A stretch of 64,000 nt of DNA from Alphaproteobacteria bacterium (GTDB lineage Bacteria; Pseudomonadota; Alphaproteobacteria; Bin95), in assembly GCA_963665325.3 (NCBI GenBank), contig OZ224045.1, positions 480,001-544,000 of the forward strand, in the 5' to 3' direction. Made by a program: the position numbers and the translations under genes. Below the pieces are notes generated by a model. The model searched no databases and was not told the DNA's origin. It saw nothing but the letters and a program-made list of their open reading frames with translations. Shown piece after piece: positions 1 through 64,000 of the stretch (position 1 is its first letter; each line of letters opens with the position of its first letter).

Positions 1-2028
1 GTAGTGATGCCAGCCGCTCTTCTCCGTCGTGTAGGAGTAGGTCGAAACCAGCTCCGGATCGGTCATCCCGTAACGCGGCGCCCCTTGCGATATCTTCCGT
101 CTCCCGCTGCCGAGCGCATCACTATACCACGAACCCAGCGCGGCCTTCGTGCGGTCCTCATAGGCAAGCGGATTGCGGGCGGCGCGCATGGCGGCGCGCA
201 CGCGCGGCTGGATTTCGCTCTTCAGCAGCGCGGCCCGTTCAGCCAGTAGCGTGCGGATCGCGGCGATGTCCGCCTCGGCGACGCCCGCGACCTCGGGCGC
301 CAGGCGGGCGAAGTTGTCCGTGCGCTTGCCGAGCGCGGCGATCTCGTCGATCTGCCGGAGCGCCTGGCGCCCGAGCGCGTCGGGGCCGTCGACGCCGGCG
401 GCGCGGAACACCCGCGTGTAGGCCGGGTTGCGGCCCGTGTCGGCGAACCCGTCCCACTCACTGATCTGGCGAAGCCGCTCCAGCGGCTTGCGCCCGGCGC
501 GGGCCCGCATCAGCAGCGCGCCGCCCTGGTCGATCCGCGCGACCGAGTTCCAGGCCGCGCGCGTGGCGACGACATTGTCGAGCTCGAGGCCGACCGCGTC
601 CCAGTTGGCCATCCAGACGTCGGCGGAGAAGCCCCGCAGCACCTCCTTCGACCGGCCCTTGGGCAGGCGCTTCAGCGCGCCGAGCGTGCCGGAGTGGTCG
701 ACGATCTCGCTGGCGATGCCGACGATCCTGTCGCCGTCGCGCAGCAGCTCGGAAACCGGCGCGTCGATGCCGAGCTCCCGGTAGGCGCGGTTCGCCACCG
801 CTTCGCCGTAAGCCTGCGCCGCGTCGTCGTAGAATTTGACATAGCGCCTCACGCCGTCGGCGCCCTCGAAAAGCCCGCCCGGATTGCTGCCGGCCTGGCG
901 CCCGACCTGGCGGGCGGTGGCGTCGGCGCGGGAGAGCTCGCCGATGGCCCAGGGATCGGACGGCGCCGTGGCAGCCGACTGTCCCGGCGCATAGCCCCAG
1001 CCAGGATCGATTCCCTCCGGGACCTCGACGATGCGCGGGCTCGGGCCGTTCTGGCCGACGGTCACCATGCGCATGTTCAGCGGCGGCGCGGTGTCCGGCC
1101 CGGTCTTGCCGAGGCGCTGCAGGTCGCGGTCGTTCAGCGCCTCGACATAGCACTTGCAGCCCCAGCCGTTCGGCCCGTAATGCGTGTCCCACCACGGATC
1201 GTCATGGCGCAGCACCATGCCGTCCCAGGCGAGATGCTCGGCGCGCGGCTGCTCCGATGCGTGGCTGTGCCGGTAGCGCCAGTATGGCCGGCGGTCGGAG
1301 ATCGCCTTCATCTGCCGGTAGCGGCCCGCCGCATAGGACGTGCGCATGTTGGTGCCGTAGATGACCTGAGTGCGCCAGTTGCGCCCGCCCTTGTAGCTCC
1401 AGCCGTGCTTGGCGACGGTCGCGTCGAAGTCGCGGCGGAACTTCGCCAGCGTCGTGCCGTCCGCGATCGCGCTGTCGACCGCCTGGCGCAGGTCGCCCAC
1501 CAGGTCGGCATGGGCGGCGCCGGCGACGACGAAGGCGCGGTCGTGCTCGTCGTGCCAGATATCGGTCCAGGCTTCGGTCGGCAGGTTCAGCTTCGAGCGG
1601 AAGAAATCGATCTGCTCGGAGAACGACAGGCGGCTGTGCTCGGCGGCGGCCGAGGCGAGCGCGACCGGGACCTCCTCGACGTCGTAGCGCCCGGCGAGAT
1701 GCGCGGCGGCCAGCGCCGGGCCGAGCACCGCCACGGCATCCTCGACATCGGGCGTCGGCGCCCGCGGCGAGGCCAGCCAGGCGTTTGCCTCGTCGAGGCG
1801 GTCTCGGAATGCCTCCAGCGAGGCGTCCAGATCGGTGCGGAGGCCCTCCCACCAGGCGTCGATGAGCGGGCCAAGCTCGCGCGCGACGCGCGCTGTCAGC
1901 TCCGGGACCGGGCTGTCTTCTTCCTCGTCCTCGGCCAGTGCGCTCCCGTTACCGCCGCCGGCGTCACGCGCCCCGCCGGCGGCCGGCGAGGGGGGCCGGT
2001 GGATCTCCGCCTTCCGGCGCTCGCGTCT
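1..2028 (-). CDS. MuF/gpF head morphogenesis protein with C-terminal kinase-like extension (3' end outside window; frame also contains portal-type C-terminus)
   Basis: Hand translation, not in the ORF track: open from 2028 to base 1. MuF motifs EQIDFFRSK, HDRAFVVAGA, IYGTNMRTSYAAGRY, WRYRH, HLAWDG, PNGWGCKCYV, GIDPGWGYAPG. Confidence 0.88.
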
Positions 2029-3329
2029 TCAGGGTCGTCGGGGTCGTCGGGCGGGTCATCTTCCTCGCCCGGGTCCGCCATCACCCGCGGTTCGAGTATG
2101 TCATCGCCTTCCTCGGGCGCGTCCATGCCCAGCATTTCGAGCACCTGCGAGCTCCTCACCCTGAGGCCCAGCGGCACGAGCTTGGCCAGCGCGTCGGACA
2201 CGCGCGCAACGTCCAGCGTCTCCTCGCGCCCGATGACGATGCGGGGATAGCGTTTGCGTTCGCCCCGGTTAAGCGCCACCAGCGGGCGCGCGATGTCGCG
2301 CGACAGCGTCTGCGAGAGTGCAAAGGCGTCGGAGCGCTCGATATCGCGCCGGACCTCGTCATGGACGGTGCCCAACGCGCGCGAGCCGCTGTCGCCGACT
2401 TCCGTGGTGAGCGTCTGGCCGAGCACGGCCTTCGAGATCAGCGCGTCGATATAGGCCACAAGGTCCTGGTGCACCCCCGCCCGGCCGGTTCCGCCGCCGC
2501 CCTCGATCTTGGCGAACTCCAGCATCATCGATTCCGGGATCATCGCGGCCGCGTCCGAGCCGAGATTGGTCAGGGCCCGGAGCAGGAGCGCCCTGTCCTC
2601 CTCGCCCGCACCCGGAGGGAACTTGCCGATCCGGAACGGCTGGCCGTACGTCTCGATGAACTGGACCCAGTCCTTCGTGGCAAAGTTGGAATACAGGTAC
2701 CACCAGGCCACCATGCGCGCGAACCCGCCCCGGATCGGCAGACCGGACTTCGCCTTGAAGCGGTGGACCACGAACTTGAACGGCGCCAGCGGCTCGCGCC
2801 AGTTATCCAGGCCGCGCACGTGCAGCGTGCGCCCGTCGATATCGTCGAACTCGAACCAGCGCGGGTCGCGGTATTCGAGGCGCATCGGCCACCATCGCTC
2901 GGTTCCACGGTCCCACATGATCTCAGTGACCGAGAAGCCCTTGCCGAGCGCATCCATCATATCGACGAGTTCGTCTTCGAGCGGCTCACCGTCGACCCAC
3001 TCCTGAACCAGTTCCGCGTCGGCCTTCGCTTCGGCGTCGTCGCCGGCCGGGACCACGTTTACGTCGAGTTGCGCCGCCTGGCGTTTCCGGGTGCCGAGCA
3101 CAGCCAGATAGTGGAGGTTCTTCTCCTCCATCTCCTCGGCGAGCTCCAGGTAGCGGACCGCGTCGCCGGTCTCGGCCTCGCGCAGCAGCGCGCCCAGACG
3201 GCCGGGCGTAAGCCCCTGCGCCGGGTGCTCGGACAGGATCGAGCGCACGCCCGAGATCGTCGGGCCGGCCAGCTCGCGCTTCAGCTTCGAGGTTTCGACG
3301 ACATTGCCGAACTGGTCGTAAAGCGGCAT
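1896..3329 (-). CDS. Mu gp29-like portal protein (DUF935), apparently frameshifted near 1990
   Basis: ELAEEMEEKNLHYLAVLGTRK, DALGKGFSVTEIMW, WVQFIETYGQPFRIGKF, ISKAVLGQTLTT, ALGTVHDEVR. Confidence 0.92.
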   Translation of the reverse strand: MPLYDQFGNVVETSKLKRELAGPTISGVRSILSEHPAQGLTPGRLGALLREAETGDAVRYLELAEEMEEKNLHYLAVLGTRKRQAAQLDVNVVPAGDDAEAKADAELVQEWVDGEPLEDELVDMMDALGKGFSVTEIMWDRGTERWWPMRLEYRDPRWFEFDDIDGRTLHVRGLDNWREPLAPFKFVVHRFKAKSGLPIRGGFARMVAWWYLYSNFATKDWVQFIETYGQPFRIGKFPPGAGEEDRALLLRALTNLGSDAAAMIPESMMLEFAKIEGGGGTGRAGVHQDLVAYIDALISKAVLGQTLTTEVGDSGSRALGTVHDEVRRDIERSDAFALSQTLSRDIARPLVALNRGERKRYPRIVIGREETLDVARVSDALAKLVPLGLRVRSSQVLEMLGMDAPEEGDDILEPRVMADPGEEDDPPDDPDDPEDASAGRRRSTGPPRRPPAGRVTPAAVTGAHWPRTRKKTARSRS

Positions 3330-4715
3330 CTACCAGGCCTCCGCTCGGGACGGGCCGCGCTTCCAGTCGCCGCTATGGTCCGGGCGCCAGAACCCGCGCG
3401 ACCCGGCCGGGCCGTCCGCCGTGCGCGGCGAGCGGGCGCGCGGCGCGGCCGTGTAGCCAAACTCGACCGGGCCGGTTGCGGCAGCCGACGCCATCAGCGC
3501 CGCCGCCCAGAAGCGGTCCGCGTGGCCGTCGTCGCTGTCGTCGGCCAGCAACCGGACCTGGCCGGTCGGCCCGACGACCTTTTGCACGGAATGCAGGTCC
3601 GCCCGAATCTTGGCGTCGCCCTGCGGGATGCGGATCTTCCTGTCCTCAAACCGTTCCTTCAGGCAGGTCGCCATGTGCAGTTTCGACGCCGCGCTGAATA
3701 TCACGCCCTCGACCGTGTTCCGTCCGTAGCGGCGCTGCGCGTCCTCGACCGGCTTCTCTCCCATGCCCGTCTGGTCCATGGCGAGCCGCACCGGACGGTA
3801 GCGCTCCATCATCTCGTCGAGCGTCGTGTCCTGTTCCATGAAGGTCTTGCCGCCAAGGATGCGGACCTCGCGTGTCCATGCCACGTCTCCGATCATCTCG
3901 GCCGCCCAGGCACACCAGAGGTGGCGCCGGCGTCCGATATCGTTCCCGACGAAGCACTGCCCGCCCGTGTAATGTTCCGGATAGCCGGCGAGCGGGTTCT
4001 CGCAACTGTCGATCAGCTCGTATGGCAGCCAGGCCGACGCCTCGTCCAGCCACTCGCAGAGATACTCCTGGCGCCACAGTTCTTCGTCGGCCAGGCCGGC
4101 CCGAAGCTCCTCCGGGTCGACCGGGAAGCCGTCATCGACCGCCCGGTGGATGTTCACCATATGGCGCGACCACTGGCTGTCGTCGCCCGTCATCAGCTCG
4201 TAGAACTTTCCGGACTTCCCGTGCGGCGTCGAGGTGATGCGGATCTTCCAGCCCTTGGTGATCACCGGGAACAGCGCGCCCCAGATCTCGCGGCTGCTCT
4301 TGTGGATGGCGAACTCGTCCAGGAACACATTGCGGGAATAGCCGCGGGCGGTGTCGGGGTTGGCCGGCAACGCCGTCACGATGTTGCCGCCGCCGGCGTC
4401 CCACTCGTTGGCGCGGTATTTCTGGCCGTCGATGTCCAGATCGTATTCCGTTTCCTTCAGGACGAGCCCGTAAGCCTTCGCGTGCAGCTGGATGCCGGCG
4501 CGCATCGCCTCACGCGCCTGGCGGTCGCCGCGCGACAGGATCACCCAGGGAGACGCCCGCCCCTGCGAACGGGCCGTGTAAATGTCGTCGACGATCTCCA
4601 GCGTCGTGGTGAAGGTCTTGCCGACCTGCCGCGACCAGAGCCCGATCTTGAACCGGCTCCGGTCGAGGAACCACTTCTGCTGATAGTCATAGATCGGGAC
4701 GGCCGGCTCACTCAT
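3330..4715 (-). CDS. Terminase large subunit (Mu gp28-like)
   Basis: YQQKW...WSRQVGKTF Walker A, VFLDEFA Walker B, STPHG, GNDIGRRRH, HADRFWA nuclease motifs. Confidence 0.93.
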   Translation of the reverse strand: MSEPAVPIYDYQQKWFLDRSRFKIGLWSRQVGKTFTTTLEIVDDIYTARSQGRASPWVILSRGDRQAREAMRAGIQLHAKAYGLVLKETEYDLDIDGQKYRANEWDAGGGNIVTALPANPDTARGYSRNVFLDEFAIHKSSREIWGALFPVITKGWKIRITSTPHGKSGKFYELMTGDDSQWSRHMVNIHRAVDDGFPVDPEELRAGLADEELWRQEYLCEWLDEASAWLPYELIDSCENPLAGYPEHYTGGQCFVGNDIGRRRHLWCAWAAEMIGDVAWTREVRILGGKTFMEQDTTLDEMMERYRPVRLAMDQTGMGEKPVEDAQRRYGRNTVEGVIFSAASKLHMATCLKERFEDRKIRIPQGDAKIRADLHSVQKVVGPTGQVRLLADDSDDGHADRFWAAALMASAAATGPVEFGYTAAPRARSPRTADGPAGSRGFWRPDHSGDWKRGPSRAEAW

Positions 4716-5277
4716 CGAGAATCCCGTAGACCTCGCGGCGGACGCGGCGGACAGCGTCCATCGGATCGCCGCCCTTTGCGGCCTCGCCTTTGGCCTCTTC
4801 CGGCTTTTGGCTCACCGCGCGGACCGCCGTTGTGCCAGGCGCCGCACTCTCCTGCAGCGTGCGCTCGCGCGCGGCCCGGAGCCGCGTCAACCTCTGGCTC
4901 TGGCTCAGCTTCTGGAAGTCGGCCAGATCGGCGATCGCTATCTCGCCCTGCGCCAGCGCCTTGCGAACGCCCTCGAACTCCGCGACCTGCAGCATGTGCT
5001 CGGCGGCGAGGCTGTAATCCTCGCCGGCGTCCCTGGCGAGCGCGGCATGCAACTTCGCCGTTATCGAGGAGACCGATATCGCCGTGAGCATCGCCTGGGA
5101 CTCGTTTCGGACCTCCCGGAAATACCGCCAGACTGCCGAGTAGCTGATGTCGTGGCCCCGATCCTTCAGCCAGGCCGCGTGGTTCTCATAACCGGAGAAG
5201 CCGCTGTGGATGACGCGCAGATGCAATTCCTGAAGCACGTCCGCCGGCAGCTGCGCGATCTTCGAGCGCGCGGGCAT
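4708..5277 (-). CDS. Mu gp27-like (DUF3486) putative small terminase
   Basis: MPARSKIAQLP...ISYSAVWRY. Lies immediately upstream of terL with stop/start coupling. Confidence 0.75.
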   Translation of the reverse strand: MPARSKIAQLPADVLQELHLRVIHSGFSGYENHAAWLKDRGHDISYSAVWRYFREVRNESQAMLTAISVSSITAKLHAALARDAGEDYSLAAEHMLQVAEFEGVRKALAQGEIAIADLADFQKLSQSQRLTRLRAARERTLQESAAPGTTAVRAVSQKPEEAKGEAAKGGDPMDAVRRVRREVYGILDE

Positions 5278-5594
5278 CAGGCATGCCGGTCGAGGAAGGG
5301 CGGGCGGTCGATGCCGGGCGCGACATCGATCTCGTAATCGACAACGTCCCGGCCGTGGCGCGTCAGCTTCGCCCGCCAGGCGCGAAGCTCCGACTTCTCG
5401 ATCTCGACGAGCTTCCGCTCCGCCAGGTAATCGAGCTCGGTGCGCACGCGTTCGATGGTGACGCCGAGATATTCCGCGCGGGCGACGTCGAGGCACATCT
5501 GGTCGGTCGCCCCGATGTGGCCGCCGACCATCAGCGTGCGCAGGATCGTCCACCTGAGCCCGGCGATGTGGATTTGCGTCATCCCATCCTTCAT
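5277..5594 (-). CDS. Mu gp26-like conserved winged-helix phage protein
   Basis: LRWTILRTL...VRTELDYLAERKLV...LTRHGRDVV...PGIDRP, in the usual position before gp27. Confidence 0.7.
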   Translation of the reverse strand: MKDGMTQIHIAGLRWTILRTLMVGGHIGATDQMCLDVARAEYLGVTIERVRTELDYLAERKLVEIEKSELRAWRAKLTRHGRDVVDYEIDVAPGIDRPPFLDRHA

Positions 5595-5923
5595 TTGATC
5601 GCTCCTATGCGCTCCTCAAGGCGGGCCAACGTCGCGCTGTGCGTCTCCAGAAGGCCGATAACCCGGCTCTGGTTGGTGATGTAATCGTCGCGGCGGACGA
5701 AGTTCTCGGCGATATGCAGCTTGAGCGCATCCAGCTCGCGCTCCAGGGTATGCACCCGCTGGATCACGCCCTGCTCCACCGACCCGCAGTCGGCGGCGGG
5801 CGCGGGCGCGGGCGGAGCGGAGTTCATGATGCCGAGGCGTTTCAGCGCCAGGACACCGCCGCCCAGGAATATCAGGACGCCGACGACGCTGGCGAAAGCC
5901 TGCCACGCATCGGGGCCGGGCAT
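5591..5923 (-). CDS. Phage membrane protein with C-terminal coiled coil (Mu gp25-like position)
   Basis: N-terminal TM segment, then IAENFVRRDDY. Coupled to neighbouring genes. Confidence 0.6.
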   Translation of the reverse strand: MPGPDAWQAFASVVGVLIFLGGGVLALKRLGIMNSAPPAPAPAADCGSVEQGVIQRVHTLERELDALKLHIAENFVRRDDYITNQSRVIGLLETHSATLARLEERIGAIK

Positions 5924-6369
5924 CAGGCAATCCCCTCGAACAGCGCGCGCTCGGCGGCGCGGCGGCGGACAAGGCCCGCCAGGACCCGGCCGTTGCTGAA
6001 GCGCCAGCGCGGGAACTCGGCGGCGCCGCCGGCATAGTCGCCGCGATTGAGCCGCTGGCGGAGCGTCGAAGCGGCGAGCGCTCCGGTGCCGATGTTGAAG
6101 GTGAAGCTCGCCAGCGCCGCGCGCTGATGCTCCGCCAGCGGCACGACGATCAGGCGGCTCACCGCCCGGTCGACGTAATCGCAGTCATGGGACAGCAGTT
6201 CGCCGGCACGGTCTTCCGAGATCGGAGCGTCATCCATTGTCACCCGCGAGCCGTCCTCCCAGCGCGTCGCGCCGTAACCGATCGTCGGAACGCCCGCCGG
6301 ACAGCGGTAGGGGGCGGACCGGAATGTCTCGAACTCCACGATCAGCTCCAGCGCGGCGGCGGGGATCAT
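5923..6369 (-). CDS. Endolysin, GH24 lysozyme
   Basis: EFETFRSAPYRCPAGVPTIGYGAT (E-C-T triad), ALASFTFNIG, GLVRRRAAERALF. Confidence 0.93.
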   Translation of the reverse strand: MIPAAALELIVEFETFRSAPYRCPAGVPTIGYGATRWEDGSRVTMDDAPISEDRAGELLSHDCDYVDRAVSRLIVVPLAEHQRAALASFTFNIGTGALAASTLRQRLNRGDYAGGAAEFPRWRFSNGRVLAGLVRRRAAERALFEGIA

Positions 6370-6869
6370 TTTCCGAAAGCGTGCTTGCGGGTCCGGTCGC
6401 CATACCAGTAGCTGACGATGGTCGCCAGCAACGCCGTGGTCGGCTCGTCCCAGATCTTGCCCAGCGCCTTCGACAGATGGTCCGCACCCGCCAGATAGCC
6501 CTCGACGAACCCGCCGGCCTTATCCGCGATCTCGTAGATCAGCCATGCCTCCAGCACCGCGACCGCCAGAAGCGACGCCTTGGTCGCAATGAACAGCAGC
6601 CAGAGCGAGTGACTCGACCAGGGCCGGAAGCTCGCCGAGAAGGCCGCCATGAACCAGCCGGCCTTGACCGTGATCTGCGCATCGTGCCGATAGCGCGCCT
6701 GGGTGGCGAGCGCCTCGGCCTGCACCTCGGAGATCTCGAGCCTGTTCTGGTGCGACTGCTCCAGCATCGCGAGCTCGTGCTTCTTGTCCTGCCGGTCCTG
6801 GAAGAAGTCCATGACCTTCGGCAGGAACGAAGTGCCGAAGCCCAGCAGCGAACCGAGAAGTGTCAGCAT
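6366..6869 (-). CDS. Putative holin
   Basis: Multiple TM segments, MLTLLGSLLGFGTS...SFRP...IVSYWYGDR. Directly upstream of the endolysin. Confidence 0.65.
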   Translation of the reverse strand: MLTLLGSLLGFGTSFLPKVMDFFQDRQDKKHELAMLEQSHQNRLEISEVQAEALATQARYRHDAQITVKAGWFMAAFSASFRPWSSHSLWLLFIATKASLLAVAVLEAWLIYEIADKAGGFVEGYLAGADHLSKALGKIWDEPTTALLATIVSYWYGDRTRKHAFGK

Positions 6870-6963
6870 GTCATCGCCTCCGAATTAGCGGTTGTCCCGC
6901 CAGGGCGGCCGCTCACGTGCGCAGCGTGGCCACCCTGGCGGGACGCACCGGACGGGCGCCTTG

Positions 6964-7446
6964 TCAGCGCCCGCCCGGATCGGGCAATGCGATAATGCAG
7001 TCCTTCAGCGCCTCCGCGACGCTCTTGTAATTGGCGCCCCAGCGCTCGCCCGCCCGGACGAGCTCGATGCGCGGGCCGGCGCAGATCGCATGATCGGTGA
7101 GACGCCAGGTCTTGCCGTCGTCCTTCACGCACGGCCCGCCGCGCTCGGAGCTGTTTGCCTCGTGCCAGTGGCGCTCGCCCGCGGCCTTGTGCTTGTGGCA
7201 GTTGTCCTTCGGCGAAAGCTGGCCGGAATGGGCGAGCTGCACATAGGGCGCCTTGTCGCCATGCAGCGCGTCGGAGGCAGCGTCGGCCTCCTGGAACGCC
7301 GTGTCGAAGTCCGCCTCGAACAGGACGGCCTCCGCTTCGGGATTGCCCCAGGGAAGCGCCTGGGGCGCCGCCAGGGCCGGCGCGGCGGCGAAAGCGAGCA
7401 TCGCCGCAGCGGCTGCGGCGACAAGCGGGAAACGGGAACCGATCAT
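6964..7446 (-). CDS. Exported protein with His/Cys-rich (YHYH-like) motif
   Basis: Signal peptide ending ...AAAPALA; AHSGQLSPKDNCHKHKAAGERHWH. Confidence 0.55.
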   Translation of the reverse strand: MIGSRFPLVAAAAAAMLAFAAAPALAAPQALPWGNPEAEAVLFEADFDTAFQEADAASDALHGDKAPYVQLAHSGQLSPKDNCHKHKAAGERHWHEANSSERGGPCVKDDGKTWRLTDHAICAGPRIELVRAGERWGANYKSVAEALKDCIIALPDPGGR

Positions 7447-7519
7447 GGGGTGTCTCCGGGTGTCGGGTTTCGGGTTTCGTGAATGACCCGGAGAGAATGA
7501 AGCGGCGCGTGGCCGATGT

Positions 7520-7879
7520 TCAGGGGAACATGTTCCCCCGAAGCCTGGCGCGATTCTGGCGAATTGCGCGGTTGGAAACGCCCAGACGCGTGGCGATCTC
7601 CTGCGTGGACAATCCCTGCCTGTCCATTTCGCACGTCAGGGCCAACCGCGCCTTCGGGAAAGTGACGCTCTCACCCTCAAAGCGGGCGGCGATGGCACCC
7701 GCGGCCTCGGCGCCGACCGCCTCCGTCAGCGGATGGTTCGAGCCGACATGCTTCGGCTTCGGAATGTGCAACGGCCGGCCGCCAAGGTTCAGCGCAATCG
7801 CCAGCGCCGCCTCGCGCCCGGCGATCTGCTCGATCTCGGCCAGGACGCCGGGAAGCGGCGGAGCGGCGGGTCTGGTCAT
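7520..7879 (-). CDS. Mor/C-family transcription activator
   Basis: LPGVLAEIEQIAGREAALAIALNLGGRPLHIP plus C-terminal HTH (STQEIATRLGVSNRAIR). Confidence 0.8.
   Translation of the reverse strand: MTRPAAPPLPGVLAEIEQIAGREAALAIALNLGGRPLHIPKPKHVGSNHPLTEAVGAEAAGAIAARFEGESVTFPKARLALTCEMDRQGLSTQEIATRLGVSNRAIRQNRARLRGNMFP
7523..7538. promoter_or_regulatory. Perfect 16-bp palindrome GGGGAACATGTTCCCC, candidate Mor/C activator site for the late promoter
   Basis: Seen in sequence, 77-92 bp upstream of the first late gene, at the 3' end of mor. Confidence 0.45.
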
Positions 7880-8199
7880 CTCGCCAGCTCGTAGATCAGC
7901 AGGACGGCCATGAAGACCAGCGCCAGGAACACGAACCCAATAAGCGCCGCCAGGGCGCACCCGTTTTCGCTGCCCCAGAAGGCATATCTGATCTTCATCC
8001 GCTCGATTGTCGCGCCAGCCCGTTCTGCCGGGCTTTCCTGACGCGGCACGCCGAAGAAATAGTCGTACAGGACCCACAGAATCCCGAGTGACGCTACACC
8101 GACCCAGATCCAGCCGGACGAAATCGAGGTGAAGGCCTCCATCGCTCCGCCTATTCCGATATCGATAGCGACGAACTGAATGTGACGGCGAAAGTCCAT
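7876..8199 (-). CDS. Small two-TM membrane protein, lower GC (moron-like)
   Basis: Two hydrophobic helices, ATGA overlap with mor. Start may be 8199 or 8142. Confidence 0.5.
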   Translation of the reverse strand: MDFRRHIQFVAIDIGIGGAMEAFTSISSGWIWVGVASLGILWVLYDYFFGVPRQESPAERAGATIERMKIRYAFWGSENGCALAALIGFVFLALVFMAVLLIYELAR

Positions 8200-8213
8200 C
8201 CGCGCATCATCGC

Positions 8214-8900
8214 TCAAACCCCGCCCTGCCGCAGCCATCCCCCGAGCTCGCGGATGAGCTGGTTGAGCGTCGAGGCGTTCAGCGCCGAATAGGGCTCCTG
8301 CGCGCGCCGGAACCCGACGACCCAGCTGTGCAGCGCGCCATGGTCGGCGATCTTGACCTTGCCCACATCGGCAAGTTTGCGCCAGAGCGCCTCCAGGATG
8401 CGCGCGCCGGGGTTGGGCGCCGGGCGCTTGCCGGAGCGCGCGTAGGGGCTCCAGTCCACGCCGCCGTCCCTGGCCATCCAGTCCTTCAGCGCCTCGATGC
8501 AGGCCGAGGTCTGCGCCGGCGTCGCCCAGCGCGCGGCGTCCATGCCCGTCTGGCGGCACATCCAGGCGGCGAGCGCCGTGTCCCGGTTGTCAGTGACCAC
8601 ACCGAGCCAGTATGCCGATATCCAGAGCGCCCGCAGCTTCGAGGTGTGCGGGCCGGCGGGGAGGACCGACGGACGGGAGGCAACCTTGGCCCGCCCGCCG
8701 GCCCGAACCGGCCGCCCTGTTTGTCGGCCGGCCAGGGCGGCCAGGACCCGGCGCATTTCGGCCTCGTTCATCTCCTTCAGCGATTCCTTTCCCGTGACGC
8801 GAACCTGCACCGCATGGCGCGCGTCCTCGTCGAGGCCGCGCCGGCGGCACTCGCCGAAGATCGCCCGGCGAAGGCGAGACAGGTCGGGCGCGGCAGTCAT
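8214..8900 (-). CDS. GemA / Mu gp16 (DUF1018) family protein
   Basis: RRRGLDEDARHAVQVRVTGKESLKEM...KLRALW...IEALKDWMAR. Confidence 0.85.
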   Translation of the reverse strand: MTAAPDLSRLRRAIFGECRRRGLDEDARHAVQVRVTGKESLKEMNEAEMRRVLAALAGRQTGRPVRAGGRAKVASRPSVLPAGPHTSKLRALWISAYWLGVVTDNRDTALAAWMCRQTGMDAARWATPAQTSACIEALKDWMARDGGVDWSPYARSGKRPAPNPGARILEALWRKLADVGKVKIADHGALHSWVVGFRRAQEPYSALNASTLNQLIRELGGWLRQGGV

Positions 8901-9931
8901 TCCGCCTCCTCCTCCTTGCCCCACAGCGCCGGATCGTTGCCCCAGACGGTCCAGCCGGGGCGGGGCTTGCGCCCGAACAGTTCCAGATAAGGGCCCGCGA
9001 CCAAGCTCTCGACGCTCTCATAGACTTCTTGCGGCTTCTCGCTGTGCTTACCGCGGGGCGCGAAGATTCTCTCATCGACGCCGGCGTCGATCCGAGACGG
9101 GCTGCCGCGCGTGCCCAGCAGACAGATTTCCACGCCCTTGCGCGTCCAGTAGCCCTTTGCCGGGGCGCCGCCCTTTATCCAGACAAGCCCCGTGGTCGAA
9201 TACTTGAACCCCCACCGCTTCAGCACGTCGAGCGCGTTCTCCAGCTGGTCGCTGGTCGTCCACATGAGCAGCACGGCGTCATCGGCGGCGCAGGCCTTGA
9301 CCTGCGGACCGAGCGCCTTGATGTCGTCGAGGGCCATCGTCGGGTAATGGTTCTCCGCCGAGCGATCCTTTCCCGCGTCGCTCCAGCTCTCGAACCGCCA
9401 GGGCGGGTCCGCCAGGATGACGGGCCACTTACCGACCGGGAACTCCCGAGTGTCGCCGCCACCGGTGTCATGCCGCCGCTCGATCAGGCGGCGCTTCACG
9501 GCGCCGCGTTTCATTTCGGGATGGATAACGCCGTGGTCGACCAGTTCGTCGAATGCCTCGGGTTCCAGGCCGGCGATCTCGTCGAGGATCAGCTGGTCGT
9601 TTGGGAGGGGGGTGTTAACGATGTTAACGCCGTCCAGATAACGACCGATGTTCGGGTCGAGGCCGATCCGCATAAGTCGTGCCGCCGTCTGCCGCGAAAT
9701 CGGCAGCGTCTGTGCGAGCCAGCCACCCCATTGGCCGTCGCCGGCCCGCTTCCGATAAGCGGCGAGCGCACGGCCGACGATGACGAATCCGACGACGCCC
9801 ATCCGCCAGCCGAGCTGCGCATGGTTCGTGCAGAGACGCTCGAAATCGGGCCAATGCAGCCTGTCATCGTCAAGCGGCGCAAGCAGTTCGCCGAGGCCCG
9901 CGCCTGCCGGCGGCAACACTTCCCCCGTCAT
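8897..9931 (-). CDS. MT-A70 family N6-adenine methyltransferase with N-terminal DUF3102-like domain
   Basis: VILADPPW, HYPTM, VLLMWTT, GYWTRKGVEICLLG, HSEKP, YLELFGR...GWTVWGN. N-terminal GRAL...GQWGGWL...ISRQTAARLM. Confidence 0.88.
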   Translation of the reverse strand: MTGEVLPPAGAGLGELLAPLDDDRLHWPDFERLCTNHAQLGWRMGVVGFVIVGRALAAYRKRAGDGQWGGWLAQTLPISRQTAARLMRIGLDPNIGRYLDGVNIVNTPLPNDQLILDEIAGLEPEAFDELVDHGVIHPEMKRGAVKRRLIERRHDTGGGDTREFPVGKWPVILADPPWRFESWSDAGKDRSAENHYPTMALDDIKALGPQVKACAADDAVLLMWTTSDQLENALDVLKRWGFKYSTTGLVWIKGGAPAKGYWTRKGVEICLLGTRGSPSRIDAGVDERIFAPRGKHSEKPQEVYESVESLVAGPYLELFGRKPRPGWTVWGNDPALWGKEEEAE

Positions 9932-10089
9932 TCCACACATCCCTCCCGGTGATGCCGTTCGAGCGTCACCACCAGTTTCGTTCCGTCCTGCGCCTCCAGC
10001 GTCATCGCCGGCATTTCCTCGCGCCTGCGGTCGCCTTCACGGCCCTTGAGATTGTGCGCCAGCACCTCGATCAGCTCGTCGGCGCTCAT
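9928..10089 (-). CDS. Small hypothetical phage protein (53 aa)
   Basis: Hand-read ORF MSADELIEVLAHNLK..., ATGA-coupled at both ends. Confidence 0.5.
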   Translation of the reverse strand: MSADELIEVLAHNLKGREGDRRREEMPAMTLEAQDGTKLVVTLERHHREGCVE

Positions 10090-10535
10090 AGCCCCAGCTC
10101 CTCAAGCTCGCGCCGCATGGCCGGCGGCATGTCGTCGGCTTCGACCGGCGCAGCGTCCGCCAGATCGGGCGGCGCGTCGGCGTCGGCGAGATAGCGCCAG
10201 CCGCGCACCATGCCGACGGCGCGCTGCTCGACCCGGATGAGCTCGGGCCGCATCAGGATCGCCCAAGCGCCGCCGTAGTCTTCGAGCCCAATGAAGGGCA
10301 TCCGGAACAGGGTATGGCGGCGCTTCGGACCGCCGACGAAGAAGACCGATCCGCCTTCGAGCTCGGCCGCCCGCGCCGGGCGCCGCATGGTAACGGTGGA
10401 GAACTCGTCGAAGCCCCGATCCGCGATGTAACGGACCCATCCCTCGGCCTCGTCTATGGTCTTGATTTGGCCGCAGCCGGGGCGGCCGTCGTTCCACTGG
10501 ACGAAGCCGCGCAGCAGGTGAAGCGGGGCAGTCAT
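10086..10535 (-). CDS. DUF1489-like protein
   Basis: TMRRPARAAELEGGSVFFV, VRGWRYLADADAPPDL, MPPAMRRELEELGL. Confidence 0.75.
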   Translation of the reverse strand: MTAPLHLLRGFVQWNDGRPGCGQIKTIDEAEGWVRYIADRGFDEFSTVTMRRPARAAELEGGSVFFVGGPKRRHTLFRMPFIGLEDYGGAWAILMRPELIRVEQRAVGMVRGWRYLADADAPPDLADAAPVEADDMPPAMRRELEELGL

Positions 10536-10726
10536 CGCGCCGCCGCCGGAATGGCGATGTGGCGCGCATCAAGGTCGCGCCCGAACAGGCCGTCGCCGGC
10601 CCATACCGCGTTCCATTCCGTCACGGTCTGCCGGGCCTCGGGCAGCGTTGCCCGGATCGAGGCGACGAATACGGTCCGCGCCCGCCGGCCCTTGAGAGGC
10701 CGCTCGCGCCGCCAGATCAGCCACAT
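10532..10726 (-). CDS. Hypothetical phage protein
   Basis: ORF in the tightly packed early operon, ATGA overlap with the next gene. Confidence 0.45.
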   Translation of the reverse strand: MWLIWRRERPLKGRRARTVFVASIRATLPEARQTVTEWNAVWAGDGLFGRDLDARHIAIPAAAR

Positions 10727-10747
10727 GCGCTTACCCCCCCCCACGGC

Positions 10748-11014
10748 TCATCTCAGCACCTCGTCGACCGGCTTCACGCCCTGGTATTCGTCCTCGCGCT
10801 CCCCGCCGTCGAGGCGGGATTCGACATCCTCCAGCCACTGGCGCTGGCGCGGGCTGATGAAGGTCTGCCCGCCGTAGCTGTCGAGGGCGCGATCCATGTC
10901 CATCAGGAACCGGACCTCGTTGTCGCTCGACCCGATGTCGGACTGCCAGGCCCGCGCGATCACGCCGCGCGCCCACTCGGCGTCCTCGCCGATGGCTTTG
11001 GACGCTTCCCTCAT
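10748..11014 (-). CDS. Hypothetical phage protein
   Basis: Coupled ORF with SDNEVRFLMDM...ISPRQRQWLEDV, a small-phage-protein pattern. Confidence 0.55.
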   Translation of the reverse strand: MREASKAIGEDAEWARGVIARAWQSDIGSSDNEVRFLMDMDRALDSYGGQTFISPRQRQWLEDVESRLDGGEREDEYQGVKPVDEVLR

Positions 11015-11241
11015 TCCGCTTCCCCCGCCTTGGCGGTTTCGTAGGCGTCAAGGAACTCGCTCAAGGGCACGATGGTGCCGACGGCGACGGTCCCGTCGTC
11101 GTTCTTGAACTCCATCTTCGCGAAGGCGTCATAGTCTTCCGCCTCCAGCTGCCCGAGAATCTTCTGGTATTCGGCCTCGCTGACAGTCGCGTAGATGCGC
11201 TTGTCGTCTGCGCCCACGAAGGCAGTGGCGACCATCCTCAT
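11011..11241 (-). CDS. Hypothetical phage protein
   Basis: MRMVATAFVGADDKRIY..., ATGA-coupled, with an RBS. Confidence 0.55.
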   Translation of the reverse strand: MRMVATAFVGADDKRIYATVSEAEYQKILGQLEAEDYDAFAKMEFKNDDGTVAVGTIVPLSEFLDAYETAKAGEAE

Positions 11242-11759
11242 TGCGCTTCCTCCGCCTCGCCGCCTTCCTCCAGGAGGGCGTCGACGAGCTTGTCGATATC
11301 GGTGGACGGCACGGTGATCGCGACCTCGTCGACCGGGTCGGCGATGAACAGGCCGATCTTCGCGAGGTCGGTCGCCGGCAGCTTGCGCAGCGCCGTCTTG
11401 TCCACCGTCGTCTTCACCCGGACGAGCGCGGCCTCGCGGGTGGGCAGCTTCTTCCGGATGAGCGCCACGACCGCGTCCTCGTCCGCGATCTCGATGCTGC
11501 CCTGCTGCTTGCGCCAGCCGAACTTGACGCCGTCCACGGTCTGGGTCCGGGGCCGGGCGAACAGCTCCGGCTCGGCCTCGACGGCGGCGCGAAGCGCATC
11601 CTTCGCGGCGGCCGTTTCGGCCACGCGGTTGCGCAGCGCGCGCAGGCGCGAGCGCACCGCCTGGCGGCGGCGCTCGCGGATATCGTCCAGGACCTCCTCC
11701 ATGGCGTCGCGCGACGCGGCATAAGCCCGGGCAAGGTCCATGATGTCGTCGATCGTCAT
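11238..11759 (-). CDS. Mu Gam-like host-nuclease inhibitor
   Basis: Coiled coil, then ELFARPRTQTVDGVKFGWRKQQGSIE...VRVKTTVDKTAL...LAKIG. Confidence 0.75.
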   Translation of the reverse strand: MTIDDIMDLARAYAASRDAMEEVLDDIRERRRQAVRSRLRALRNRVAETAAAKDALRAAVEAEPELFARPRTQTVDGVKFGWRKQQGSIEIADEDAVVALIRKKLPTREAALVRVKTTVDKTALRKLPATDLAKIGLFIADPVDEVAITVPSTDIDKLVDALLEEGGEAEEAQ

Positions 11760-12061
11760 GCCGCCTGCTCCTTTCGTGCTGCGGCCAGCGCGGCCAGGCA
11801 CCGCCGCTCCAGCTCGTTGAACCGGGCAAGCTCGCCCGTGTCGTCGTCGAGCCGCCGCCGCGCCGCCTTCAGGGCGTGATGCGCGAACCACCCGCGCCCG
11901 AACTCGTGGTCTATCTGCTTCGGCACGAGGCCGAGCAGCCGCTCCATCAGCAGCGCGGCCGTGTAGCGCGCCGGCGCGGAGGCCTGGCGGCGGCTGAGCA
12001 TGTCGTTCAGCCCCAGGCCGTATTCCGCCGCGACGACGCTCATGACGATCCGGGCGCTCAT
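11756..12061 (-). CDS. DnaA C-terminal-like HTH protein
   Basis: IVMSVVAAEYGLGLNDMLSRRQ...ARYTAALLMERLLG...QIDHEFGR. Confidence 0.65.
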   Translation of the reverse strand: MSARIVMSVVAAEYGLGLNDMLSRRQASAPARYTAALLMERLLGLVPKQIDHEFGRGWFAHHALKAARRRLDDDTGELARFNELERRCLAALAAARKEQAA

Positions 12062-12285
12062 CCCGGCCGCCTCCGGAACCGCAGGACGTTGCCCGGCGCC
12101 GCGCCGTCCGGCAGGCGCGCGAGCGGCGCGACCACCGCCGCGCCCTGCCACTCGACGGCGTCGGCTTCGAGCAGCTCCAGGCGATTGCAGACGCCTTCGG
12201 CGACCGTGCGCAGGTCGTCTGCATTTCGGCTGTCCAGCGCCACGCGCAGGCACATCCGCGCCGCCGCGATCTCGTCGCTAAGCAT
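12058..12285 (-). CDS. Hypothetical phage protein
   Basis: Coupled ORF ending GNVLRF. Confidence 0.55.
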   Translation of the reverse strand: MLSDEIAAARMCLRVALDSRNADDLRTVAEGVCNRLELLEADAVEWQGAAVVAPLARLPDGAAPGNVLRFRRRPG

Positions 12286-12445
12286 GTGTCCACGTCCACG
12301 CATCAAGATGGTCGACCAGGTCCGCCGCCAGCTCCTCGTCGGTCAAGGTTTCGGCGAGGACGCCCGGCAGATTGTTGAGCCAGCTGACCGCGGCAGTTAT
12401 CCGCTGCTCGGGTGGCAGGTCGACGGCGAAAGGCATGCGCGCCAT
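12278..12445 (-). CDS. Small hypothetical phage protein (55 aa)
   Basis: GAGGAGG RBS, MARMPFAVDLPPEQR...; read by hand. Confidence 0.5.
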   Translation of the reverse strand: MARMPFAVDLPPEQRITAAVSWLNNLPGVLAETLTDEELAADLVDHLDAWTWTHA

Positions 12446-12720
12446 CGCGCGGCCTCCTCTTGCTGTTGCGGGATTTCGGGCGGCTCCTCCATCGGCTCGA
12501 TGCGCAGCCAGACGCTGCTGTGCGCAAGGCCGGTCTCGGTGAATGGAACGGGGCGCGCCGTGCGGATGTGGAGCAGCGTCTCCAGGCCGGCGCAGGCCCG
12601 CTCGGAGACCTTCTCGATCATGGTGAGCGGGCTGCCGGTGTAGACGGACTGGCAGTGGATCGGCGAGCCGTCCGCCTCATGCATAAGGAAGGTGTGCAGG
12701 TGGCCGGGGTGGAACTTCAT
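12397..12720 (-). CDS. Hypothetical phage protein
   Basis: MKFHPGHLHTF..., ATGA overlap with the MuB stop. Confidence 0.5.
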   Translation of the reverse strand: MKFHPGHLHTFLMHEADGSPIHCQSVYTGSPLTMIEKVSERACAGLETLLHIRTARPVPFTETGLAHSSVWLRIEPMEEPPEIPQQQEEAARWRACLSPSTCHPSSG

Positions 12721-13685
12721 GCCGCTTCCTCTGCCGCCGCTGCCACGTCCAGGCTCGCCGCCTCGAGGTCGGCGCTGTCGATCCGCTCCCGCCCTTGCGT
12801 GCGGGCGATCATCCAGGCGCGCGCCAGCGTGCGGCGGAGCGCATGCAGGCCGCCCGGCCCGCGCGCGGCGCCCATGGCGGCCTTCATGTCGCGCTTCGTC
12901 GGCGCACGGCCCAGCACGCCGGCCAGCAGCGCCTCGACGTCGATATCGGACGGCGCGCGCCGCTCGATGCGCCCGCCGATCCGCCCGACGATCTGCGGAC
13001 AGCGCGCCAGCGTCATCCGGACCGAGCTGTCGCCGATCAGCGCCAGCCCGCAATGCGCGATGTCCCGGATGCGCCGGAGCTCGTCGAGGCACCGCGCCGA
13101 AAGGTGGTGCGCCTCGTCGACACAGAGCAGCGCGCCCCGGTCCCGGAGCGTATCGATCACCGCCGTCTCCGCGTCGAGCGCCGAGCCGTGCCGGCCTCCG
13201 GCGCCGACCGCCGCGCCGACCCTGCCGAGCAAGCCCGACAGCGTCCTGACCGCGCAGGTCATTTCCGCGTAGAACGCCGTGGAGTGCGTCCGGCAGTAAT
13301 GCTCGACCGACCAGCTCTTGCCGACGCCGGACACCCCGTGCACCAGCACGATGTCGCCGACCGCCTGGGCGTGTCCGAGCAGCGAGGAGATTTCGTCCGC
13401 CACATCGAGATTGCGGTGGATGTCGAGCCCGGCCGCCTCGAGGCTGTGGCGCCGCGTCTGGCGCTGGGTGTGCAGCCAGCGTCCGATCTTCGCTTCAACG
13501 GCGTTGTTGTCGCCCTTGTAATTGCCATTCAACCAGGCGCTTATCGCCCCTGGAGACAGTCCGGGGATCAGGCGCGAAGCCGCGTTCTGGCTTATCTTCA
13601 GCCGCGCGAGCTCGGCCAGGAACTCCTCTCTCGTCGCCAGGCCGGGAGCTTCCGCGGCCGCCAGCCGGTGGACATTCTCAGTCAT
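12717..13685 (-). CDS. MuB-like AAA ATPase (transposition target protein)
   Basis: N-terminal HTH (ISAWLNGNYKGD), GVSGVGKS Walker A, LCVDEAHHL Walker B. Directly downstream of the transposase. Confidence 0.92.
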   Translation of the reverse strand: MTENVHRLAAAEAPGLATREEFLAELARLKISQNAASRLIPGLSPGAISAWLNGNYKGDNNAVEAKIGRWLHTQRQTRRHSLEAAGLDIHRNLDVADEISSLLGHAQAVGDIVLVHGVSGVGKSWSVEHYCRTHSTAFYAEMTCAVRTLSGLLGRVGAAVGAGGRHGSALDAETAVIDTLRDRGALLCVDEAHHLSARCLDELRRIRDIAHCGLALIGDSSVRMTLARCPQIVGRIGGRIERRAPSDIDVEALLAGVLGRAPTKRDMKAAMGAARGPGGLHALRRTLARAWMIARTQGRERIDSADLEAASLDVAAAAEEAA

Positions 13686-15645
13686 CGAGTGCCTCCAGTT
13701 CTTGGAATTTCCGGAACAGCGCGCCATGGGACATGCCGACCGCCGCGCGGTCCGGCTTGTCGAGCGCGTCCAGTTTGTCGCGTTCGGCGGCGGCGGCCTC
13801 CGCCGCGATCGTGTCATCGGTGCGATGAACCTCGCCGGCCGCCGGGAACGGCACGACCCGCGCGCTGTCTTCGGCCGCATGCGCCAGAACGCGGCTCATC
13901 GCCGCCTCCGGCTCGACCACCTTCGCCAGCTCGCGCGCGTGCTTGCGCGCCGCGCGGTCCAGGCCGCGGGCAAGCGCCCTCGCCTCTCGCGCGACTTCCT
14001 TCGGATCGATGCCGGTGCGCAGCGGGTCTTCGGCGACGCATATGAACCGACCCGTGGCGTCGAACGCGAACACGCGCCCGAAATCGGCCGGGTCGAGCCG
14101 GACCTGCACCCGCTCCTTGACGTGCAGTCCGAGCCGGCCCGCGATGTAGAGGCCGCCCGCGACCGACAGGCCATCCTTCTGCACCGTCCGCCAGCCGCCA
14201 CCCTTGGCCGGCTCGGCAAGCAGGATGTCGAGCCCGCGCTCGTCGACCCGCCGGCGCTCACCGGTCCAGGACGCGGCCTTCTCGAACGGCGTCATGTCGC
14301 CGCCCAGGCCGGAATGCGTTTCGCGTCCGTAGACGTTCTCGCACCAGCCGTCGATCTGCTCCTGCAGCTGCTCGGGCGTCAGGTCGCAGGCGAAGGTGAT
14401 CGTCTTGTTCTGACCCCGGCGCCCGGCGAAGGACCAGCGGCTCCGGATCGCCTCGCGGTCGGCGACATTGTGCCCGACAAAGCCCGGCAGCATGACGAAC
14501 AGGTCGTGCCCGATCGTCCTCATGAAACGCTCGATATGCGGCTTTTGATCGGGGCTGTAAGGGGGCAGGATGTCATGGAGGACATCGAGCCGGTCGAAGA
14601 TGGCGCAGAGGTGATTCGAGACATAGTCCGCGCCCTCGTCCGTCCGGACGATCTTCGGCACCCCCCAGTCCAGCAGACAGCGGCGCAGCAGGAGCGCGAC
14701 GGAAACCGACCGCGAAGTCGGCGCGACAATCGCCTTCGCGCGGCGCGACCAGACGTCGATTCCCGCGACCAGCGTGTAGCGCCTGCCGTCCGCGCACATC
14801 ACGTCGATCTTGGTCGAGTCCAGCTCCCATAGCTGGTTCAGCTCGTCGATGTCCGCGTCGGCCTTGCCCATGGCCGGCATCCAGCCGGACTTGTGCTTGT
14901 CCGGATCGGTCACCGCCGAAAGGGACCGGCGGTTCTCGCGCCGCCAGCGGCGCACCCAATACCGGATCGCAGCGATGCTCGGCGTCGGGCGGTCCCGGAA
15001 ATCGGCCGCCAGCACACGCCGGATCTGCTTCGCGGTGATATGGGGGTCTCTCTCGAACAGGAGGGACGCGCAGACGGCGCGCATCGCGGGGTCCGCGTCG
15101 ATGATCGAGGTCCGTCCGCCGGCGCCGGGCAGCAGCGCCATGGCGCCGGAGCGCTGTTCATCCCAAATCCAGCCGCGCACGGTGCTCCAGCCGACGGACG
15201 GGATCGCGGCGCGCGTCTCGTCGGAAACGCTCGCGCCGCTCTTCTTGTATATGGCGCACCATTCCCGGAGCGCCTTGTCCCGCGCCGTCTTGCCGCTCTC
15301 CGCCCACCAGCGCCGGAACGCCGTGAGGATCTCGACCCTGGCATCAAACCTCGCCACCGGGCCATCGTCGCCGCAAGGGATGGACGGCCCCGCCAGTGCG
15401 GGAGCAGGACCGTCCGCCGGCGGGCAGGGAGTAGAACCCGCCAGCATCTCTTCGCCGCGCGCCTGGCGCAGCGCCGCCTGGGTGATCTCGGGGAGGGAGG
15501 ATTCCAACCATTCCAGGACCGTCCGCCGGCCCCATGACACCTCGCGGCATACCCAGCCGCGGGAGGCTCCGCTGGCCTGAATCGGGCGCGCGACCGCCGG
15601 CATGCCGGGCAGGCCGACAAGGTCCTTCGTGCGGTGCCAGATCAT
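13678..15645 (-). CDS. MuA-like DDE transposase
   Basis: Mu DNA-binding N-terminus (LVGLPGMP), WELDST / RTDEGADY / KPHIERF DDE motifs, Mu-transposase C-terminus (VQVRLDPADFG). Confidence 0.93.
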   Translation of the reverse strand: MIWHRTKDLVGLPGMPAVARPIQASGASRGWVCREVSWGRRTVLEWLESSLPEITQAALRQARGEEMLAGSTPCPPADGPAPALAGPSIPCGDDGPVARFDARVEILTAFRRWWAESGKTARDKALREWCAIYKKSGASVSDETRAAIPSVGWSTVRGWIWDEQRSGAMALLPGAGGRTSIIDADPAMRAVCASLLFERDPHITAKQIRRVLAADFRDRPTPSIAAIRYWVRRWRRENRRSLSAVTDPDKHKSGWMPAMGKADADIDELNQLWELDSTKIDVMCADGRRYTLVAGIDVWSRRAKAIVAPTSRSVSVALLLRRCLLDWGVPKIVRTDEGADYVSNHLCAIFDRLDVLHDILPPYSPDQKPHIERFMRTIGHDLFVMLPGFVGHNVADREAIRSRWSFAGRRGQNKTITFACDLTPEQLQEQIDGWCENVYGRETHSGLGGDMTPFEKAASWTGERRRVDERGLDILLAEPAKGGGWRTVQKDGLSVAGGLYIAGRLGLHVKERVQVRLDPADFGRVFAFDATGRFICVAEDPLRTGIDPKEVAREARALARGLDRAARKHARELAKVVEPEAAMSRVLAHAAEDSARVVPFPAAGEVHRTDDTIAAEAAAAERDKLDALDKPDRAAVGMSHGALFRKFQELEALDD

Positions 15646-15848
15646 GCCACCGCCTCGCTCTCGCGGCGGTAGACGATGCTCTCCGGCAAGCGGGCAAAGG
15701 CCTCGCCGATCTCGACCTTCCAGGTCCGGCCCCGCGCCGTTCGCACGGTAACCACCGTGCCTGGCGCGAGCTCGTCCGTGCCGGCGATCTCGACGCCCCA
15801 TTCCTGGCGGCGCAGCGATATCAACCGGGGCTTCCCAATGACAGTCAT
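15642..15848 (-). CDS. Hypothetical phage protein
   Basis: ATGA-coupled to both neighbours. Confidence 0.55.
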   Translation of the reverse strand: MTVIGKPRLISLRRQEWGVEIAGTDELAPGTVVTVRTARGRTWKVEIGEAFARLPESIVYRRESEAVA

Positions 15849-16087
15849 GACGCCCGCCCCGCGAAGGGCATGCGGTAGCGGTAGACCCGCCGCCCGGTCC
15901 GCCTGTCCTTGTCCCAGCGGCCCTCGATGTAGAAGCCGTTCTCGCGCAGCTCCGCGATGATGCTGTTCACGGCCGCGACCTGCGCGCCGGCGATGATCTC
16001 GTAGGTGGAATGCTCGGCCCCGTCCGACAGGAGCGCGTGGACGCGCTGCAACCGTTCGGAAAACTCGATCCGGGCCGCATGCATCAT
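15845..16087 (-). CDS. Winged-HTH phage protein
   Basis: RLQRVHALLSDGAEHSTYEII...NSIIAELRENGFYIE...YRY. Confidence 0.65.
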   Translation of the reverse strand: MMHAARIEFSERLQRVHALLSDGAEHSTYEIIAGAQVAAVNSIIAELRENGFYIEGRWDKDRRTGRRVYRYRMPFAGRAS

Positions 16088-16125
16088 GCGCTCACCCGGT
16101 CAAGGCCGAGGGGGGGGTAAACGGA

Positions 16126-16159
16126 CCGGCCCGGCGGAACCGAAGTCCCGCCGGGCCGG
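16126..16159 (-). terminator. GC hairpin with C(UUCG)G loop, terminator/attenuator candidate
   Basis: CCGGCCCGGCGG-GACTTCGGTT-CCGCCGGGCCGG on the minus strand, with a short U tract. Confidence 0.45.
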
Positions 16160-16324
16160 ACGCGGTCTCTCCCGCCGTCACGCCCACACAGTTGACGTTC
16201 CGGTCCCATGTCCCGGCCATGGGCAGCCCTACTCCCGGCGCTCCCACCGGCCGGCCTGTTTCCGCCAGCGCCAGCACGGTGGTCATCGCATCCGGTTTCG
16301 CTTGGGATTCTGGCATGGCGCCGG

Positions 16325-16819
16325 TCAGGCCGCCTCGGCGGCCAACAGCGGGTCGGCGAGCGCGTCCTCGATCAGCTCCTCGACCTTGAGCGGGATGTTT
16401 TCGCTGTCGATATCGTCGAGCCGCAACACCGTGACGCCATCCGCGGCGAACGCGTCGAAGTCGTCGAGGATGACCTTCGGAAGGCCCTTGCCATTCCGGT
16501 GGACCCGCATCGTGCGGATCATCACGATCACCTTGACGTCCTCGTCGTCGAGCCGGGCGTCGATCTGGAAGCGGAGCCTTTGGGCCCGGTTCGGCTGACC
16601 CCACTCGAGCTCGTTCAGGGCGTCGGCGAAGGCCAGCTCTATCCCCATGACGTCGAAACCGGACCTCGGCGTGACGCCATCGGTCTCGAACGCGCCGGCA
16701 TCGTGGACGACGATGCGATCAAGGCCGTTCTTGGTCTGGAAGTGCTCCAGGGTGCGGAGCTCGATGAGCACGTCCGTCGGGACGTCTTTCACCATGTAGG
16801 TATGCAGCAGTTTGAGCAT
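16325..16819 (-). CDS. Hypothetical phage protein
   Basis: 164-aa ORF with an AGAGGA RBS and natural composition. Confidence 0.65.
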   Translation of the reverse strand: MLKLLHTYMVKDVPTDVLIELRTLEHFQTKNGLDRIVVHDAGAFETDGVTPRSGFDVMGIELAFADALNELEWGQPNRAQRLRFQIDARLDDEDVKVIVMIRTMRVHRNGKGLPKVILDDFDAFAADGVTVLRLDDIDSENIPLKVEELIEDALADPLLAAEAA

Positions 16820-16822
16820 GGG

Positions 16823-17140
16823 CTATCCTCTTGCTCGTTGGCGCCGGGGATCGAAGCCGGCCCCAGCTTCCGGCATGCGATTGCCAGAACCGCCGGGGTT
16901 CGCGCCCCGGCGGTTCGCTTCTTTCAGGCGCCAGACGCGCGTCATGCGCCCGGCATGGATGCCAAGCACCGACCAGACCCGGTCCTGCCGCTCCAGGCGG
17001 CGGAGCAGGTCGTAAGCGGCGAAGCGCGTTACCCCGGCACCGTCCGCCAATGCCGCCGTCGTCGCCGGCGCGGGCACGAGCTCGTAAGCCCGCAACGCCT
17101 CGAGCAGACGCTCGCTGCGGCGCTCGGCGAGGGCGCTCAT
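16823..17140 (-). CDS. Winged-HTH phage protein
   Basis: TTAALADGAGVTRFAAYDLLRRLERQDRV; ATGA-coupled to the cro-like gene. Confidence 0.55.
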   Translation of the reverse strand: MSALAERRSERLLEALRAYELVPAPATTAALADGAGVTRFAAYDLLRRLERQDRVWSVLGIHAGRMTRVWRLKEANRRGANPGGSGNRMPEAGAGFDPRRQRARG

Positions 17141-17385
17141 GCGGCGTCCTTTCGCTGCGGCGGGCGGGGGATGTCCGCCGGCCACTCGAGGTCCTCGGGC
17201 CAGTTCGCCCAGAAGTACCGCATTGCACGTTCATAGGTTTGGAGCGTGCAGCCACGCCGGCGACCATCTTTCAGGTCCCGGAAGAATTTCGCTGACCCAA
17301 CCGCCCGGAGGCCCAGTTGCCAATGCGACCCGAGGCCGTTTGCCGCCGCCGCTGCCGCCAGTATCAGGAGGTGATCCACCATCAT
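17137..17385 (-). CDS. Cro/Ner-like lytic regulator
   Basis: KFFRDLKDG...TLQTYERAMRYFWANWPEDLEWPADIPRP; divergent from the repressor. Confidence 0.75.
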   Translation of the reverse strand: MMVDHLLILAAAAAANGLGSHWQLGLRAVGSAKFFRDLKDGRRRGCTLQTYERAMRYFWANWPEDLEWPADIPRPPQRKDAA

Positions 17386-17387
17386 TT

Positions 17388-17491
17388 TTGGATATTGCCA
17401 AAGTTTTCCGGGCGCAGTCAAACATATTTTGGCATTTTCCAAGATGCGAATTGAAGGCTTGTGCTTTTCATTCCAAATTGGCAAATTCCAA
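17388..17491. promoter_or_regulatory. Three operator sites TTGG-N6-CCAA in the divergent promoter region
   Basis: TTGGATATTGCCAA 17388-17401, TTGGCATTTTCCAA 17429-17442, TTGGCAAATTCCAA 17478-17491, in an AT-rich island. Confidence 0.75.
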
Positions 17492-17493
17492 GA

Positions 17494-18114
17494 ATGGAGA
17501 CAGACGAGCTCCTTGAACTGATAGAGGTTCGTCGACGGGCGCTGGGCCTATCGGAGAACGAGCTTTCGCTCGCGGTGACGACCCACGGCTCTTTGGTGGC
17601 GGACATCAGGCGCGGCAGGAGCCCCAGCGCCGAGCGATTAGCTAAACTCTGCCGTGTGCTGGAGTTAGAGTTCTACGTGGGGCCGCCGCGTCCGAAGGAG
17701 TCGCCTCCTAGCCAGCCTCGGACGCCGGCCATCCTGGCCTATCCGGTGGAGGCGGCGGAGATCGCGGGCGCGGCGACGCCGAGCGGCTGCATGCTGTTCA
17801 CTGCGACCTTCCTGCGCGAGTTCGGGTTAGACCCAACCCAGTTGCTCGCCATCGAGATCGAGAACGACGAAATGAAGCCGCTTCTCATCACCGGCGGATG
17901 CGCGGTCGTCGATGTCCGCCTGACCGAGCCGGTCGAGGGCCACATCTACGCCATCGAATCGGATGAAGGCCAGCCGCTGCTGCGCCGCGTCACCAAGGCC
18001 CGCGATGGCAGTTGGCAAAGGGTGCGTGATATCCCGGTCCGCGAGCCTCAGCCCTGGCCCGGTAAAGACAAGTGCCTCGGCAGGGTCGTCTGGGCCTCGC
18101 GGATGGCGTTTTAG
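17494..18114 (+). CDS. CI-like repressor (HTH plus degenerate S24 domain)
   Basis: HTH (LSENELS...IRRGRSPSAERLAKLC), S24-like fold ending GRVVW. Confidence 0.85.
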   Translation: METDELLELIEVRRRALGLSENELSLAVTTHGSLVADIRRGRSPSAERLAKLCRVLELEFYVGPPRPKESPPSQPRTPAILAYPVEAAEIAGAATPSGCMLFTATFLREFGLDPTQLLAIEIENDEMKPLLITGGCAVVDVRLTEPVEGHIYAIESDEGQPLLRRVTKARDGSWQRVRDIPVREPQPWPGKDKCLGRVVWASRMAF

Positions 18115-18138
18115 CACGGCGATAGAGGGGGTGAGCAG

Positions 18139-18531
18139 ATGAAGCGAGCCCTAATCGCGGTGGCTGTTGTCTTGTCGGCGGTAGTGGTACTCGCTTTGCT
18201 CGGTTCGCTTGTGCCCGAGACGGACGAGGAACGGGCAGCCCGTGCTGCCGAGAAAGCCGAGGAGCGTCGAAAGGGGTTTCACTGTTTGAGCAAATGGGAC
18301 GGCGCGCACTCGGAGCTGGAATATGCGATACGGCAGAGAATGCGAGATCCCGACAGCTTCGAGCATATCGAAACGCTGATCACGCCCGTGTCTCCGCAAG
18401 GCACCCATTCGTTGATCATGCGCTTTCGGGCGCGGAACGGCTTCGGCGGAATGAGTATTGGGGAGGTGACTGCCGAGGTCGAGACCGAGGGGTGTGGTTA
18501 CACCGTTCTCACAATCGACGACGGCGCCTAA
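18139..18531 (+). CDS. Membrane-anchored protein co-oriented with the repressor
   Basis: N-terminal TM, HCLSKWDGAH, MRDPDSFEHIET, FRARNGFGG. Confidence 0.75.
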   Translation: MKRALIAVAVVLSAVVVLALLGSLVPETDEERAARAAEKAEERRKGFHCLSKWDGAHSELEYAIRQRMRDPDSFEHIETLITPVSPQGTHSLIMRFRARNGFGGMSIGEVTAEVETEGCGYTVLTIDDGA

Positions 18532-18565
18532 CCGTCTTTGCGACGCTAGACGTGTAGATTCCGCA

Positions 18566-18784
18566 CTCGATGTGGCGACTCTGGCGCTCAGGAGAGTCGC
18601 CACATCGAGAGTCGCCAGATTGAGTCGCCACCTGACGACTCGGAGTCACCCGTTTCGCATTTCTGGCGACTCTCGCGATTTTGGTCGTTTCCGCCTTGCG
18701 CGCCCCCTCCGCCCTTATTTCACTTGCCCTTCAGCCCCTCACGCCTCTTTTCACTTCTTCACGTCACCTGGCGACTCCGAGTCA
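18566..18784. repeat. Clustered GAGTCGCCA/TGGCGACTC motifs, putative transposase-binding sites of the prophage end
   Basis: Copies at 18573, 18594, 18609, 18622, 18664 and 18769. 17-bp perfect IR at 18566-18582/18593-18609. 18/20 direct repeat at 18629-18648/18765-18784. Confidence 0.75.
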
Positions 18785-18804
18785 GATCATTCCCTACTCC
18801 TACA

Positions 18805-21800
18805 CAGGCGCAGGTCGCGTGCAGCACGGCCAATGCCGACGGCTCCTATGACGTTCCCTTCGACTGGGCGCTGAAGCCCTCCGGCCTCGCCGCCGGCACC
18901 AAGTTCCGCCTGCTGTTCGCCACCTCGACGAGGCGCAACGCCTCAGCGACCGACATCGGGACCTACAACACCTTCGTGCAGACCCGCGCCAAGGCGGGCC
19001 ACAGCGCGATCTCCGACAGCTGCGGCAACCTCTTCAAGGTGGTGGGCTCGACCTCCGCGATCGACGCCCGCGTCAACACCGACACCGAATCGACCGACAC
19101 GGCGGCGCTGATCTACTGGCTGAACGGCGCCAAGGTCGCCGACAGCTACGCCGACTTCTACGACGGAAGCTGGGACAGCCGTGCGCACAGGACCGAATCG
19201 GGAGGGACCAGCAGTTATACGTTCGTATTTACAGGCAGCAATCAGGACGGCACCAAGAGCTCCTCCATTGCATTTGGTGCAGCGGCGGTTAGCACAGCCA
19301 ATCTGAACAGCGGCGGTCCACTTGCTGGCTCCGGTTCTACTGTTAACACCGCTACCCACCGCTTCCTCGCCCTCTCCCCGATCTTCACGGTAGGCACGAA
19401 GCCGCACGTGACCATTTCCGCGGGCACTTCGCCGGTGACGGAGGGCACGGCGGCGAGCTTCACCCTGAGCGTCAGCCCGGTCCCGTCGGCGCCCCTGGAT
19501 GTCGATGTGCTCGTCAGCGACAACTCCGACTTCGTCGATGCGGCCAACCTGGGCTTCAAGACGGTCACGGTCCCGGCCGGCGCCGCCACGCACGCCTACA
19601 CCGTCCCCACGGTCGACGACACCGCGGACGACGCCAGCGGTGAGGTGGCTATGGCTATCTTCCCCGGAACGGACTACACAAGGGACGCTGTTGTCGCCCG
19701 TGTCGACGTCACCGACAACGACGCCACGCTTGTGAGCCTTGTGGCGACGTCGGACGTGACCTTCACGGAGGAGACCCCGACGGACACGGCGGCGGTGACG
19801 GTGCGCCTGGCGCGGCGGCTCTACGCGGGCGAGAACCTGGCGGTGCCGTTCGAAGTCTTTGGAAGCGGGGTTGCACTCCAGGACCAGTTAAATCGAAGCT
19901 ACACCCTGTCCGTTTCGGGCACCGGAGTGACTGCAACGGACCTGACAGGCAGCACCGCCTATGTACGCTTCACCGGCCACGACACCGACATCGTGCAGGA
20001 GGCCACGGTCACCGTGACGCCGACGAGCAACGACGACGGCAACACGGCGGCCGGTTCCCTCACGATGGAACTTTCGACTCTCTCGTCCGGCGACTGGACC
20101 CACAGCTTCACCACCGTCGGCGGCGGGGGCGCGCCCCACGGCACGGACGACGAGGTGAGGCTGGTCTATGCCGACAACGACGTAATGTTCGACACCCTGA
20201 CCCTGCTCGACCTCGGCGGGCCGCGGATCCACCTGGACATCGGGACCTCGCCGGGAGTGACCGGGAGCGGGCGCGACTGGACCCTCGAGGAGGGGACCGA
20301 CATCGTGCTGCGCTTCAGCAACCTCACGAGGACCCTGCACAGCCAGGACCTCGTGGTGAACTACGCCGTGGCGGGCGCCAAACACCATGTCCCCGACGGC
20401 CACCGGGGGACCCGGTCGGTGACGCTTCCGGCGAACACGCGCTCGGTCCAGGTGACCCTTCCGACCGAGGCCACCACCGACGACGAGACCGACGCGGAGC
20501 TGTCGGTGATGCTCCTGGCCGCGACCCCCCCGATGGGGGAGACCAACACCCTGGGGACCTACACGACCAACTTCAGGCCGCTGAACTTCACGGTCACGGA
20601 CGGATCGGACGGGCACACGAACAGAATCCGTCCGCTCGTCACGGTCGAGACGTGGTACGCGAACCCCTCCAACGACCCGGACGAGCCGGACAAGGAGGAC
20701 CCGCGGATCGAGGGGGAGGACCTCCAGTTCGACGTCCGGTTGGCCCCGGCGGCGCAGGTGCCGTTCACGGTCTGGCTGAAGGTCGAGGAGACCGTCGGGA
20801 CCGGTTACGGCGACTGCGTCGCGGCCGGGCAGGAGCGGGTGCGCACGGTCCGGTTCGCGCCCGGGGTGAGCTGGCGGACGCTCCGCGTGCCGACGGTGGA
20901 CGACGACGTGGACGAACATGACTGCGAGGTGACGGTGTCGCTGGCGTCGGATGCCGCGGGCACGGTGCCCGCGCCGGCGCAGGTATTTGTCAACGTGGAT
21001 AGCGGGCCGGGCCGCGGCGGCTACGGTATCGCCGTGGGCTCCGGTTTCGACGTGAGCGGGAAGGCCGTGGCGACGCGGCTGGTCCGCGACAACGAGACCG
21101 GCCCGAAGGGGAGCGGTTCGGATGACGGGATCGGTCCCGTGACCCCGGGCGCGGGTCCGGCGGTGACGATCGCGGCGGACCGGACGCAGGTCGACGAGGG
21201 CGGCGACGTGACCTTCACGGTCACGGCGGACCCGGCGCCGGCGCGCGACCTGGAAGTGACCGTGTCGGCCGACGAGGAGATGGGCTCGGGCGACGACCGC
21301 ACCGGCGGCGGGCATTTCGGGACGGTGACGGTCCGGGCGGGCCAGACGACGGCGACGTGGACGCTGACGACGATATCGGACCAGGTCGCCCTGGCCGACG
21401 GCACGGTGACGGGGCGCATCGAGGCGGGCGACGGCTATACGGTCGGCAAGCCGTTCGAGGTGACGGTGGCGCTGCTGGACGACGACGGGGTCGTGACGCA
21501 GAGCGTGACCGATCCCGTGACCCCGGGCGTGGACGCTGCGCTGGTGGCCGAGGTGACGGCGCTGGCGGACGGACATTCCAACCCGGATGCGGCGGCGCGG
21601 CTGCGGCGCGTCGTCAAGGGCATGACCGGGGAGGACGGCGGCTACACGGCGGAGGAGTGCCGGGAGGCCGCGACCCGGCACGGCGTGCTGTCCACATGGA
21701 AGCCCTGGTGCGACGAGATTGCGCGCCGCGAGGCGCACACGCCGCCCGTGCCGCAACAGCAGCAGGTCATGACCCTGCCGGCGGTGAGCGTCTCGGCGGG

Positions 21801-23214
21801 TGCGGGCGTGACCGAGGGCGGGGATGCGGTGTTCACGGTGACGGCGAGCCCGGCGCCCGCGGCGGAGCTGTCGGTGACGGTGACCGTCGCGGCGACGGGC
21901 GACTTCGGCATCACCGCGGGCAACCGATCGGTGACGATCCCGACGACGGGCAGCGCCACGCTGACGCTGGCGACGGCGAACGACAAGGCGGACGAGCCGG
22001 ACGGCTCGGTAAGCGTGACGGTGGCGGCCGGCAACGGCTACACGGTGGGTTCCCCCGCGTCGGGCAGCGTGTCCATAGCGGACGACGACCTGCCGCCGCC
22101 GGCGGTGTCGATCGCGGCGAAGGCGGCCTCGGTGACGGAAGGCGGCGCGGCCGCCTTCACGCTGACGGCCGACCGCGCGCCGGATGCCGACCTGACGGTG
22201 ACGCTTTCGGTCGCGGAGACCGGGGGCGGCGACCATGTGGCGGCGGCGGACGAGGGTCCGGCCACGGCGGTCATCGCGAAGGGCGCAACGGAGGCGGTCT
22301 TCTCCGTCGCCACGGTGGACGACGACGTGGACGAGCCGGACGGCTCGGTCACGGTGACGCTGAAGGACGGCGGGGGCTACACGGTCTCGCCGTCGCAGGG
22401 CGCGGCCGCGGTGACGGTCTCCGACAACGACGCGGCGGCGCTCCCGTCGCTGTCGGTGGCCGACGTGACGATCGAGGAGGACGCGTGGATGGAGTTCACG
22501 GTGCGCCTTTCGGCGCCTTCGGCAGGGGGCGTTTCGGTGAAGGTGTCGACGCGCGATTCGACCCCGGTCTCGGCGACGGCGCGGAAGGACTACTGGCCGC
22601 TGTCCGGACGGACGGTGAGCTTCCGCGCGGGCGAGACCGAGCGGTCCGTCGGGGTCATCGTCTTCGACGACAGCCATGACGAGGAGGCGGAGACGTTCGA
22701 GGTTGTGCTGTCGGATGCCAGGGGCGCGGCGATCGCCGACGGGGTCGCGGTCGGGACGATCGTGAACGACGACCCGATGCCGGCGGCGTGGCTGGCGCGG
22801 TTCGGGCGCACGGTGGCGGAGCAGGCGCTGGACGGGATCGCGGGCCGCATGGCGGCGGACCGCACGGCCGGCATGCAGGGCTCGATCGCCGGGCAGGCGC
22901 TCTCGTTCGATCCGGCCGCCAACGACAATGCGACCCCGGGCCATGCCGCCTCCGGGTCTCCGGCCTCCGGAGGGACCGGCGCGCTGGCGCTGGCCGATGT
23001 CGCGCGGGCGTTCGGCGGCCAGTCCGGCCATTCCGGCCCGGCCGGCTTCGGTCATGACGCGGCCGGGTTCGGCAGCGGCTTCGACGGAATGCAGCCGCAA
23101 TCGCGGACCATGACGATGCAAGACGTCCTGCTGGGCAGCAGTTTCTCGCTGACCGGCGCGACGGACGGCTCGGGCGGCAGCATGGCGTTCTGGGGCCGTG
23201 CGGCGCAGGGCGGC
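18805..23214 (+). pseudogene. Giant autotransporter adhesin, N-terminal/passenger part (lectin/endostatin-like domain plus Calx-beta repeats), disrupted
   Basis: Starts QAQ with no signal peptide. Repeated VTEG..FT...TVDD..DE.DG.VTV motifs, then NDDPMPAAWLARFGRTVA. The stop TGA is supplied by the transposon end. Confidence 0.85.
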
Positions 23215-23361
23215 TGAGCGGGCGCAGGCTTTCAGCGGCGATCAGGGGCTGATCGGCTCGGATTAATCGAGGTTTTGGATTGGGTGCCCCCCGGCGATCT
23301 TGCAAGAAGGCCGCCGGAGGGCTTGTCTCGGTGACAGTGACATCAACCTGAGACGGCCCCA

Positions 23362-23976
23362 ATGTCGCACAAGCTGTTCCGGCACTCCAATCTCTCCAAC
23401 GCCCGGGTTTGGGATTTTCTGAAGCAGGTCGACGCGGCCGAGGCGGAGGCGTGCCGGGCGGCGGGTTGCCCGCGCTGCGGCGGCGCGCTTCACAGCGCGA
23501 GCTACCCGCGCAAGCCGCACGGTCTGGCGGCGAATCTTCGGAACGACGTTCGGCGCTTCAGCCTGTGCTGTTCGGTGTGCCGACGCCGCGTGAAGCCGCC
23601 GTCGGTGCGTTTCTTCGGCAGGCGCTTTTACGTCGGGGCGCTGTTCCTTGTGGTGAGTGCGCTGGCTGTGGCCGGCGGCGCGCGGTTGCAGACGATCGCG
23701 CGGCGGTGCGGGGTTCCGGCCTCGACGCTGAAGCGCTGGCGGCGCTGGTGGCTGGAAGCCTTCCCGCTGACCCGGGAGTGGCAGGCGAGACGGGGCGAGC
23801 TGGCGGCGCCGCCCGAAGAGGCGCCGCTGCGCCGGCTGCTGCGCATCATGCGGGGCCGTGGCTTCCGCTCGCGGCTGCTGCGGAGCCTGGTCTGGCTGAT
23901 GCCGTGGACCGGCTTTTGCGCGCTCGGCGCAGGTCCGGCTTCGCCCGCAGAAAGCGTTTCTATGATGCACGGATAG
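23362..23976 (+). CDS. Zn-finger/HTH transposon accessory protein (DUF6431-like)
   Basis: CPRCGG...RFSLCCSVCRRR..PPSVRF, C-terminal HTH (GVPASTLKRWRRWW). Confidence 0.75.
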   Translation: MSHKLFRHSNLSNARVWDFLKQVDAAEAEACRAAGCPRCGGALHSASYPRKPHGLAANLRNDVRRFSLCCSVCRRRVKPPSVRFFGRRFYVGALFLVVSALAVAGGARLQTIARRCGVPASTLKRWRRWWLEAFPLTREWQARRGELAAPPEEAPLRRLLRIMRGRGFRSRLLRSLVWLMPWTGFCALGAGPASPAESVSMMHG

Positions 23977-24024
23977 GGCACCGCATCATCGGCACCTCCA
24001 CGAAGCAGCGAGGGGGATGCCGGA

Positions 24025-25499
24025 ATGAACAGCAACGACGGGAGCGAGCGTCGCGACCGGTGGGCGCGGTTGCGCTTCGCGGTGGTCGGGCCGCTTCTGG
24101 CCTCGCCGCCGCCGGCGGGGCGGCTGCACGCCGAGCTTGAGCGGCTTGCCGAACGCGAGTGGGATCACCCGTCCGGCAAGGGCCGGGTGCGCTTCGCGGT
24201 GTCCACGATCGAGCGCTGGTACTACCAGGCGCGGGCGGCGGACAACGATCCGGTGGGGGCGCTCAAGCGGCGCCCGCGCGCCGATGCCGGGCGCCCGCGC
24301 GCGATGTCGCCGACGCTGATCGAGGCGCTGCACGAGCAGTACCGGGCGCATCCGTCGTGGTCGGCGCAGCTTCATCACGAGAATCTGGCCGCGCGGGTCG
24401 AGGCCGATCCCGAGCTCGGCCCGATACCGTCCTACGCGACGCTGACCCGGGCGATGCGGGCTCGCGGGCTGGTACGCAAGCGCCGGCGCAAGTGGCATGA
24501 GAGCGAGGCCAGGCCGGCGGTCGAAGCCCGCGAGGTATTGAGCTACGAGGTCTCGCGCTCTCACGCCCTGTGGCACGCCGACATGCACAGCGCCAAGCGT
24601 CGCGTGCTGACCGCCTCGGGCGAGTGGAAGACGCCGATCCTGCTCGGCTTCCTCGACGACCACTCGCGCCTCGGCTGCCACCTTCAGTGGTACCTCGCCG
24701 AGACCGCCGAGGTGTTCGTCCACGGCCTTTGCCAGGCCTTCATGAAGCGCGGTCTGCCGAGGTCCCTGCTGACCGACAACGGCGCGGCGATGACCGCGGG
24801 CGAGGTCGAGGAGGGGTTGCACCGGCTCGGCATCGCGGGGGTCACGACGCTCGCTTACAGCCCCCATCAGAACGGCAAGATCGAGTCGTTCTGGGGCACG
24901 GTCGAATCGCGCCTGATGGCTCAGCTCGAAGGCGTCGACGCGCTTACCTTGAAGATGCTCAACGACGCCACCATCGCCTGGCTGGAGCAGGACTATCACC
25001 GCCGCAAGCACCGCGAGCTCGGCATGACGCCGCATCAACGCCTGGCCGGGAGCGTCGACGCGTCGAGATCCTGCCCCGGCTCGGCCGAGCTCAAGGCGGC
25101 CTTCCGCATCACCAGGAAGCGCACGCTCAGGCGCTCGGACGGCACCGTCTCGGTCGAGGGCATCCGCTACCAGGTGCCACAGCCGTGGCGCCACCTGCGC
25201 GAGGCCTGGATCCGTTACGCGCGCTGGAACCTCGCCAGCGTCGATCTGATCGACGGTCGAGGCGGCGAGCGCCTGTGCACGCTGTACCCCTCGACAAGCG
25301 CGGCAACGCCGATGGCGTGCGCCGTCCCGCCGGCCCCGGCGGCAACGATGGCAATGGCGGCGCGGGGACGGGGGAACTTCCGCCGCTGCTCAAGGGCATG
25401 CTCGACGCCCAGGCCGCAACCGGCCTGCCGCCGGCCTGGCTGCCCCATGACAAGACGCCCGGTCCGGGCGAGGACGAAGATCGGGGAGATGCGCCATGA
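24025..25499 (+). CDS. DDE integrase/transposase with -1 frameshift at about 25290
   Basis: WHADMH, LTDNGAAM, NGKIESFW. The C-terminus LDKRGNADG...ELPPLL...TGLPPAWLP lies in the frame ending at 25499, which overlaps the next ATG. Confidence 0.88.
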
Positions 25500-26329
25500 A
25501 CCGGGAACTGCTCACCTTCTACGGGCTCAAGTGGAACCCCTTCGCCACCGACCTGCCGGTCGACAGTCTCATGGCGACGCCTGCCGTCGACAGCTTCTGC
25601 CTCAGGATCGAGCGCCACCTGGTGCGCCAGGGCGGCTTCGCCTTGATCGCCGGCGAGCCCGGCGCCGGAAAGAGTGTGGCGTTGCGCCTGCTCGCCGACC
25701 GTCTCGGCCGCTGCGAGGGGCTCAGCATCGCCGCCATCACCCATCCCTCCTCCCGGCTGTCCGACTTCTACCGCGAGATCGGCGAGATGTTCGGCGTCGA
25801 CCTGATGTACAACAACCGCTGGGCCAGCTTCAAAAGCCTGCGCGAGCGCTGGCTCGCCCATGTCGACGATACCCGCATGCGCCCCGTCGTGCTCGTCGAC
25901 GAGGCCCAGGAGCTGCTGCCCTCGGTGTTCTCCGAGATCCGCCTGCTGGCTTCGACCGACTTCGACTCGCGCGCCATCCTCTCGGTCGTCCTCGCCGGCG
26001 ACACGCGCCTGCTCGACAAGCTCCGCCAGCCCGATCTGCAGCCCATCGCCTCGCGCATCCGCCAGCGCCTGGTCATGACCAAGGCCGAGGCCGGCGACCT
26101 CGCGGCCCTGCTCGACCATCTGATCGAGCAGGCCGGCAATCCCGGCCTCATGACCGCGGGCCTCAAGGACACCCTGGTCGCCCATGCCGACGGCAACCCG
26201 CGGGCGCTCACCGTCATGGCCGACGCCCTGCTCGCCGCCGCCGCCGAGAAGGAGCGCGAGGTCCTCGACGAGAAGCTCTTCATCGAGACCCTGGGCGAAC
26301 CCGCCAAGCCGAGGAGGGCGCGGCGGTGA
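25496..26329 (+). CDS. ExeA-like AAA+ ATPase (transposon helper)
   Basis: FYGLKWNPF, GEPGAGKS, VLVDEAQEL, PIASRIR, GNPRAL. Confidence 0.88.
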   Translation: MNRELLTFYGLKWNPFATDLPVDSLMATPAVDSFCLRIERHLVRQGGFALIAGEPGAGKSVALRLLADRLGRCEGLSIAAITHPSSRLSDFYREIGEMFGVDLMYNNRWASFKSLRERWLAHVDDTRMRPVVLVDEAQELLPSVFSEIRLLASTDFDSRAILSVVLAGDTRLLDKLRQPDLQPIASRIRQRLVMTKAEAGDLAALLDHLIEQAGNPGLMTAGLKDTLVAHADGNPRALTVMADALLAAAAEKEREVLDEKLFIETLGEPAKPRRARR

Positions 26330-27324
26330 AGGGCTTCCCGACACGGGCGCCGGCGGAGCTCGAAGAGCGCCCCCAGGCGCGCCGCTGGATGGTCGAGGCG
26401 TTGTGGTCCGAGCAGGGCGTCGGCATCGTCGGCGGCGAGCCCAAGTGCGGCAAATCCTTCCTCGCACTCGACATCGCCGTCGCGGTCGCCGCCGGCGTCC
26501 CCTGCCTGCGCCACTTCCGTCCCGCCGCAAGCGGCCCCGTGCTGCTGTTCGCCGCCGAGGACGCCGGCCATATCGTGCGCGCACGCCTCCAGGGCATCGC
26601 AAAGGCGGCAGGCACCGCGTTCGAGACCCTCGACATCGCCGTCATCGACGTGCCCACGCTGCGTCTCGACCATCGCGCCGATCGCCAGCGCCTGGTCGAG
26701 ACGGTGGAGCGCGTCTCACCCCGCCTCGTCGTCCTCGACCCCCTCGTGCGCCTGCACGGCGTCGACGAAAATACCGTCGCCGAGGTCGCCCCCATGCTGG
26801 GCTTCCTGCGCGACATACAGCGCCGCTTCGAAACCGCCGTCCTCCTCGTCCATCACGCACGAAAGAGCGGCGGCTCCCGGCCCGGGCAGGCGCTGCGCGG
26901 CAGCAGCGAACTTCACGCCTGGGGCGATTCGAATCTGTACCTGCGCCGGCGAGACCGCCAGATCCTCATGACCGTCGAGCATCGCGACGCCCCTGGCCTC
27001 GAAGACCTCGAGATCGAACTCGCCGACGACGACGAGCGCCCCGCCCTGCGGTTGCGCGAGACGCCGGAAGACCAGGCGCCGGAGCCGGATACCCCCGAAC
27101 GGCGCATCCTGCAGGCCCTCGCCGACGCCGACGCGCCGCTCTCCCAGCGCCGGATCCGCGAGCGCGCGGCAACCCGGCCCGCAACCGTCGCCGAGGCGCT
27201 GCACAGGCTCGTCCGCGAAGGACGCGTCGAGCGCGCATCCGAAGGCGGATACCGCCTCGCCGCCCTCAACGGCAACGACCGCAGGGACACGTTACCGAAA
27301 ACCGTTACCGCCTCGAACCCCTAG
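26326..27324 (+). CDS. RecA-fold RepA-like helicase (AAA_25) with C-terminal wHTH
   Basis: RWMVEALW, GGEPKCGKSF, LFAAED, VVLDPL, LLVHHARK, LRGSSELHAWGD, LSQRRIRE...VAEALHRLVREG. Confidence 0.85.
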   Translation: MKGFPTRAPAELEERPQARRWMVEALWSEQGVGIVGGEPKCGKSFLALDIAVAVAAGVPCLRHFRPAASGPVLLFAAEDAGHIVRARLQGIAKAAGTAFETLDIAVIDVPTLRLDHRADRQRLVETVERVSPRLVVLDPLVRLHGVDENTVAEVAPMLGFLRDIQRRFETAVLLVHHARKSGGSRPGQALRGSSELHAWGDSNLYLRRRDRQILMTVEHRDAPGLEDLEIELADDDERPALRLRETPEDQAPEPDTPERRILQALADADAPLSQRRIRERAATRPATVAEALHRLVREGRVERASEGGYRLAALNGNDRRDTLPKTVTASNP

Positions 27325-27603
27325 GGAGAGAGGGTAACGGTAACGGGTAACACCGCTCCCATTGTCACACTGCGTAAAGCGGCCGGCCCGTGGCCGGAAG
27401 CTTGCTTACGGCCATGGATGCACTCCGTCGGAGGGACGGCGGCGGGTCACCCGAAGGGCCGGAGCGCAGCGCAGGAGCCGCGAAGCGGCTTGACGCGCCG
27501 ACGGCCGTCCGACACCCCCGCCGTCACGCCCGGCCCGACGCCTGAAAACCATCGAACAACGTGACCATCCCGCCATCAGATACCGAGAGCACACTCAGGC
27601 GGC

Positions 27604-28761
27604 TTCGACGGCCGCGAGGGGACGTTCTCGCTCGACGGCACGGTCACCACGGGCATGCTCGGCGCGGACTATGCCCGCGGCAAGTGGCTGGTCGGCCTTG
27701 CGCTCGCGCAAAGCGAGGGCGAGGGCGACTACCGCGACAGCGATGTCGCTCCCCGCTCCAACAGCCAGACCTGCCCCTCCGATGCGGAGGGCGCGGACGC
27801 CGAACTGTGCCGGAACGCGGTGCGGGCGGGCGACGGCAAGGTGGAGGCGTCGCTGACGGCGGCGATCCCCTATGCGGCGTTGCAGGTCTCGGAGCGCCTG
27901 AAGCTCTGGGGCGCGGCGGGCTACGGTTCGGGCGAGGTAACGCTGAAGACCGCGCTCGGCGGGAGCTACAAGGCGGACACCAGCTGGAGCATGGCGGCGG
28001 CCGGGCTTCGGGGCGACCTGCTGGCTGCCCCGGCGGAGGGTTCCGGCCCGGCGCTGGCGGTGACCTCGGACGCGCTGTGGACGCGGAGCTCTTCTGAGAA
28101 GACCCGCGACCTCGCGGCGTCGGAGTCCGACGCGACCCGGCTGAGGCTCGGCCTGGAGGGCAGCTACCGCATGGCCCTTGAGGGCGGCGGTCATCTGACG
28201 CCGAAGCTGGAGGTCGGCGCGCGCCATGACGGCGGCGACGCGGAGACCGGCTTCGGGGTCGAGATCGGCGGCGGGATCGCGTGGAGCGACCCGGCGCTAG
28301 GTCTGTCGCTGGACGTCTCGGGGCGCACGCTGATCGCGCACGGCAACGACGACCTGAAGGACCGGGGCTATGCGGCCGCGCTCGCCTTCGATCCGGACCC
28401 GGCGACCGGGCGGGGTCCGTCGCTGAGCCTGCGCCAGGAGTTCGGCGGGCAGGCCAATGGCGGTCTCGACGCGCTGTTCCAGCCGGCGACGCTGGAGGAC
28501 CGCACGGGCAGCGAGGCCGCGTCCCGCTGGGCGATGGAGGCGGCCTACGGCTTCCCGGCCTTCGGCGGGCGCTGGACCGGCAGCCCGCATATGGGTCTGG
28601 GGCTCGCTACGGCTACGCGCGACTACAGCCTCGGCTGGCGCCTGACGCCGGAAGCCGCGAACGCGCCCGCCCTGTCGTTCGGTCTCAGGGCGACACGGCG
28701 GGAGAGCGACACGGCGCAGGCGGAGCACACGGTCGGGGTCGAGATTACCGCCCGCTGGTGA
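27604..28761 (+). pseudogene. Giant autotransporter, C-terminal beta-barrel part
   Basis: In frame with the upstream part once the element is removed. GMLGADY, EVGARHDGGDAETGFGVEIGGG, terminal ...ITARW. Confidence 0.88.
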
Positions 28762-28877
28762 GCCATGGCATGGGCCGATGACTGCGCCCCGGATCGGAGA
28801 CCGGCCGACACGGCCTCCGGTCCGGCGGTGGCGCCCTGCGGCAGCCTGTCCCGGACCCGATCCGGGAGCGGCTGACC

Positions 28878-29584
28878 GTGGCGCGGCGGGTCAGCGGATG
28901 GGACGCGGTGCGCGCCTGGCGCTTCATCGGCGCGAGCAAGGCGTATCGCAACGCGTGGAAGCGGCGCCGGCCGCAGCCCGGCCTGCCGGAACGCGCACCG
29001 TTCCCGGTGCGGCTCCAGACCTCGGTCGACCTCGCCGCCATGGCCTGGGGCATGGCGGCCTGGGAGGACCCCCATTCGGCGCGGCCGCTGGCGCCGTTCT
29101 GGGCCCGGGCCGGCGTCATCGAGGGACGGGTGACGCGGGATACGCCGCCGCTGGTGCGGCTTGCAGCCGAGGGAGACGCCGCGCTCTCCGGTCTGCGTCT
29201 CGCCGACGGCGCGCTGCTGGTGAGGATCGAGCGGCCGGGCGTGTCGGTCCCGGTCCGTCTGCCGGCCGGTACGGTGTTTCCCGAGGACGGCGGGCTGCGT
29301 CTCGTGCTGGAGCGTGAGGTGGCGCGCATCGAGGACGTCTGGTCGGGGTTCCCGGCCCCTCGACCGGGGCGGGCACGGGGGACGGGGACGGTGAGCTTCT
29401 GCTGGCGCTGGAGATGGAGGCCGAAGGGCTCACGCAGCGCGACTACGCGCTGCGCTTCTGGAAGGCGAAGAAGGTCGAGGAAGACTACTACACCGGCAGC
29501 TGGATGCATGAGCGCGTCAAGCGCCGGTTCGCCTCGGCAAGGCGCATCCTGAAGCGGTACCGCGACATGGCCGCCGGGGCGTAG
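28878..29584 (+). CDS. FseA-like (DUF6499-DUF2285) transcriptional activator, frameshifted at G run 29377-29381
   Basis: AWRFIGASKAYRNAW, AWGMAAWEDP. The shifted frame continues LLLALEMEAEGLTQRDYA...RVKRRFASARRILKRYRDMAAGA*. Start uncertain. Confidence 0.6.
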
Positions 29585-30224
29585 TCCGCGGGCCGCGCCA
29601 TCGCCCTTCCGGTGGCGACGGTGCGGCGGTGCGGCGGCGTGCAAGGTCGGGTTTTCGTCTGCCTTTGAGACGGAAATGGCGGGCCGGCATCCTCGGCCGC
29701 AAGTGAAAGTGAAGCGGACCCAAGCCCGCCTGTCCGTCTTTCCACGTTCGGCATTCGGGCCCGTCGGACACCACCGTGACGCATCGCGGTCCCCGCCGGA
29801 CGTTCACCGCGTCCGCACGCCGTCCCGGTGCCGGGGCGGCGGGGTCCGTCGCCGCGGCACCGGGTGCCGATTCTCAATGTAGCCGACAGCGGTGTCCCGA
29901 TCGACGCCGACGCCGGGTGTCGCACAGTCGCCGCCCGGGCCGAATCGCCCCTTCCGATATTCCCCGCGCCGGACCGCCCGGCGCCTTCCCGAAGGGGCGT
30001 TTCGGTCCCGGACTATCGGGTCGGCCCGATCGCGCACGGACGCGAATTCGCATGCCAGTCGCCGGCCGGCGGCGCGTGGCGACGTCTGGCGGCCAAACTG
30101 AGGGGCGGTTTTCGACGCCCGAAAAACGCCCCTATCCGAAATTCCCCTTCCTTGTTCCGATGCCCGCGCATGCGCCCGGATCGACCGGGGCCGGCTGTGA
30201 ATTCGGGAGAAGGAGGAGAAGCGA

Positions 30225-30488
30225 ATGACGCAGAGGGGGACGATCTATCTGACGACGCGCGAGGCGGCGGCCCATCTGGGCCTGTCGACGCGCACGCTGG
30301 ACCGCTATCGGGTGTCGGGCGAGGGGCCGGTGTTCCTGCGCTTCGGCGGGCGGGTGCGCTATCTGCGCGAGGACCTCGACGCCTGGGCCAGGACGCGCCG
30401 GCGCAAGTCGACCTCGGATGACGGCACCGGCGAACGCCCGGCGCTGCCGGCCCCGGATAGCGATCCGGCGCCGGGGGCGGCCCGATGA
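30225..30488 (+). CDS. RdfS/AlpA-like excisionase (HTH_17)
   Basis: YLTTREAAAHLGLSTRTLDRYRVSGEGPVFLRFGGRVRY; strong AAGGAG RBS. Confidence 0.85.
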   Translation: MTQRGTIYLTTREAAAHLGLSTRTLDRYRVSGEGPVFLRFGGRVRYLREDLDAWARTRRRKSTSDDGTGERPALPAPDSDPAPGAAR

Positions 30489-30811
30489 GCGCGGCGACCA
30501 GGAGAATGCCGGTCGTCGGCATGGCCCGTGCGGGCGCCGTGATGGCGATTGCTGCGGCGACCGTGCTGGTCGCCCCGGAGATCGCGCTGGCGACCACGGA
30601 CACAACCTTCGATGCCCCGCTCGACACGGTGCAGGACATCGTGGGCGGCAGCGGCGGGCAGCTCGCGGCGGCGCTCGCCGTCGGCGCGGCCCTGGTCGGC
30701 TCGGTGCTGCGCTTCAACGCGATGCAGCTGATGGGCGCGGTCGGGGTCGGCATAGCGGCCGGCGCCGGCACCGGCATCGTGACCGGCCTGGTCGGCACGG
30801 CGATCGTCTGA
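30485..30811 (+). CDS. traA: Conjugative pilin
   Basis: Signal peptide plus two hydrophobic helices; first gene before traL. Confidence 0.75.
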   Translation: MSAATRRMPVVGMARAGAVMAIAAATVLVAPEIALATTDTTFDAPLDTVQDIVGGSGGQLAAALAVGAALVGSVLRFNAMQLMGAVGVGIAAGAGTGIVTGLVGTAIV

Positions 30812-31104
30812 TGAACGACACCGCGCGCCACACCATCCCGCGCCGTCTCGACGACCCGGAGCGCTGGCTGTTCTGGACCGTCGACGAGGCGGCGGCGCTG
30901 ATGGGCCCGGCGCTCCTCGGGCTTGCCGCCAACCAGTTCGTGCCGGGGCTGGTGGCCGGCGTCGGCGGCTGGCTGCTGCTCAGGCGCGTGAAGCGCGGCG
31001 GCGGGGCCAACATCGCGCGCTACGCGCTCTACTGGTTCCTGCCGGACTTCGTGCTGCGTCTGAAGGCGACGCCGCCGAGCCATCTCCGGCGCTTCGCGGG
31101 CTGA
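30811..31104 (+). CDS. traL: F-type TraL
   Basis: IPRRLDDPERWLFWTVDE...LYWFLP...TPPSHLRRF. Confidence 0.9.
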   Translation: MNDTARHTIPRRLDDPERWLFWTVDEAAALMGPALLGLAANQFVPGLVAGVGGWLLLRRVKRGGGANIARYALYWFLPDFVLRLKATPPSHLRRFAG

Positions 31105-31114
31105 GGCGGGAAGG

Positions 31115-31681
31115 ATGCGGCGTCCGGACCTCGACCTTGCCGTCCGCCGGGTGCGGGACATCCGCCTGGCGCTGGCCGGGCTGCTGGTGCTCTCGATGAC
31201 GGCCAACCTCGCGCTCACGGTGGGCTTCGCCGGACGCGAGACCGTGACCGTGCTGCTGCCGGCAACGGCGGGTCCGGCATGGGAGCTCGGCAGCGGGGGC
31301 GCGGGGGAAGGCCGGGCCGGCGCCCGGTATCTGGAGGACATGGCGCGCACCGTCGCGGTGACCTTGCTCACGCTGACGCCGGAGAACGCGGCCCATGTGC
31401 GGCTGGCGGCGGCGCGCATGAGCCACCCCTCGGCCCGGGGCGCGATCGGCGCCTGGGTCGAGACCGAGGCCGCCCGCATGGCCGGGCGCGATCTCGCCAG
31501 CGCGTTCTATCCCGACGGCATCGAGGCCGATCCCGAGCGGCTCACGGTGGAGATATCGGGCGAGCTGGTGACCTGGATCGGGCGCGAGGAGGCCTCGCGC
31601 GAGGACCGGCGCTACCGGCTCGCCTTCCGCATCGAGGCCGGGCGCATCGGCCTGCTGCGCTTCGAACAGATGGAGGACTGA
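31115..31681 (+). CDS. traE: F-type TraE
   Basis: TM, YLEDMAR...LTLTPEN, SAFYP, GELVTWIG; gene order. Confidence 0.85.
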   Translation: MRRPDLDLAVRRVRDIRLALAGLLVLSMTANLALTVGFAGRETVTVLLPATAGPAWELGSGGAGEGRAGARYLEDMARTVAVTLLTLTPENAAHVRLAAARMSHPSARGAIGAWVETEAARMAGRDLASAFYPDGIEADPERLTVEISGELVTWIGREEASREDRRYRLAFRIEAGRIGLLRFEQMED

Positions 31682-31683
31682 TC

Positions 31684-32520
31684 GTGAAACGGATACATCG
31701 GTGGGCGCTCGCCATTGCATGCGCCATGTTCATGGGCGCGGTGCTGGCGCCCGTCCCGGCGCTGGCGATGCAGATCCTGGAGGCGGTCGACCACGCCGAG
31801 CTCGCGGCGGAGGTCTCGGCGAAGGAGGTCAACCGCATCGCGCTCATCGGCGACCGGATCGCGCGGGCGGTGCGCGCGCCGGACGGCTTCGCGGTCGAGC
31901 ATGACGCGGCGTCGGGCGACCTCTATCTGAGGTCCGCCGTCGCGGGGTCTCCGGAGACGGGGACCGGACAGGCGGTCCGATACGACCCGGTCACGCTGTT
32001 CCTCGGCACGGAGCGGGGCTTCACCTACCGGTTGACGCTGACGCCCTCGAACCGCGACGCGGCGCAGATCCTGATCCGCAATGCCGATGCGCTGCCGAGC
32101 GATGCGGCGGCTGCCGCTTCCCCGCTCGCTGGCACGCCCCGTGTGGCCGCGCTGGTCCGGCTGGTGCGCGCGGTGGCGCGGCGCCAGCCTCTGCCCGGCT
32201 ACGAAATCCTCGCCGGCCTGGCCCCCCGGCTCGATGGCCGGGGCAGGTTCTCCCCGATCGGGGCAGGCAGTTCGTTCGTTGCCGGCCTCACCGTAATCGA
32301 GACCTGGCGGGGCCCGCGCTTTCGGGCGCTCGTGCTGGAAGCGGACCGCCTCCCCTCCGCTTCCGTCGACGGCCCCGCGGACCTCGCCGGGACCATCGGG
32401 GACAGCCTGGCCGCGGGCCGCCTTGCCGCGCTCTGGCTGGCCGCGCCCGGCAGTGGGCCGAAGGGCGGGCGGCTCGCCGTGGCGGTCGTGGAGACCGCCC
32501 GCATGGAGAGCCCGCGATGA
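31684..32520 (+). CDS. traK: F-type TraK
   Basis: Signal peptide, VSAKEVNRIAL, GDLYL, TLFLGTERGFTYRLTL. Confidence 0.85.
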   Translation: MKRIHRWALAIACAMFMGAVLAPVPALAMQILEAVDHAELAAEVSAKEVNRIALIGDRIARAVRAPDGFAVEHDAASGDLYLRSAVAGSPETGTGQAVRYDPVTLFLGTERGFTYRLTLTPSNRDAAQILIRNADALPSDAAAAASPLAGTPRVAALVRLVRAVARRQPLPGYEILAGLAPRLDGRGRFSPIGAGSSFVAGLTVIETWRGPRFRALVLEADRLPSASVDGPADLAGTIGDSLAAGRLAALWLAAPGSGPKGGRLAVAVVETARMESPR

Positions 32521-33797
32521 GCGCGCGGCAGGACACTTCGGATGCCGCAGCGGTGCGTCGTCGCCAGCTGCTGCTGTTCTCGGTCGTCGCGGCGGCGGCG
32601 CTGGTGGCGGTGGCGCTCTGGATGGGCGCCGACGGCGGCAAGGCGCCGTCCGCGCCGGGCGGCATCGATGCCGGGATCGTCGAGCCCGACATGGCCGAGA
32701 AGGTCTGGACAAGGCGCTCCGAGGCGAGGCTCGGCGGTCTGGAGACCCGGCTCGATGCGGTCGCGCGCGAGGCGCGGACGGTCCGGGACGAGAACGCGCA
32801 GCTCCGCGCCAGGCTGGAGAAGGACGCGGCCGACGCGCGCACCGTCATCGACCGGCAGGCCGCCATGATCGCCGATCTCGAACGTCGGCTCCAGGCGCCG
32901 GTACAGCCGGGCGGCGCAGCGCCCGTCCCGCGGGCCGGTCCCGGCAATGACGGGTATTTCCGGGTGCCGGGAGCAACGCCGCCGGCCGGAAATGGCGGGC
33001 GGACGCAACCGGCTCCGCCCGTCTCCATGATCGAGACGTTCGAGCTGGAGGGCGGCCCGCGCTCGTCGGCAACCGATCACCGTAGCGGCCCGGAGCTGGT
33101 GGCCGATTCGGTGGCGAAGCCGGCCTCGGCATGGCTGCCGGCGGGCGCGCATGCCTCGGCGATCGTGCTCGCGGGCGTCGACGCCTCGGCCGGCATCTCG
33201 TCGCAGGGCGATCCCCGCCCGGTGCTGTTGCGCATCACGGGTCCCGCCTGGACCGCCGCCGAGGACGGTGTCGCGCTCGCCGTCGACATCGACGGCTGCA
33301 CCGTGACGGGGGCGGCTCATGGCGATCTCTCCTCGGAGAAGGTTTACGTCCGCTTCCGCACGATGACTTGTGCCGGGCCGGAACCGGGCACCGTGATCGA
33401 GACCGATGTGGCGGGGTTCGTCGCGGGCTCGGGCAAGACCGGGGTGCGCGGGCCGGTGGTGAGCCGCGAGGGGGCGCTGGTCGAGAAGGCCTTCCTCGCC
33501 GGCGTGGTGTCGGGCGTCGGCCAGGGCGCGGCGCAGGCCTTCCAGCCCCAGGCGGTGGCGACGGGCGGAGGCGCCGCGGTCGCCAATACGGCGCTCTCCG
33601 ACATCGGGCGCGCCGGTCTCGGCGCCGGCGCGTCGAGTGCGGGGCAGAAGGTCGCCGACTACATGATCCGGCGCGCCGAGCAGTACCAGCCGGTGATCCA
33701 GCTCCAGGCCGGCACGAAGGTGACTCTGGTGTTCCTCGAAGGCGCACGGATCGACGGCCGCGCCGTGCAACCGCAATCCGGCAAGGGAGGGAAATGA
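32517..33797 (+). CDS. traB: F-type TraB (VirB10-like)
   Basis: LAGVDASAG, GCTVTGAAHGDLSSEKVY, GKTGVRGPVVSREG, YMIRRAEQYQPVI. Confidence 0.92.
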   Translation: MSARQDTSDAAAVRRRQLLLFSVVAAAALVAVALWMGADGGKAPSAPGGIDAGIVEPDMAEKVWTRRSEARLGGLETRLDAVAREARTVRDENAQLRARLEKDAADARTVIDRQAAMIADLERRLQAPVQPGGAAPVPRAGPGNDGYFRVPGATPPAGNGGRTQPAPPVSMIETFELEGGPRSSATDHRSGPELVADSVAKPASAWLPAGAHASAIVLAGVDASAGISSQGDPRPVLLRITGPAWTAAEDGVALAVDIDGCTVTGAAHGDLSSEKVYVRFRTMTCAGPEPGTVIETDVAGFVAGSGKTGVRGPVVSREGALVEKAFLAGVVSGVGQGAAQAFQPQAVATGGGAAVANTALSDIGRAGLGAGASSAGQKVADYMIRRAEQYQPVIQLQAGTKVTLVFLEGARIDGRAVQPQSGKGGK

Positions 33798-33798
33798 C

Positions 33799-34371
33799 AT
33801 GACCATGGGGAAGAACTGCGCGCTCCGCGTGATGGCAATACCGGCTGCGGCCGTCGTGGCCATCATGCTCGCGGGCTGCTCGTCGGGGCATATCGGCGAG
33901 GACTGGCAGTGCCCGCTGGCGAAGGGCGGGTCCTGCGCCAGCGTCGCCGCCGCCGATCCGGCGGTGCCGAAGGCGGGTTCCGTGCAGGCAATGGCGACCG
34001 GGCAGCCGATCCGGCTGCTGCCCCGCGACATGGAAGCCGAACGCGCCGATCCACTGGCGATGGAGTCTCCTTCCTGCGAGGCGGAGTGCGGCTTCGATCC
34101 GTTCGGATGGCTCGCCCGGCTGCTCGGCGGCAGCGATGACGACAACCGCCCAGGCGGCGGGAATGCCGAACCGGCAACGGTCGATTCTGCCGCCGATGTC
34201 GCGGTCGAGGCGGTCCCGGCTGCGGAAGAAGATACCGGCGCCGACGGTCTGCGCACCGGGGAGGTCGTGGCGCGCATCTGGATCGCGCCCTTCGTCGATG
34301 CCGACGGCGTCTACCGCGAAGCGTCCCACGTCCGGGTGGTGCTGAAGCCGGCCGGCTGGAGGCTCCGCTGA
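33799..34371 (+). CDS. traV: TraV lipoprotein
   Basis: Lipobox LAGC, WQCP...CASV, RIWIAPFVDADG. Confidence 0.88.
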   Translation: MTMGKNCALRVMAIPAAAVVAIMLAGCSSGHIGEDWQCPLAKGGSCASVAAADPAVPKAGSVQAMATGQPIRLLPRDMEAERADPLAMESPSCEAECGFDPFGWLARLLGGSDDDNRPGGGNAEPATVDSAADVAVEAVPAAEEDTGADGLRTGEVVARIWIAPFVDADGVYREASHVRVVLKPAGWRLR

Positions 34372-36947
34372 TGGCGGCGGGGGCGCTCGGCCGGCTGCTG
34401 GAGCTGTTCGAGGGGCCGGAGGCGCCGGGTCCCTGGTCGCCGCCCGCCGTGCCGGCCGCGCTGCATGCGCTGCTGCCATGGCGCGCGTTCGACGAGTCGA
34501 GCGAGCTCTATGTCAACGCCGGCTCCGTCGGCTTCGTGCTGGAGCTGCCGCCCTTCGCCGGCATCGACGCCGAGACCCTGGGCGCGCTCTCCGGCACGCT
34601 GGCCGACGCCGCGCCCGAGCGCTGCACCATCCAGATCGTCCACTGGGCGAGCCCGCGCTTCGGCGCCGCCATGCGCGCCTGGGCCGAGCCGCGTGTCGGG
34701 ACCGGCGGGGCGCTGAACCGCATGGGCGAACGCCGCCGGAACCTGCTCGCCTCCGGCGGCTGGCGCCGGCTGCATGACGGCGGACCGCCCTTCACCCTCT
34801 CGGACTACCGGGTGTTCGTCACCGCCTGTCTCGCGGGCGGTCCCGGCCCGGCGGCGGAGACCGCGCTCGGCGCCTTCCGCCGGGCGCTGGAGGGAACCCT
34901 CGCCTCGGCGGGCGCGACCGCCCGGCGGCTGGAGCCGGACGCGCTGCTGTCGCTCGCCGCCGAGCTGACCGCGCCCGATATCGCGGGTCTGCACGACAGC
35001 GGGACCGAACGCCCGGCCCGACGCTGGGCGCCGCGCGATCCCCTGCACGAGCAATGCACCGCCCCCGGACGCGCGCTCACGGTCCATCCCACCGGGTTGA
35101 CCCTGCACCATCCCGAGGGCGGCCGCGACGGCGGCTCCGGGGACATCGCCGTGCGGGTGCTGAGCGCCATTGCGTTCCCGGAGGTCTGGCCGGGCTGGCG
35201 CGGCAACGCGCTGATCGGCGACTTCCACCGCGACTTCCTCCAGCCCGGCTGCCCGGTGCTGACCTGCCTCACCGTCGTCACCGGCGACGAGGCGGCGGGC
35301 GAGAAGGCGTTCCTGAAGTCGGCCCGCGCGACCCAGCAGGCCGGCACCGGGATCGCGCGATACCTGCCCGGCCTGCCCGAGAAGGCGCGCGACTGGCAGG
35401 CGGTGACCGAGCGGCTCAAGGACGGCGAGAAGCTGGTCCGGGCCTGCTACATGGCCGCGGTCTACGCCCCGCTGGATGCCCTCGACGAGGCCGAGCAGGC
35501 GGTGCGCGCGATCTATCACGGCCAGGGCTGGCGGGTGAACGCCGAGCGCTACATGCAGCTCCCCTCCTGGCTCGCCTGCCTGCCGATGGCATCCGCCGGC
35601 GGCCTCGACGCCGATCTCGAACGCATGGGCCGGATGAAGACCCTGCTGACCGCATCGGCGGTCAATCTCGCCCCGATCCACGGCGAATGGCGCGGACAGC
35701 CGATGAACCCGGATAACCCGCCCGCCCTGTTCCTGATCGGCCGCCGGGGCCAGCCGGCCTGCTGGTCGCCGTTTGCCAACGAGGCGGGCAACTACAACAC
35801 CGCCGTCACCGGCAAGTCGGGCTCGGGCAAGTCGGTGCTGATGCAGGAGCTGGTCACCGGCCTGATCGGCGCCGGCGGCGAGGCCGTGGTGATCGACGAC
35901 GGACGGTCGTTCCAGCACACGGCGGAAGCCTTGGGCGGCGCCTTCATCGCGTTCGGCAAGGACCCGGCCTGCCTCAACCCCTTCGCCATGATCGATGCGG
36001 GGACCGCCAACCATGACGGCGATTACCGCGAGGAATGCTTCGCGATGCTCGCCGGCGTCATCGGGCGGATGGCAAGGCGAAGGGGCTCCATCGACGATAT
36101 CGAGGCGGCGCTGATCGCGGAAGCCATCGCGGCTGCCTGGGACGAGGCGGGCAACGGTGCCGATCTCGGCGCGGTGCGGGGCCATCTGGCGAAACGCAAC
36201 GACCGCCGCGCGAAGGACATGGCGACGGCCCTCGGCCCCTGGTGTCCCGGCGGCGCCATGGGGCGGCTCTTCGCGGGCTCGAACGTGCCGGACCTTGAGA
36301 ATGCCATGACGGTGTTCGAGCTGGCCGAGCTCAAGGGGCGGGGCGACGTCCAGGCCGTCGTGCTGATGCTGGTGGTCTTCCTCGCGACCCAGCGCATGTA
36401 TCACGGCCCCCGGACCCGGGCGAAGGCGATCGTCATCGACGAGGCCTGGGACCTGCTCTCCGGCGAGGACAGCCGCGCCTTCCTCGAAGGCGCCGCGCGG
36501 CGCGCCCGCAAGTACCGGGGCGCGCTGGTCACCGGCACCCAGTCGGTCAACGACTACTACGCCAACCCCGCCGCGCGGGCCGCCTGGGAGAACTCGGACT
36601 GGGTGATCTTCCTCGCCCAGAAGGACGAGTCGGTCGAGCTGCTGAAATCCGAGAAGCGCATCCACTGCGATCCGGGCATGGAGCGGGCGCTGAAGTCTCT
36701 CACTACCGCGGACGGACGCTATGCCGAGCTGGTGCTGCACGGCCCCGACGGCTGGCGGGTCGCCCGTCTCGTGCTCGATGCCTGGTCGGTGGCGCTGTTC
36801 TCCTCGCGCGGCCCCGCCTTCGCGGCGGTCGAGACGCTCAAGGCCGAGGGGCTCTCCACCGTCGAGGCCATCGACCGGCTCGCGGGGGGCGGCGCCCCCG
36901 CTGCTACCGGACATTCCGATCCACCTGAAACGGAGGCAAACGCATGA
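34371..36947 (+). CDS. traC: F-type VirB4 ATPase TraC
   Basis: GNYNTAVTGKSGSGKS, IDDGRS, VIDEAWDLL, RRARKYRGAL, WENSDW. Confidence 0.95.
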   Translation: MAAGALGRLLELFEGPEAPGPWSPPAVPAALHALLPWRAFDESSELYVNAGSVGFVLELPPFAGIDAETLGALSGTLADAAPERCTIQIVHWASPRFGAAMRAWAEPRVGTGGALNRMGERRRNLLASGGWRRLHDGGPPFTLSDYRVFVTACLAGGPGPAAETALGAFRRALEGTLASAGATARRLEPDALLSLAAELTAPDIAGLHDSGTERPARRWAPRDPLHEQCTAPGRALTVHPTGLTLHHPEGGRDGGSGDIAVRVLSAIAFPEVWPGWRGNALIGDFHRDFLQPGCPVLTCLTVVTGDEAAGEKAFLKSARATQQAGTGIARYLPGLPEKARDWQAVTERLKDGEKLVRACYMAAVYAPLDALDEAEQAVRAIYHGQGWRVNAERYMQLPSWLACLPMASAGGLDADLERMGRMKTLLTASAVNLAPIHGEWRGQPMNPDNPPALFLIGRRGQPACWSPFANEAGNYNTAVTGKSGSGKSVLMQELVTGLIGAGGEAVVIDDGRSFQHTAEALGGAFIAFGKDPACLNPFAMIDAGTANHDGDYREECFAMLAGVIGRMARRRGSIDDIEAALIAEAIAAAWDEAGNGADLGAVRGHLAKRNDRRAKDMATALGPWCPGGAMGRLFAGSNVPDLENAMTVFELAELKGRGDVQAVVLMLVVFLATQRMYHGPRTRAKAIVIDEAWDLLSGEDSRAFLEGAARRARKYRGALVTGTQSVNDYYANPAARAAWENSDWVIFLAQKDESVELLKSEKRIHCDPGMERALKSLTTADGRYAELVLHGPDGWRVARLVLDAWSVALFSSRGPAFAAVETLKAEGLSTVEAIDRLAGGGAPAATGHSDPPETEANA

Positions 36948-37588
36948 GCTCCACGCGAAGCCCGGCAGGCACGCAACCCCCGCTCACCTGGCCGGACGAT
37001 CCGGAGACCGTGACGGCGGCCGATATCGATTTCGAGGCGCTGGCCCATGTGCTGGCCAACACCTGCCGCCGGGGCGGCTGCGTGCGTTCCTACCACTCGG
37101 TCGCGGCGCACGCGGTAATCGTCTCGGAGGAGATCGAGGCGCTCGACGGGCTGTCCGGGGGGGACCGACGGACGCTGGCCCTCCATGCCCTTCTGGCGCC
37201 CGCGCCGTCGGCGTGGCTCCGGGGCCGGCTGCCCGACTCGCAGCGGGCGGCCGAGCGCGTCGGAAGGCTGGCCACGGGGATCGAGACCGCGGTGCGCGAG
37301 GCCGCCGGGCTCGACGCCGTGCTGGACGAGGAGCACGGCGAACTCCTGCGATTCGTGACCCGCATGGCGGCCGCCGCCGAGCGCCGCGACATCATGGACG
37401 GGAATGCCGCCGCGAACGCCGGCGTTGCCTTCCCGCCGCTGAAACGGCGCATCCGTTCGATCATGCCCGACAGGGCGGCGGAGGCATGGCTCGCTAGGTT
37501 CCGGGCGCTCGCCGGGCCGGAAGAGGAGCGGCAGCGGCGTGTCGCGGGGGGCGTCGAGCCGGACGGGTCGGATGTCGCGCAGGGCTGA
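36944..37588 (+). CDS. Degenerate HD-fold (YfdR/YfbR-like) protein
   Basis: IDFEALAHVLANTCRRGG..SYHSVAAHAVIVS...ALLAP, where ALLHD is expected. Confidence 0.6.
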   Translation: MSSTRSPAGTQPPLTWPDDPETVTAADIDFEALAHVLANTCRRGGCVRSYHSVAAHAVIVSEEIEALDGLSGGDRRTLALHALLAPAPSAWLRGRLPDSQRAAERVGRLATGIETAVREAAGLDAVLDEEHGELLRFVTRMAAAAERRDIMDGNAAANAGVAFPPLKRRIRSIMPDRAAEAWLARFRALAGPEEERQRRVAGGVEPDGSDVAQG

Positions 37589-37979
37589 CACCGGGCAGTC
37601 CGGGGCGAGTGCCTGGCCGGTGATGGTCTCGGCAGTGCTGCTCTCGGGCGCCGTGGCGGCGGCGGTTGCGGCCGCGATGCTCCGGTATGGGATCGAGCCG
37701 CCCCCGCGCATCGCGGGCGTGCGTCTGACGGAGATCACGGTCGCCTACACGACCCGAGCCGCGTCGGCGGGGGAGACCGCCGAGGGCGTGCAGGCCTGGG
37801 GCGGGGCGCTGGAAGCCGCACTCGACCGGGTAGCGAAGCGGCATGGCGCGGTGCTGCTGCCGGCCCGCGCGGTCGCCGCCGGAGCTCCGGACCTGACGGC
37901 CGAGGTCGAGGCGGCGCTCGCGGCCTTTCTCGCCCACACGGCAGGCGGAAGCGCCGCGCCGCCGGGAGACGGCCGGTGA
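37572..37979 (+). CDS. trbI: F-type TrbI
   Basis: TM anchor, VLLPARAVAAGAPDLT; position before trhF/traW. Confidence 0.7.
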   Translation: MSRRADTGQSGASAWPVMVSAVLLSGAVAAAVAAAMLRYGIEPPPRIAGVRLTEITVAYTTRAASAGETAEGVQAWGGALEAALDRVAKRHGAVLLPARAVAAGAPDLTAEVEAALAAFLAHTAGGSAAPPGDGR

Positions 37980-38563
37980 GCGCGCCGCGCCCGGTATTCA
38001 ATTTGCGGGCCGCCGGAGCACGGCGGAGGCATATCGGCCTCGCCGTCATGATCGCGCTGGCGGCGCTCTGGCTTGGCCTCGCCTCGCGGGTGCATGTGAA
38101 CGCCAGCTGGTCCGACCGGGCCTGGGGCTATGCCGCCTTCCCGCTGTTCGGCGAGGACCCGAGAATCGGCGACCGGGTGCTGTTCGAGCCACCGGCGGCC
38201 GTTGGCAGCAAGGTCCCTTATCTCAAGACGGTGCGCGGCCTGCCGGGGATGGCGGTCGCGGTCGCGGAAGACGGAACGGTCAGTCTCGATGGCGTTGCGG
38301 TCGGCCGCGCCAAGACGCACGCGCTCGACGGGCGGCCGCTCGAAGCCATCGCGCCGGGCATGATCCCGCCCGGGCATTACTTCCTGCACGCCGATCATCC
38401 CGACAGCCACGACAGCCGCTATGCCGGGATCGGCCTGGTGCCGCGCCATCGCATCCTCGGCCGCGCCATCGCCCTGCCCGACCTGCCCTGGCTCGGGCTC
38501 AAGGGACCGCTGGTCGGGCCGGAGGATATCCGGTCGGGCGAAGTGCCGGAGGCGCCGCGATGA
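37976..38563 (+). CDS. S26 conjugative signal peptidase (TrhF-like)
   Basis: VNASWS, YLKTVRGLPG, IPPGHYF, HPDSHDSRY..IGLV. Confidence 0.85.
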   Translation: MSAPRPVFNLRAAGARRRHIGLAVMIALAALWLGLASRVHVNASWSDRAWGYAAFPLFGEDPRIGDRVLFEPPAAVGSKVPYLKTVRGLPGMAVAVAEDGTVSLDGVAVGRAKTHALDGRPLEAIAPGMIPPGHYFLHADHPDSHDSRYAGIGLVPRHRILGRAIALPDLPWLGLKGPLVGPEDIRSGEVPEAPR

Positions 38564-39210
38564 TCCGTTGTGCCGCGCTGGTGCTTGCTACCGCCGCGAC
38601 CCTGCTGGCCCTTCCGGCCGCGGCGAAGGATCTGGGTGTGCGCGGCGCGACCTGGCCGGTGGCGGAACCGGACCTGCTGGCCGAAATCGAGACACGTCTC
38701 CTGGAGTTGCAGCGCTCGGGCGCGCTGGCGCGGCTGGAGGACGAGGCCCGAGCCAGTGCCCGGCGGACGCTGGAGGAACCGGACCCGGCGCCGGGCATCG
38801 CGCCCGCCACGAGGGAACGCAGCCGCCTGTTCGATCCCGCCATTACGGTGGAACGGGACATTCGCACGCCCGACGGCACGCTCATTGCCGCCGCGGGCAC
38901 AAGGGTCAATCCACTGGAGCGGGTCGTGCTCGCCCGCGACCTGCTGTTCGTCGACGGCAGGCGTGAGGCCGAAATCGCCTGGGCACTGGCCTATGGCCGG
39001 CCCGCGAAGATCGTGCTGCTCGCCGGCCGCCCGCTCGATCTCATGCGCCGCCATCGCCGGCCCGTCTTCTTCGACACCGGCGGCAGGATCGCCGCGCGAT
39101 TCGGCATCGCCGCGACGCCCACGCTGATCGAACAGGACGGCGTTCGACTGCGCCTTACCGAAATCCCGGTCGAAGAGCGGGATCCCGCTCGAACCGAAGA
39201 AGAGGACTGA
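38560..39210 (+). CDS. traW: TraW
   Basis: DLGVRGATWPVAEPDLL, GTRVNPL, FFDTGG, FGIAATP. Confidence 0.92.
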   Translation: MIRCAALVLATAATLLALPAAAKDLGVRGATWPVAEPDLLAEIETRLLELQRSGALARLEDEARASARRTLEEPDPAPGIAPATRERSRLFDPAITVERDIRTPDGTLIAAAGTRVNPLERVVLARDLLFVDGRREAEIAWALAYGRPAKIVLLAGRPLDLMRRHRRPVFFDTGGRIAARFGIAATPTLIEQDGVRLRLTEIPVEERDPARTEEED

Positions 39211-39214
39211 AGCC

Positions 39215-39616
39215 ATGCTGACCGTCAACCGCGCGACCCTGCTCGGCCATGCCGGGCGCGATCCCGAGATCCGCACCCTGCCGAACGGCGGCCGGGCGGC
39301 GACCTTCTCGCTCGCCACCGCCGAAAAGTGGACCGACCGGGAGGGCAAGCCCGCGGAGGCCACGGACTGGCACCGGGTGGTCGTCTATGGCGCCGCCGTG
39401 GAGATCGTCGGGACCATGCTGCGCAAGGGCGATCCGGTCATGGTCGAGGGTCGCATCGCCACCTGGCAATATCGCGACCGGGACGACAACGACCGCACCA
39501 TCACCGAAATCGTCGTCGCCGGGCCGCAGGGCATGGTCAACACCCTCGCCGGGCGGCGTCGGGAAAATGGCGATGCTGCCGGGACGGTTGGCGGCGCATC
39601 GGAGCCCGCGGAATGA
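39215..39616 (+). CDS. ssb: Single-stranded DNA-binding protein (no DIPF tip)
   Basis: VNRATLLGHAGRDPEIR, FSLAT, TDWHRVV, KGDPVMVEGRI. Confidence 0.88.
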   Translation: MLTVNRATLLGHAGRDPEIRTLPNGGRAATFSLATAEKWTDREGKPAEATDWHRVVVYGAAVEIVGTMLRKGDPVMVEGRIATWQYRDRDDNDRTITEIVVAGPQGMVNTLAGRRRENGDAAGTVGGASEPAE

Positions 39617-40614
39617 AGCTCCGCTTCGTCCCCCTTGCCGCCCTCGCCCTCGCGGCCCTTCTCTGGTCGGGTCCGGCCTCGGCGCAGTCCTGCACCGGGC
39701 GGTTCGTGAACCCGATCTCCGACGTCTGCTGGGAGTGCCTGTTCCCGATCTCGATCGGCCCGCTCACCATCGGCAGCACCGGCGGCGTGACCGACACCCC
39801 CAACCCGTCCTCGCCGATCTGCTTTTGCGGCTCCCCTATCCCCCGCATCGGGTTGTCCCTCGGGGTGTGGGAGCCGGCACGGCTGGTCGACGTCACCAGG
39901 ACCCCCTGGTGCTTCCCCAACCTGGGCGGCCTCACCATCGATCCCGGCCTGCCCGCCGCCAGGGGCCGCACCGGGTCGTCCGGCGGCGACGGCGCGAAGG
40001 GCTCGGTCTGGCATGCGCACTATTACATGTATCCATTGCTCTCCTGGATCGGGGTGCTACTCGATCTCGGCTGCCTCGAAGGAGGTTCGCTCGACATCGC
40101 CTGGGTCTCGGAGCTCGACCCGGCCTGGCTCGACGACGAGCTGTCGTTCCTCCTGAACCCGGAGGCGGCGCTGTTCGCCAACCTGCCGGCGCAGGCGGCC
40201 TGCGCCGCCGACTGTGCGGCGGCCTCGGTGGGCCTGCCCCAGGACGGCCTGTTCTGGTGCGCGGGCTGCCAGGGCGGGATGTATCCGCTGACCGGCAACG
40301 TGGCGGCCCATGTGGGCGGCGTGCAGGCCTCGCTGCTGGCGGCCCAGCGGCTGGTCTACCGCCTGCACCGTGCCGGTCTCGCCTGGGGCACCTCGGGCTC
40401 GCAGGCGCTCTGCGGGCGCTACCCGATGCCGGTGATGAAGAAGAGCCAGTATCGCTGGCAGATGACCGAGCCGGTGCCGGCGACGACGCCCGCGACCGGC
40501 TGCAACCCGACGGGACGCTCCTCGGTGCTCTGGGAGAGCCTGCGCGAACTGCCGGTCTCCGGGGAGAGCTTCGGCTACCTGCTGTGGAGAAAAAGGTCAT
40601 GTTGTTTGCTCTGA
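39613..40614 (+). CDS. traU: TraU
   Basis: FVNPISDVCWECLFPISIG, WEPARLVDV, SELDPAW, WCAGCQG, LWRKRSCC. Confidence 0.95.
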   Translation: MKLRFVPLAALALAALLWSGPASAQSCTGRFVNPISDVCWECLFPISIGPLTIGSTGGVTDTPNPSSPICFCGSPIPRIGLSLGVWEPARLVDVTRTPWCFPNLGGLTIDPGLPAARGRTGSSGGDGAKGSVWHAHYYMYPLLSWIGVLLDLGCLEGGSLDIAWVSELDPAWLDDELSFLLNPEAALFANLPAQAACAADCAAASVGLPQDGLFWCAGCQGGMYPLTGNVAAHVGGVQASLLAAQRLVYRLHRAGLAWGTSGSQALCGRYPMPVMKKSQYRWQMTEPVPATTPATGCNPTGRSSVLWESLRELPVSGESFGYLLWRKRSCCLL

Positions 40615-41357
40615 ACCGGCTCGGGATCGCCGGCTTCCTGCTGCTTTCCGTCTGTCCGGCCCGTGCCGACGAAATGCCCGCCGCAGGCCCGAAGGCCGAG
40701 GCATCGCGCCTGGTCGAGGAGGTCATGCGCAAGGCGGGCGACGGCGATCTCGGGGAGTGGACGCGCTCCATCATGGACCGCGCCCTGGAACGTGCGGGAA
40801 AGATCGCACGGCAGACGGGTCCCGGACAAACTGCGCCCCTCCCGGTCGAACGTCATTCGGGCGCTCTCGCAGGAAAGCGCCCCGCCTCGGCGGCGGTGTT
40901 GATCTTCACCAGCCTCTCGGTGCCGGCGGCGAGCTGGCGGCAATGGGCCCATGACGCGGCCCGGGCGGGCGTGCCGCTCGTGCTGCGCGGTGTCGGCGCG
41001 GGCGGATTGCGGCAGATGGCCGGTGAGATCCGCGTCCGTCTTGGTGAGCACAAGGCGGGTCCCGGATCGAAGTCCGGGACAAGCATTGCCATCGATCCGC
41101 GCCTGTTCCGGCTGTTCGGCATCGAACGGGTGCCTGCTGTCGTCGTGGTCCCGGGCGGCGTGCCGCCCTGCGAGAGCCGCGGCTGCTCAGGCCCCGGATC
41201 GGAGTCCGGGGCAGGCTTTCCCGCCCCGCCGCACGATCTTGTCGCCGGCAATATCGGCCTTGTCGCCGCGCTGGAGGCCGTCGCCGCGGAAGGCGACGCC
41301 GGGCGCGCGGTCGCGAAAAGGCATCTCCAACGGCTGAGAAGGGGAAACGAGCCATGA
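40599..41357 (+). CDS. trbC: F-type TrbC
   Basis: IFTSLSVP, LVLRG, IDPRLFRLFGIERVPAVV, GNIGLVAALE. Confidence 0.88.
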   Translation: MLFALNRLGIAGFLLLSVCPARADEMPAAGPKAEASRLVEEVMRKAGDGDLGEWTRSIMDRALERAGKIARQTGPGQTAPLPVERHSGALAGKRPASAAVLIFTSLSVPAASWRQWAHDAARAGVPLVLRGVGAGGLRQMAGEIRVRLGEHKAGPGSKSGTSIAIDPRLFRLFGIERVPAVVVVPGGVPPCESRGCSGPGSESGAGFPAPPHDLVAGNIGLVAALEAVAAEGDAGRAVAKRHLQRLRRGNEP

Positions 41358-42475
41358 CCCGGAGGCCGATATTCCGGAGAGCGCGCGCTCCTCTGGTGAT
41401 GCGCGCGATGACTTGGGTGCTCATGGCGGCGGTCCTGGGCTTCCTGCTCTGGATCGTCTTCGGTGGAGCTGCCGATGCCGGCGATCCGAAGGCGGAAGCC
41501 CGCGCCATCGGCAATGCCGGCACGGCCGCGGCACGCGCGATCGCGCGCGACGTTTCGAACGCTGCCGCCGTGCCGGGCTATGCCGGCACGAATGTCCCGG
41601 AGCGGAACATCGGCGCGAATGCGCTGGAGAACGAAGGCCGGGCCCGGCTCGCCGACCCGGACGATCCGGGCGGGCAGGCCGGACGCAGCGTCATCGAGGG
41701 CGTGACGGTCCGCCCGGACGTGCCCGTGACGGTGAGCGATCCCGGCGTCGCGCGCGGCAAGGCCGTCGCCGCCGATCCGGGCAATGCCGCCCACGGCGCC
41801 GACAATCTCGCCTCGGGCAGCGTCACGGACTGCGGCGCGGGACTGCCGGACGCCCGGGACGGCGGGAGTTGCGGCTCGGTCCGCTGGTGCGTCGGCGCCG
41901 GCTGCGAGACGGTGGCGCCGGAGGCCAATACCGGCTTCGTCGAGGCGACGACGCGGCTCAACATGGCGCTGGAGCTGGGCGGCGAGGAATTCGACCGGGA
42001 GAACCTGCGCTTCTTCGCCGGCAAGCGCCGGCGCTGCCACATCCATTTCGGGGGGCTGGCGAACTGCTGCAAGAACAGCGGTCTGCTGGTTGGATTGGCC
42101 AACTGCTCGGCGTCGGAGAAGGAACTGGCGAAGGAGCGCAACGCGGGCAACACGCACTATCTCGGCAGATACTGCTCGAAGCGCGTCTTCGGCATCTGCA
42201 TCCGCCGCTCGCGGGCCTGGTGCGTGTTCGGGTCCAAGCTCGGGCGCATCCTGCACCAGCAGGCGCGGCCGCAGCTCGGGATCGGCTGGGGCAGCTGCCG
42301 GGGCTTCAGCGTGGCCGAGGTCGAACGCATCGACTTTGCGCGCCTCGATCTCTCCGAGTTCACCGAGGACCTGATGGACGGATCGAGGGAGCCGGCCGTG
42401 ACCCTGCCCGAGGCGGGCGCGACGCAGTCGGTCATGCGCGACCGGGTGCGCGACTTCTACGGGCGGCAACCGTGA
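41354..42475 (+). CDS. traN: TraN (short form)
   Basis: Cys-rich C-terminus NCCK, HYLGRYCS, CVFGSKLGRILHQQARPQLG, CRGFS...IDFARLDLSEF. Confidence 0.88.
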   Translation: MTRRPIFRRARAPLVMRAMTWVLMAAVLGFLLWIVFGGAADAGDPKAEARAIGNAGTAAARAIARDVSNAAAVPGYAGTNVPERNIGANALENEGRARLADPDDPGGQAGRSVIEGVTVRPDVPVTVSDPGVARGKAVAADPGNAAHGADNLASGSVTDCGAGLPDARDGGSCGSVRWCVGAGCETVAPEANTGFVEATTRLNMALELGGEEFDRENLRFFAGKRRRCHIHFGGLANCCKNSGLLVGLANCSASEKELAKERNAGNTHYLGRYCSKRVFGICIRRSRAWCVFGSKLGRILHQQARPQLGIGWGSCRGFSVAEVERIDFARLDLSEFTEDLMDGSREPAVTLPEAGATQSVMRDRVRDFYGRQP

Positions 42476-43338
42476 TGGCGCGCGCCGTGAAACCGGCCCT
42501 CCGGCGTACTCTGGGACGCGTCCTCGCGGCGCTCGGCGTCTGGGCGGCGCTCGGCGCCCCGGCGGCGGGCGGGGACACTCGTGCCGGAGAATGGCGGTCC
42601 TGGTGCACCGATCCGGGCTCCGGCGCCTCGCTCGGCTGGCACTTCTACTGCGACCGGGAGGAAGAGCGGCGGGAAGCCGAACCGGCGCCGGCGCAGCCTC
42701 CCACCGAGCCACCAGCCGCCAGGGAAAGTCAGTCGGCCACCGAACGCATCCTGGCGCTGCGCCGGGCGCTGGAGGAGGCCCGCGCCGAGGCGATCCTCGA
42801 TCCGACGCCGGAGAAGGTGACTGCCTATCTACGCCTCCAGCAGGAGACGCTGCAACGGGCCGCCGTCTTCTCCGACGCCTTCCGGCGCACGGTCTGGTCG
42901 ACGCCGGATCTCGACTACACGCTCCGCCGTCCCGTGGGCGCGCTCGCCAAGCAGGTCTGGTCGGACGGGAGGCGCGAAGCGCGCGACGCCGCGCTGGCGC
43001 GTCTCGGCGACCGCTACGGGCTGATCTATCTCGGCCACGCCGGGTGCGCCGGATGCAAGGTGTTCGGCCCGCTCTTGCGCGCCTTCGCCATGCGCCACGG
43101 TCTCGATGTGCTGGCGATGTCGCTCTCCGGAGAGGCGCTGGAGGGCTGGCCCGAGGCGGTCGCCGACAATGGAAGGGCGGCCCGGCTCGGCCTCGGCAAT
43201 GCCCCGGTGCCGGCCTTGGTGCTCTTCGACACTCAAACGAAGCGCGTCCTGCCGGTCGGCTTCGGCGTGATGCCCGAGGACGAGATGGCCGAGCGCATCT
43301 ACGCCCTGACCGCACTGGAGCCCGGACATGACTACTGA
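42475..43338 (+). CDS. traF: F-type TraF (thioredoxin fold)
   Basis: GWHFYCD, AILDPTPEKV, CAGC, PALVL. Confidence 0.9.
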   Translation: MARAVKPALRRTLGRVLAALGVWAALGAPAAGGDTRAGEWRSWCTDPGSGASLGWHFYCDREEERREAEPAPAQPPTEPPAARESQSATERILALRRALEEARAEAILDPTPEKVTAYLRLQQETLQRAAVFSDAFRRTVWSTPDLDYTLRRPVGALAKQVWSDGRREARDAALARLGDRYGLIYLGHAGCAGCKVFGPLLRAFAMRHGLDVLAMSLSGEALEGWPEAVADNGRAARLGLGNAPVPALVLFDTQTKRVLPVGFGVMPEDEMAERIYALTALEPGHDY

Positions 43339-44752
43339 GCGCAGGAATATCGCGGCTGCCGTTGCCATGGGCATGGTGCTGACGGCTACCGTTCCCGCGA
43401 AGGCGGACGTGCTCTCGGAGATGAACCGCTTCTGGCAGGGGGCGGCGGTCAATGTCACCGGCCCGACCGCGTTCAACGGCCAGGCCTCCGGGCACTGGAC
43501 GCTCGGCAATCTCTATCTCCGCGCGCCGGTGCGCTCCGAGCAGGTCGCCACCGTGAGCCTGCCCTCCTTCCGCGCCGGCTGCGGCGGCATCGACGCGTTT
43601 GCCGGCGCGTTCTCGTTCATCAACTCCGACCAGTTGATCGCCTTCGGCCGCGCGGTGGCCCAGAACGCCGCCGGCTTCGCCTTCGAGCTGGCACTGGAGA
43701 CCATCTCGCCGGTGATCGCCGAGACCATGGCCAAGCTCCGGGCGCTGGCGCAATGGGTGAACGGGCAGAACCTCAACTCCTGCGAGACCGCCCAGGCGCT
43801 GGTCGGCGCCCTCTGGTCGAAGAACGACCGGGCGAGCGCGTCGATCTGCGCCGCCATCGGCACGTCGCAGGGCATCTTCTCCGACTATGCCGCCGCGAAG
43901 CACGGCTGCGGCGCCGACGGGAAGCGGAACTCCACCCTGGCCTCGGCCTCCGGGGCGATGGCCGACCAGGTGCCGGTCAACGTCAACTATGCCTGGAAGG
44001 CCATTCGAAGCTCGGCCTTCCTGTCCGGGGATACCCAATTGGCGGAGTTCGCCATGGCGGTGACCGGCACGCTGATCGTCACCGCGCCCACCTCGGACGG
44101 CGATACGTCGGGACCGCGGGTGCGCATCCTGGAGCCGCTGGCGCTCGATCGGCGGGTGACGGAAGTGCTGATGGAGGGCGGCGGCAGCCTGCCGGTCTAC
44201 CGCTGCGACACCAATACCCTCTGCCTCAACCCGACATTGGCCAGCGTCAGCATCCCCGCCGACCGGGGCTTCCGGGCGCGGGTGGCGGAGCTGCTGCGCG
44301 ACCTGGTCGACGCGGTGAGGAACGATACCGCCCCGCCGGCTGCCGCGCTCGGGCTGGTCAATCTGACCACGCTCCCGGTCTACCGGGTCGCCAATGCGGC
44401 CGCGGCCTATCGCGGCGCGGTGGTCGACCAGGAGATGGATGTGCTGGCCGAGGCCGTGGCGCTCGACGTGATGCAGGTCTGGCTCTCGGACCTGCACCGC
44501 ACGGTGGAGGAGCGCGCCGGGACCCTCGACATCGCCGACGGCGAGCAGCTCCAGCGCTGGCGCGAGGGTCTGCGCAGCAACCGCACCGCGCTCGCCCGGC
44601 ACCGCAACGAGGGGCTCGCCCGCTTCAACACCGCGCTCGCCGTGGTCGAGAAGCTGCGCCTGATCGAGACCGAGCTCGCCGGGGCGCTGTCGGCCGATCT
44701 CCGCGCCGCGCTCGCCTTCGCAAGAGGCGGCGCCGGGGCCGGGTCTCGGTAG
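43328..44752 (+). CDS. traH: TraH
   Basis: NVTGPTAFNGQASG, PSFRAGCGGIDAFAGAFSFIN, NSCETAQALV. Confidence 0.93.
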   Translation: MTTERRNIAAAVAMGMVLTATVPAKADVLSEMNRFWQGAAVNVTGPTAFNGQASGHWTLGNLYLRAPVRSEQVATVSLPSFRAGCGGIDAFAGAFSFINSDQLIAFGRAVAQNAAGFAFELALETISPVIAETMAKLRALAQWVNGQNLNSCETAQALVGALWSKNDRASASICAAIGTSQGIFSDYAAAKHGCGADGKRNSTLASASGAMADQVPVNVNYAWKAIRSSAFLSGDTQLAEFAMAVTGTLIVTAPTSDGDTSGPRVRILEPLALDRRVTEVLMEGGGSLPVYRCDTNTLCLNPTLASVSIPADRGFRARVAELLRDLVDAVRNDTAPPAAALGLVNLTTLPVYRVANAAAAYRGAVVDQEMDVLAEAVALDVMQVWLSDLHRTVEERAGTLDIADGEQLQRWREGLRSNRTALARHRNEGLARFNTALAVVEKLRLIETELAGALSADLRAALAFARGGAGAGSR

Positions 44753-44767
44753 GGGCCCCTATATATA

Positions 44768-47674
44768 ATGTACGAGCTCTTCACCCTCGGCGGCGGCGCC
44801 TACCTGGTCGACCTGCTGAACGCGGTGGCGGCCATTACCGGCGGCGGGGCGTTCGTCAACCTCGCGCAGCTTGCCGGCATGGCCGGTCTCGCCTGGGTGC
44901 TGTTCCGCACCGCCTTCGGCGGCTCGTGGAAGGACAACGCCAAGTGGATGCTGCTGTTCGCCGCCGTCTGGGGCGCGATGATCGTGCCGAAGGCGACGGT
45001 CAGGGTGGTGGACCGGCTCGATCCGGCGCTCGCGCCGGCGGTGGTGGCCAACGTCCCCATCGGCCTCGCGCTGTTCGCCTCTCTCACGTCGCAAGTGGGC
45101 GACGGCCTGACACGCCTGACCGAACAGGCCTTCGCGCTGCCGAACGATCTCGCCTACCGCCGCCACGGGCTGATCTTCGGGGCGCGGCTGGCGGGCAAGG
45201 CGACCCGACTGGAAGTGACCGACGCGGTGTTCGCGCGCAACATCCGCAACTATGCCAGGCAGTGCGTCTTCCCCGCCCTGCTGCTCGGCCATGTCTCGGC
45301 GGACGACCTGCGGGAGAGCACCGACATCTGGCAACTGGTCACTGCCACGGGCACGCCGTCGGCCGGGGCCTCGCCCGCGCGCATGATGGAGTTCGCCACC
45401 CGGCAGGCCGCGTCCGGCACCGGCGCCACCACCGTGGACCGGCAGATCGTCACCTGCCGCGACGCGGCGGGCCGGCTCAACGCGCAGTGGAACGCCGAGA
45501 TCGCCCGCGCCGGCACGATCTTCGGGCGGCGCATCTTCCCCGATGCAAGGACCGACGCTCTGGCAAGGGCCGAGCTTCTGGCCTCATTGCCGGCCGCGCA
45601 TGACTTTCTCATAGGGGCCTCGCGCTCGGCCGGCGAGATCATGCGCCAGCAGATGGTGCTGAACGCGGTCCACGACGCCGGCGAGCAATGGGCGGCGGAA
45701 GCCGGCAACGCGGCGGCCCTGCGCGCCTATACCGAAGCGAGGGCCGAGGCGCAGACGGTCTCCGCCTACCGGGCGATCGGCAGGCAGGCCGAGACCTGGG
45801 TGCCGCTGCTCAGGATCGTGTTCGAGTGCCTCTATGTCGGGGCCTTCCCGATGGCGGTGCTGCTGATGCTGACCCCGGCGGGCGCGGCGATCTTCCGCTC
45901 ATACGTCACCGGGCTGGTCTGGCTCCAGTCCTGGGGACCGCTCTATGCGGTGCTGCACCGGATATCCATGGGCGAGGCGGCCGAGCGCATGTCGGCCGCC
46001 GCCGCCATGCCGAACGGCGAGATCGGCATCGCGCTGGTGGCGCAGGCCGGCATAAGGGCGGTCGCCGCCGATGTCGCCGTGATGTCGGGCTACCTGTCGA
46101 TGTCGGTGCCGTTCCTCGCCGCAGCACTCGCCTACGGGCTCTCCAAGGCGACGGTGCTCGCGACCTCGGTGCTCGCCGTGGGCCAGGACGCGGCCTCATC
46201 GGCGGCGCATGAGGGCACGACGGGCAATCTCTCCCTCTCCAACACCGGCTACGACAGCCACCGCTTCGCGACCCTGGAGGGCCGCCAGATCCGCACCTCG
46301 GCCCATGTCGATACCGACCGCTATACCGGCTACGCGCCGGCGGGCGCGGGCATGACGGTGACCGGCGACGGGACGGCGGTGGCCGATGCCGGCGCGGCCA
46401 CCAGCCGCATCCCCGCCGCCGGCATAAGGCTGTCGGAGTCGCTCGCCACCAGCCACGAACAGCGCGCGGCCCACGCCCGCGGCCTCTCGCGGCACTGGTC
46501 GGCCGAGGCCGGACAGGCGAGGAACGCCGCCGTCACCGACGCGACGGCGCTGATGGAGCGCTACAGCCATGACGTCAGCACGGGCGAGGCGTTTGCGCGC
46601 GGGGTCACCGAAAGTGAGAGCAGCCAGGCGCAGCAACTGGACTCCCATGTCGAGAAGCTGTCCGAGATCGCCGGGATCAGCAAGAACCAGGCCCTCACGC
46701 TGACGGCATCCGCCAGTGTCGGCGGCGGCTGGAACGCGATCGTGAAGCTGGGCGCCGACGGCTCCGCCGCCTGGCGCGGCCAGACCATCGAGCAGGACGC
46801 CTGGAACCGGGTGAAGGAATACGACCGCCAGCATGGCGTTACCGAGACCTGGTCGAGGGTCTCGGAAGCGTCGCGGCGGTATTCGACGCAGACCGGCGAC
46901 AGCGAGATGGCGAGCCTCGACGAGAGCCTCAGCGCCAACCTCACCCGCATGCGGAGCTTCCACGAGCGGGCGTCGCTGGCGCGGCAGGAATCGGAGAGCT
47001 GGTCCGAGCAGGCCGCGCAGGTCCGCTCCGATGCGCAGGCGATCGAGCGCGAGCTCGGCCAGCCCTTCTTCGCCTGGCTGTCGGAGCGGGAGGGCACGGA
47101 CGGCCGCGCGATCGGCGCGGCCGGCGCCATGCGCATCGCCTCGCCGCAGACGCCGGAGGACGCCGAGCAGCTTCGGGAACAGGCCGCCGCCTTCGTCGCC
47201 GAACACTACCCCGCGCCGTCCGGACCCGATCCCTCCACCGTCGGCGGCGCGGCGGAATACGGCGCCGCAACCGGGCAGCTGCGCGAGGATTACGCCCGTG
47301 AGACCGCGGCGGCCCATGCCGGCTGGTCGGCCGGCGTGCGCGACCGGGCCGTCGCGGCGGGCGCACCCGGTCCGGGCGAGACCGAGGCCGCGGCCCGCAC
47401 CGGGCGCGCGGAGACGAAGACCGACACGATCGTGAAGGGCGCCGCCCGCGAGGCGCGAGAGAGCGTCACCAGGGACGAGGCGGCGCAAGGCCGCGCCGGC
47501 GTCGCGGTCGAGGCGAAAAAACCCTTCGAGGAGCATGCCACCGAGAACCTGCCCCTTGTCGGCGGCTGGCTCGCCGGACAGCTCTTCGGCAGCGCGAAGA
47601 ACGCCGCGCCGGACGGTACGGACAGGGCCGGTCGGACACAGGACGAAAGAGGCTGGGGAGATTCGTCGCCGTGA
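44768..47674 (+). CDS. traG: F-type TraG
   Basis: MYELFTLGGG...NAVAA, VANVPIGLA, WLQSWGPLYAVL, TM N-terminus and long periplasmic C-terminus. Confidence 0.93.
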   Translation: MYELFTLGGGAYLVDLLNAVAAITGGGAFVNLAQLAGMAGLAWVLFRTAFGGSWKDNAKWMLLFAAVWGAMIVPKATVRVVDRLDPALAPAVVANVPIGLALFASLTSQVGDGLTRLTEQAFALPNDLAYRRHGLIFGARLAGKATRLEVTDAVFARNIRNYARQCVFPALLLGHVSADDLRESTDIWQLVTATGTPSAGASPARMMEFATRQAASGTGATTVDRQIVTCRDAAGRLNAQWNAEIARAGTIFGRRIFPDARTDALARAELLASLPAAHDFLIGASRSAGEIMRQQMVLNAVHDAGEQWAAEAGNAAALRAYTEARAEAQTVSAYRAIGRQAETWVPLLRIVFECLYVGAFPMAVLLMLTPAGAAIFRSYVTGLVWLQSWGPLYAVLHRISMGEAAERMSAAAAMPNGEIGIALVAQAGIRAVAADVAVMSGYLSMSVPFLAAALAYGLSKATVLATSVLAVGQDAASSAAHEGTTGNLSLSNTGYDSHRFATLEGRQIRTSAHVDTDRYTGYAPAGAGMTVTGDGTAVADAGAATSRIPAAGIRLSESLATSHEQRAAHARGLSRHWSAEAGQARNAAVTDATALMERYSHDVSTGEAFARGVTESESSQAQQLDSHVEKLSEIAGISKNQALTLTASASVGGGWNAIVKLGADGSAAWRGQTIEQDAWNRVKEYDRQHGVTETWSRVSEASRRYSTQTGDSEMASLDESLSANLTRMRSFHERASLARQESESWSEQAAQVRSDAQAIERELGQPFFAWLSEREGTDGRAIGAAGAMRIASPQTPEDAEQLREQAAAFVAEHYPAPSGPDPSTVGGAAEYGAATGQLREDYARETAAAHAGWSAGVRDRAVAAGAPGPGETEAAARTGRAETKTDTIVKGAAREARESVTRDEAAQGRAGVAVEAKKPFEEHATENLPLVGGWLAGQLFGSAKNAAPDGTDRAGRTQDERGWGDSSP

Positions 47675-47688
47675 CGCCGGTTCCGGTC

Positions 47689-48030
47689 TCAGTCCCCGCG
47701 CATCGGGCGCTCATGTTCCTCGGCGACCCGCATCCAGGCGTACTCCCCGGAACGGGTATCCCAATCGAAGTTCTCCTCGCGGCCGTCCGGCAGCTCGTAA
47801 TCGCGGAAGGCGGACCAGTCGCGGTGGACGAAGCCGCGCCGCAGCGCCAGCGCCAGCGAGGCCGGCACGCTCCAGAGGACCGCCGCCAGCCAGAGCGGGC
47901 CGATGGCGTCCATGCCGATCCCGAGGATCGCCGCAATCAACGAGTACAGGGCCGCGACGGCGAACCCGCCGAGCACGAAGGCGCGCTCGCGCCGGGAATG
48001 CCGCTGCCGGTCCTTCGATGTACGCGTCAT
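47689..48030 (-). CDS. Small membrane protein convergent with traG, entry-exclusion candidate
   Basis: GGAGG RBS, two TM helices, acidic tail. Confidence 0.55.
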   Translation of the reverse strand: MTRTSKDRQRHSRRERAFVLGGFAVAALYSLIAAILGIGMDAIGPLWLAAVLWSVPASLALALRRGFVHRDWSAFRDYELPDGREENFDWDTRSGEYAWMRVAEEHERPMRGD

Positions 48031-48155
48031 GGTCATGGTCCTCCATCGTGCGGGCGAAGCCACAAGGCCGAGTGCCCGGCTCCGGGCTCCTCCGGCCTCA
48101 ATCTCTTCGCCCCGTCCCCCGCCGGCCTCCGGCTCCTTGCGGCGCGGCCCGCGCG

Positions 48156-50468
48156 ATGATCCGCGGCATCGGCGGCTCGACGCTCCGGGGCGGGCAGACC
48201 GTCTTCCACGGCATCCGCATGTGGGGCCAGCTGTTCCAGGCCGCGCTGCTGTTCGCCGCCTTCATGACGGTGGCCGTTCCGGCCTGGAACCTCTGGCGGT
48301 CGACCTCGGGCGCGGAATGGTACGCCGCCGGCATGGTAACGCTCGCCGAGACCAAGCTCGCGCTCGGCTACGAGCCGGACTCGGGCCAGGAAATCCGCTT
48401 CCCCGACGGCACCGTGCGCGTGCTCGCGATAAGCGATATCGCCGTTTCCGTTCCCGCCCTGGAGGCGCGCGAGCGGATCAGGGCGGAGACGTTCGCGAGC
48501 GCCTGGCTCGGCCTCCAGACCGGCGGCGGGCTGATCGCGCTCTTCCTCGCGGTCTTCTGGTATCGCGGCGTCCAGCTCGGGAGGCAGAGGCGGATCAGGG
48601 GTGCGGAACTCGTGACCGGGGCCGAACTGCATCGCCGGGTGCGGCCGCCCCATCTGCGCCTGCTCGACCGCGCGCCGGGCGGGAAGAGGCTCCGGCCCTG
48701 GCGCATTGCCGGCATCCCGTATCCGGAGCGCACCGAAACCCAGCACACGATCGTCTCCGGCACCACGGGCTCGGGCAAGACGGTGCTGATCTCCGACCTG
48801 GTGGCCCAGATCCGTGCCCGCGGCGAGCGCTGCGTGATCTACGACAAGATGGGCAGCTACACCGCGACCTTCCTCGATCCGGCCCGCGACGTGCTGATGA
48901 ACCCGCTCGATGCCAGGGCGCCCCGCTGGTCGCCCTTCCTCGAAGCCAGGAACCCCCGCGACTTCGACATGATGGCCGCGGCGCTGATCCCGCAGCAGAA
49001 GGACACCGTCGATCCCTTCTGGGTGACGGCGGCACGCCAGCTCTTCGCCAACGGCGCGGGCGTGCTGCGCGAGAAGGGCGTCACCGAAAACCGCGTCCTG
49101 GTCGAGCATCTGCTGAAGACCGACCTGACGGCGCTCGCCCAGGCGATGGAGGGCACGGTCGCGCAGTCGATCGTCGATCCCGAGAACCCGAAGACCGCGC
49201 TCTCGGTGCGCGCCATGCTGACCGCCAACCTCGCCGCCTTCGAGTTCCTGCCCGACGAGGGCAGGCCGTTCTCGATCCGGGAGTGGATCTCCCGGGAGCA
49301 ACAGGACGGGTTCCTGTTCCTGACCTCGCGCGGCGACCAGCACGCGTCCTTGCGCGGCCTGATCTCGACCTGGCTGGAGATCGCGGTCAACGCCATGCTG
49401 TCGCTCGCCCAGGACGACGGCAGGCGCATCTGGGTGATCCTCGACGAGCTGCCGACGCTCCACCAGGTGCCGTCCTTGCAGCCCGGCCTGGCCGAGTCCC
49501 GCCAGTTCGGGGGCTGCTTCGTGCTGGGGGTGCAGGTCGCCTCGGCGCTCCGCGACCTCTACGGGCGCAACGGCGCCGAGACCATCTCGGGGCTCTGCGG
49601 CACGCGGGTGGTGCTGGCGGCGCCCGACCGGGACACCGCGCAGTGGTCGGCCGACAGCCTCGGGCGCAGCGAGGTCGAGGAGGTCGCCGAGGGCTACTCC
49701 TACGGCGCCAACACCATCCGCGACGGGGTGAGCCTGACGCCGCGCCGCGAATTGCGGGCGCTGGCGCTGCCGTCCGAGATCATGCGGCTGCCCAATCTGG
49801 AGGGCTATCTCAAGTTCCCCGGCCCCTTCCCGGTCGCCTCCATCAAGCTGATTTACGTCGCCCGGCCTGCCGCCGCCGAGCGGTTCGTGCCGCGCAGGGA
49901 CGGCGCGGACCCGCCGTCGGCATCTCGCGACACGGATAAACCCGACGATCCCGCCACGGTGTCCGGGTCCGGCGGCGCGGAAACCGATCGGCCGGGCCAG
50001 CCGGAGCTGTTCCCGGAGCTGGACGACCTCTGCGCCGGCGGCGGGTCGAAGACTGGCGGAAAGGCCGGACGGAAACCGGCGCCCCGGAAGAAGAGCGCCG
50101 AACCCGTCCCGCCGGACATGCCGCCGGAGCCGGCGCCCCTTCCGGACGAACCGAACCTTCTTCCCCCTCCCGGCGCCGAACCGGAGACGGCAAACGGCGG
50201 CGCGGCGGGGGAAGGCGGCGATGCCGACAGCCTCCGCGTCGAGGAGCCCGACGCTCGACCGGGCGACCGTTTCCCGAAATCGGCATTGAATCGGAACGAA
50301 ACCGCCGGACGTGGCGAAGCGCCGGCAGCCGATGCCCGGAGCGCTTCGGAACCGAAAGGCGATGAAGTGGCAGACCCCGCGGCGAAGACCGGGGCCGGCT
50401 CGCCGGACAAGGCCGGTGAAGACGCACCGCCGCCGGAGGAAGGCCCCGCAAGGCCCGGGTGGTACTGA
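48156..50468 (+). CDS. traD: Type IV coupling protein TraD
   Basis: TLRGGQ, GTTGSGKT, IYDKMG, NPLDAR, ILDELPTL, ESRQFGGC; long Pro/acidic tail. Confidence 0.95.
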   Translation: MIRGIGGSTLRGGQTVFHGIRMWGQLFQAALLFAAFMTVAVPAWNLWRSTSGAEWYAAGMVTLAETKLALGYEPDSGQEIRFPDGTVRVLAISDIAVSVPALEARERIRAETFASAWLGLQTGGGLIALFLAVFWYRGVQLGRQRRIRGAELVTGAELHRRVRPPHLRLLDRAPGGKRLRPWRIAGIPYPERTETQHTIVSGTTGSGKTVLISDLVAQIRARGERCVIYDKMGSYTATFLDPARDVLMNPLDARAPRWSPFLEARNPRDFDMMAAALIPQQKDTVDPFWVTAARQLFANGAGVLREKGVTENRVLVEHLLKTDLTALAQAMEGTVAQSIVDPENPKTALSVRAMLTANLAAFEFLPDEGRPFSIREWISREQQDGFLFLTSRGDQHASLRGLISTWLEIAVNAMLSLAQDDGRRIWVILDELPTLHQVPSLQPGLAESRQFGGCFVLGVQVASALRDLYGRNGAETISGLCGTRVVLAAPDRDTAQWSADSLGRSEVEEVAEGYSYGANTIRDGVSLTPRRELRALALPSEIMRLPNLEGYLKFPGPFPVASIKLIYVARPAAAERFVPRRDGADPPSASRDTDKPDDPATVSGSGGAETDRPGQPELFPELDDLCAGGGSKTGGKAGRKPAPRKKSAEPVPPDMPPEPAPLPDEPNLLPPPGAEPETANGGAAGEGGDADSLRVEEPDARPGDRFPKSALNRNETAGRGEAPAADARSASEPKGDEVADPAAKTGAGSPDKAGEDAPPPEEGPARPGWY

Positions 50469-50471
50469 CCC

Positions 50472-53400
50472 GTGCTGTCGATCGGCGCATTGGCCTCGGC
50501 GTCGCAGGGCGCGTCCTATTACGAGCGCGACGGCTACTATGCCAGGGACGATCCCGAGCACCGCGAGGCGAGCGCCTGGGCCGGTAAAGGCGCGGAAGAG
50601 CTCGGGCTGACGGGGCCGGTCGATGCCGACACCTTCCGCGCGGTCCTCGAAGGCAGGGTGCCGGACGGCTCGGGCCGGCAGCTCGGCCGGCGCGGCAGGG
50701 ACGGCGAGATCCTGCACCGGCCCGGCCGCGACCTCACCTTCAGCGCGCCCAAGTCGGTTTCCATCGCGGCACTGGTCGGCGGCGACGACCGCATCGTGGA
50801 TGCGCATGACCGCGCCGTCCAGGAGACGCTCGCCTGGGTCGAGAAGAACGCCGCCGAAACGAGGATGAAGGGTCCGGAAACGGGGAAGATGGCGCGTGTC
50901 GGTGGACAGAAGATCGTCGCGGCTGTCTTCAGGCACGATACCAGCCGCAATCTCGACCCCCAGATCCACACCCATGCGGTGCTGGCCAACATGGTCCGGG
51001 GCGCGGATGGCAAGTGGCGCTCGATGGCAAACGAGGGCCTCTATGAGAAGCAGAAGCTGATCGGCATGCTCTACCGCAACGAACTCGCCGCCGGTCTGGC
51101 GAGGCTCGGCTACGGCATCGAGAAGACCCATGCCGACGGCCGCTTCGAGATCGCGGGTATCCCGCGCGAAGCCATTGAGACCTTCTCGACCCGGCGCGCG
51201 GAGATCGAGGCGGCGATGGAAGCGCGCGGTCTCGGCAGTTCCGCCGATAATCCGCGCATGGCCGAGCGCGCGGCGCTGATGACCCGGGCCGCGAAGCGCG
51301 ACATCGACCGCGGGGAACTGCGCGGTGTCTGGACGAAACAGGCCGCCGATCTCGGCCTCGATGCCCGCGCACTGGTTGCGGAGGCCGTAGAGAAGTCGGC
51401 TGCGCCGACACTGGAAGGGAGGGATCGAGCCCGGCAACATGATGTCGGCGGCAGGCCGCAGTCGGCCGTCTCGATCGAGACACCCGATACGATCCCGCAG
51501 GCGGAGCTGCCGCTCGACGGGCCGGACCGGACGGCTGGGCCCGACGAAGCCGCGCCGCCGTCGCCCGCGGCGGAGGCCGTCGCCTGGGCGCTGGCGCATC
51601 TTTCGGAGCGCGCGGCGGTGTTCCCGCGCAGCGATCTCTTCGCCGCCGCGCTTGCCCATGCGCCGGGCGCGATCACGATCTCCGGGGCCGAGCGCGAGGT
51701 CGCCGCCCTGGAGAAGGCCGGCGCGCTGCATGCCGTCAATATCCCCGGGGCGGAGGACTCGCTCGCCACCGAGCGCACCGTGGCCGAGGAGCGCGAGACG
51801 GTGGCGTCGATGCAGGCCGGCCAGGGCCGCGGCCGGGCGGTCATGCGCGGCTGGCAGGTGCAGGGCCGCCTCAGCCGGGGCCCCCTCACGGCCGGGCAGA
51901 AGGACGCCGTCAAGCTGATCCTGTCGGCGAAGGACCGCACGGTGGGCGTCCAGGGCTATGCCGGCACGGGCAAGACCACCATGCTGAACCGGGCGCGCAC
52001 GCTGGCCGAGAAGAAGGGCTGGCGCATGACGGGGCTCGCGCCCTCGGCCTCGGCTGCGCAGACGCTGGCAACCGAAGCCGGCATTGACACCGAGACCCTG
52101 CAGCGCTTCCTCGCCCGCAATGCCGGCGTGGCGGAGGGCAGGCTCACGAAGAAGGGCGCCAGGGAAATGCGCGCGGCCTTCGCGAAGACGATCCTGGTGG
52201 TCGACGAGGGCTCGCTGGCCTCCACCGTGCAGGCAAGGGACCTGCTCAGGATCGCCAACGAATTGCGCATTCCCCGCGTGGTGCTGGTGGGCGACGCCAG
52301 GCAGCTCGACGCGGTGGACGCCGGCAAGCCCTTCGCCCAGCTCCAGGCCGCCGGCATGAAGACCGCGGTGATGGACGAGATCATGCGCCAGCGCGATCCC
52401 GCCCTGAAGGAAGCGGTCGAGGCGAGCCTCGCGGGCGAGATCGGCAGGGCGTTCGAGAGGCTCGGAGGTAATGTCGCCGAGGTGAAGCCGGACAATATCG
52501 CGGGCGCGGTCGCCGCAAGATGGCTCCGGCTCTCGCAGGACGAGCGCGACAACACCGGCGTGATGGCGCCCTCCCATGAGCTGCGCCAGCAGATCAACGG
52601 GCATATCCGGGAACGCCTGGCCCGGGAAGGCCGCATCCACGGGCCGACGATGGAGTCCGAGCGGCTGGTGTCGAAGGGCTATACCGGTGCGGAGAAGGCG
52701 CTTGCCGACAACTATGCGCCGGGCGACGTGGTTGCGTTCCACCGGCCCTACAGGCGGATCGGCGTCGAGAAGGGCGACGAGCGCCGGGTGATCGGCGTCG
52801 ATTACAAGTCCCGCGCGGTGCTGCTCGACGACGGCAGGGGCGGGTCCGTCGCCTGGAAGCCGCAACAGATCGGCGGGCGAAGGGGCGGCAGCGAGGTCTA
52901 CAGGGTCGAGGAGATCGAACTCCGCGCCGGCGACCGCATCCGCTGGACCCGCAACGATGCCGGGCTCGGGCTGGTCAACAGCCGCACCGCCGAGGTGCTC
53001 AAGGTCGCGAACGGGCGGGTGACCTTCCGCCTGGAGGGCGGCAAGACGCTCGAACTCGGGGTGAACGACCCGCAACTGCGCCATCTCGACCACGCCTGGG
53101 CGGCGACCGTGCACGCCTTCCAGGGCCGCACGGTGGACAGGGTCATCGCCGCCATGGAGGCGAGGCACAAGCACCTCACCACGCAGAAGAGCTTCTATGT
53201 CGAGATCAGCCGCGCGCGGGACCGCGCCGAGCTGGTGACCGACGACGCGAAGGATCTCCGGGCCCAGCTCGAATCCGTCACCGGCGAGCGCATCGCGGCG
53301 CTCGAAGCCATCGGCGAAATGGCGCGCGAGGAGCCGGCCAGGGCGCCCGGGACCGCCCCGACGGACGGTCCGCGGCGCGAACGGCAACCGGGAAGCAGCG

Positions 53401-53594
53401 CCGGCAGGGAAAAAGACCGGTCCGCGAAGGCCGCGAAGGACCGGGAAAGGGCCGCGCCGGAGGGCCGGTCGCGGCCGCAACGCGGCGCCGGGGACGGCAT
53501 CGGAAAGAGCCGGCAGGCGGAAAAATCGCCCGCGAAGACGCCGGATCCGCCCTCGCGCGGGCGCGGCAAGGGCGGCATGGACCTCGGCTTGTAG
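50472..53594 (+). CDS. traI: MOBF (TrwC/TraI) relaxase-helicase
   Basis: YYERDGYY, DLTFSAPKSVS, HDTSRNLDPQIHTH, FSTRR, GYAGTGKTT, VDEGSL, FQGRTVD, YVEISRAR. Confidence 0.95.
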   Translation: MLSIGALASASQGASYYERDGYYARDDPEHREASAWAGKGAEELGLTGPVDADTFRAVLEGRVPDGSGRQLGRRGRDGEILHRPGRDLTFSAPKSVSIAALVGGDDRIVDAHDRAVQETLAWVEKNAAETRMKGPETGKMARVGGQKIVAAVFRHDTSRNLDPQIHTHAVLANMVRGADGKWRSMANEGLYEKQKLIGMLYRNELAAGLARLGYGIEKTHADGRFEIAGIPREAIETFSTRRAEIEAAMEARGLGSSADNPRMAERAALMTRAAKRDIDRGELRGVWTKQAADLGLDARALVAEAVEKSAAPTLEGRDRARQHDVGGRPQSAVSIETPDTIPQAELPLDGPDRTAGPDEAAPPSPAAEAVAWALAHLSERAAVFPRSDLFAAALAHAPGAITISGAEREVAALEKAGALHAVNIPGAEDSLATERTVAEERETVASMQAGQGRGRAVMRGWQVQGRLSRGPLTAGQKDAVKLILSAKDRTVGVQGYAGTGKTTMLNRARTLAEKKGWRMTGLAPSASAAQTLATEAGIDTETLQRFLARNAGVAEGRLTKKGAREMRAAFAKTILVVDEGSLASTVQARDLLRIANELRIPRVVLVGDARQLDAVDAGKPFAQLQAAGMKTAVMDEIMRQRDPALKEAVEASLAGEIGRAFERLGGNVAEVKPDNIAGAVAARWLRLSQDERDNTGVMAPSHELRQQINGHIRERLAREGRIHGPTMESERLVSKGYTGAEKALADNYAPGDVVAFHRPYRRIGVEKGDERRVIGVDYKSRAVLLDDGRGGSVAWKPQQIGGRRGGSEVYRVEEIELRAGDRIRWTRNDAGLGLVNSRTAEVLKVANGRVTFRLEGGKTLELGVNDPQLRHLDHAWAATVHAFQGRTVDRVIAAMEARHKHLTTQKSFYVEISRARDRAELVTDDAKDLRAQLESVTGERIAALEAIGEMAREEPARAPGTAPTDGPRRERQPGSSAGREKDRSAKAAKDRERAAPEGRSRPQRGAGDGIGKSRQAEKSPAKTPDPPSRGRGKGGMDLGL

Positions 53595-53654
53595 CCCAAC
53601 CGGCGCTGCTGCCGGCGCGTGCGAAGACGAAATGGATGAAGGAGAACGGATAGG

Positions 53655-54071
53655 ATGGACGGCCAACACCGTGAAACGAAACCGGCCGAGGCCGGGAAAG
53701 CCGAGAGGCGCAGTCCGCATTCGATCCGTTTCCTCGACGGGGAATGGGACCGGATCGAGGCCCATGCCGATGCGCGCGGCCTCACCGGCCCCGAGTTCGT
53801 GCGCTTCGCCACCCTTGAAGCGATGGCCGGCGGGGGAACGGCGGGCCGTCGCCTGGCTCCGCTGATCGAGACGACCTTCCGCGCGGCGCATATCATGGTC
53901 ACGAAAATGCGCGCCGAGATGCTCGGCGAAGGCCGCGAGGAGGAGCTCGACGAGCTGGTCGAGGGCGCCCGGGAGTATCAGGACAGGCTGCTGGAACGGG
54001 AACCCGGCGAGCGAAGCGGCGGCGTCCACGAGTCTGCCGACCCGGGGCGTGCGGGCGCTAATGGATGCTGA
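53655..54071 (+). CDS. Ribbon-helix-helix protein, likely relaxosome accessory
   Basis: HSIRFLDGEWDRIEAHADARGLTGPEFVRFATL. Confidence 0.65.
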   Translation: MDGQHRETKPAEAGKAERRSPHSIRFLDGEWDRIEAHADARGLTGPEFVRFATLEAMAGGGTAGRRLAPLIETTFRAAHIMVTKMRAEMLGEGREEELDELVEGAREYQDRLLEREPGERSGGVHESADPGRAGANGC

Positions 54072-54810
54072 ACGGGAAGTACCTCGCGTTGATCGTCTCG
54101 TAGGTGCCGTCGGCGAGGATCGCCCGAAGAGCCCGGTTCAGGCGCTGGCGCAGCGCTTCGTCCTCCTTGCGCAGGGCGATGCCGATGCCCTCGTCCAGAC
54201 GGTAGCCATCGCCCACATAGGCGAAGCCGGCGCCCTCGGGACTCCGCAGCCAGTTCCAGAAGCCGAGACCGTCGCCGAACACCGCGTCGAGGCGCCCCTC
54301 CGCCAGCGCCCGGAGCGGCGCACCCAGCTCCGTGAACAGCCTGATGTCGGCAACGCCGGACATGTTGGCCTCCAGCCAGTCCGACGAGATCGTCGCCCGG
54401 GTCGCGCCGATGGTCCGGCCCGCCGGCGCTGCCGGATCGAAACCGGAGCCCTTCCGGGCCACGAAGCGGACGACGTTGCTGTAGTACCGATCCGTGAAGG
54501 CGACCAGACGCCGGCGTTTCTCGGTGATCGACATGCTGGAGACGATGGCGTCGAACTCGCCGGCCCTGAGCGCCGGGATCAGCCCTTCCCAGTCCTGGCG
54601 GACGAACGCGCACCCGGTCTTCATCTGCACACAGAGCGCGAGCGCGATGTCGATGTCGAAGCCGATGAGCCGGCCGGCGTCGTCGATGCCGCTGAACGGC
54701 GGATAGGCGGGATCGACGCCGATGCGGAGTTTATCCCGGGCCGCCTCGTCCCCGAACGCGGGCGCGCCGGCCAGCAGACCGAGGATCAGCGCCGCGAACC
54801 ACCTTCTCAT
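54058..54810 (-). CDS. Polar amino-acid ABC substrate-binding protein (HisJ/ArgT family), orphan
   Basis: Signal peptide, YPPFS, GFDIDIA, DWEGLIPAL, SSMSITEKR, GIGIALRK, DGTYETINARYF. Confidence 0.9.
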   Translation of the reverse strand: MRRWFAALILGLLAGAPAFGDEAARDKLRIGVDPAYPPFSGIDDAGRLIGFDIDIALALCVQMKTGCAFVRQDWEGLIPALRAGEFDAIVSSMSITEKRRRLVAFTDRYYSNVVRFVARKGSGFDPAAPAGRTIGATRATISSDWLEANMSGVADIRLFTELGAPLRALAEGRLDAVFGDGLGFWNWLRSPEGAGFAYVGDGYRLDEGIGIALRKEDEALRQRLNRALRAILADGTYETINARYFPFSIH

Positions 54811-55036
54811 GGCAATCTCCGGGGCCAGGGTGTCCCTGCCGCGCAACCTTACGCCGCCGGCGCCGCCAACTGTCAACGGCAAACGACCGTCCGGCACTTC
54901 GGGTGCGGGGGTGCGCTCCGGTGCCCGGCGCCGGGGTGCCGGGCCCGGCGGCGTTGCGGCTTGCGGCCGAACCGGCGCCCCGGCGGGAGAGGAACAGCGT
55001 CAGGCACGGCTGCGGCAAGGGGCTGAAACGGGACGG

Positions 55037-55220
55037 TTCTCGAGAGAATTTCGGGGCCTCGGGCACGGTTCTCGAGAGAATTTCTGGCCGAATTCGACGC
55101 TTCTCTGGAGAACCGTCCCGGTCGGACGAAGGTTCTCCAGAGAACCGCCGGGGAAAAGTACCAGCGATTCCAGCGGCTTGGTCACGGTTCTCCAGAGAAC
55201 CCGCGCGGTTCTCCGGAGAA
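55037..55220. repeat. Array of six TTCTC-NN-GAGAA palindromes (oriT accessory-protein sites?)
   Basis: Starts at 55037, 55069, 55101, 55133, 55188 and 55209 (spacings 32, 32, 32, 55, 21). Confidence 0.85.
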
Positions 55221-55323
55221 GCGTCTCCGTCAAACAAGAATCAGGCGTTAGAAGGCGCCCCAAATCCCCCCAAGTCGTTGAAAAGGCGGGCTCTGCGCGC
55301 GCATGCGCCACGGGCATCATCGA

Positions 55324-55336
55324 TGCGTGGGGTGTG
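55324..55336 (+). other. Putative oriT nic site TGCGTGGGGTGT^G
   Basis: Matches the F-plasmid nic core TGCGTGGGGTGT^G; near a MOBF relaxase, at the boundary of the leading region. Confidence 0.75.
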
Positions 55337-55835
55337 AGACCCAAGGCCGCCCCGGGCGGTCGGGACGGCCTGATCTGCGGCATTCACGATGGGGAAATCG
55401 ACGCCGGGGAACCCGGCGGAAGGGAGCCACCGCGGCGCTTGAGCGGCGGGGCGTTCCGACACTGCTGAGCGACGAAGTGTCGAGCGCGGTGACGGCGGGT
55501 CCGGCGCGAGCGCATCACCGTCACCGGCGGAAGTGCCGGGCGCTCTGCGGGCGGCGGTGCGCGCCGATCGCGACAGCGGGCGCGCACAAGTGCGTCGACA
55601 GGCGATCGAGCCAATGACCGGCCCTGCCGACGGCGGCGACGGCAGTGGTGCGAAGCACCCTGCCGGGGATGCCGATCATGACGATTGCCATGATGATCGT
55701 CGCAACGACCGTCGGCGATGGCGAGCGCGGCGCGAAGCGCGCGCGAGGATCGCGTTGCCGCATCGCCGATGTGCGAAAGAAGAAACGGGCCGCGCCACCG
55801 CCGGAGCGATGACGCGGCCCGCGAGGCGTTGCGGA

Positions 55836-56762
55836 TCAGGCGGCGCAGCGGACCACGGGGATGCCGAGCTGCCGCGCCTTGTCGACGAGGTTGTCGGTGA
55901 TGCCGGAGCCGGGGAACGCGATCACGCCCTTCGGCAGCAGGTTGAGCAGCTCGTCGTTGCGGCGGAACGGGGCGGCTCGTCCGTGGCGGTCCCAGTCCGG
56001 CTTGCAGACGATCTGGTGGACGCCGTTGCGCTCGGCCCAGCTGGCCGCGATCTTCTCCACGCCGGGACCGCCGCCATGCACGAGCACCATGTCGGCGTAT
56101 TTCTCGCGGGCCTTGTCGAGGCGCTCGATGACGGCTGCCGGGTTGGCGATGTCCTTGCCGCCGGCGATGGCGACGAGGGTGCCCTGCGGCAGGTGCGCCA
56201 TGGTCTTCCGGTCCTTCCTCGCGCGCTGGTAGTCGCGGGCGTCGATGGCTGCGGAGGTCAGCTTGCCGGTCTGGCTCGCATGCGATCCGCGCCGGGGCCG
56301 CCACATGCCTCCGGTCTCGCTGCGGTAGGCTTCGGCGGCCTCGTCGCGCATCCGCTCGAAGGCGTCGCGGCGGTCGGTGAGGCACTGCGCCCGGTGGGTG
56401 GTCATCTCCAGCTCCAGCGACCTGATCTCGGTGCCGTCCTGGCTGCGCTGGAGGTCGCGGAGTTCCGGCATCAGCTTGTCGGCGGCGCGGTCGAGGCGGT
56501 TCGTCTGGCTGTCGAGCATGTTGACGAAGCCCCAGAGCAGGCTCTCGCGCTCGTCGGCGATCTGGAACCCGTCCGGCGCGACGCCCTGGGCCATGATGCG
56601 GAAGGCTTCGGCGACGGCGGTCAGCGCCTCGTCCTCGTCCCACACCTCGCGGGGGTCGAACTCATCGCGCTCGGGGGTCGCGCCGAAGAGCTGCGCCTGT
56701 TCACAGACGGTCGCGGTAACGGAGTGCGCGGCGGTCTCGATGGTGTCGATATCGAAAGTCAT
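55836..56762 (-). CDS. DUF2493 / YspA-SLOG domain protein
   Basis: VAIAGGKD, VLVHGGGPGVEKIAASWA, PDWDRHGRAAPFRRND, FPGSGIT. Confidence 0.85.
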   Translation of the reverse strand: MTFDIDTIETAAHSVTATVCEQAQLFGATPERDEFDPREVWDEDEALTAVAEAFRIMAQGVAPDGFQIADERESLLWGFVNMLDSQTNRLDRAADKLMPELRDLQRSQDGTEIRSLELEMTTHRAQCLTDRRDAFERMRDEAAEAYRSETGGMWRPRRGSHASQTGKLTSAAIDARDYQRARKDRKTMAHLPQGTLVAIAGGKDIANPAAVIERLDKAREKYADMVLVHGGGPGVEKIAASWAERNGVHQIVCKPDWDRHGRAAPFRRNDELLNLLPKGVIAFPGSGITDNLVDKARQLGIPVVRCAA

Positions 56763-57273
56763 GTCGATCTCCTTGTCGATCGGTTTCACGTCCGGGGCCG
56801 ATCCCCGATGTGATGTCCTGTTGGGTCACGCGCGCGGACCGCAGCCACGCGGGATTGGTGGAGCTTGGCGTCGGGGCGGGGCGATGGTGCGGGCGCAGGG
56901 CCTTATTGGAGCTTGGGCCTGAGGGACGAAGGCCCTAGCGGAGATTAGGCCCGAGCCACGGTCGCCCCGGCCCGATGCCTAGCGGAGCCTTCCCGCGCCG
57001 GAGCGCAGCGGAGGACCCCGGAGGGGTTGGCGGAGGGAGCACGTGTGGCACAATGGGAGATCACGTCGGTTGGCCAATTCTCTCCCCCTGCACGGCCCCC
57101 TTCGGCGGTTCGGCCGGGCACGGTGTCTGCCGGTGAAGCGCAACGCCGCGCCGCTGACCCGCGATAGGGATAGGAGCGGTATCGGAGGGAGCTTGCGACC
57201 GGAGATATGAGCGGATAGCCCGGGCCGAAGGCATCGCCCAATTCCACATTTGCAAAAGGAACGGAGCTACGCA

Positions 57274-57609
57274 TCACGTACCCGCCCGTTCCGCCAGCAC
57301 TTCGGAGGCCCATGCCGCGGCCCGCGCCAGCACATCGCCATGACAGGGCAGCGGCTCGCACCAGCAGGCCAGCCAGCACCCGTCCAGCTCCGCGAGATCT
57401 TTCAGCGAAACTTCACCCGCCTGGATGCGGCGCCAGAGATCCGCGCGGTATCGCGCAATTACTTCTTCGCGCGATCCGTCGACTCCCAGCTTGAACGGGT
57501 TCCCCCATTTCGTGCGGCGGTCGATCAGCACGGTGCTGTTCACGACCTGCGCATATTCGAACTCCTCGCGCAGCCGGGGCTCGTGCTTCAGGTTGACGAT
57601 TGCGCGCAT
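57274..57609 (-). CDS. DUF4326 family protein
   Basis: IDRRTKWGNPF, LDGCWLACWCEPLPCHGDVL. Confidence 0.88.
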   Translation of the reverse strand: MRAIVNLKHEPRLREEFEYAQVVNSTVLIDRRTKWGNPFKLGVDGSREEVIARYRADLWRRIQAGEVSLKDLAELDGCWLACWCEPLPCHGDVLARAAAWASEVLAERAGT

Positions 57610-57625
57610 AGACTCCCTCCATTCT

Positions 57626-58705
57626 TCAGGTCGGCTCGCCCGACCCCCGCTCTTCTCCTCCTCCCCCGGATCGGGAGCCTGTCCCGGACGCGATCCGGGA
57701 TCCGGGGCAGGCCGCGCAGCGGAACAGCGGCGCCAACCGGGCGCGCAGCGCGGCGGCGCCGAGGTCGATCAGGTCGTCGTTGAAGTCGTTGCCGACGGGC
57801 ACGATCACCGTGGCGGCGATGCCGAGCCGCGCGCAGCGCCGGGCGAGGCGCTCGGCCGCGAGCGCGCCGTCCTCGTCGTTGTCGCGGGCGATGACGAGCC
57901 GCGCGAGGCCGGGCGGAGGCGCGAACGCGCCGAGGCTGCCGGCCGACAGCGCCGCCGCCGCGCGGATCTCCGGCACAGCGGCGACCAGAGACAGCACGGT
58001 CTCGATCCCCTCCCCGACGACGAGCGCGGCACCGTCGGAGGGCAACCCGAAGCGCACCGCGAGGCCGTAGACGCGGCCGAGCGCCTTGCGCGGCGACGCG
58101 ACGCCCGCCTTGGCGGGCGAGCGCGGATCGAGCCAGGTGCGCTGCACGCCGGTAATCGCGCCGTCGCCGGCGGTGAGGGCGGCGACCAGCGCCGGGAACC
58201 TGCGCACTGTTGAGCCTTCGCGGTAGCGAAGCTCGGGATGGAAGCGCAGCGCCGCGAAGCGGCAGCGCGACAGACCCCGCGCCTGCAGGTAGCGCTCGGC
58301 ATGTGTGCCGGCGACGGCGCGGCAGCGCCGCCACAGGCGGCGTGCCGCCTCGGTGGCGTCGTAGGGCGTGTCCGGCGCCCCCGGAACGTGGTCCGGGGCA
58401 GGCTCCAGGGCGAGGAAGGCGCGCGCCTCGTCGAGCGCCGCGCGCAGCGTCGGCGCTCCTGAGCGGTAGCGGATGAGGTCGAGCAGGTCGCCGTGCTGCC
58501 CCGTTGCTGCATCCGTCCAACCGCCCGGCTTGCCGGAGCCGGAGAGGCGGACGAAGAGCGAGCGGCCGCGGGCGCCGTCGAGGTCGCCGCAGATCCAGTA
58601 GCGGCCGAGCCGGCGGCCGTTGGGGAGATAGCGCCGGCACACGTCCTCGGCGCGCGCGGCGAGCGCCGCGGCAATGCCGGCGGCGGGAGACGGATCGTGC
58701 TGCAT
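57626..58705 (-). CDS. Toprim DNA primase of conjugative-element type
   Basis: AEDVCRRYLPNGRR, GDLLDLI, YLQARG, GVQRTWL, VGEGIETVLS, IARDNDEDG, DFNDDL. Confidence 0.88.
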   Translation of the reverse strand: MQHDPSPAAGIAAALAARAEDVCRRYLPNGRRLGRYWICGDLDGARGRSLFVRLSGSGKPGGWTDAATGQHGDLLDLIRYRSGAPTLRAALDEARAFLALEPAPDHVPGAPDTPYDATEAARRLWRRCRAVAGTHAERYLQARGLSRCRFAALRFHPELRYREGSTVRRFPALVAALTAGDGAITGVQRTWLDPRSPAKAGVASPRKALGRVYGLAVRFGLPSDGAALVVGEGIETVLSLVAAVPEIRAAAALSAGSLGAFAPPPGLARLVIARDNDEDGALAAERLARRCARLGIAATVIVPVGNDFNDDLIDLGAAALRARLAPLFRCAACPGSRIASGTGSRSGGGGEERGSGEPT

Positions 58706-58839
58706 GCGGGACCTCCTTCGAGCCAAGCGGGACGCCCGATACCGGCCGGCCTCCGCCTCCTGCCGGCGCCGGGACGGCGGGCGATGCGCGAAGCGCGAGC
58801 CGTGCCGTCCGGCCGGGGACGGCACCGGGCCGGCTGCAT

Positions 58840-58882
58840 AAAAAATGGCCGGTCCCGCGCGGGAGGAACGCGGAACCGGCCA
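58840..58882 (-). terminator. Intrinsic terminator
   Basis: TGGCCGGTTCCGCG...CGCGGGACCGGCCA hairpin followed by T6 on the minus strand. Confidence 0.55.
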
Positions 58883-58950
58883 GGGTCGGCGGGAGGGGCC
58901 CGCCGGAACGATGTCGGGAGGGGAAACATTACGGAATGGGAGAGCGCGGG

Positions 58951-58987
58951 AAACGAAAGCCCGCAGGGCGTTGACCCCGCGGGCTTT
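58951..58987 (-). terminator. Intrinsic terminator after ssb
   Basis: AAAGCCCGC...GCGGGCTTT hairpin followed by CGTTT. Confidence 0.6.
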
Positions 58988-59008
58988 ACGGTTTCGGCAA
59001 TGGGCCGC

Positions 59009-59464
59009 TTAGAACGGGATATCCGACGTGTCGATCGGATCGCCGCCGGCCGGCATGCCGCCGGTGTCGCCCGCCATGTCCGGGTCGGGCTGCATCTGCG
59101 AGCCGTTGCCGTTCGGCTTGTCCAGGAATTGGACGCGTCCGCCGGGGACCAGCAGGATCTCGGTCGAGAAGCGGTCGCCGTCCTCGCCCGGCTTCGACCA
59201 GCGCCGCGTCTGCAGCTTGCCGTCGACATAGACCAGCCGGCCCTTGGTGGCGTGCTTTTCGAACATGTCGATCAGCCCGTCCTGGAAGGTGACGACCCTG
59301 TGCCACTCGGTCTTGTCGATTTTGTTCCCGGAATTGCGATCGGTATACGATTCGTCGGTCGCAATGCTCAGATTGGCGACGCGGCCGCCCGAGGTGAGGT
59401 GGTTGACGGTGACGTCGGCGCCGAGGCGGCCGATGATCTGCACCTTGTTCAATCCGAAGGCCAT
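59009..59464 (-). CDS. ssb: Single-stranded DNA-binding protein (with DIPF tip)
   Basis: LNKVQIIGRLGAD, TEWHRVV, KGRLVYVDGKLQTRRW, ...SDIPF. Confidence 0.92.
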   Translation of the reverse strand: MAFGLNKVQIIGRLGADVTVNHLTSGGRVANLSIATDESYTDRNSGNKIDKTEWHRVVTFQDGLIDMFEKHATKGRLVYVDGKLQTRRWSKPGEDGDRFSTEILLVPGGRVQFLDKPNGNGSQMQPDPDMAGDTGGMPAGGDPIDTSDIPF

Positions 59465-59573
59465 GACGATCTCCTCATGGGTCCAAGTGTTGACGATGGG
59501 TTGCGAACGACCGGGGCCGGGTTCACTCCCCCGAACCCCCGACCGTTCAATCTCTACAAGCCCTCCTCCACCT

Positions 59574-59822
59574 CTATATCGCCGGAGGGATCGACGATGC
59601 GGGATCCCAGGGCTCGTCCGGTCCGGCCTCGTGCAGGCCGTAGTCCAGTGGCGGTTCCGGGGAGAGGCTCGCGAAGCCGCATGCGGAAAACACCGCAGCG
59701 TGGTCCGGACAGCGCATCGCACGGTCGTGCTCGATCGCCTCGCGGACGGTCAGCGGGTCGATGCCGAGTTCGGCGAGCAGGTCGCTGCTGCCGGGTTCGA
59801 GAGAATGGTCGGAAAGAAACAT
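59574..59822 (-). CDS. Small acidic hypothetical protein
   Basis: GAGGAG RBS; same orientation as its neighbours. Confidence 0.5.
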   Translation of the reverse strand: MFLSDHSLEPGSSDLLAELGIDPLTVREAIEHDRAMRCPDHAAVFSACGFASLSPEPPLDYGLHEAGPDEPWDPASSIPPAI

Positions 59823-59943
59823 GGGGCAACTCCTCTGCCGTTGCGTGCCCGGCGACCTGCCCCGGACACCGATCCGGGGTGGCGCGGAGGACCCTCTCCT
59901 CCGGCCTGCCGGACACTCGCCCGACAGGCGCTCTTCTCCTGCT

Positions 59944-60480
59944 CTACGAACCGGTGATGGATCGACGAATTTCCAGCAGCCGCTCGCACACCTCCCGCGG
60001 CGCCATCGACCCCAGATTGAACACCGGGATGCCGCGGGCCTCGGCGATGCGGATGGCCATGCCGGTTCCGCCCTCAGCGCGTCCTTCGGCCGACCACGCT
60101 ACGACTGCATGGACGGGGCGGTCGAGATTCCCACCCGTGACGACCGCCGCGTTTCGGGCATGCAACTTCCGGACGGCGGGCGAGCACCGGTCCCACGCGG
60201 GATGCAACCCTTCCGCGATCTCCATGCACGCCATCATCGCCGCCGCAGACAGCACCCGGCAGTCCGGCCCGCGATGCCCGTTGTAGCCCCGCCACGGCAG
60301 CCAGACCGTCCGCTGCCCGGCCGGCGCTCCCGCGGCGAATGCACTGTCGGCGCCGGCCGCCCCGCCAGTCGAGAGAGACCAGCCGGTGCGCGCCAGCCAT
60401 CCCGCCATCACCTTCATATCGGCCAGCACGGCCTCCGGTGTCGCCCGCGCCCCGATGCCCGCGTAAATCGGCGTCGTCAT
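59944..60480 (-). CDS. DprA/Smf-like SLOG protein
   Basis: YAGIGARATP, LSTGGAAGADSAF, LHARN, GGTGMAIRIAEARGIPVFNL. Confidence 0.8.
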   Translation of the reverse strand: MTTPIYAGIGARATPEAVLADMKVMAGWLARTGWSLSTGGAAGADSAFAAGAPAGQRTVWLPWRGYNGHRGPDCRVLSAAAMMACMEIAEGLHPAWDRCSPAVRKLHARNAAVVTGGNLDRPVHAVVAWSAEGRAEGGTGMAIRIAEARGIPVFNLGSMAPREVCERLLEIRRSITGS

Positions 60481-60683
60481 GTCCCGGCCTCCCCGGTTGC
60501 GAATTCCGCCGCTCCCTCTGCGTCAGCGGCTTCGCTCCCGGCAGGCTCCCCTTCGCCTCTGCGTCTGCGTTCGGTGCGCCGCCGCCTGAATTGTCGCGGG
60601 CGCCGGCGCATCGCTGCGCCAGGGACGGACGGAAGGGGACCGGGTGGCGGGCCCCCTGGCGGCGGGTAGTGGGTTCGACGCTC

Positions 60684-61289
60684 TCAGGCGGAGCTGCCGC
60701 AACGGTCCCGGACAGCGTCGGCCAGGGCCGCCACGCCGCGGCGATGCACGTTCAGGACCTTGGCGCCGCGAAGGACCGCCGTCGCCTTGTGGGCGATCTC
60801 GGTCGACACCCGGATGACGGCAATGTCGGACCAGGCAAGCAGCGAGCCGACCGTCCTCCTGTTCGGGGTGGTGTCTTCGGTGACGAAGCGAAGCTCGATG
60901 CGGCCGCGGCAGAGCCGTTCGAGGTCGCCGCGCGTGCCGGGCGAGCCGCCCGCGTCCAGCAGCCTGGTCCAGCCGGCCCGGCGCATCGCGGCGAGCATGT
61001 CCTCGACCGCGCGGCGGTTGTCGCTGCCGCCGCAGGTCTCGCAATGTTCGGCGGCGACGGGAACCGGTATGCGGGCGTCGCCGGGCGCCGGTAGGCAGGC
61101 GGCCTTCCGGCAATGGCGCGCGAAGGCGGCGGCGAGCACGCGGTCGACCGCCTCGATCTTCGCCTCGGCGATGCGGGTCTTGCCGGCCCGCGTCAGGCCG
61201 GCCTGCCGAAGGCGGTCGAGCGCCGGTTCCGCGCCGGCGCCGCGGAAACCCCGGGACGCCAGGAGCTCCGACAGGGCGATGTCGTTCAT
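60684..61289 (-). CDS. Hypothetical protein with Zn-finger and DUF2325-like Rossmann domain
   Basis: HC..AAC...CETCGG, then LLDAGGSPG...WSDIAVI...IAHKAT. Confidence 0.55.
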   Translation of the reverse strand: MNDIALSELLASRGFRGAGAEPALDRLRQAGLTRAGKTRIAEAKIEAVDRVLAAAFARHCRKAACLPAPGDARIPVPVAAEHCETCGGSDNRRAVEDMLAAMRRAGWTRLLDAGGSPGTRGDLERLCRGRIELRFVTEDTTPNRRTVGSLLAWSDIAVIRVSTEIAHKATAVLRGAKVLNVHRRGVAALADAVRDRCGSSA

Positions 61290-61417
61290 GCGGCGGTCCT
61301 CCTCCGGGCGGTTTCGAAGGGATCGGGCGCGCACCGCCCGCGACGGCGTCTCGACAGAGGACGGCGGGCCGGCTGCGCAGCAGTGCCGCCGGCGCAACCG
61401 GCGGCGCGGAGAAGCGG

Positions 61418-61756
61418 TCAGGCGGCCTCGGACGCGGTGACGCGCAGCTTGCCGCCGGCCGGCGAGCGCGGCTGGCGGATGACGATGTCGATGTCGCGCC
61501 CGAGCATGGTCAGAAGGCGCAACAGGCGCTCCAGCGAATACTCGCGGAAGTCGCCCCGGAGCAGCCGCGACACGTCGGGCTGGGAGAGGCCGAGCATCCG
61601 CCCGGCCTCGGCCTGGGTGATGCCGCGCTGCCGGACGATGTCGTCGATGCGGCTGACGAGCTCGGCCTTGACGATATGCGCGTCGGCCTCCGGGTGGCCG
61701 AGATCGGCGAAGACGTTGGCGCTGCCGCGTTCGACGGCGGTGTCGGCGATGCTCAT
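61418..61756 (-). CDS. XRE/HTH antitoxin (HigA/Ata-like)
   Basis: GSANVFADLG, ITQAEAGRMLGLSQPDVSRLLRG, YSLERL. Confidence 0.88.
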   Translation of the reverse strand: MSIADTAVERGSANVFADLGHPEADAHIVKAELVSRIDDIVRQRGITQAEAGRMLGLSQPDVSRLLRGDFREYSLERLLRLLTMLGRDIDIVIRQPRSPAGGKLRVTASEAA

Positions 61757-61766
61757 GGTTCCGTCC

Positions 61767-62117
61767 TCACTCCCGGGTGTCCCTGTAATGCCGTTCGGCG
61801 GCCCTCAGGCGGCGCCGGACCGTGTCGAGCTCCTTCTTCGGCGTGGCGATGCCCCGCCTGGCCTTCTTCTGGAAGGCATGCAGGACATAGACCGCCGTCT
61901 CGAAGCGGACCGTGTAGACGGCCCGGAAGGTGTCGCCGTCGTGACGGGACACCACTTCCAGGACGCCGGCGCCGAACCCGACGAGCGGTTTGGCGTCGCG
62001 GTGCCGGAGACCGGCCTGGGCCCGGTAGATGGCGAAGCCCATGCGGTCCTTCACGGGGTCGGGAAACCGCTTCAGATCCGCCCTGCTCGATCCCACCCAT
62101 TCGACCGGTTTCAGCAT
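61767..62117 (-). CDS. RelE/Gp49-like toxin (HigB/Tad-like)
   Basis: KPVEWVGSSRADLKRFP, FRAVYTV, VYVLHAFQKK, TPKKEL; toxin-first order. Confidence 0.9.
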   Translation of the reverse strand: MLKPVEWVGSSRADLKRFPDPVKDRMGFAIYRAQAGLRHRDAKPLVGFGAGVLEVVSRHDGDTFRAVYTVRFETAVYVLHAFQKKARRGIATPKKELDTVRRRLRAAERHYRDTRE

Positions 62118-62198
62118 GGTGTCTTCCGTCCGGCAATATAGGGGTTCCACCCTACAGACGCAAGCAGGCCGGCGGCGCAGCCCGGGCGGCGGGGCGGC

Positions 62199-62468
62199 TC
62201 AGTGCCAGGCGCCGCCATCGGGATCGTCCTCCTCGGCGCGCATGGAGGCGGCCGCCATGGCGGTCCAGGCATCCCTGTCGTATCCGATGCGCCGGTTCAA
62301 TTTATCGCAAATGGACAGGGCATCGTCGAGGTCCAGCGCCACCAGCGCGGTCGGCACATGGCCGGAGAGGCCTTCGATCACGATTCTGATCTGCTGCACG
62401 TCGGCCTCGATGTCGTAGGCGGGGGCGAAACAAAAATCCGGGTTGTCGGGCAGGGTCTGCGCGGTCAT
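62199..62468 (-). CDS. Hypothetical protein
   Basis: AAGGAG RBS, MTAQTLPDNPDFCF... Confidence 0.6.
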   Translation of the reverse strand: MTAQTLPDNPDFCFAPAYDIEADVQQIRIVIEGLSGHVPTALVALDLDDALSICDKLNRRIGYDRDAWTAMAAASMRAEEDDPDGGAWH

Positions 62469-62559
62469 GTCACTCTCCTTCGGGCACGGCGGCAGGGGCC
62501 GCCGCCCGGCCGGCAATACGTATACCGGCCGGGCATCGGGTGGGCGATTTTTTGCGGGA

Positions 62560-64000
62560 TCAGGCGGCGAGCGGCCAGCGGTCGAGGAGGCGCTCGACCG
62601 TCTCCGCATTGGGCGCGAATATCCGGGCGCGGAACGAGACGATTTCGACGGTGCACCCCATGCGCTTCAGCGCGTCCATGTCGGTGTCCGCCGGTCCCTC
62701 GACCTCGACCCGGTCGGCGCCCATCAGGCGCCGGCGCGCGAGCCGCCAGCCGTTGGCGAGCGCGAGCGCGTTGCCGCGTCCCATGACCGCCTCGAACGCT
62801 TCCTTGCCCGTCATGGCGGGTCCGCCGTCAAGGCCGAAGCCGGCGCGGACGGCGCGCACCTGCTCGGCGTCGAGCACGCGCCCGATGAGCGAGATACCGT
62901 CATCCGACGTGAGGCGGCGCACCCGCATGTTCTCCTCCGGCAGGCGGTCCCAGACCGGCAGCAGGAGGCCGGTGGCGAGCCAGAAGCGCGACTCCCGGTG
63001 GGACGGCAGGCCGGCGATCTCGGTGTCCCACACGCGCCGCCACTGCGCTTCGTCGGCGCAGCGCCAGTGCGATGCGTCGAGCTCGGCCCGCGCCATGGTC
63101 TCGCCGGTGGCGGGCCGGATGAGCCGCACCCGTTCCTGCACCCCGCCGTCGTCGATCATGCGCGACGATGCCGGCAGCACCACGGCGGCGCGCTTCGAGC
63201 GGGCGTTGACCGCGAGGCGCGGCTTGCCGTCCGGACCGGGATCGCGTTCGCCGATCTCCAGCGCGGCGTCGGGGGTGAGCGGCACCAGCTTGTCGCGGCG
63301 GACGATCTCGACCAACTCGGTGGCGGCTCCGGTGCCGGGATGCTCGTAGAGGGTCTCGCGCCCGGCGATGGTGAGCGAATCGGCGATCACGGTCTCGACG
63401 CCGACCTCGTAGCTGCCGGCCTCGATCGCCTGCTCGATATTGGAAGCGATACGGCTCTCCAGCTCGGCGAAGAGCTGGTTCTGCTCGGCGATGGGGAGCG
63501 CCAGCAGCCGGTTGAGGAACCTCGGCATGGGCGGCAGGTCGTCCTTGAGCGATCCCTCCCAGGTGAGCTTCAGCCCGGTGGCCTTCTCGAAACGCTCCAG
63601 ATTCCAGCCCTCGATGCTGCCGCGCCAGAGCGCGCCGTAGAACTGCCTGAGCGCCGCCTTGGCGTAGACGCTCTCCAGGTTGTCGCTCTCGCGGAACAGC
63701 GCCGCGTCGCTGCCGCCCATCGCGGTCTGGCTGTCCCGCTGGCCCCGCGTGATGGCGCCCAGGCTGTCCAACCTTCTGGCGATGGTGGCGATGAAGCGGC
63801 GCTCGCCCTTCACGTCCGTGGTCACGGGTCGGAACAGAGGCGCCGAGGCCTGGTGCGTGCGATGGGTCCTGCCCAGCCCCTGGATCGCCTGGTCGGCGCG
63901 CCAGCCCGGCTCCAGCAGGTAATGGATGCGCCGCTCGGTATTCCCGCAGGACAGGTCGGCGTGGTAGCTCCTGCCGGTGCCGCCGGCCATCGAGAAGACC
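62560..64000 (-). CDS. Strawberry-notch-like helicase, C-terminal part (5' end outside window)
   Basis: AGGTGRSYHAD, LLEPGWRADQAIQGLGRTHR, GERRFIATIARRLDSLGAITRGQR, FLNRLLAL. Confidence 0.9.
   Translation of the reverse strand, partial: VFSMAGGTGRSYHADLSCGNTERRIHYLLEPGWRADQAIQGLGRTHRTHQASAPLFRPVTTDVKGERRFIATIARRLDSLGAITRGQRDSQTAMGGSDAALFRESDNLESVYAKAALRQFYGALWRGSIEGWNLERFEKATGLKLTWEGSLKDDLPPMPRFLNRLLALPIAEQNQLFAELESRIASNIEQAIEAGSYEVGVETVIADSLTIAGRETLYEHPGTGAATELVEIVRRDKLVPLTPDAALEIGERDPGPDGKPRLAVNARSKRAAVVLPASSRMIDDGGVQERVRLIRPATGETMARAELDASHWRCADEAQWRRVWDTEIAGLPSHRESRFWLATGLLLPVWDRLPEENMRVRRLTSDDGISLIGRVLDAEQVRAVRAGFGLDGGPAMTGKEAFEAVMGRGNALALANGWRLARRRLMGADRVEVEGPADTDMDALKRMGCTVEIVSFRARIFAPNAETVERLLDRWPLAA

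Follow-up and report, generated by a model that had tools for sequence, protein, structure and literature searches.

The locus analysed here raises the question of what the head protein of a Mu-type prophage carries at its C-terminus. The window, a stretch of 64,000 nucleotides of an alphaproteobacterial contig (OZ224045.1), contains a minus-strand frame that is open from a GTG at window position 1734 to the window edge (1..1734, GTG 1734 being the first canonical start), which gives 578 amino acids. The frame continues for 139 codons (417 nt) outside the window to a stop codon at G000:C1:479581-479583 (13581-13583 of L004). The full-length protein from GTG 1734 (P0002) has 717 amino acids and consists of three parts, a MuF domain, a kinase-like domain and an ADP-ribosyltransferase (ART) domain. 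The public protein record (P0003, 715 amino acids) begins at codon 3 of this ORF. The same frame is also open 5' of GTG 1734 as far as a TGA at 2031-2029, in agreement with the frame start at 2028 that had been given in the original prediction, which was made from the sequence alone. All of the strings quoted there (GIDPGWGYAPG, GSNPGGLF, RYVKF, EAVANRAYRELGIDAP, DVWMANWD...DN, RIDQGGAL and MTDPELVSTYSYTT...Y) are present in the frame, and the roughly 330 amino acids said to follow the MuF core come to about 327 when counted from GYAPG to the edge. We propose, with a probability of about 0.7, that the product is a MuF head protein that carries an atypical kinase-like domain and an ART as cargo, is injected with the phage DNA and acts on host targets.

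The MuF/gp30-type minor head protein domain comprises residues 1-277 (904..1734, minus strand). Phage_Mu_F (PF04233) matches residues 82-197 with an E-value of 6.2e-14 and 53.1 bits, against a cut-off of 29.6, and PHROG 220, 'minor head protein and DNA pilot', matches residues 4-277 with an E-value of 3.1e-94. The gene order is TerL (3330-4715, adjoining the portal gene), the Mu-type portal gene (1896..3329, minus strand, 477 amino acids, Portal_Mu E-value 9.3e-97), the MuF-kinase-ART gene, and then gpG, gpI and gpT. Surrounding Mu-type genes encode lysozyme, gp27 and a cement protein, as well as MuA, MuB, Gam and GemA. The gene product is a Mu-type minor head protein of the MuF/gp30 class within a complete Mu-type head module; the MuF call of the original prediction holds both by these profiles and by the position of the gene between the Mu portal and gpG/gpI/gpT.

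The middle domain (residues ~278-520, 175..903, minus strand) is recognised by structure and residue conservation. It has no Pfam match above chance (best DUF3708, E-value 0.1) and none among the PHROGs (best E-value 0.088); NCBIfam gives MotC only, far under its cut-off, and a sequence search of the PDB finds only myoglobins, with E-values of 0.4-0.6. Neither the whole protein nor the middle 290 amino acids match PI3_PI4_kinase (PF00454) or the HipA families at E<=10. Neither the single sequence nor the family profile finds a CtkA chain in the PDB at E<=10, and the profile's only matches there are ARTs, with no solved kinase among them. The AlphaFold2 model of the domain has a mean pLDDT of 95.5 and a pTM of 0.88. 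Foldseek returns seven PDB matches to this model at E<=1e-3, the best being 1cja, 3akk and 4hne. The closest structural match is CtkA, with 17% identity in the structural alignment, and the neighbours include the protein kinases HipA, CotH, actin-fragmin kinase and Fam20. The structural alignment reaches model residue ~248, so a C-lobe is present. The nearest named clusters in the ESM Atlas are HipA_2, PI3_PI4_kinase and LepB_N, each at 0.92, which we treat as a lead. On this model the domain is a bilobal kinase fold of the atypical group that includes CtkA, type II PI4K, actin-fragmin kinase and HipA, an assignment that applies at the level of the fold only.

The motif residues of a kinase are also found in the domain. 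In the model the Gly loop GSNPGG (891-874) lies between strands 1 and 2, K300 (837-835) lies on strand 3 and E311 (804-802) is in the helix that follows strand 3. Conservation was counted over 200 homologous kinase-like domains, where K300 and E311 are each kept in 199. D372 (621-619) and N377 (606-604) are kept in all 200, D379 (600-598) in 198, N387 of the D386-N387 pair (579-574) in 199 and D402 (531-529) in 197; all of these codons are on the minus strand. K300, D372, N377, D379, N387 and D402 occur together in 196 of the 200 domains. In the model the D..N motif precedes a strand and the D-x-G-G motif comes after the next one. The Gly loop, strand-3 Lys, helix-C Glu, catalytic-loop Asp and Asn, and metal-binding Asp thus appear in canonical order in the modelled structure. 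From this order, the conservation and the secondary structure we infer that K300, D379, N387 and D402 are the counterparts of catalytic residues. The model, the fold matches and the conserved motif residues all bear out the earlier suggestion of a HipA/PI3K-like kinase. A pseudokinase scaffold was considered and rejected because the catalytic residues are almost invariant across the 200 domains.

The remainder of the protein in the window (1..174, minus strand) consists of a helical linker and the first ~34 residues of the ART domain; the Pfam ART match begins at residue 545, which corresponds to window position 102. Residues 545-717 form an ADP-ribosyltransferase of the R/S-x-S/E-x-E type, identified by profile and by motif alignment. 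In the whole protein ART (PF01129) scores 28.9 bits against a gathering threshold of 22.3 and ADPrib_exo_Tox (PF03496) scores 25.2 against 23.4; with the ART domain alone the scores are 31.3 and 30.6 bits, respectively. The closest solved ARTs by sequence are 6dre/6drh (E-value 6.6e-10), which we take to be Serratia Tre1. Alignment with 6dre_B pairs fwRG with tyRG, afSsS with fmStS and atEdEvlf with knEaEvly. Across 27 proteins R622, S647 and E683 do not vary and E681 is kept in at least 90%; all four of these catalytic residues are encoded beyond the window edge. The family profile also matches Vis, VIP2, CdtA, iota Ia and XopAI. The type VI secretion effector of 6dre/6drh ('PAAR repeat-containing protein'), Vis, VIP2 and iota Ia are alike in the aligned R, S-x-S and E-x-E motifs, whereas 6dre/6drh and the binary toxins are delivered by PAAR and type VI secretion or as binary toxins and the present domain is attached to a phage head protein. 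The C-terminal domain is predicted to be an arginine-type (R, S-x-S, E-x-E) mono-ADP-ribosyltransferase. The onset of an ART at the end of the window, which had been read from MTDPELVSTYSYTT and a fall in GC content, is therefore confirmed by two Pfam families above gathering and by the aligned motifs. GC content is 0.65 at window positions 1-200 against 0.72-0.755 at 101-600, and it falls to 0.57-0.66 in the ART-coding DNA outside the edge. Some relatives have Q-x-E where others have E-x-E.

The kinase-like domain belongs to a large family. It is found in 3,410 representative clusters (50% identity) at E<=1e-3 and in 313 at E<=1e-30. In 53 rank-ordered representatives an ART is present in 22, MuF in 20 and NUDIX in three. 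Twenty-one hand-picked large proteins of the family include 12 with an ART, seven with MuF, seven with NUDIX, one with Acb1 and one with a zeta toxin. Of 64 close homologs, 49 have a Pfam ART family. Cultured phages likewise have the kinase-ART tandem, for example in gp117 of Pseudomonas phage Dolphis, as do BFVD models; across the 37 genomes of the window's own taxonomic family, L007 is the only kinase-ART relative. An injected kinase-ART effector, serving host take-over or anti-defence, would fit this company of MuF, NUDIX, Acb1 and zeta toxin domains. The domain between MuF and ART has no name in Pfam, PHROGs, NCBIfam or the papers searched, and no description of it was found in the main texts of that literature. 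Its clusters nevertheless number in the thousands among phage proteins, and their catalytic residues hardly vary. Should the domain be active, joint injection of a kinase and an ART at the onset of infection would be common among phages, a new layer of take-over or counter-defence, and the annotation of many phage 'ADP-ribosyltransferase' and 'hypothetical' giant proteins would be corrected.

Several known systems share parts of this architecture. MuF polymorphic toxins and MuF-ART fusions are described by Jamet et al. 2017 (PMC5576092) and Iyer et al. 2022 (PMC9503650), and their delivery with phage DNA has been proposed. In the main text of the former and the MuF passages of the latter, as here, MuF adjoins the portal and terminase genes, the C-terminal toxin is often an ART and a small ORF lies downstream. 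The present protein differs from those described there in the ~245-residue kinase-fold domain between MuF and ART; the main text of PMC5576092 does not contain the word 'kinase', and no kinase is mentioned in the passages of PMC9503650 on MuF fusions. Head-packaged MuF-toxin and MuF-ART fusions are already known, and the kinase-fold domain between the two is the new element. The polyvalent proteins of the main text of Iyer et al. 2017 (PMC5512222) are multi-enzyme proteins that are packaged and injected at invasion. They are alike in having MuF, ART, NUDIX and zeta-toxin kinase domains in one polypeptide, and a kinase domain type is described among them. In that text this kinase is without the entire C-terminal subdomain and occurs mainly in Verrucomicrobia-Chlamydia and Bacteroidetes, whereas the present domain has a C-lobe; PI3K, HipA, CtkA and phosphatidylinositol are absent as words from the main text.

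Helicobacter pylori CtkA (PDB 3akj/3akk/3akl) is, in the relevant passages of PMC5536186, a Ser/Thr kinase delivered by the type IV secretion system of the tfs3 integrative and conjugative element (ICE). CtkA is free-standing and acts on human cells, whereas here the kinase-like domain forms one polypeptide with a phage head protein and an ART. The domain differs from HipA, type II PI4K and actin-fragmin kinase in having no membership of their Pfam families, no HipB-type partner and another genomic context. Two precedents are given in passages of PMC5512222: T4 Alt, an ART that is packaged in the head and injected, modifies host RNA polymerase along with other proteins, and the T7 protein kinase phosphorylates host proteins early in infection. 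These are two proteins in two phages, whereas here both activities would be combined in one MuF-linked polypeptide. The kinase domain matches 18 phage records, and T4 is not one of them.

The MuF part would dock the protein at the portal inside the capsid, and the kinase-ART cargo would enter the next host cell with the DNA. In the host the kinase may phosphorylate and the ART may ADP-ribosylate targets, most likely proteins, for take-over or counter-defence. A small gene downstream of the toxin end, for which a search had been proposed in advance, was found and is tied to the cargo. It is a 132-residue acidic ORF that overlaps the ART stop codon by 11 nt, and it is present in eight of nine ART loci and in none of 29 loci without an ART (MuF only). 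We therefore regard it as a candidate immunity or chaperone gene, since it is confined to ART loci. Neither the ORF nor any of its 22 homologs has a Pfam family, which places it by sequence outside every known immunity family, and the ESM Atlas gives no usable match for it. At the same position L007 carries a different acidic ORF of 127 amino acids (hhalign probability 3.3% against the small-ORF family). The small acidic protein is most likely a partner of the cargo that neutralises it or helps in packaging, and it offers a way to study tolerance of the cargo by the producing cell or the capsid.

The protein might be a MuF polymorphic toxin of the classical kind, with which the lysogen attacks competitors and against which the small ORF gives immunity, instead of a take-over or anti-defence effector of the infecting phage. 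The coupling of the small ORF to the toxin end and its restriction to cargo-bearing loci would suit such a toxin, as would the lower GC content of the ART-coding DNA relative to the rest of the gene and the switch from E-x-E to Q-x-E, as in exchangeable toxin cassettes. The MuF-toxin model set out in the main text of Jamet et al. 2017 (PMC5576092) is applicable. Against this, the kinase-ART tandem occurs in giant polyvalent proteins, together with Acb1 and NUDIX, and in lytic phages, Dolphis being an example, which argues for action during infection. We consider a purely competitor-directed toxin possible but doubtful, and the competitor-toxin and effector roles are compatible.

A second question is where translation of the effector begins. 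The MuF frame, in the -1 register of the portal frame, overlaps the last 133 nt of the portal gene. Upstream of GTG 1734 the MuF frame has a conserved N-terminal extension of 98 codons (1735..2028, minus strand) that contains no ATG, GTG or TTG; a CTG at 1938-1936 occupies the position of the homologs' initiator codon. In ten pairs the dN/dS of the extension is 0.15-0.72, compared with 0.14-0.58 for MuF proper, which indicates purifying selection in both. A downstream ORF that overlaps in the -1 frame without a start of its own is found in nine loci, which are mutually related and come from only five assemblies, and in six of eight loci the first canonical start lies 113-443 nt past the portal stop. 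Because no usable start precedes the extension and its frame is -1 to that of the portal, ribosomes most likely reach it by shifting back one nucleotide at the end of the portal gene. Such a portal-to-MuF frameshift is the best candidate explanation of the conserved extension, and it would yield a minority portal-MuF-kinase-ART fusion.

A candidate -1 recoding signal is present at 1951..1995 (minus strand). It consists of an in-frame heptamer C CCC CCU at 1995-1989, an invariant GCCGGCGGG at 1980-1972, accompanied by a run of G at 1974-1971, and a GC hairpin at 1987-1951, whose inner stem of 9 bp begins 6 nt past the heptamer; on inspection L030 shows the hairpin's inverted repeat as well. Canonical in-frame slippery heptamers are found in six of eight loci (CCCTTTT in three, TTTTTTT in one, CCCCCCT in two), with a codon-shuffle chance of 0.05-0.27 per locus, and L014 and L018 have only the U-run part of the heptamer. 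RNA folds 3' of the heptamer are no better than those of shuffled sequences (z -0.9 to +0.8), the consensus RNA structure of the junction is a weak 6-bp stem only, and Rfam gives only a chance snoRNA match there (E-value 0.64). Among the sequencing runs that contain the stretch, none listed is an RNA run. A metagenome scan for further junctions returned seven loci, none of them close, and a portal-MuF frameshift was not found described in the main texts of the literature searched. L007, whose MuF N-terminus differs and which starts at a GTG of its own, is uninformative on frameshifting. Survey rows with an ambiguous call or no separate upstream ORF were left out of the interpretation (L011, L024, L025, L027, L028, L034, L035, L037, L038, L040, L041, L042 and L043).

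The MuF-kinase-ART protein might instead be made separately from a non-canonical start, either CTG 1938 or a CTG that overlaps the portal TGA and would be used by termination-reinitiation. CTG 1938 has GGGAG 4 nt upstream, and at the start position of the homologs the window and L015 read CTG, and L012 and L013 read TTG. All seven aligned loci carry the other candidate, the CTG of the CTGA at the portal stop, and in other clades MuF is separately started, by an ATG, GTG or TTG -23 to +3 nt from the portal stop (13 loci). However, CTG is a poor initiator codon, and L014, L016 and L018 have no ATG, GTG, TTG or CTG up to and including the conserved acidic segment. L030 has no ATG, GTG or TTG among the first 140 codons of the MuF frame and, by inspection, a CTT at the start position. 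Conservation at the protein level, in the form of an AGG motif that in-frame fusions share, also reaches 5' of every candidate start. We think separate initiation unlikely, though worth keeping in view beside the -1 shift. If the portal/MuF arrangement is a programmed frameshift, it would be a simple means of fixing how many effector copies are loaded at the portal, and it would account for the shortening of these genes by gene callers. We would tentatively go further and suggest, as an idea somewhat less likely to be right than wrong, that -1 recoding puts a few two-enzyme warheads, fixed in number, into the portal vertex for release in the next host, that the kinase defines a large family of injected kinases acting with ADP-ribosylation, and that the acidic protein is a dedicated inhibitor or chaperone.

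The chemistry of the middle domain can also be read in another way. Kinase folds can perform other chemistries and act on small molecules. The domain may be an enzyme acting on a small molecule or lipid, for example a nucleotide signal or an NAD/ADP-ribose-related compound, or one that uses ATP for a different transfer, such as the AMPylation or glutamylation known from some kinase-fold enzymes, and no protein kinase. Among its further structural neighbours are PI4K-IIalpha and MavQ, both lipid kinases, and small-molecule phosphotransferases, and its domain company includes NAD/ADP-ribose enzymes (ART, NUDIX) and also Acb1, which acts on nucleotide signals. The best structural match, CtkA, is a protein kinase, however, as are HipA, CotH, actin-fragmin kinase and Fam20, and no sequence feature singles out a small-molecule pocket. 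We judge this reading improbable and favour a kinase acting on host proteins.

It is very improbable that the gene is decaying, either by a 1-nt deletion that split an ancestral portal-MuF fusion and silenced the cargo or with only the part from GTG 1734 made and the extension untranslated: L017, an in-frame portal-MuF fusion, is different by a single nucleotide in its linker, and the gene caller's start at codon 3 would fit an untranslated extension, but the same -1 arrangement is kept in the nine loci, which have diverged to 68-80% identity, the downstream frame of ~800 codons is open in all seven genome loci, purifying selection acts on the extension as it does on MuF proper, and the catalytic residues are intact.

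A homopolymer error in the assembly was also considered and rejected. The segment 1830-2243 is reproduced without an indel in contigs of three runs from two studies.

On the minus strand, an ORF of 578 aa runs from GTG 1734 to the edge of the window. It contains every motif quoted in the original prediction of a MuF protein with a kinase domain and the start of a further effector. Translation together with the adjoining DNA of the same contig (L004) adds 139 codons before the stop, giving a complete ORF of 717 aa (P0002). The lower GC content noticed at the edge was also measured: window 1-200 has 0.65 and the DNA further in 0.72-0.755, while the remaining DNA coding for the ADP-ribosyltransferase (ART) drops to 0.57-0.66. 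P0002 is a predicted virion protein whose three-domain make-up is real and well supported; its function, targets and delivery are putative. The points of interest are a large family of kinase-like domains that has no name, the close association of this family with ARTs, a small gene linked to the cargo and possible recoding between portal and MuF.

Residues 1-277 of P0002 form a MuF/gp30-type minor head protein domain, which matches Phage_Mu_F in Pfam (E 6.2e-14, 53.1 bits, cut-off 29.6) and PHROG 220, 'minor head protein and DNA pilot' (3.1e-94). The gene sits in a complete Mu-type module comprising lysozyme, gp27, TerL, portal, MuF-kinase-ART, gpG, gpI protease, cement protein and gpT capsid, and MuA, MuB, Gam, GemA and an MT-A70 methylase are found at 8-16 kb of the window. 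Toxins borne on MuF, fusions of MuF to ARTs and injected polyvalent proteins are described by Jamet 2017 (PMC5576092), by Iyer 2017 (PMC5512222) and by Iyer 2022 (PMC9503650). An effector borne on MuF is already a known kind of protein, of which P0002 is a new variant.

The middle domain (residues ~278-520) lies between MuF and the ART. Residues ~270-550 have no sequence match in Pfam, PHROGs, NCBIfam or PDB. An AlphaFold2 model of the domain, built from an alignment of 51 sequences, has a mean pLDDT of 95.5 and a pTM of 0.88, and the nearest named Atlas clusters are HipA_2, PI3_PI4_kinase and LepB_N, each at 0.92, a value that serves as a lead only. For a survey of the active site, 210 domains from 204 retrieved proteins were aligned to a local HMM; 200 of them span the core and were counted. 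The glycines of the Gly loop are kept in 194-198 of these, D372 and N377 in all 200, K300, E311 and N387 in 199 each, D379 in 198 and D402 in 197; K300, D372, N377, D379, N387 and D402 are retained together in 196/200. In the model the Gly loop joins strands 1 and 2, strand 3 carries K300 and the helix after it E311; N-W-D...D-N precedes a strand, and R-I-D-x-G-G comes after the following one. These positions are typical of kinases, and we infer that the residues are equivalent to known catalytic ones. The N-x-D...D-N and I-D-N/Q-G motifs probably resemble those of type II PI4 kinases. The domain lies outside the Pfam PI3_PI4_kinase and HipA families, with no match at E<=10, and PDB searches with the single sequence and the family profile gave no sequence link to CtkA. 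It would act in the manner of an atypical kinase, and it belongs to no named family.

The family is large. Exhaustive searching with HMMER yields 3,410 representative clusters at E<=1e-3; 1,636 remain at 1e-10 and 313 at 1e-30, with matches spanning query residues ~5-250, often within proteins of 1,000-3,900 aa. An ART Pfam family is present in 49 of 64 close homologs, six of the 64 also having Portal_Mu. Among 53 rank-ordered representatives, ART occurs in 22 (one a DRAT), MuF in 20 and NUDIX in three, and 18 have no Pfam family. In 21 large proteins, picked by hand and not at random, the counts are ART 12, MuF 7, NUDIX 7 and one each of Acb1, zeta toxin and intein. Six proteins (P0067, P0068, P0070, P0093, P0146 and P0163) carry two copies of the middle domain in one polypeptide. 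Matches include 18 phage records, such as gp117 of Pseudomonas phage Dolphis (1,222 aa), annotated only as 'ADP-ribosyltransferase', with the middle domain at 648-808 (35% identity, E 6e-22) and ART at ~1119-1196. Among BFVD viral models, the domain is present in an uncultured phage 'ADP ribosyltransferase' (E 4.6e-15, TM 0.75), a 1,201-aa 'portal protein' and proteins of Gordonia phage GodonK and Mycobacterium phage Onyinye; a few remoter tailed-virus proteins already carry the automatic label 'PI3K/PI4K catalytic domain-containing'. The available portions of PMC5576092, PMC5512222 and PMC9503650 do not mention this kinase-like domain, and the main texts of PMC5512222 and PMC3482391 contain none of the words 'PI3K', 'HipA' and 'CtkA'. 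The kinase type in the available portion of PMC5512222 is without a C-lobe and differs in distribution from the middle domain of P0002.

The ART domain occupies residues 545-717 of P0002 and matches PF01129 (28.9 bits, cut-off 22.3) and PF03496 (25.2 bits, cut-off 23.4). It aligns directly with PDB 6dre/6drh (E 6.6e-10), with the Arg (fwRG), Ser-x-Ser (afSsS) and Glu-x-Glu (atEdEvlf) motifs in register. All of 27 full-length homologs keep R622, S647 and E683, and E681 is retained in at least 90%. Solved structures matched by the family profile are Vis, VIP2, CdtA, iota Ia, XopAI and ExoS/T. In R-S-E ARTs the E-x-E form goes with arginine-specific mono-ADP-ribosylation, and by analogy this would be the activity of P0002. 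The ARTs of P0002, L014-L016 and L018 have E-x-E; two paralogous prophages of one MAG, L012 and L013, have Q-D-E. This is the kind of switch that alters target-residue specificity in R-S-E ARTs. Both effector calls in the original prediction stand: the kinase call holds at the level of fold, with a confident model and a near-invariant putative ATP-binding and catalytic set, and the ART guessed from the start 'YSYTT...Y' is confirmed by Pfam scores and motif alignment.

A search for a small gene downstream of the ART found an acidic ORF of 132 aa (L004 13193-13591, minus strand, outside the window), whose start lies 11 nt ahead of the ART stop. Relatives of this ORF follow the ART in 8/9 ART-encoding loci and occur in 0/29 MuF loci without ART. 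These 29 loci include L017, L029 and L030, 71-80% identical in MuF, and some of the 29 have short downstream flanks. None of the 22 homologs has a Pfam family or a usable source name. The exception among the ART loci, L007, has a different acidic ORF of 127 aa at the same place (hhalign probability 3.3% against the family). Position at the ART stop and restriction to ART loci fit a candidate immunity or chaperone partner.

An 89-aa ORF (L004 12997-13266, minus strand) between this gene and gpG matches nothing in Pfam or PHROGs, and the relatives lack an obvious counterpart. Between gpG and the gpI protease a gene for a D12-class N6-adenine DNA methyltransferase is inserted on the opposite, plus strand (L004 11625-12512, just outside the window; Pfam E 1.4e-22); it looks like a moron gene. 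The MT-A70 family methyltransferase (window 8897-9940, minus strand, E 1.7e-24), in the early/middle region adjoining GemA, is a second methylase of the same prophage.

The MuF frame is open from TGA 2031-2029 without ATG, GTG or TTG before 1734, and overlaps the portal gene (1896-3329, minus strand). In the window and in six genome loci of 68-73% identity, which come from two Paracoccaceae MAGs, it lies without exception at -1 to the portal frame, with overlaps of 52-136 nt, and viral contigs L029 and L030 have the same arrangement. Since window 1830-2243 is reproduced without difference or indel in contigs of three runs from two studies, the offset is real DNA. A canonical start lies 113-443 nt downstream of the portal stop in 6/8 loci of this group, and within -23 to +3 nt of it in 13 loci of other clades. 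The 98-codon extension is internal to single-ORF portal-MuF-kinase-ART proteins (P0016, P0018, P0024, P0030, P0035 and P0042). L017 (76% MuF identity) is an in-frame portal-MuF fusion colinear in DNA with the window, having 9 nt between CCGCCGGCG and GACGCCGGCGGC where the window has 8.

The start-less extension (window 1735-2031, L012-L016, L018, L029 and L030) may be translated by a programmed -1 frameshift, producing a portal-MuF-kinase-ART fusion. An in-frame X XXY YYZ heptamer (CCCTTTT, TTTTTTT or, at window 1995-1989, CCCCCCT) follows the opening of the MuF frame in 6/8 loci. Downstream of it in the overlap, GCCGGCGGG is invariant and reads A-G-G in the MuF frame, matching the linkers of in-frame fusions; in the window a GC hairpin begins 6 nt after the heptamer. 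Against this, a heptamer arises by chance in 5-27% of codon shuffles per locus, RNA folds at the junction are no better than shuffles, and the loci are related to one another. We give a -1 shift at this junction, ribosomal or transcriptional, a probability of about 0.5. Non-canonical initiation of MuF-kinase-ART is a less likely but live rival, because a CTG overlapping the portal TGA, common to 7/7 aligned loci, would allow reinitiation. Homologs P0008, P0011, P0013 and P0019 start within the extension; at their start position L012 and L013 have TTG, the window and L015 have CTG, L014, L016 and L018 have no start-like codon, and L030, read from the DNA by eye, has CTT. That the extension is unexpressed, or its product truncated, is the least likely reading: its 98 codons are conserved, and dN/dS is 0.15-0.72 (10 pairs) in the 58 codons from the portal stop to the first shared GTG and 0.14-0.58 in the following 58, the former being under purifying selection.

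In the more distant Mu-type viral contigs L032 and L033, the segment corresponding to the extension forms the C-terminal region of the portal ORF itself, and MuF starts via ATGA coupling; compared with the window, the gene boundary has moved during evolution. The portal frame of L015 ends at 3795, only ~10 codons after the heptamer and without the basic tail of other loci, which suggests that the portal-frame tail after the start of the overlap is dispensable. One 6.1-Mb contig of a Paracoccaceae MAG holds four Mu-type prophages (L012, L013, L015 and L016), each with its own MuF-kinase-ART gene, 68-73% identical to that of the window, and its own small acidic partner.

Follow-up and report, generated by a model that had tools for sequence, protein, structure and literature searches.

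A multicopy Tn6049-type transposon carrying a RepA-like ATPase gene and a hexamer repeat array

An active DDE transposon with four genes and precise boundaries interrupts an autotransporter gene in the 64,000-nucleotide stretch of alphaproteobacterial DNA analysed here (the window). The core of the element is known from Tn6049, whereas its fourth gene, encoding a RepA-like AAA_25 ATPase with a winged helix (wHTH) and accompanied by a hexamer array, is new. Our best reading, to which we assign a probability of roughly 0.6, is that this module couples transposition to element-directed replication.

Boundaries, target duplications and genome copies

The initial annotation had described a 4383-bp element with TGAG...CTCA termini and weak further inverted repeat similarity, and this was borne out for the window copy (Table 1). 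Past TGAG, about 8 of 12 positions match in the inverted repeat when aligned by eye. The interrupted host gene encodes Calx-beta and LapA domains on the left of the insertion and an Autotransporter beta-domain on the right. Its 5′ part ends at an element-borne TGA (23215-23217), and the reading frame continues over the insertion site (...AFWGRAAQGG / FDGREGTFSLDG...), as had been proposed. In uninterrupted paralogues of the same genome (C1:581079-581295, C2:4713-4943 and C4:45796-46028), the left and right flanks overlap by 6 bp, so that the GGCGGC duplication is truly 6 bp long at the window copy. Relatives in other genomes have TGAG..CTCA ends as well, with duplications of 4-5 bp. The arms of the left-end hairpin, which may be a promoter or operator, show compensatory changes (judged by eye) across the relatives and Tn6049.

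Table 1. Features of the transposon and its insertion site, in positions of the window
Feature	Position	Strand	Remarks
Host gene, 5′ part (large Calx-beta/LapA-repeat autotransporter)	18724..23214	+	ORF enters element
Left target-site duplication, GGCGGC	23209..23214	.	6 bp
Transposon	23215..27597	+	4383 bp in window copy; canonical form 4384 bp; one of 24 genome copies
Left terminal imperfect inverted repeat (TGAGCGGGCGCA...)	23215..23240	+	TGAG end kept in relatives
Left-end hairpin/palindrome	23286..23322	+	GCCCCCCGGCG-(loop with CTTGCAAGAAG)-CGCCGGAGGGC; conserved
Gene 1, Cys-rich protein with HTH_23	23362..23976	+	204 aa; 40% identity to Tn6049 orf1
Gene 2, rve-type DDE transposase	24025..25499	+	491 aa intact; D186, D251, E287
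Gene 3, AAA_22 ATPase, ExeA/GspA-like	25496..26329	+	277 aa; start overlaps transposase stop; 52% identity to Tn6049 ATPase
Gene 4, AAA_25 RecA-fold ATPase	26326..27324	+	332 aa; C-terminal winged helix; GTG start overlaps ATPase stop
Hexamer-repeat motif, end of gene 4	27302..27351	+	partial left arm CCGTTACC 27302-09; GGTAAC at 27333-38, 27339-44, 27346-51
Right end	27549..27597	+	subterminal CCATC(G/A) repeats 27549-58, 27573-82, then terminal ...GAGAGCACACTCA
Right target-site duplication, GGCGGC	27598..27603	.	6 bp
Host gene, 3′ part (autotransporter beta-domain)	27604..28761	+	

The copy count that the initial annotation had called for gave 24 near-identical copies in the genome, 21 of them identical at 4384 bp; the length of 4383 bp thus holds for the window copy and not for the canonical element. 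An exact duplication of 4-6 bp flanks 20 of the 24 copies, whereas shuffled flank pairings, used as a control, gave a repeat of at least 4 bp in about 4%. The duplication is 4 bp long in 8 copies, 5 bp in 10 and 6 bp in 2, with no exact repeat in the remaining 4, so the proposed length of 6 bp stands for the window copy but is not the rule of the element. Such simple insertions with clean duplications (20/24) fit cut-and-paste transposition and resolved cointegrates equally. The element has recently been active, and its 24 copies stem from a recent burst.

The window copy has CCCC at 25287-25290 where the identical copies have CCCCC, and the transposase frame is shifted at this position. The extra C was found in contigs from three DNA runs (depth 612.7/624.7, 104.2/104.2 and 35.4/35.4), and a second copy (C3:175650-180032) likewise deviates solely in a C-run. 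The missing C may therefore be a homopolymer assembly error. Alternatively, the transposase of the window copy may itself be frameshifted, in which case transposase could be supplied in trans by the other copies in the genome.

Core genes

The proposed gene order (a Cys-rich/HTH_23 ORF, an rve DDE transposase, an AAA_22 ATPase and an AAA_25+wHTH protein) and the coupling of the last three genes were confirmed, as all domains were found and start and stop codons overlap in ATGA (25496-25499) between genes 2 and 3 and in GTGA (26326-29) between genes 3 and 4. In the gene 1 protein C36, C39, C69, C70 and C73 are invariant and H44 is nearly so; its predicted structure, a poor model with a pLDDT of only 60.6, gave no fold match. 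The catalytic residues of the transposase are invariant in 18 sequences and were also read in the intact copy. Pfam rve scored below its cut-off (27.8 vs 32.6) and rve_3 reached 26.6 vs 26.5, while the PHROG transposase family phrog_310, which we read as Mu-type, was matched with an E-value of 2.4e-40. The ATPase scored 72.6 bits with AAA_22 and matched phrog_296, 'DNA transposition protein', with an E-value of 1.4e-23. These PHROG matches suggest that genes 2 and 3 form a MuA/MuB-like core. Pfam and NCBIfam searches with the four proteins detected no Mu-transpos_C, TniB, TniQ, TnsD or TniR/BinL domain, no TnsA-like second nuclease and no resolvase.

The RepA-like ATPase and the hexamer array

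Gene 4 scored 124.8 bits with AAA_25 (cut-off 27), and a profile built from 24 sequences matched RepA of RSF1010 (1g8y) with an E-value of 8.8e-16. Over these 24 sequences the Walker A motif (G37 and K43, with S44 nearly invariant) and the Walker B motif (D138) are conserved, as are the stretches GGEPKCGKS and LVLDP. Foldseek matched the structural model (pLDDT 77.6) to DnaB, RadA and RepA, with a target TM of 0.68 for RepA (1g8y). We infer a RepA-like helicase of the SF4 type at family level only, because RadA, KaiC and Rad51 paralogues fit the RecA fold of the model nearly as well as DnaB and RepA do.

Relatives carry a full 3+3 inverted hexamer array after this gene, whereas the left arm in the window copy is only 8 bp long. 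Among 102 unique loci, 56 had an inverted repeat scoring at least 10 after the helicase gene; the maximum in 40 shuffles was 9. When the hexamer was compared with the residue that follows the invariant R284 of the winged helix, GGTAAC was paired with P in 6 of 7 cases, GGGAAC with N in 15 of 25 and GGAACC with K in 4 of 7. After controlling for relatedness the link was not significant (7 independent pairs, 3.5 same, 0.3 opposite; median p 0.25). Judging from the sequences, the C-terminal winged helix probably reads the threefold GGTAAC array.

Gene 4 is a long-standing part of the element

The Tn6049-type family is very large and phylum-spanning, with at least 530 loci in species-representative genomes. 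A survey of homologous loci upheld the claim that the helicase is a core gene: a gene 4 homologue lies directly 3′ of the ATPase gene in 59 of 80 transposase-selected loci. Of 40 non-redundant rows in the transposase tree, 27 have the gene, and these fall on either side of the tree's midpoint. Within one transposase clade (support 100, 21 rows), every element has the helicase gene. Conversely, among the 73 metagenome loci that were selected by the helicase and extended far enough upstream, 70 have a Tn6049-type ATPase gene adjoining it. In the loci with 51-54% transposase identity, helicase identity goes down to 39-55%. As the helicase has diverged about as far as the transposase while keeping its invariant residues, long retention under selection is suggested, and by these comparisons gene 4 is a conserved part of the element rather than sporadic cargo. 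Among close relatives the identities are mosaic, for instance 92% for the transposase and 68% for the helicase in locus L011.

The same module, at 50-57% identity, was found behind three backbones: the Tn6049 type, IS21 IstA/IstB (L112 and L117) and a distant rve/AAA_22 pair (L149). In the IS21-type metagenome elements the helicase (54-56% identity) and the hexamer palindrome directly follow istB, and the hexamer motif is also present behind the helicase of L149. Other replication-related genes occur in this region of the relatives. In 8 of 40 non-redundant elements the helicase gene is followed by one for a DUF3991+Toprim protein, a DnaA_N-AAA_25 fusion takes position 4 in one element (L075) and a Bac_DnaA_C protein does so in another (L078). 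The window element is without a Toprim gene. On domain assignments, the fourth slot of the Tn6049-type family is repeatedly occupied by replication-related proteins.

Discussion

The element combines a MuA-type rve DDE transposase, a MuB-like AAA_22 ATPase and an upstream Cys-rich/HTH protein with TG...CA-type ends and staggered cuts of 4-6 bp. In the reading that we prefer, a self-contained RepA/DnaB-like replication-type module would take the place of the small fourth ORF of Tn6049 in this lineage. The winged helix would recognise the hexamer array downstream of its gene, and the module, for which hexamer formation and unwinding are predicted, would load a hexameric helicase onto the element's own DNA; in some relatives a Toprim primase-like protein would be added. 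Either the strand-transfer intermediate would then be replicated, as phage Mu does through host restart proteins, or the donor copy would be over-replicated. The case for a replicative mechanism is strengthened by relatives that have Toprim, DnaA_N or DnaA_C genes in this slot. Against a needed helicase, Tn6049-type elements without it multiply to 12 copies in CH34 (PMC2864759), so that the module is not required for transposition as such.

A wider version of this reading may be put forward tentatively. The initiator-helicase and the 3+3 inverted hexamer array, sometimes with the Toprim primase, could form a portable replication-initiation cassette that has been captured repeatedly by DDE plus AAA+ transposons, its hosts being the Tn6049 type, IS21 and at least one other. 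The array would then be an iteron-like mini-origin or loading site, and either an own fork would be assembled on the strand-transfer intermediate or the origin would be fired in situ. Sister elements, with their SSB-tail-like small ORF4 or DnaA-domain genes, would reach the same goal via host replication proteins. If true, these would be self-replicating bacterial DDE transposons.

A cassette of this kind could also be a selfish hitch-hiker, left over from the replication module of a phage or plasmid and without a role in transposition. Its presence behind three different backbones, its own DNA motif, the mosaic identities among close relatives, L011 included, and the phage primase-helicase proteins that are the PHROG and Atlas neighbours of gene 4 all speak for such an origin. 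However, we consider it unlikely, since the slot is constant, after the ATPase gene and within the right end, the start of gene 4 overlaps the ATPase stop, and the helicase has diverged about as much as the transposase over the deepest split. Moreover, the module encodes no recombinase of its own, and all backbones so far are DDE plus AAA+ two-protein transposons, suggesting a functional fit. A role of gene 4 in target selection or regulation, like that of TnsD, TnsE or TniQ, strikes us as improbable; its protein would then steer insertion, for example to replication forks or certain DNA structures, or act in immunity or expression via the winged helix. Target selectors vary among Tn7-like elements, and the fourth position here likewise differs by lineage (small ORF, helicase, DnaA_C, DnaA_N fusion); the copies are also clustered, with 7 of 24 in C1 between 1.98 and 2.10 Mb. 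Neither GC skew nor gene-strand bias yielded an origin or terminus of replication in this genome. But the 24 insertion sites have no common sequence beyond GC-richness, and the repeats to which the winged helix appears matched lie within the element, not at targets.

The initial annotation had taken the element for an undescribed transposon class built on a new set of core genes. For the transposase no NCBIfam IS-family model reached its cut-off (the best was IS481), our literature search yielded no description of a DDE plus ATPase transposon with a helicase gene, and 72,556 plasmid records held no close homologue of gene 4 (best 30.5%). Yet Tn6049 already has the TG-type ends, the short duplications and, in the same order, three of the four genes. 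This match refutes the claim, which has very little probability left and survives solely as that of an undescribed variant.

To our knowledge, replisome recruitment by replicative DDE transposons is known in detail for phage Mu alone. An element with its own helicase, a matching DNA site and, in relatives, a primase would provide a simple, testable model of how transposition and replication are joined. Self-encoded replication could also explain bursts such as the 24 copies here and the 12 in a congener. Furthermore, Tn6049, so far an annotation in Cupriavidus, represents a far larger family, and 4.4-kb repeats of this kind break metagenome genome assemblies.

Comparison with known systems

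Sequence comparison places the element in the Tn6049 group. Tn6049 was named for C. metallidurans CH34, where it is present in the 12 copies mentioned above (PMC2864759), and also occurs on the Pseudomonas aeruginosa plasmid pHS87a, there with 3517 bp, TG-initiated imperfect 12-bp terminal repeats (TGTGCaTaAGCA) and a 4-bp duplication (PMC4739549); what these two sources provide on it is at annotation level. Genes 1 to 3 have the same order and strand as in the pHS87a copy, and blastp gave identities of 40% (E 2e-29), 51% (E 3e-151) and 52% (E 6e-98). The elements are further alike in their TG-type imperfect ends, short duplications and multicopy state, and the left-end non-coding region can be aligned in part, hairpin included. 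In contrast, the fourth gene of Tn6049 is an unrelated 90-aa ORF without similarity to the 332-aa AAA_25+wHTH protein, and Tn6049 is about 3.5 kb long with TGTG termini, whereas the window element has 4384 bp in its canonical form, TGAG termini and the hexamer array.

Membership of the IS481 family was rejected, since transpos_IS481 (NCBIfam) reached 123.9 bits, short of its cut-off of 224, and the four genes set the element apart from a single-gene IS. NCBI labels the Tn6049 transposase IS481, and the transposases of the family are mislabelled as such. The two-protein DDE plus AAA+ design is shared with IS21 (IstA/IstB), but the transposase scored 45.1 bits with transpos_IS21 (cut-off 160) and the ATPase is an AAA_22 protein with no match to IstB_IS21, so this family was rejected as well.

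Like Mu, Tn552, Tn5053 and Tn7, the element has TG..CA ends and a transposase with its D,D,E triad in an rve-fold core, followed directly downstream by an AAA+ ATPase of the target-capture type, which weakly matches MuB of phage Mu (8xvb, E 0.056). Its duplications of 4-6 bp differ from the fixed 5 bp of the Mu group. Tn7, Tn5053 and Tn552 proper were rejected because TnsA, TniQ/TnsD and resolvase domains were not found with Pfam and NCBIfam. Mu has no second nuclease, follows a replicative pathway and depends on host restart proteins. The window element likewise is without a TnsA-type nuclease, which makes a replicative pathway possible, but it encodes a helicase-like protein itself.

Gene 4 shares its RecA-fold core with RepA of RSF1010 (1g8y). 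RepA, however, has no winged helix and acts at the plasmid origin with RepB and RepC, whereas gene 4 sits inside a transposon, with no replicon evident. In fusing an ATPase to a DNA-binding domain beside short inverted repeat arrays, gene 4 would resemble, by analogy, phage P4 alpha and SV40 large T, initiator-helicases that bind origin repeats.

Genomic copies and boundaries of the element

Our analysis shows that the element in the window is a recently active DDE transposon of the type of Tn6049, a named transposon of Cupriavidus metallidurans CH34 and plasmid pHS87a, and that a conserved RepA-like gene and an array of hexamers form part of it. The element starts with TGAGCGGG, ends with CACACTCA and is flanked by GGCGGC at either side. 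When we searched the window's own genome (G000, five contigs C1 to C5, 5.58 Mb), 24 full-length copies were found, spread over all five contigs. In total, 21 of these are 4384 bp long and mutually identical. A single C is missing from a C-run in the window copy and in one copy on C3, while one copy on C1 is split by a 2.07-kb insertion sequence. All 24 copies depart from their flanks at the same two bases. The boundaries are therefore exact, as the initial annotation had proposed.

That annotation had also assigned a target-site duplication of 6 bp. At the window copy this duplication is genuine, as uninterrupted autotransporter paralogues in the same genome contain both flanks with a 6-bp overlap. 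However, 6 bp is not the rule: exact direct repeats of 4 bp were found at the ends of 8 copies, of 5 bp in 10 and of 6 bp in 2, and 4 copies have none. In a control with shuffled flank pairings, repeats of at least 4 bp occurred in about 4% of cases. Two of the four repeat-less copies (G000:C2:25283-29666 and G000:C4:930514-934897) have swapped flanks, each without its own duplication: the left flank at C2:29666 and the right flank at C4:934897 share CGACC (5 bp), and the reverse pairing shares ACGG (4 bp). Such an exchange is what recombination between copies on two contigs would leave behind, or a cointegrate, be it unresolved or re-resolved. The assembler could also have produced it by joining sequences across the repeat.

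A 120-kb stretch (G000:C1:1982775-2101890) holds seven of the 24 copies, six of which share one orientation. The cumulative GC skew rises steeply there, and the cluster may be due to local hopping or mark a plastic island. With respect to insertion orientation and replication direction, no V-shaped cumulative GC skew was found on any of the five contigs, and the gene-strand bias was flat. A joined 'empty-site' form (23208>27598) is present in contigs of three DNA runs. Since its matching sides measure just 26-34 letters, it may originate in paralogous autotransporter genes, and we set it aside as proof of excision or polymorphism. Likewise, RNA-library contigs (X17) cover only short pieces of the element, some with many differences, and were unusable as evidence of expression.

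Restoration of the host frame, also part of the initial annotation, was confirmed: the interrupted protein is continuous across the site, with Calx-beta/LapA repeats before it and an Autotransporter beta-domain after it. Large autotransporter genes with Calx-beta/LapA repeats form a family in this genome, and it is the window member that the transposon has split. Paralogues are located at C1:581 kb, C2:4.7 kb, C3:1,024 kb, C4:45.8 kb and C5:37 kb. At the junction with the beta-domain, the family members share 82-97% DNA identity.

Genes of the element

The gene order and the coupling of the last three genes are as first described (see table). In the product of gene 1, the cysteines C36, C39, C69, C70 and C73 are fully conserved, and H44 almost fully. 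Its predicted model is poor (pLDDT 60.6), and a Foldseek search for a TniQ-like fold gave no match at E <= 0.001. A lead from the Atlas towards DUF6431 was dropped, as none of 22 family members match this domain in Pfam. The catalytic triad of the transposase (D186, D251, E287) is invariant among 18 relatives. In the window copy the shortened C-run shifts the transposase reading frame; the extra C is present in contigs of all three public DNA runs. Because the sole other variant copy, on C3, likewise differs in a homopolymer, an assembly error is conceivable for the window copy.

Features of the window copy and their positions in the window
Feature	Position	Length	Description
Interrupted autotransporter gene (5' part)	18724-23214		Calx-beta/LapA repeats
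Element	23215-27597
Hairpin/palindrome	23286-23322		upstream of gene 1
Gene 1	23362-23976	204 aa	Cys-rich, HTH_23
Gene 2		491 aa (canonical copy)	rve-type DDE transposase
C-run in gene 2	25287-25290		CCCC in place of CCCCC
Gene 3	25496-26329		AAA_22 ATPase; ATG overlaps transposase stop
Gene 4	26326-27324		AAA_25 (124.8 bits) and C-terminal winged helix; GTG overlaps ATPase stop
Partial inverted copy of hexamers	27302-27309
Hexamer array	27333-27351		GGTAAC x3, straight after gene 4 stop codon

The hairpin upstream of gene 1 has CTTGCAAGAAG in its loop and is kept at the left ends of Tn6049 (L091) and of the related loci L014-L059. Its arms show compensatory changes among relatives including Tn6049 (CCCCCCGG/CCGGAGGG, CCCCTCGG/CCGAGGGG and CCCTCAGG/CCTGAGGG), and it may be a promoter, an operator or a 5' leader structure.

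For gene 4, a profile built from 24 members of the family hits RepA, the hexameric helicase of RSF1010 (1g8y), with an E of 8.8e-16. The AlphaFold model (pLDDT 77.6) resembles DnaB, RadA and RepA, with the best target coverage for RepA (TM 0.68). Little or no variation is seen in Walker A (GGEPKCGKS), Walker B (LVLDP) and the motifs that follow them. As the fold is also near those of RadA, KaiC and the Rad51 paralogues, 'helicase' is meant here at the level of the family.

Conservation of gene 4 among related elements

A transposase-profile scan of species-representative genomes yielded at least 530 relatives, of which the best 80 were kept; all 80 loci come from metagenome-assembled genomes. 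They belong to Alpha- and Gammaproteobacteria, Acidobacteriota, Chloroflexota, Gemmatimonadota, Actinomycetota, Verrucomicrobiota, Nitrospinota and Myxococcota. A gene 4 homologue lies directly 3' of the ATPase in 59 of these best 80 loci, and in several more it is displaced by insertions. A small ORF takes the fourth position in 9 loci and a DnaA_C protein in 1; the rest end too early. A quick maximum-likelihood tree was computed from 40 non-redundant transposases. All members of one clade (21 rows, support 100) carry the helicase. On the other side of the tree are a small-ORF clade with Tn6049 in it (11 rows, support 91) and additional branches that bear the helicase. Ten of the 16 other species-genomes in the genus of the window contain the helicase, at an identity of 63-83% (73% or more in nine of them); one of the ten has 12 full-length matches.

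Selection by the helicase gave at least 568 loci, of which again the best 80 were kept. Among 73 helicase-selected metagenome loci (50-81% similarity, at least 300 bp upstream), a Tn6049-type ATPase adjoins the helicase in 70, although in one of these, L149, the neighbouring transposase and ATPase are merely 25-26% identical to those of the window. The three exceptions are L100, in which the homologue stands behind a Tn6049-like small ORF, and L112 and L117, in which it stands behind an IS21 IstB (IstB_IS21, 204 and 192 bits), with an IstA C-terminus further upstream in L112 and IstB alone in L117. In the plasmid collection no close gene 4 homologue was found (best 30.5%), and only three relatives turned up in viral contigs, all distant (30-34% identity) and outside any transposon context.

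L112 and L117 can be described as IS21-family elements with an AAA_25 and winged-helix helicase as third gene and the hexamer palindrome behind it. Since IstB is related to the helicase loader DnaC, its pairing with a helicase is worth a look in itself.

A hexamer motif follows gene 4

In relatives, the hexamers behind gene 4 form a full palindrome with three hexamers per arm and a 14-28-nt spacer. An inverted repeat score of at least 10 was reached in 56 of 102 unique loci, whereas 40 shuffled controls averaged 6.7 and did not exceed 9. The motif is also found behind the IS21-borne homologues and in L149. Depending on the lineage, the hexamer reads GGTAAC, GGGAAC, GGAAAC, GGAAG(C/T) or GGAACC. 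Among the 77 of 102 loci that could be classified, the residue following the invariant R284 of the winged helix tracks the hexamer: P with GGTAAC (6/7), N with GGGAAC (15/25), A or T with GGAAAC (19/20) and K with GGAACC (4/7). A test controlled for relatedness had 7 independent pairs, too few for significance (median p 0.25). The link between hexamer type and winged-helix residue is no more than suggestive.

The right end was also considered as an RNA. This reading was rejected, as Rfam gave no match at E <= 1 over 23100-27700 and the fold of 27320-27597 was no better than shuffles (z -1.0).

In the split copy (C1:2290596-2297053, in region L176, G000:C1:2290000-2297600), the break lies just after the helicase stop codon. 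The 2.07-kb insert, for which a group II intron had been guessed, is an insertion sequence that codes for a DDE_Tnp_1 transposase of 604 aa. The remnant of a related element is found some 34 kb upstream of the window (L092, G000:C1:444000-455000), 83% identical over element positions 3980-4120 and 86% identical to the left end. Here, a group II intron (Rfam RF02003, RF00029) sits exactly at the hexamer array and is itself broken by three consecutive ORFs, which by eye read as tyrosine recombinases. The two cases represent independent insertions at the hexamer motif.

Other proteins at position 4

A DUF3991 and Toprim protein follows the helicase in 8 of 40 non-redundant elements. In L075 a DnaA_N domain is fused to AAA_25, and in L078 a Bac_DnaA_C protein replaces the helicase. 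The small fourth ORF of Tn6049-clade elements (70-100 aa; L068, L071-L074, L076, L079, L082, L088 and L091) has a conserved core, L(S/T)DE(A/S)A..L.DFL...FE..Y..QLRRYY, and, in 8 of 10 sequences, an acidic C-terminal tail whose last residue is F (e.g. ...DLFEDFDKIPF, DDDLPDF). This tail resembles the C-terminal hexapeptide of SSB, DDDIPF, a tip that docks replication proteins according to PMC5872125.

A model for gene 4 function

We propose that the transposase, aided by the ATPase, would join the 3' ends of the element to staggered target cuts of 4-6 bp. Pfam and NCBIfam searches of its proteins found no second nuclease and no resolvase, which makes a Mu-like, fork-shaped intermediate plausible. 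The gene 4 protein would then bind the hexamer array via its winged helix, form a ring and unwind the element, so that replication could start from the element itself without host restart proteins. Some relatives add a primase-like protein.

An alternative is that the gene 4 module is a hitch-hiking cassette. In its favour, identities are mosaic across the four genes in the close clade (92% for the transposase and 68% for the helicase of L011), and the IS21-borne homologues show the module in another setting. On the other hand, the helicase has diverged about as far as the transposase: loci with 51-54% transposase identity have 39-55% helicase identity to the window protein. The association with the ATPase from both directions of selection (59/80 and 70/73) argues against sporadic cargo, in agreement with the initial view of the helicase as a core gene, and we consider the cassette unlikely. 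We give slightly less weight still to gene 4 as a target selector or regulator, a role with which a winged helix is compatible. We favour replication from the element by the gene 4 protein.

Comparison with known transposon families

None of the IS-family models of NCBIfam reached its cut-off, the top one being IS481 (123.9 bits vs 224). The transposase falls into the PHROG transposase family phrog_310 (E 2.4e-40) and the ATPase into phrog_296, 'DNA transposition protein' (E 1.4e-23), which we take to be Mu-type and MuB-like, respectively. The core combines a two-protein system of the MuA/MuB kind with one further small DNA-binding protein. A defence-system reading was discarded, as PADLOC gave no meaningful match.

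In a translated search of 72,556 plasmids, pHS87a and Cupriavidus plasmids ranked first, with 50% identity over 94% of the transposase. The annotation of pHS87a lists a 181-aa ORF, a 479-aa 'IS481 family transposase', a 277-aa AAA ATPase and a 90-aa hypothetical protein. Genes 1-3 of the window are 40, 51 and 52% identical to the first three, whereas gene 4 does not match the fourth. In the sections of PMC2864759 and PMC4739549 that deal with Tn6049, it is described at annotation level alone, as a 3.5-kb element with a 'gspA' ATPase, 12 copies in CH34 (PMC2864759), 12-bp imperfect inverted repeats and a 4-bp direct repeat (PMC4739549). The gene matches and this description place the core of the window element with a known, named kind, and the earlier proposal of an undescribed transposon class has to be abandoned. 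No description of a DDE and ATPase transposon with a RepA-like helicase was found in the literature searched.

Compared to other families, the element fails the models of both IS481 and IS21, and the extra genes of Tn7, Tn5053 and Tn552 are missing from it. What is known already is the Tn6049-type core, and from the description of Tn6049 the window element departs only in its size and its fourth gene.
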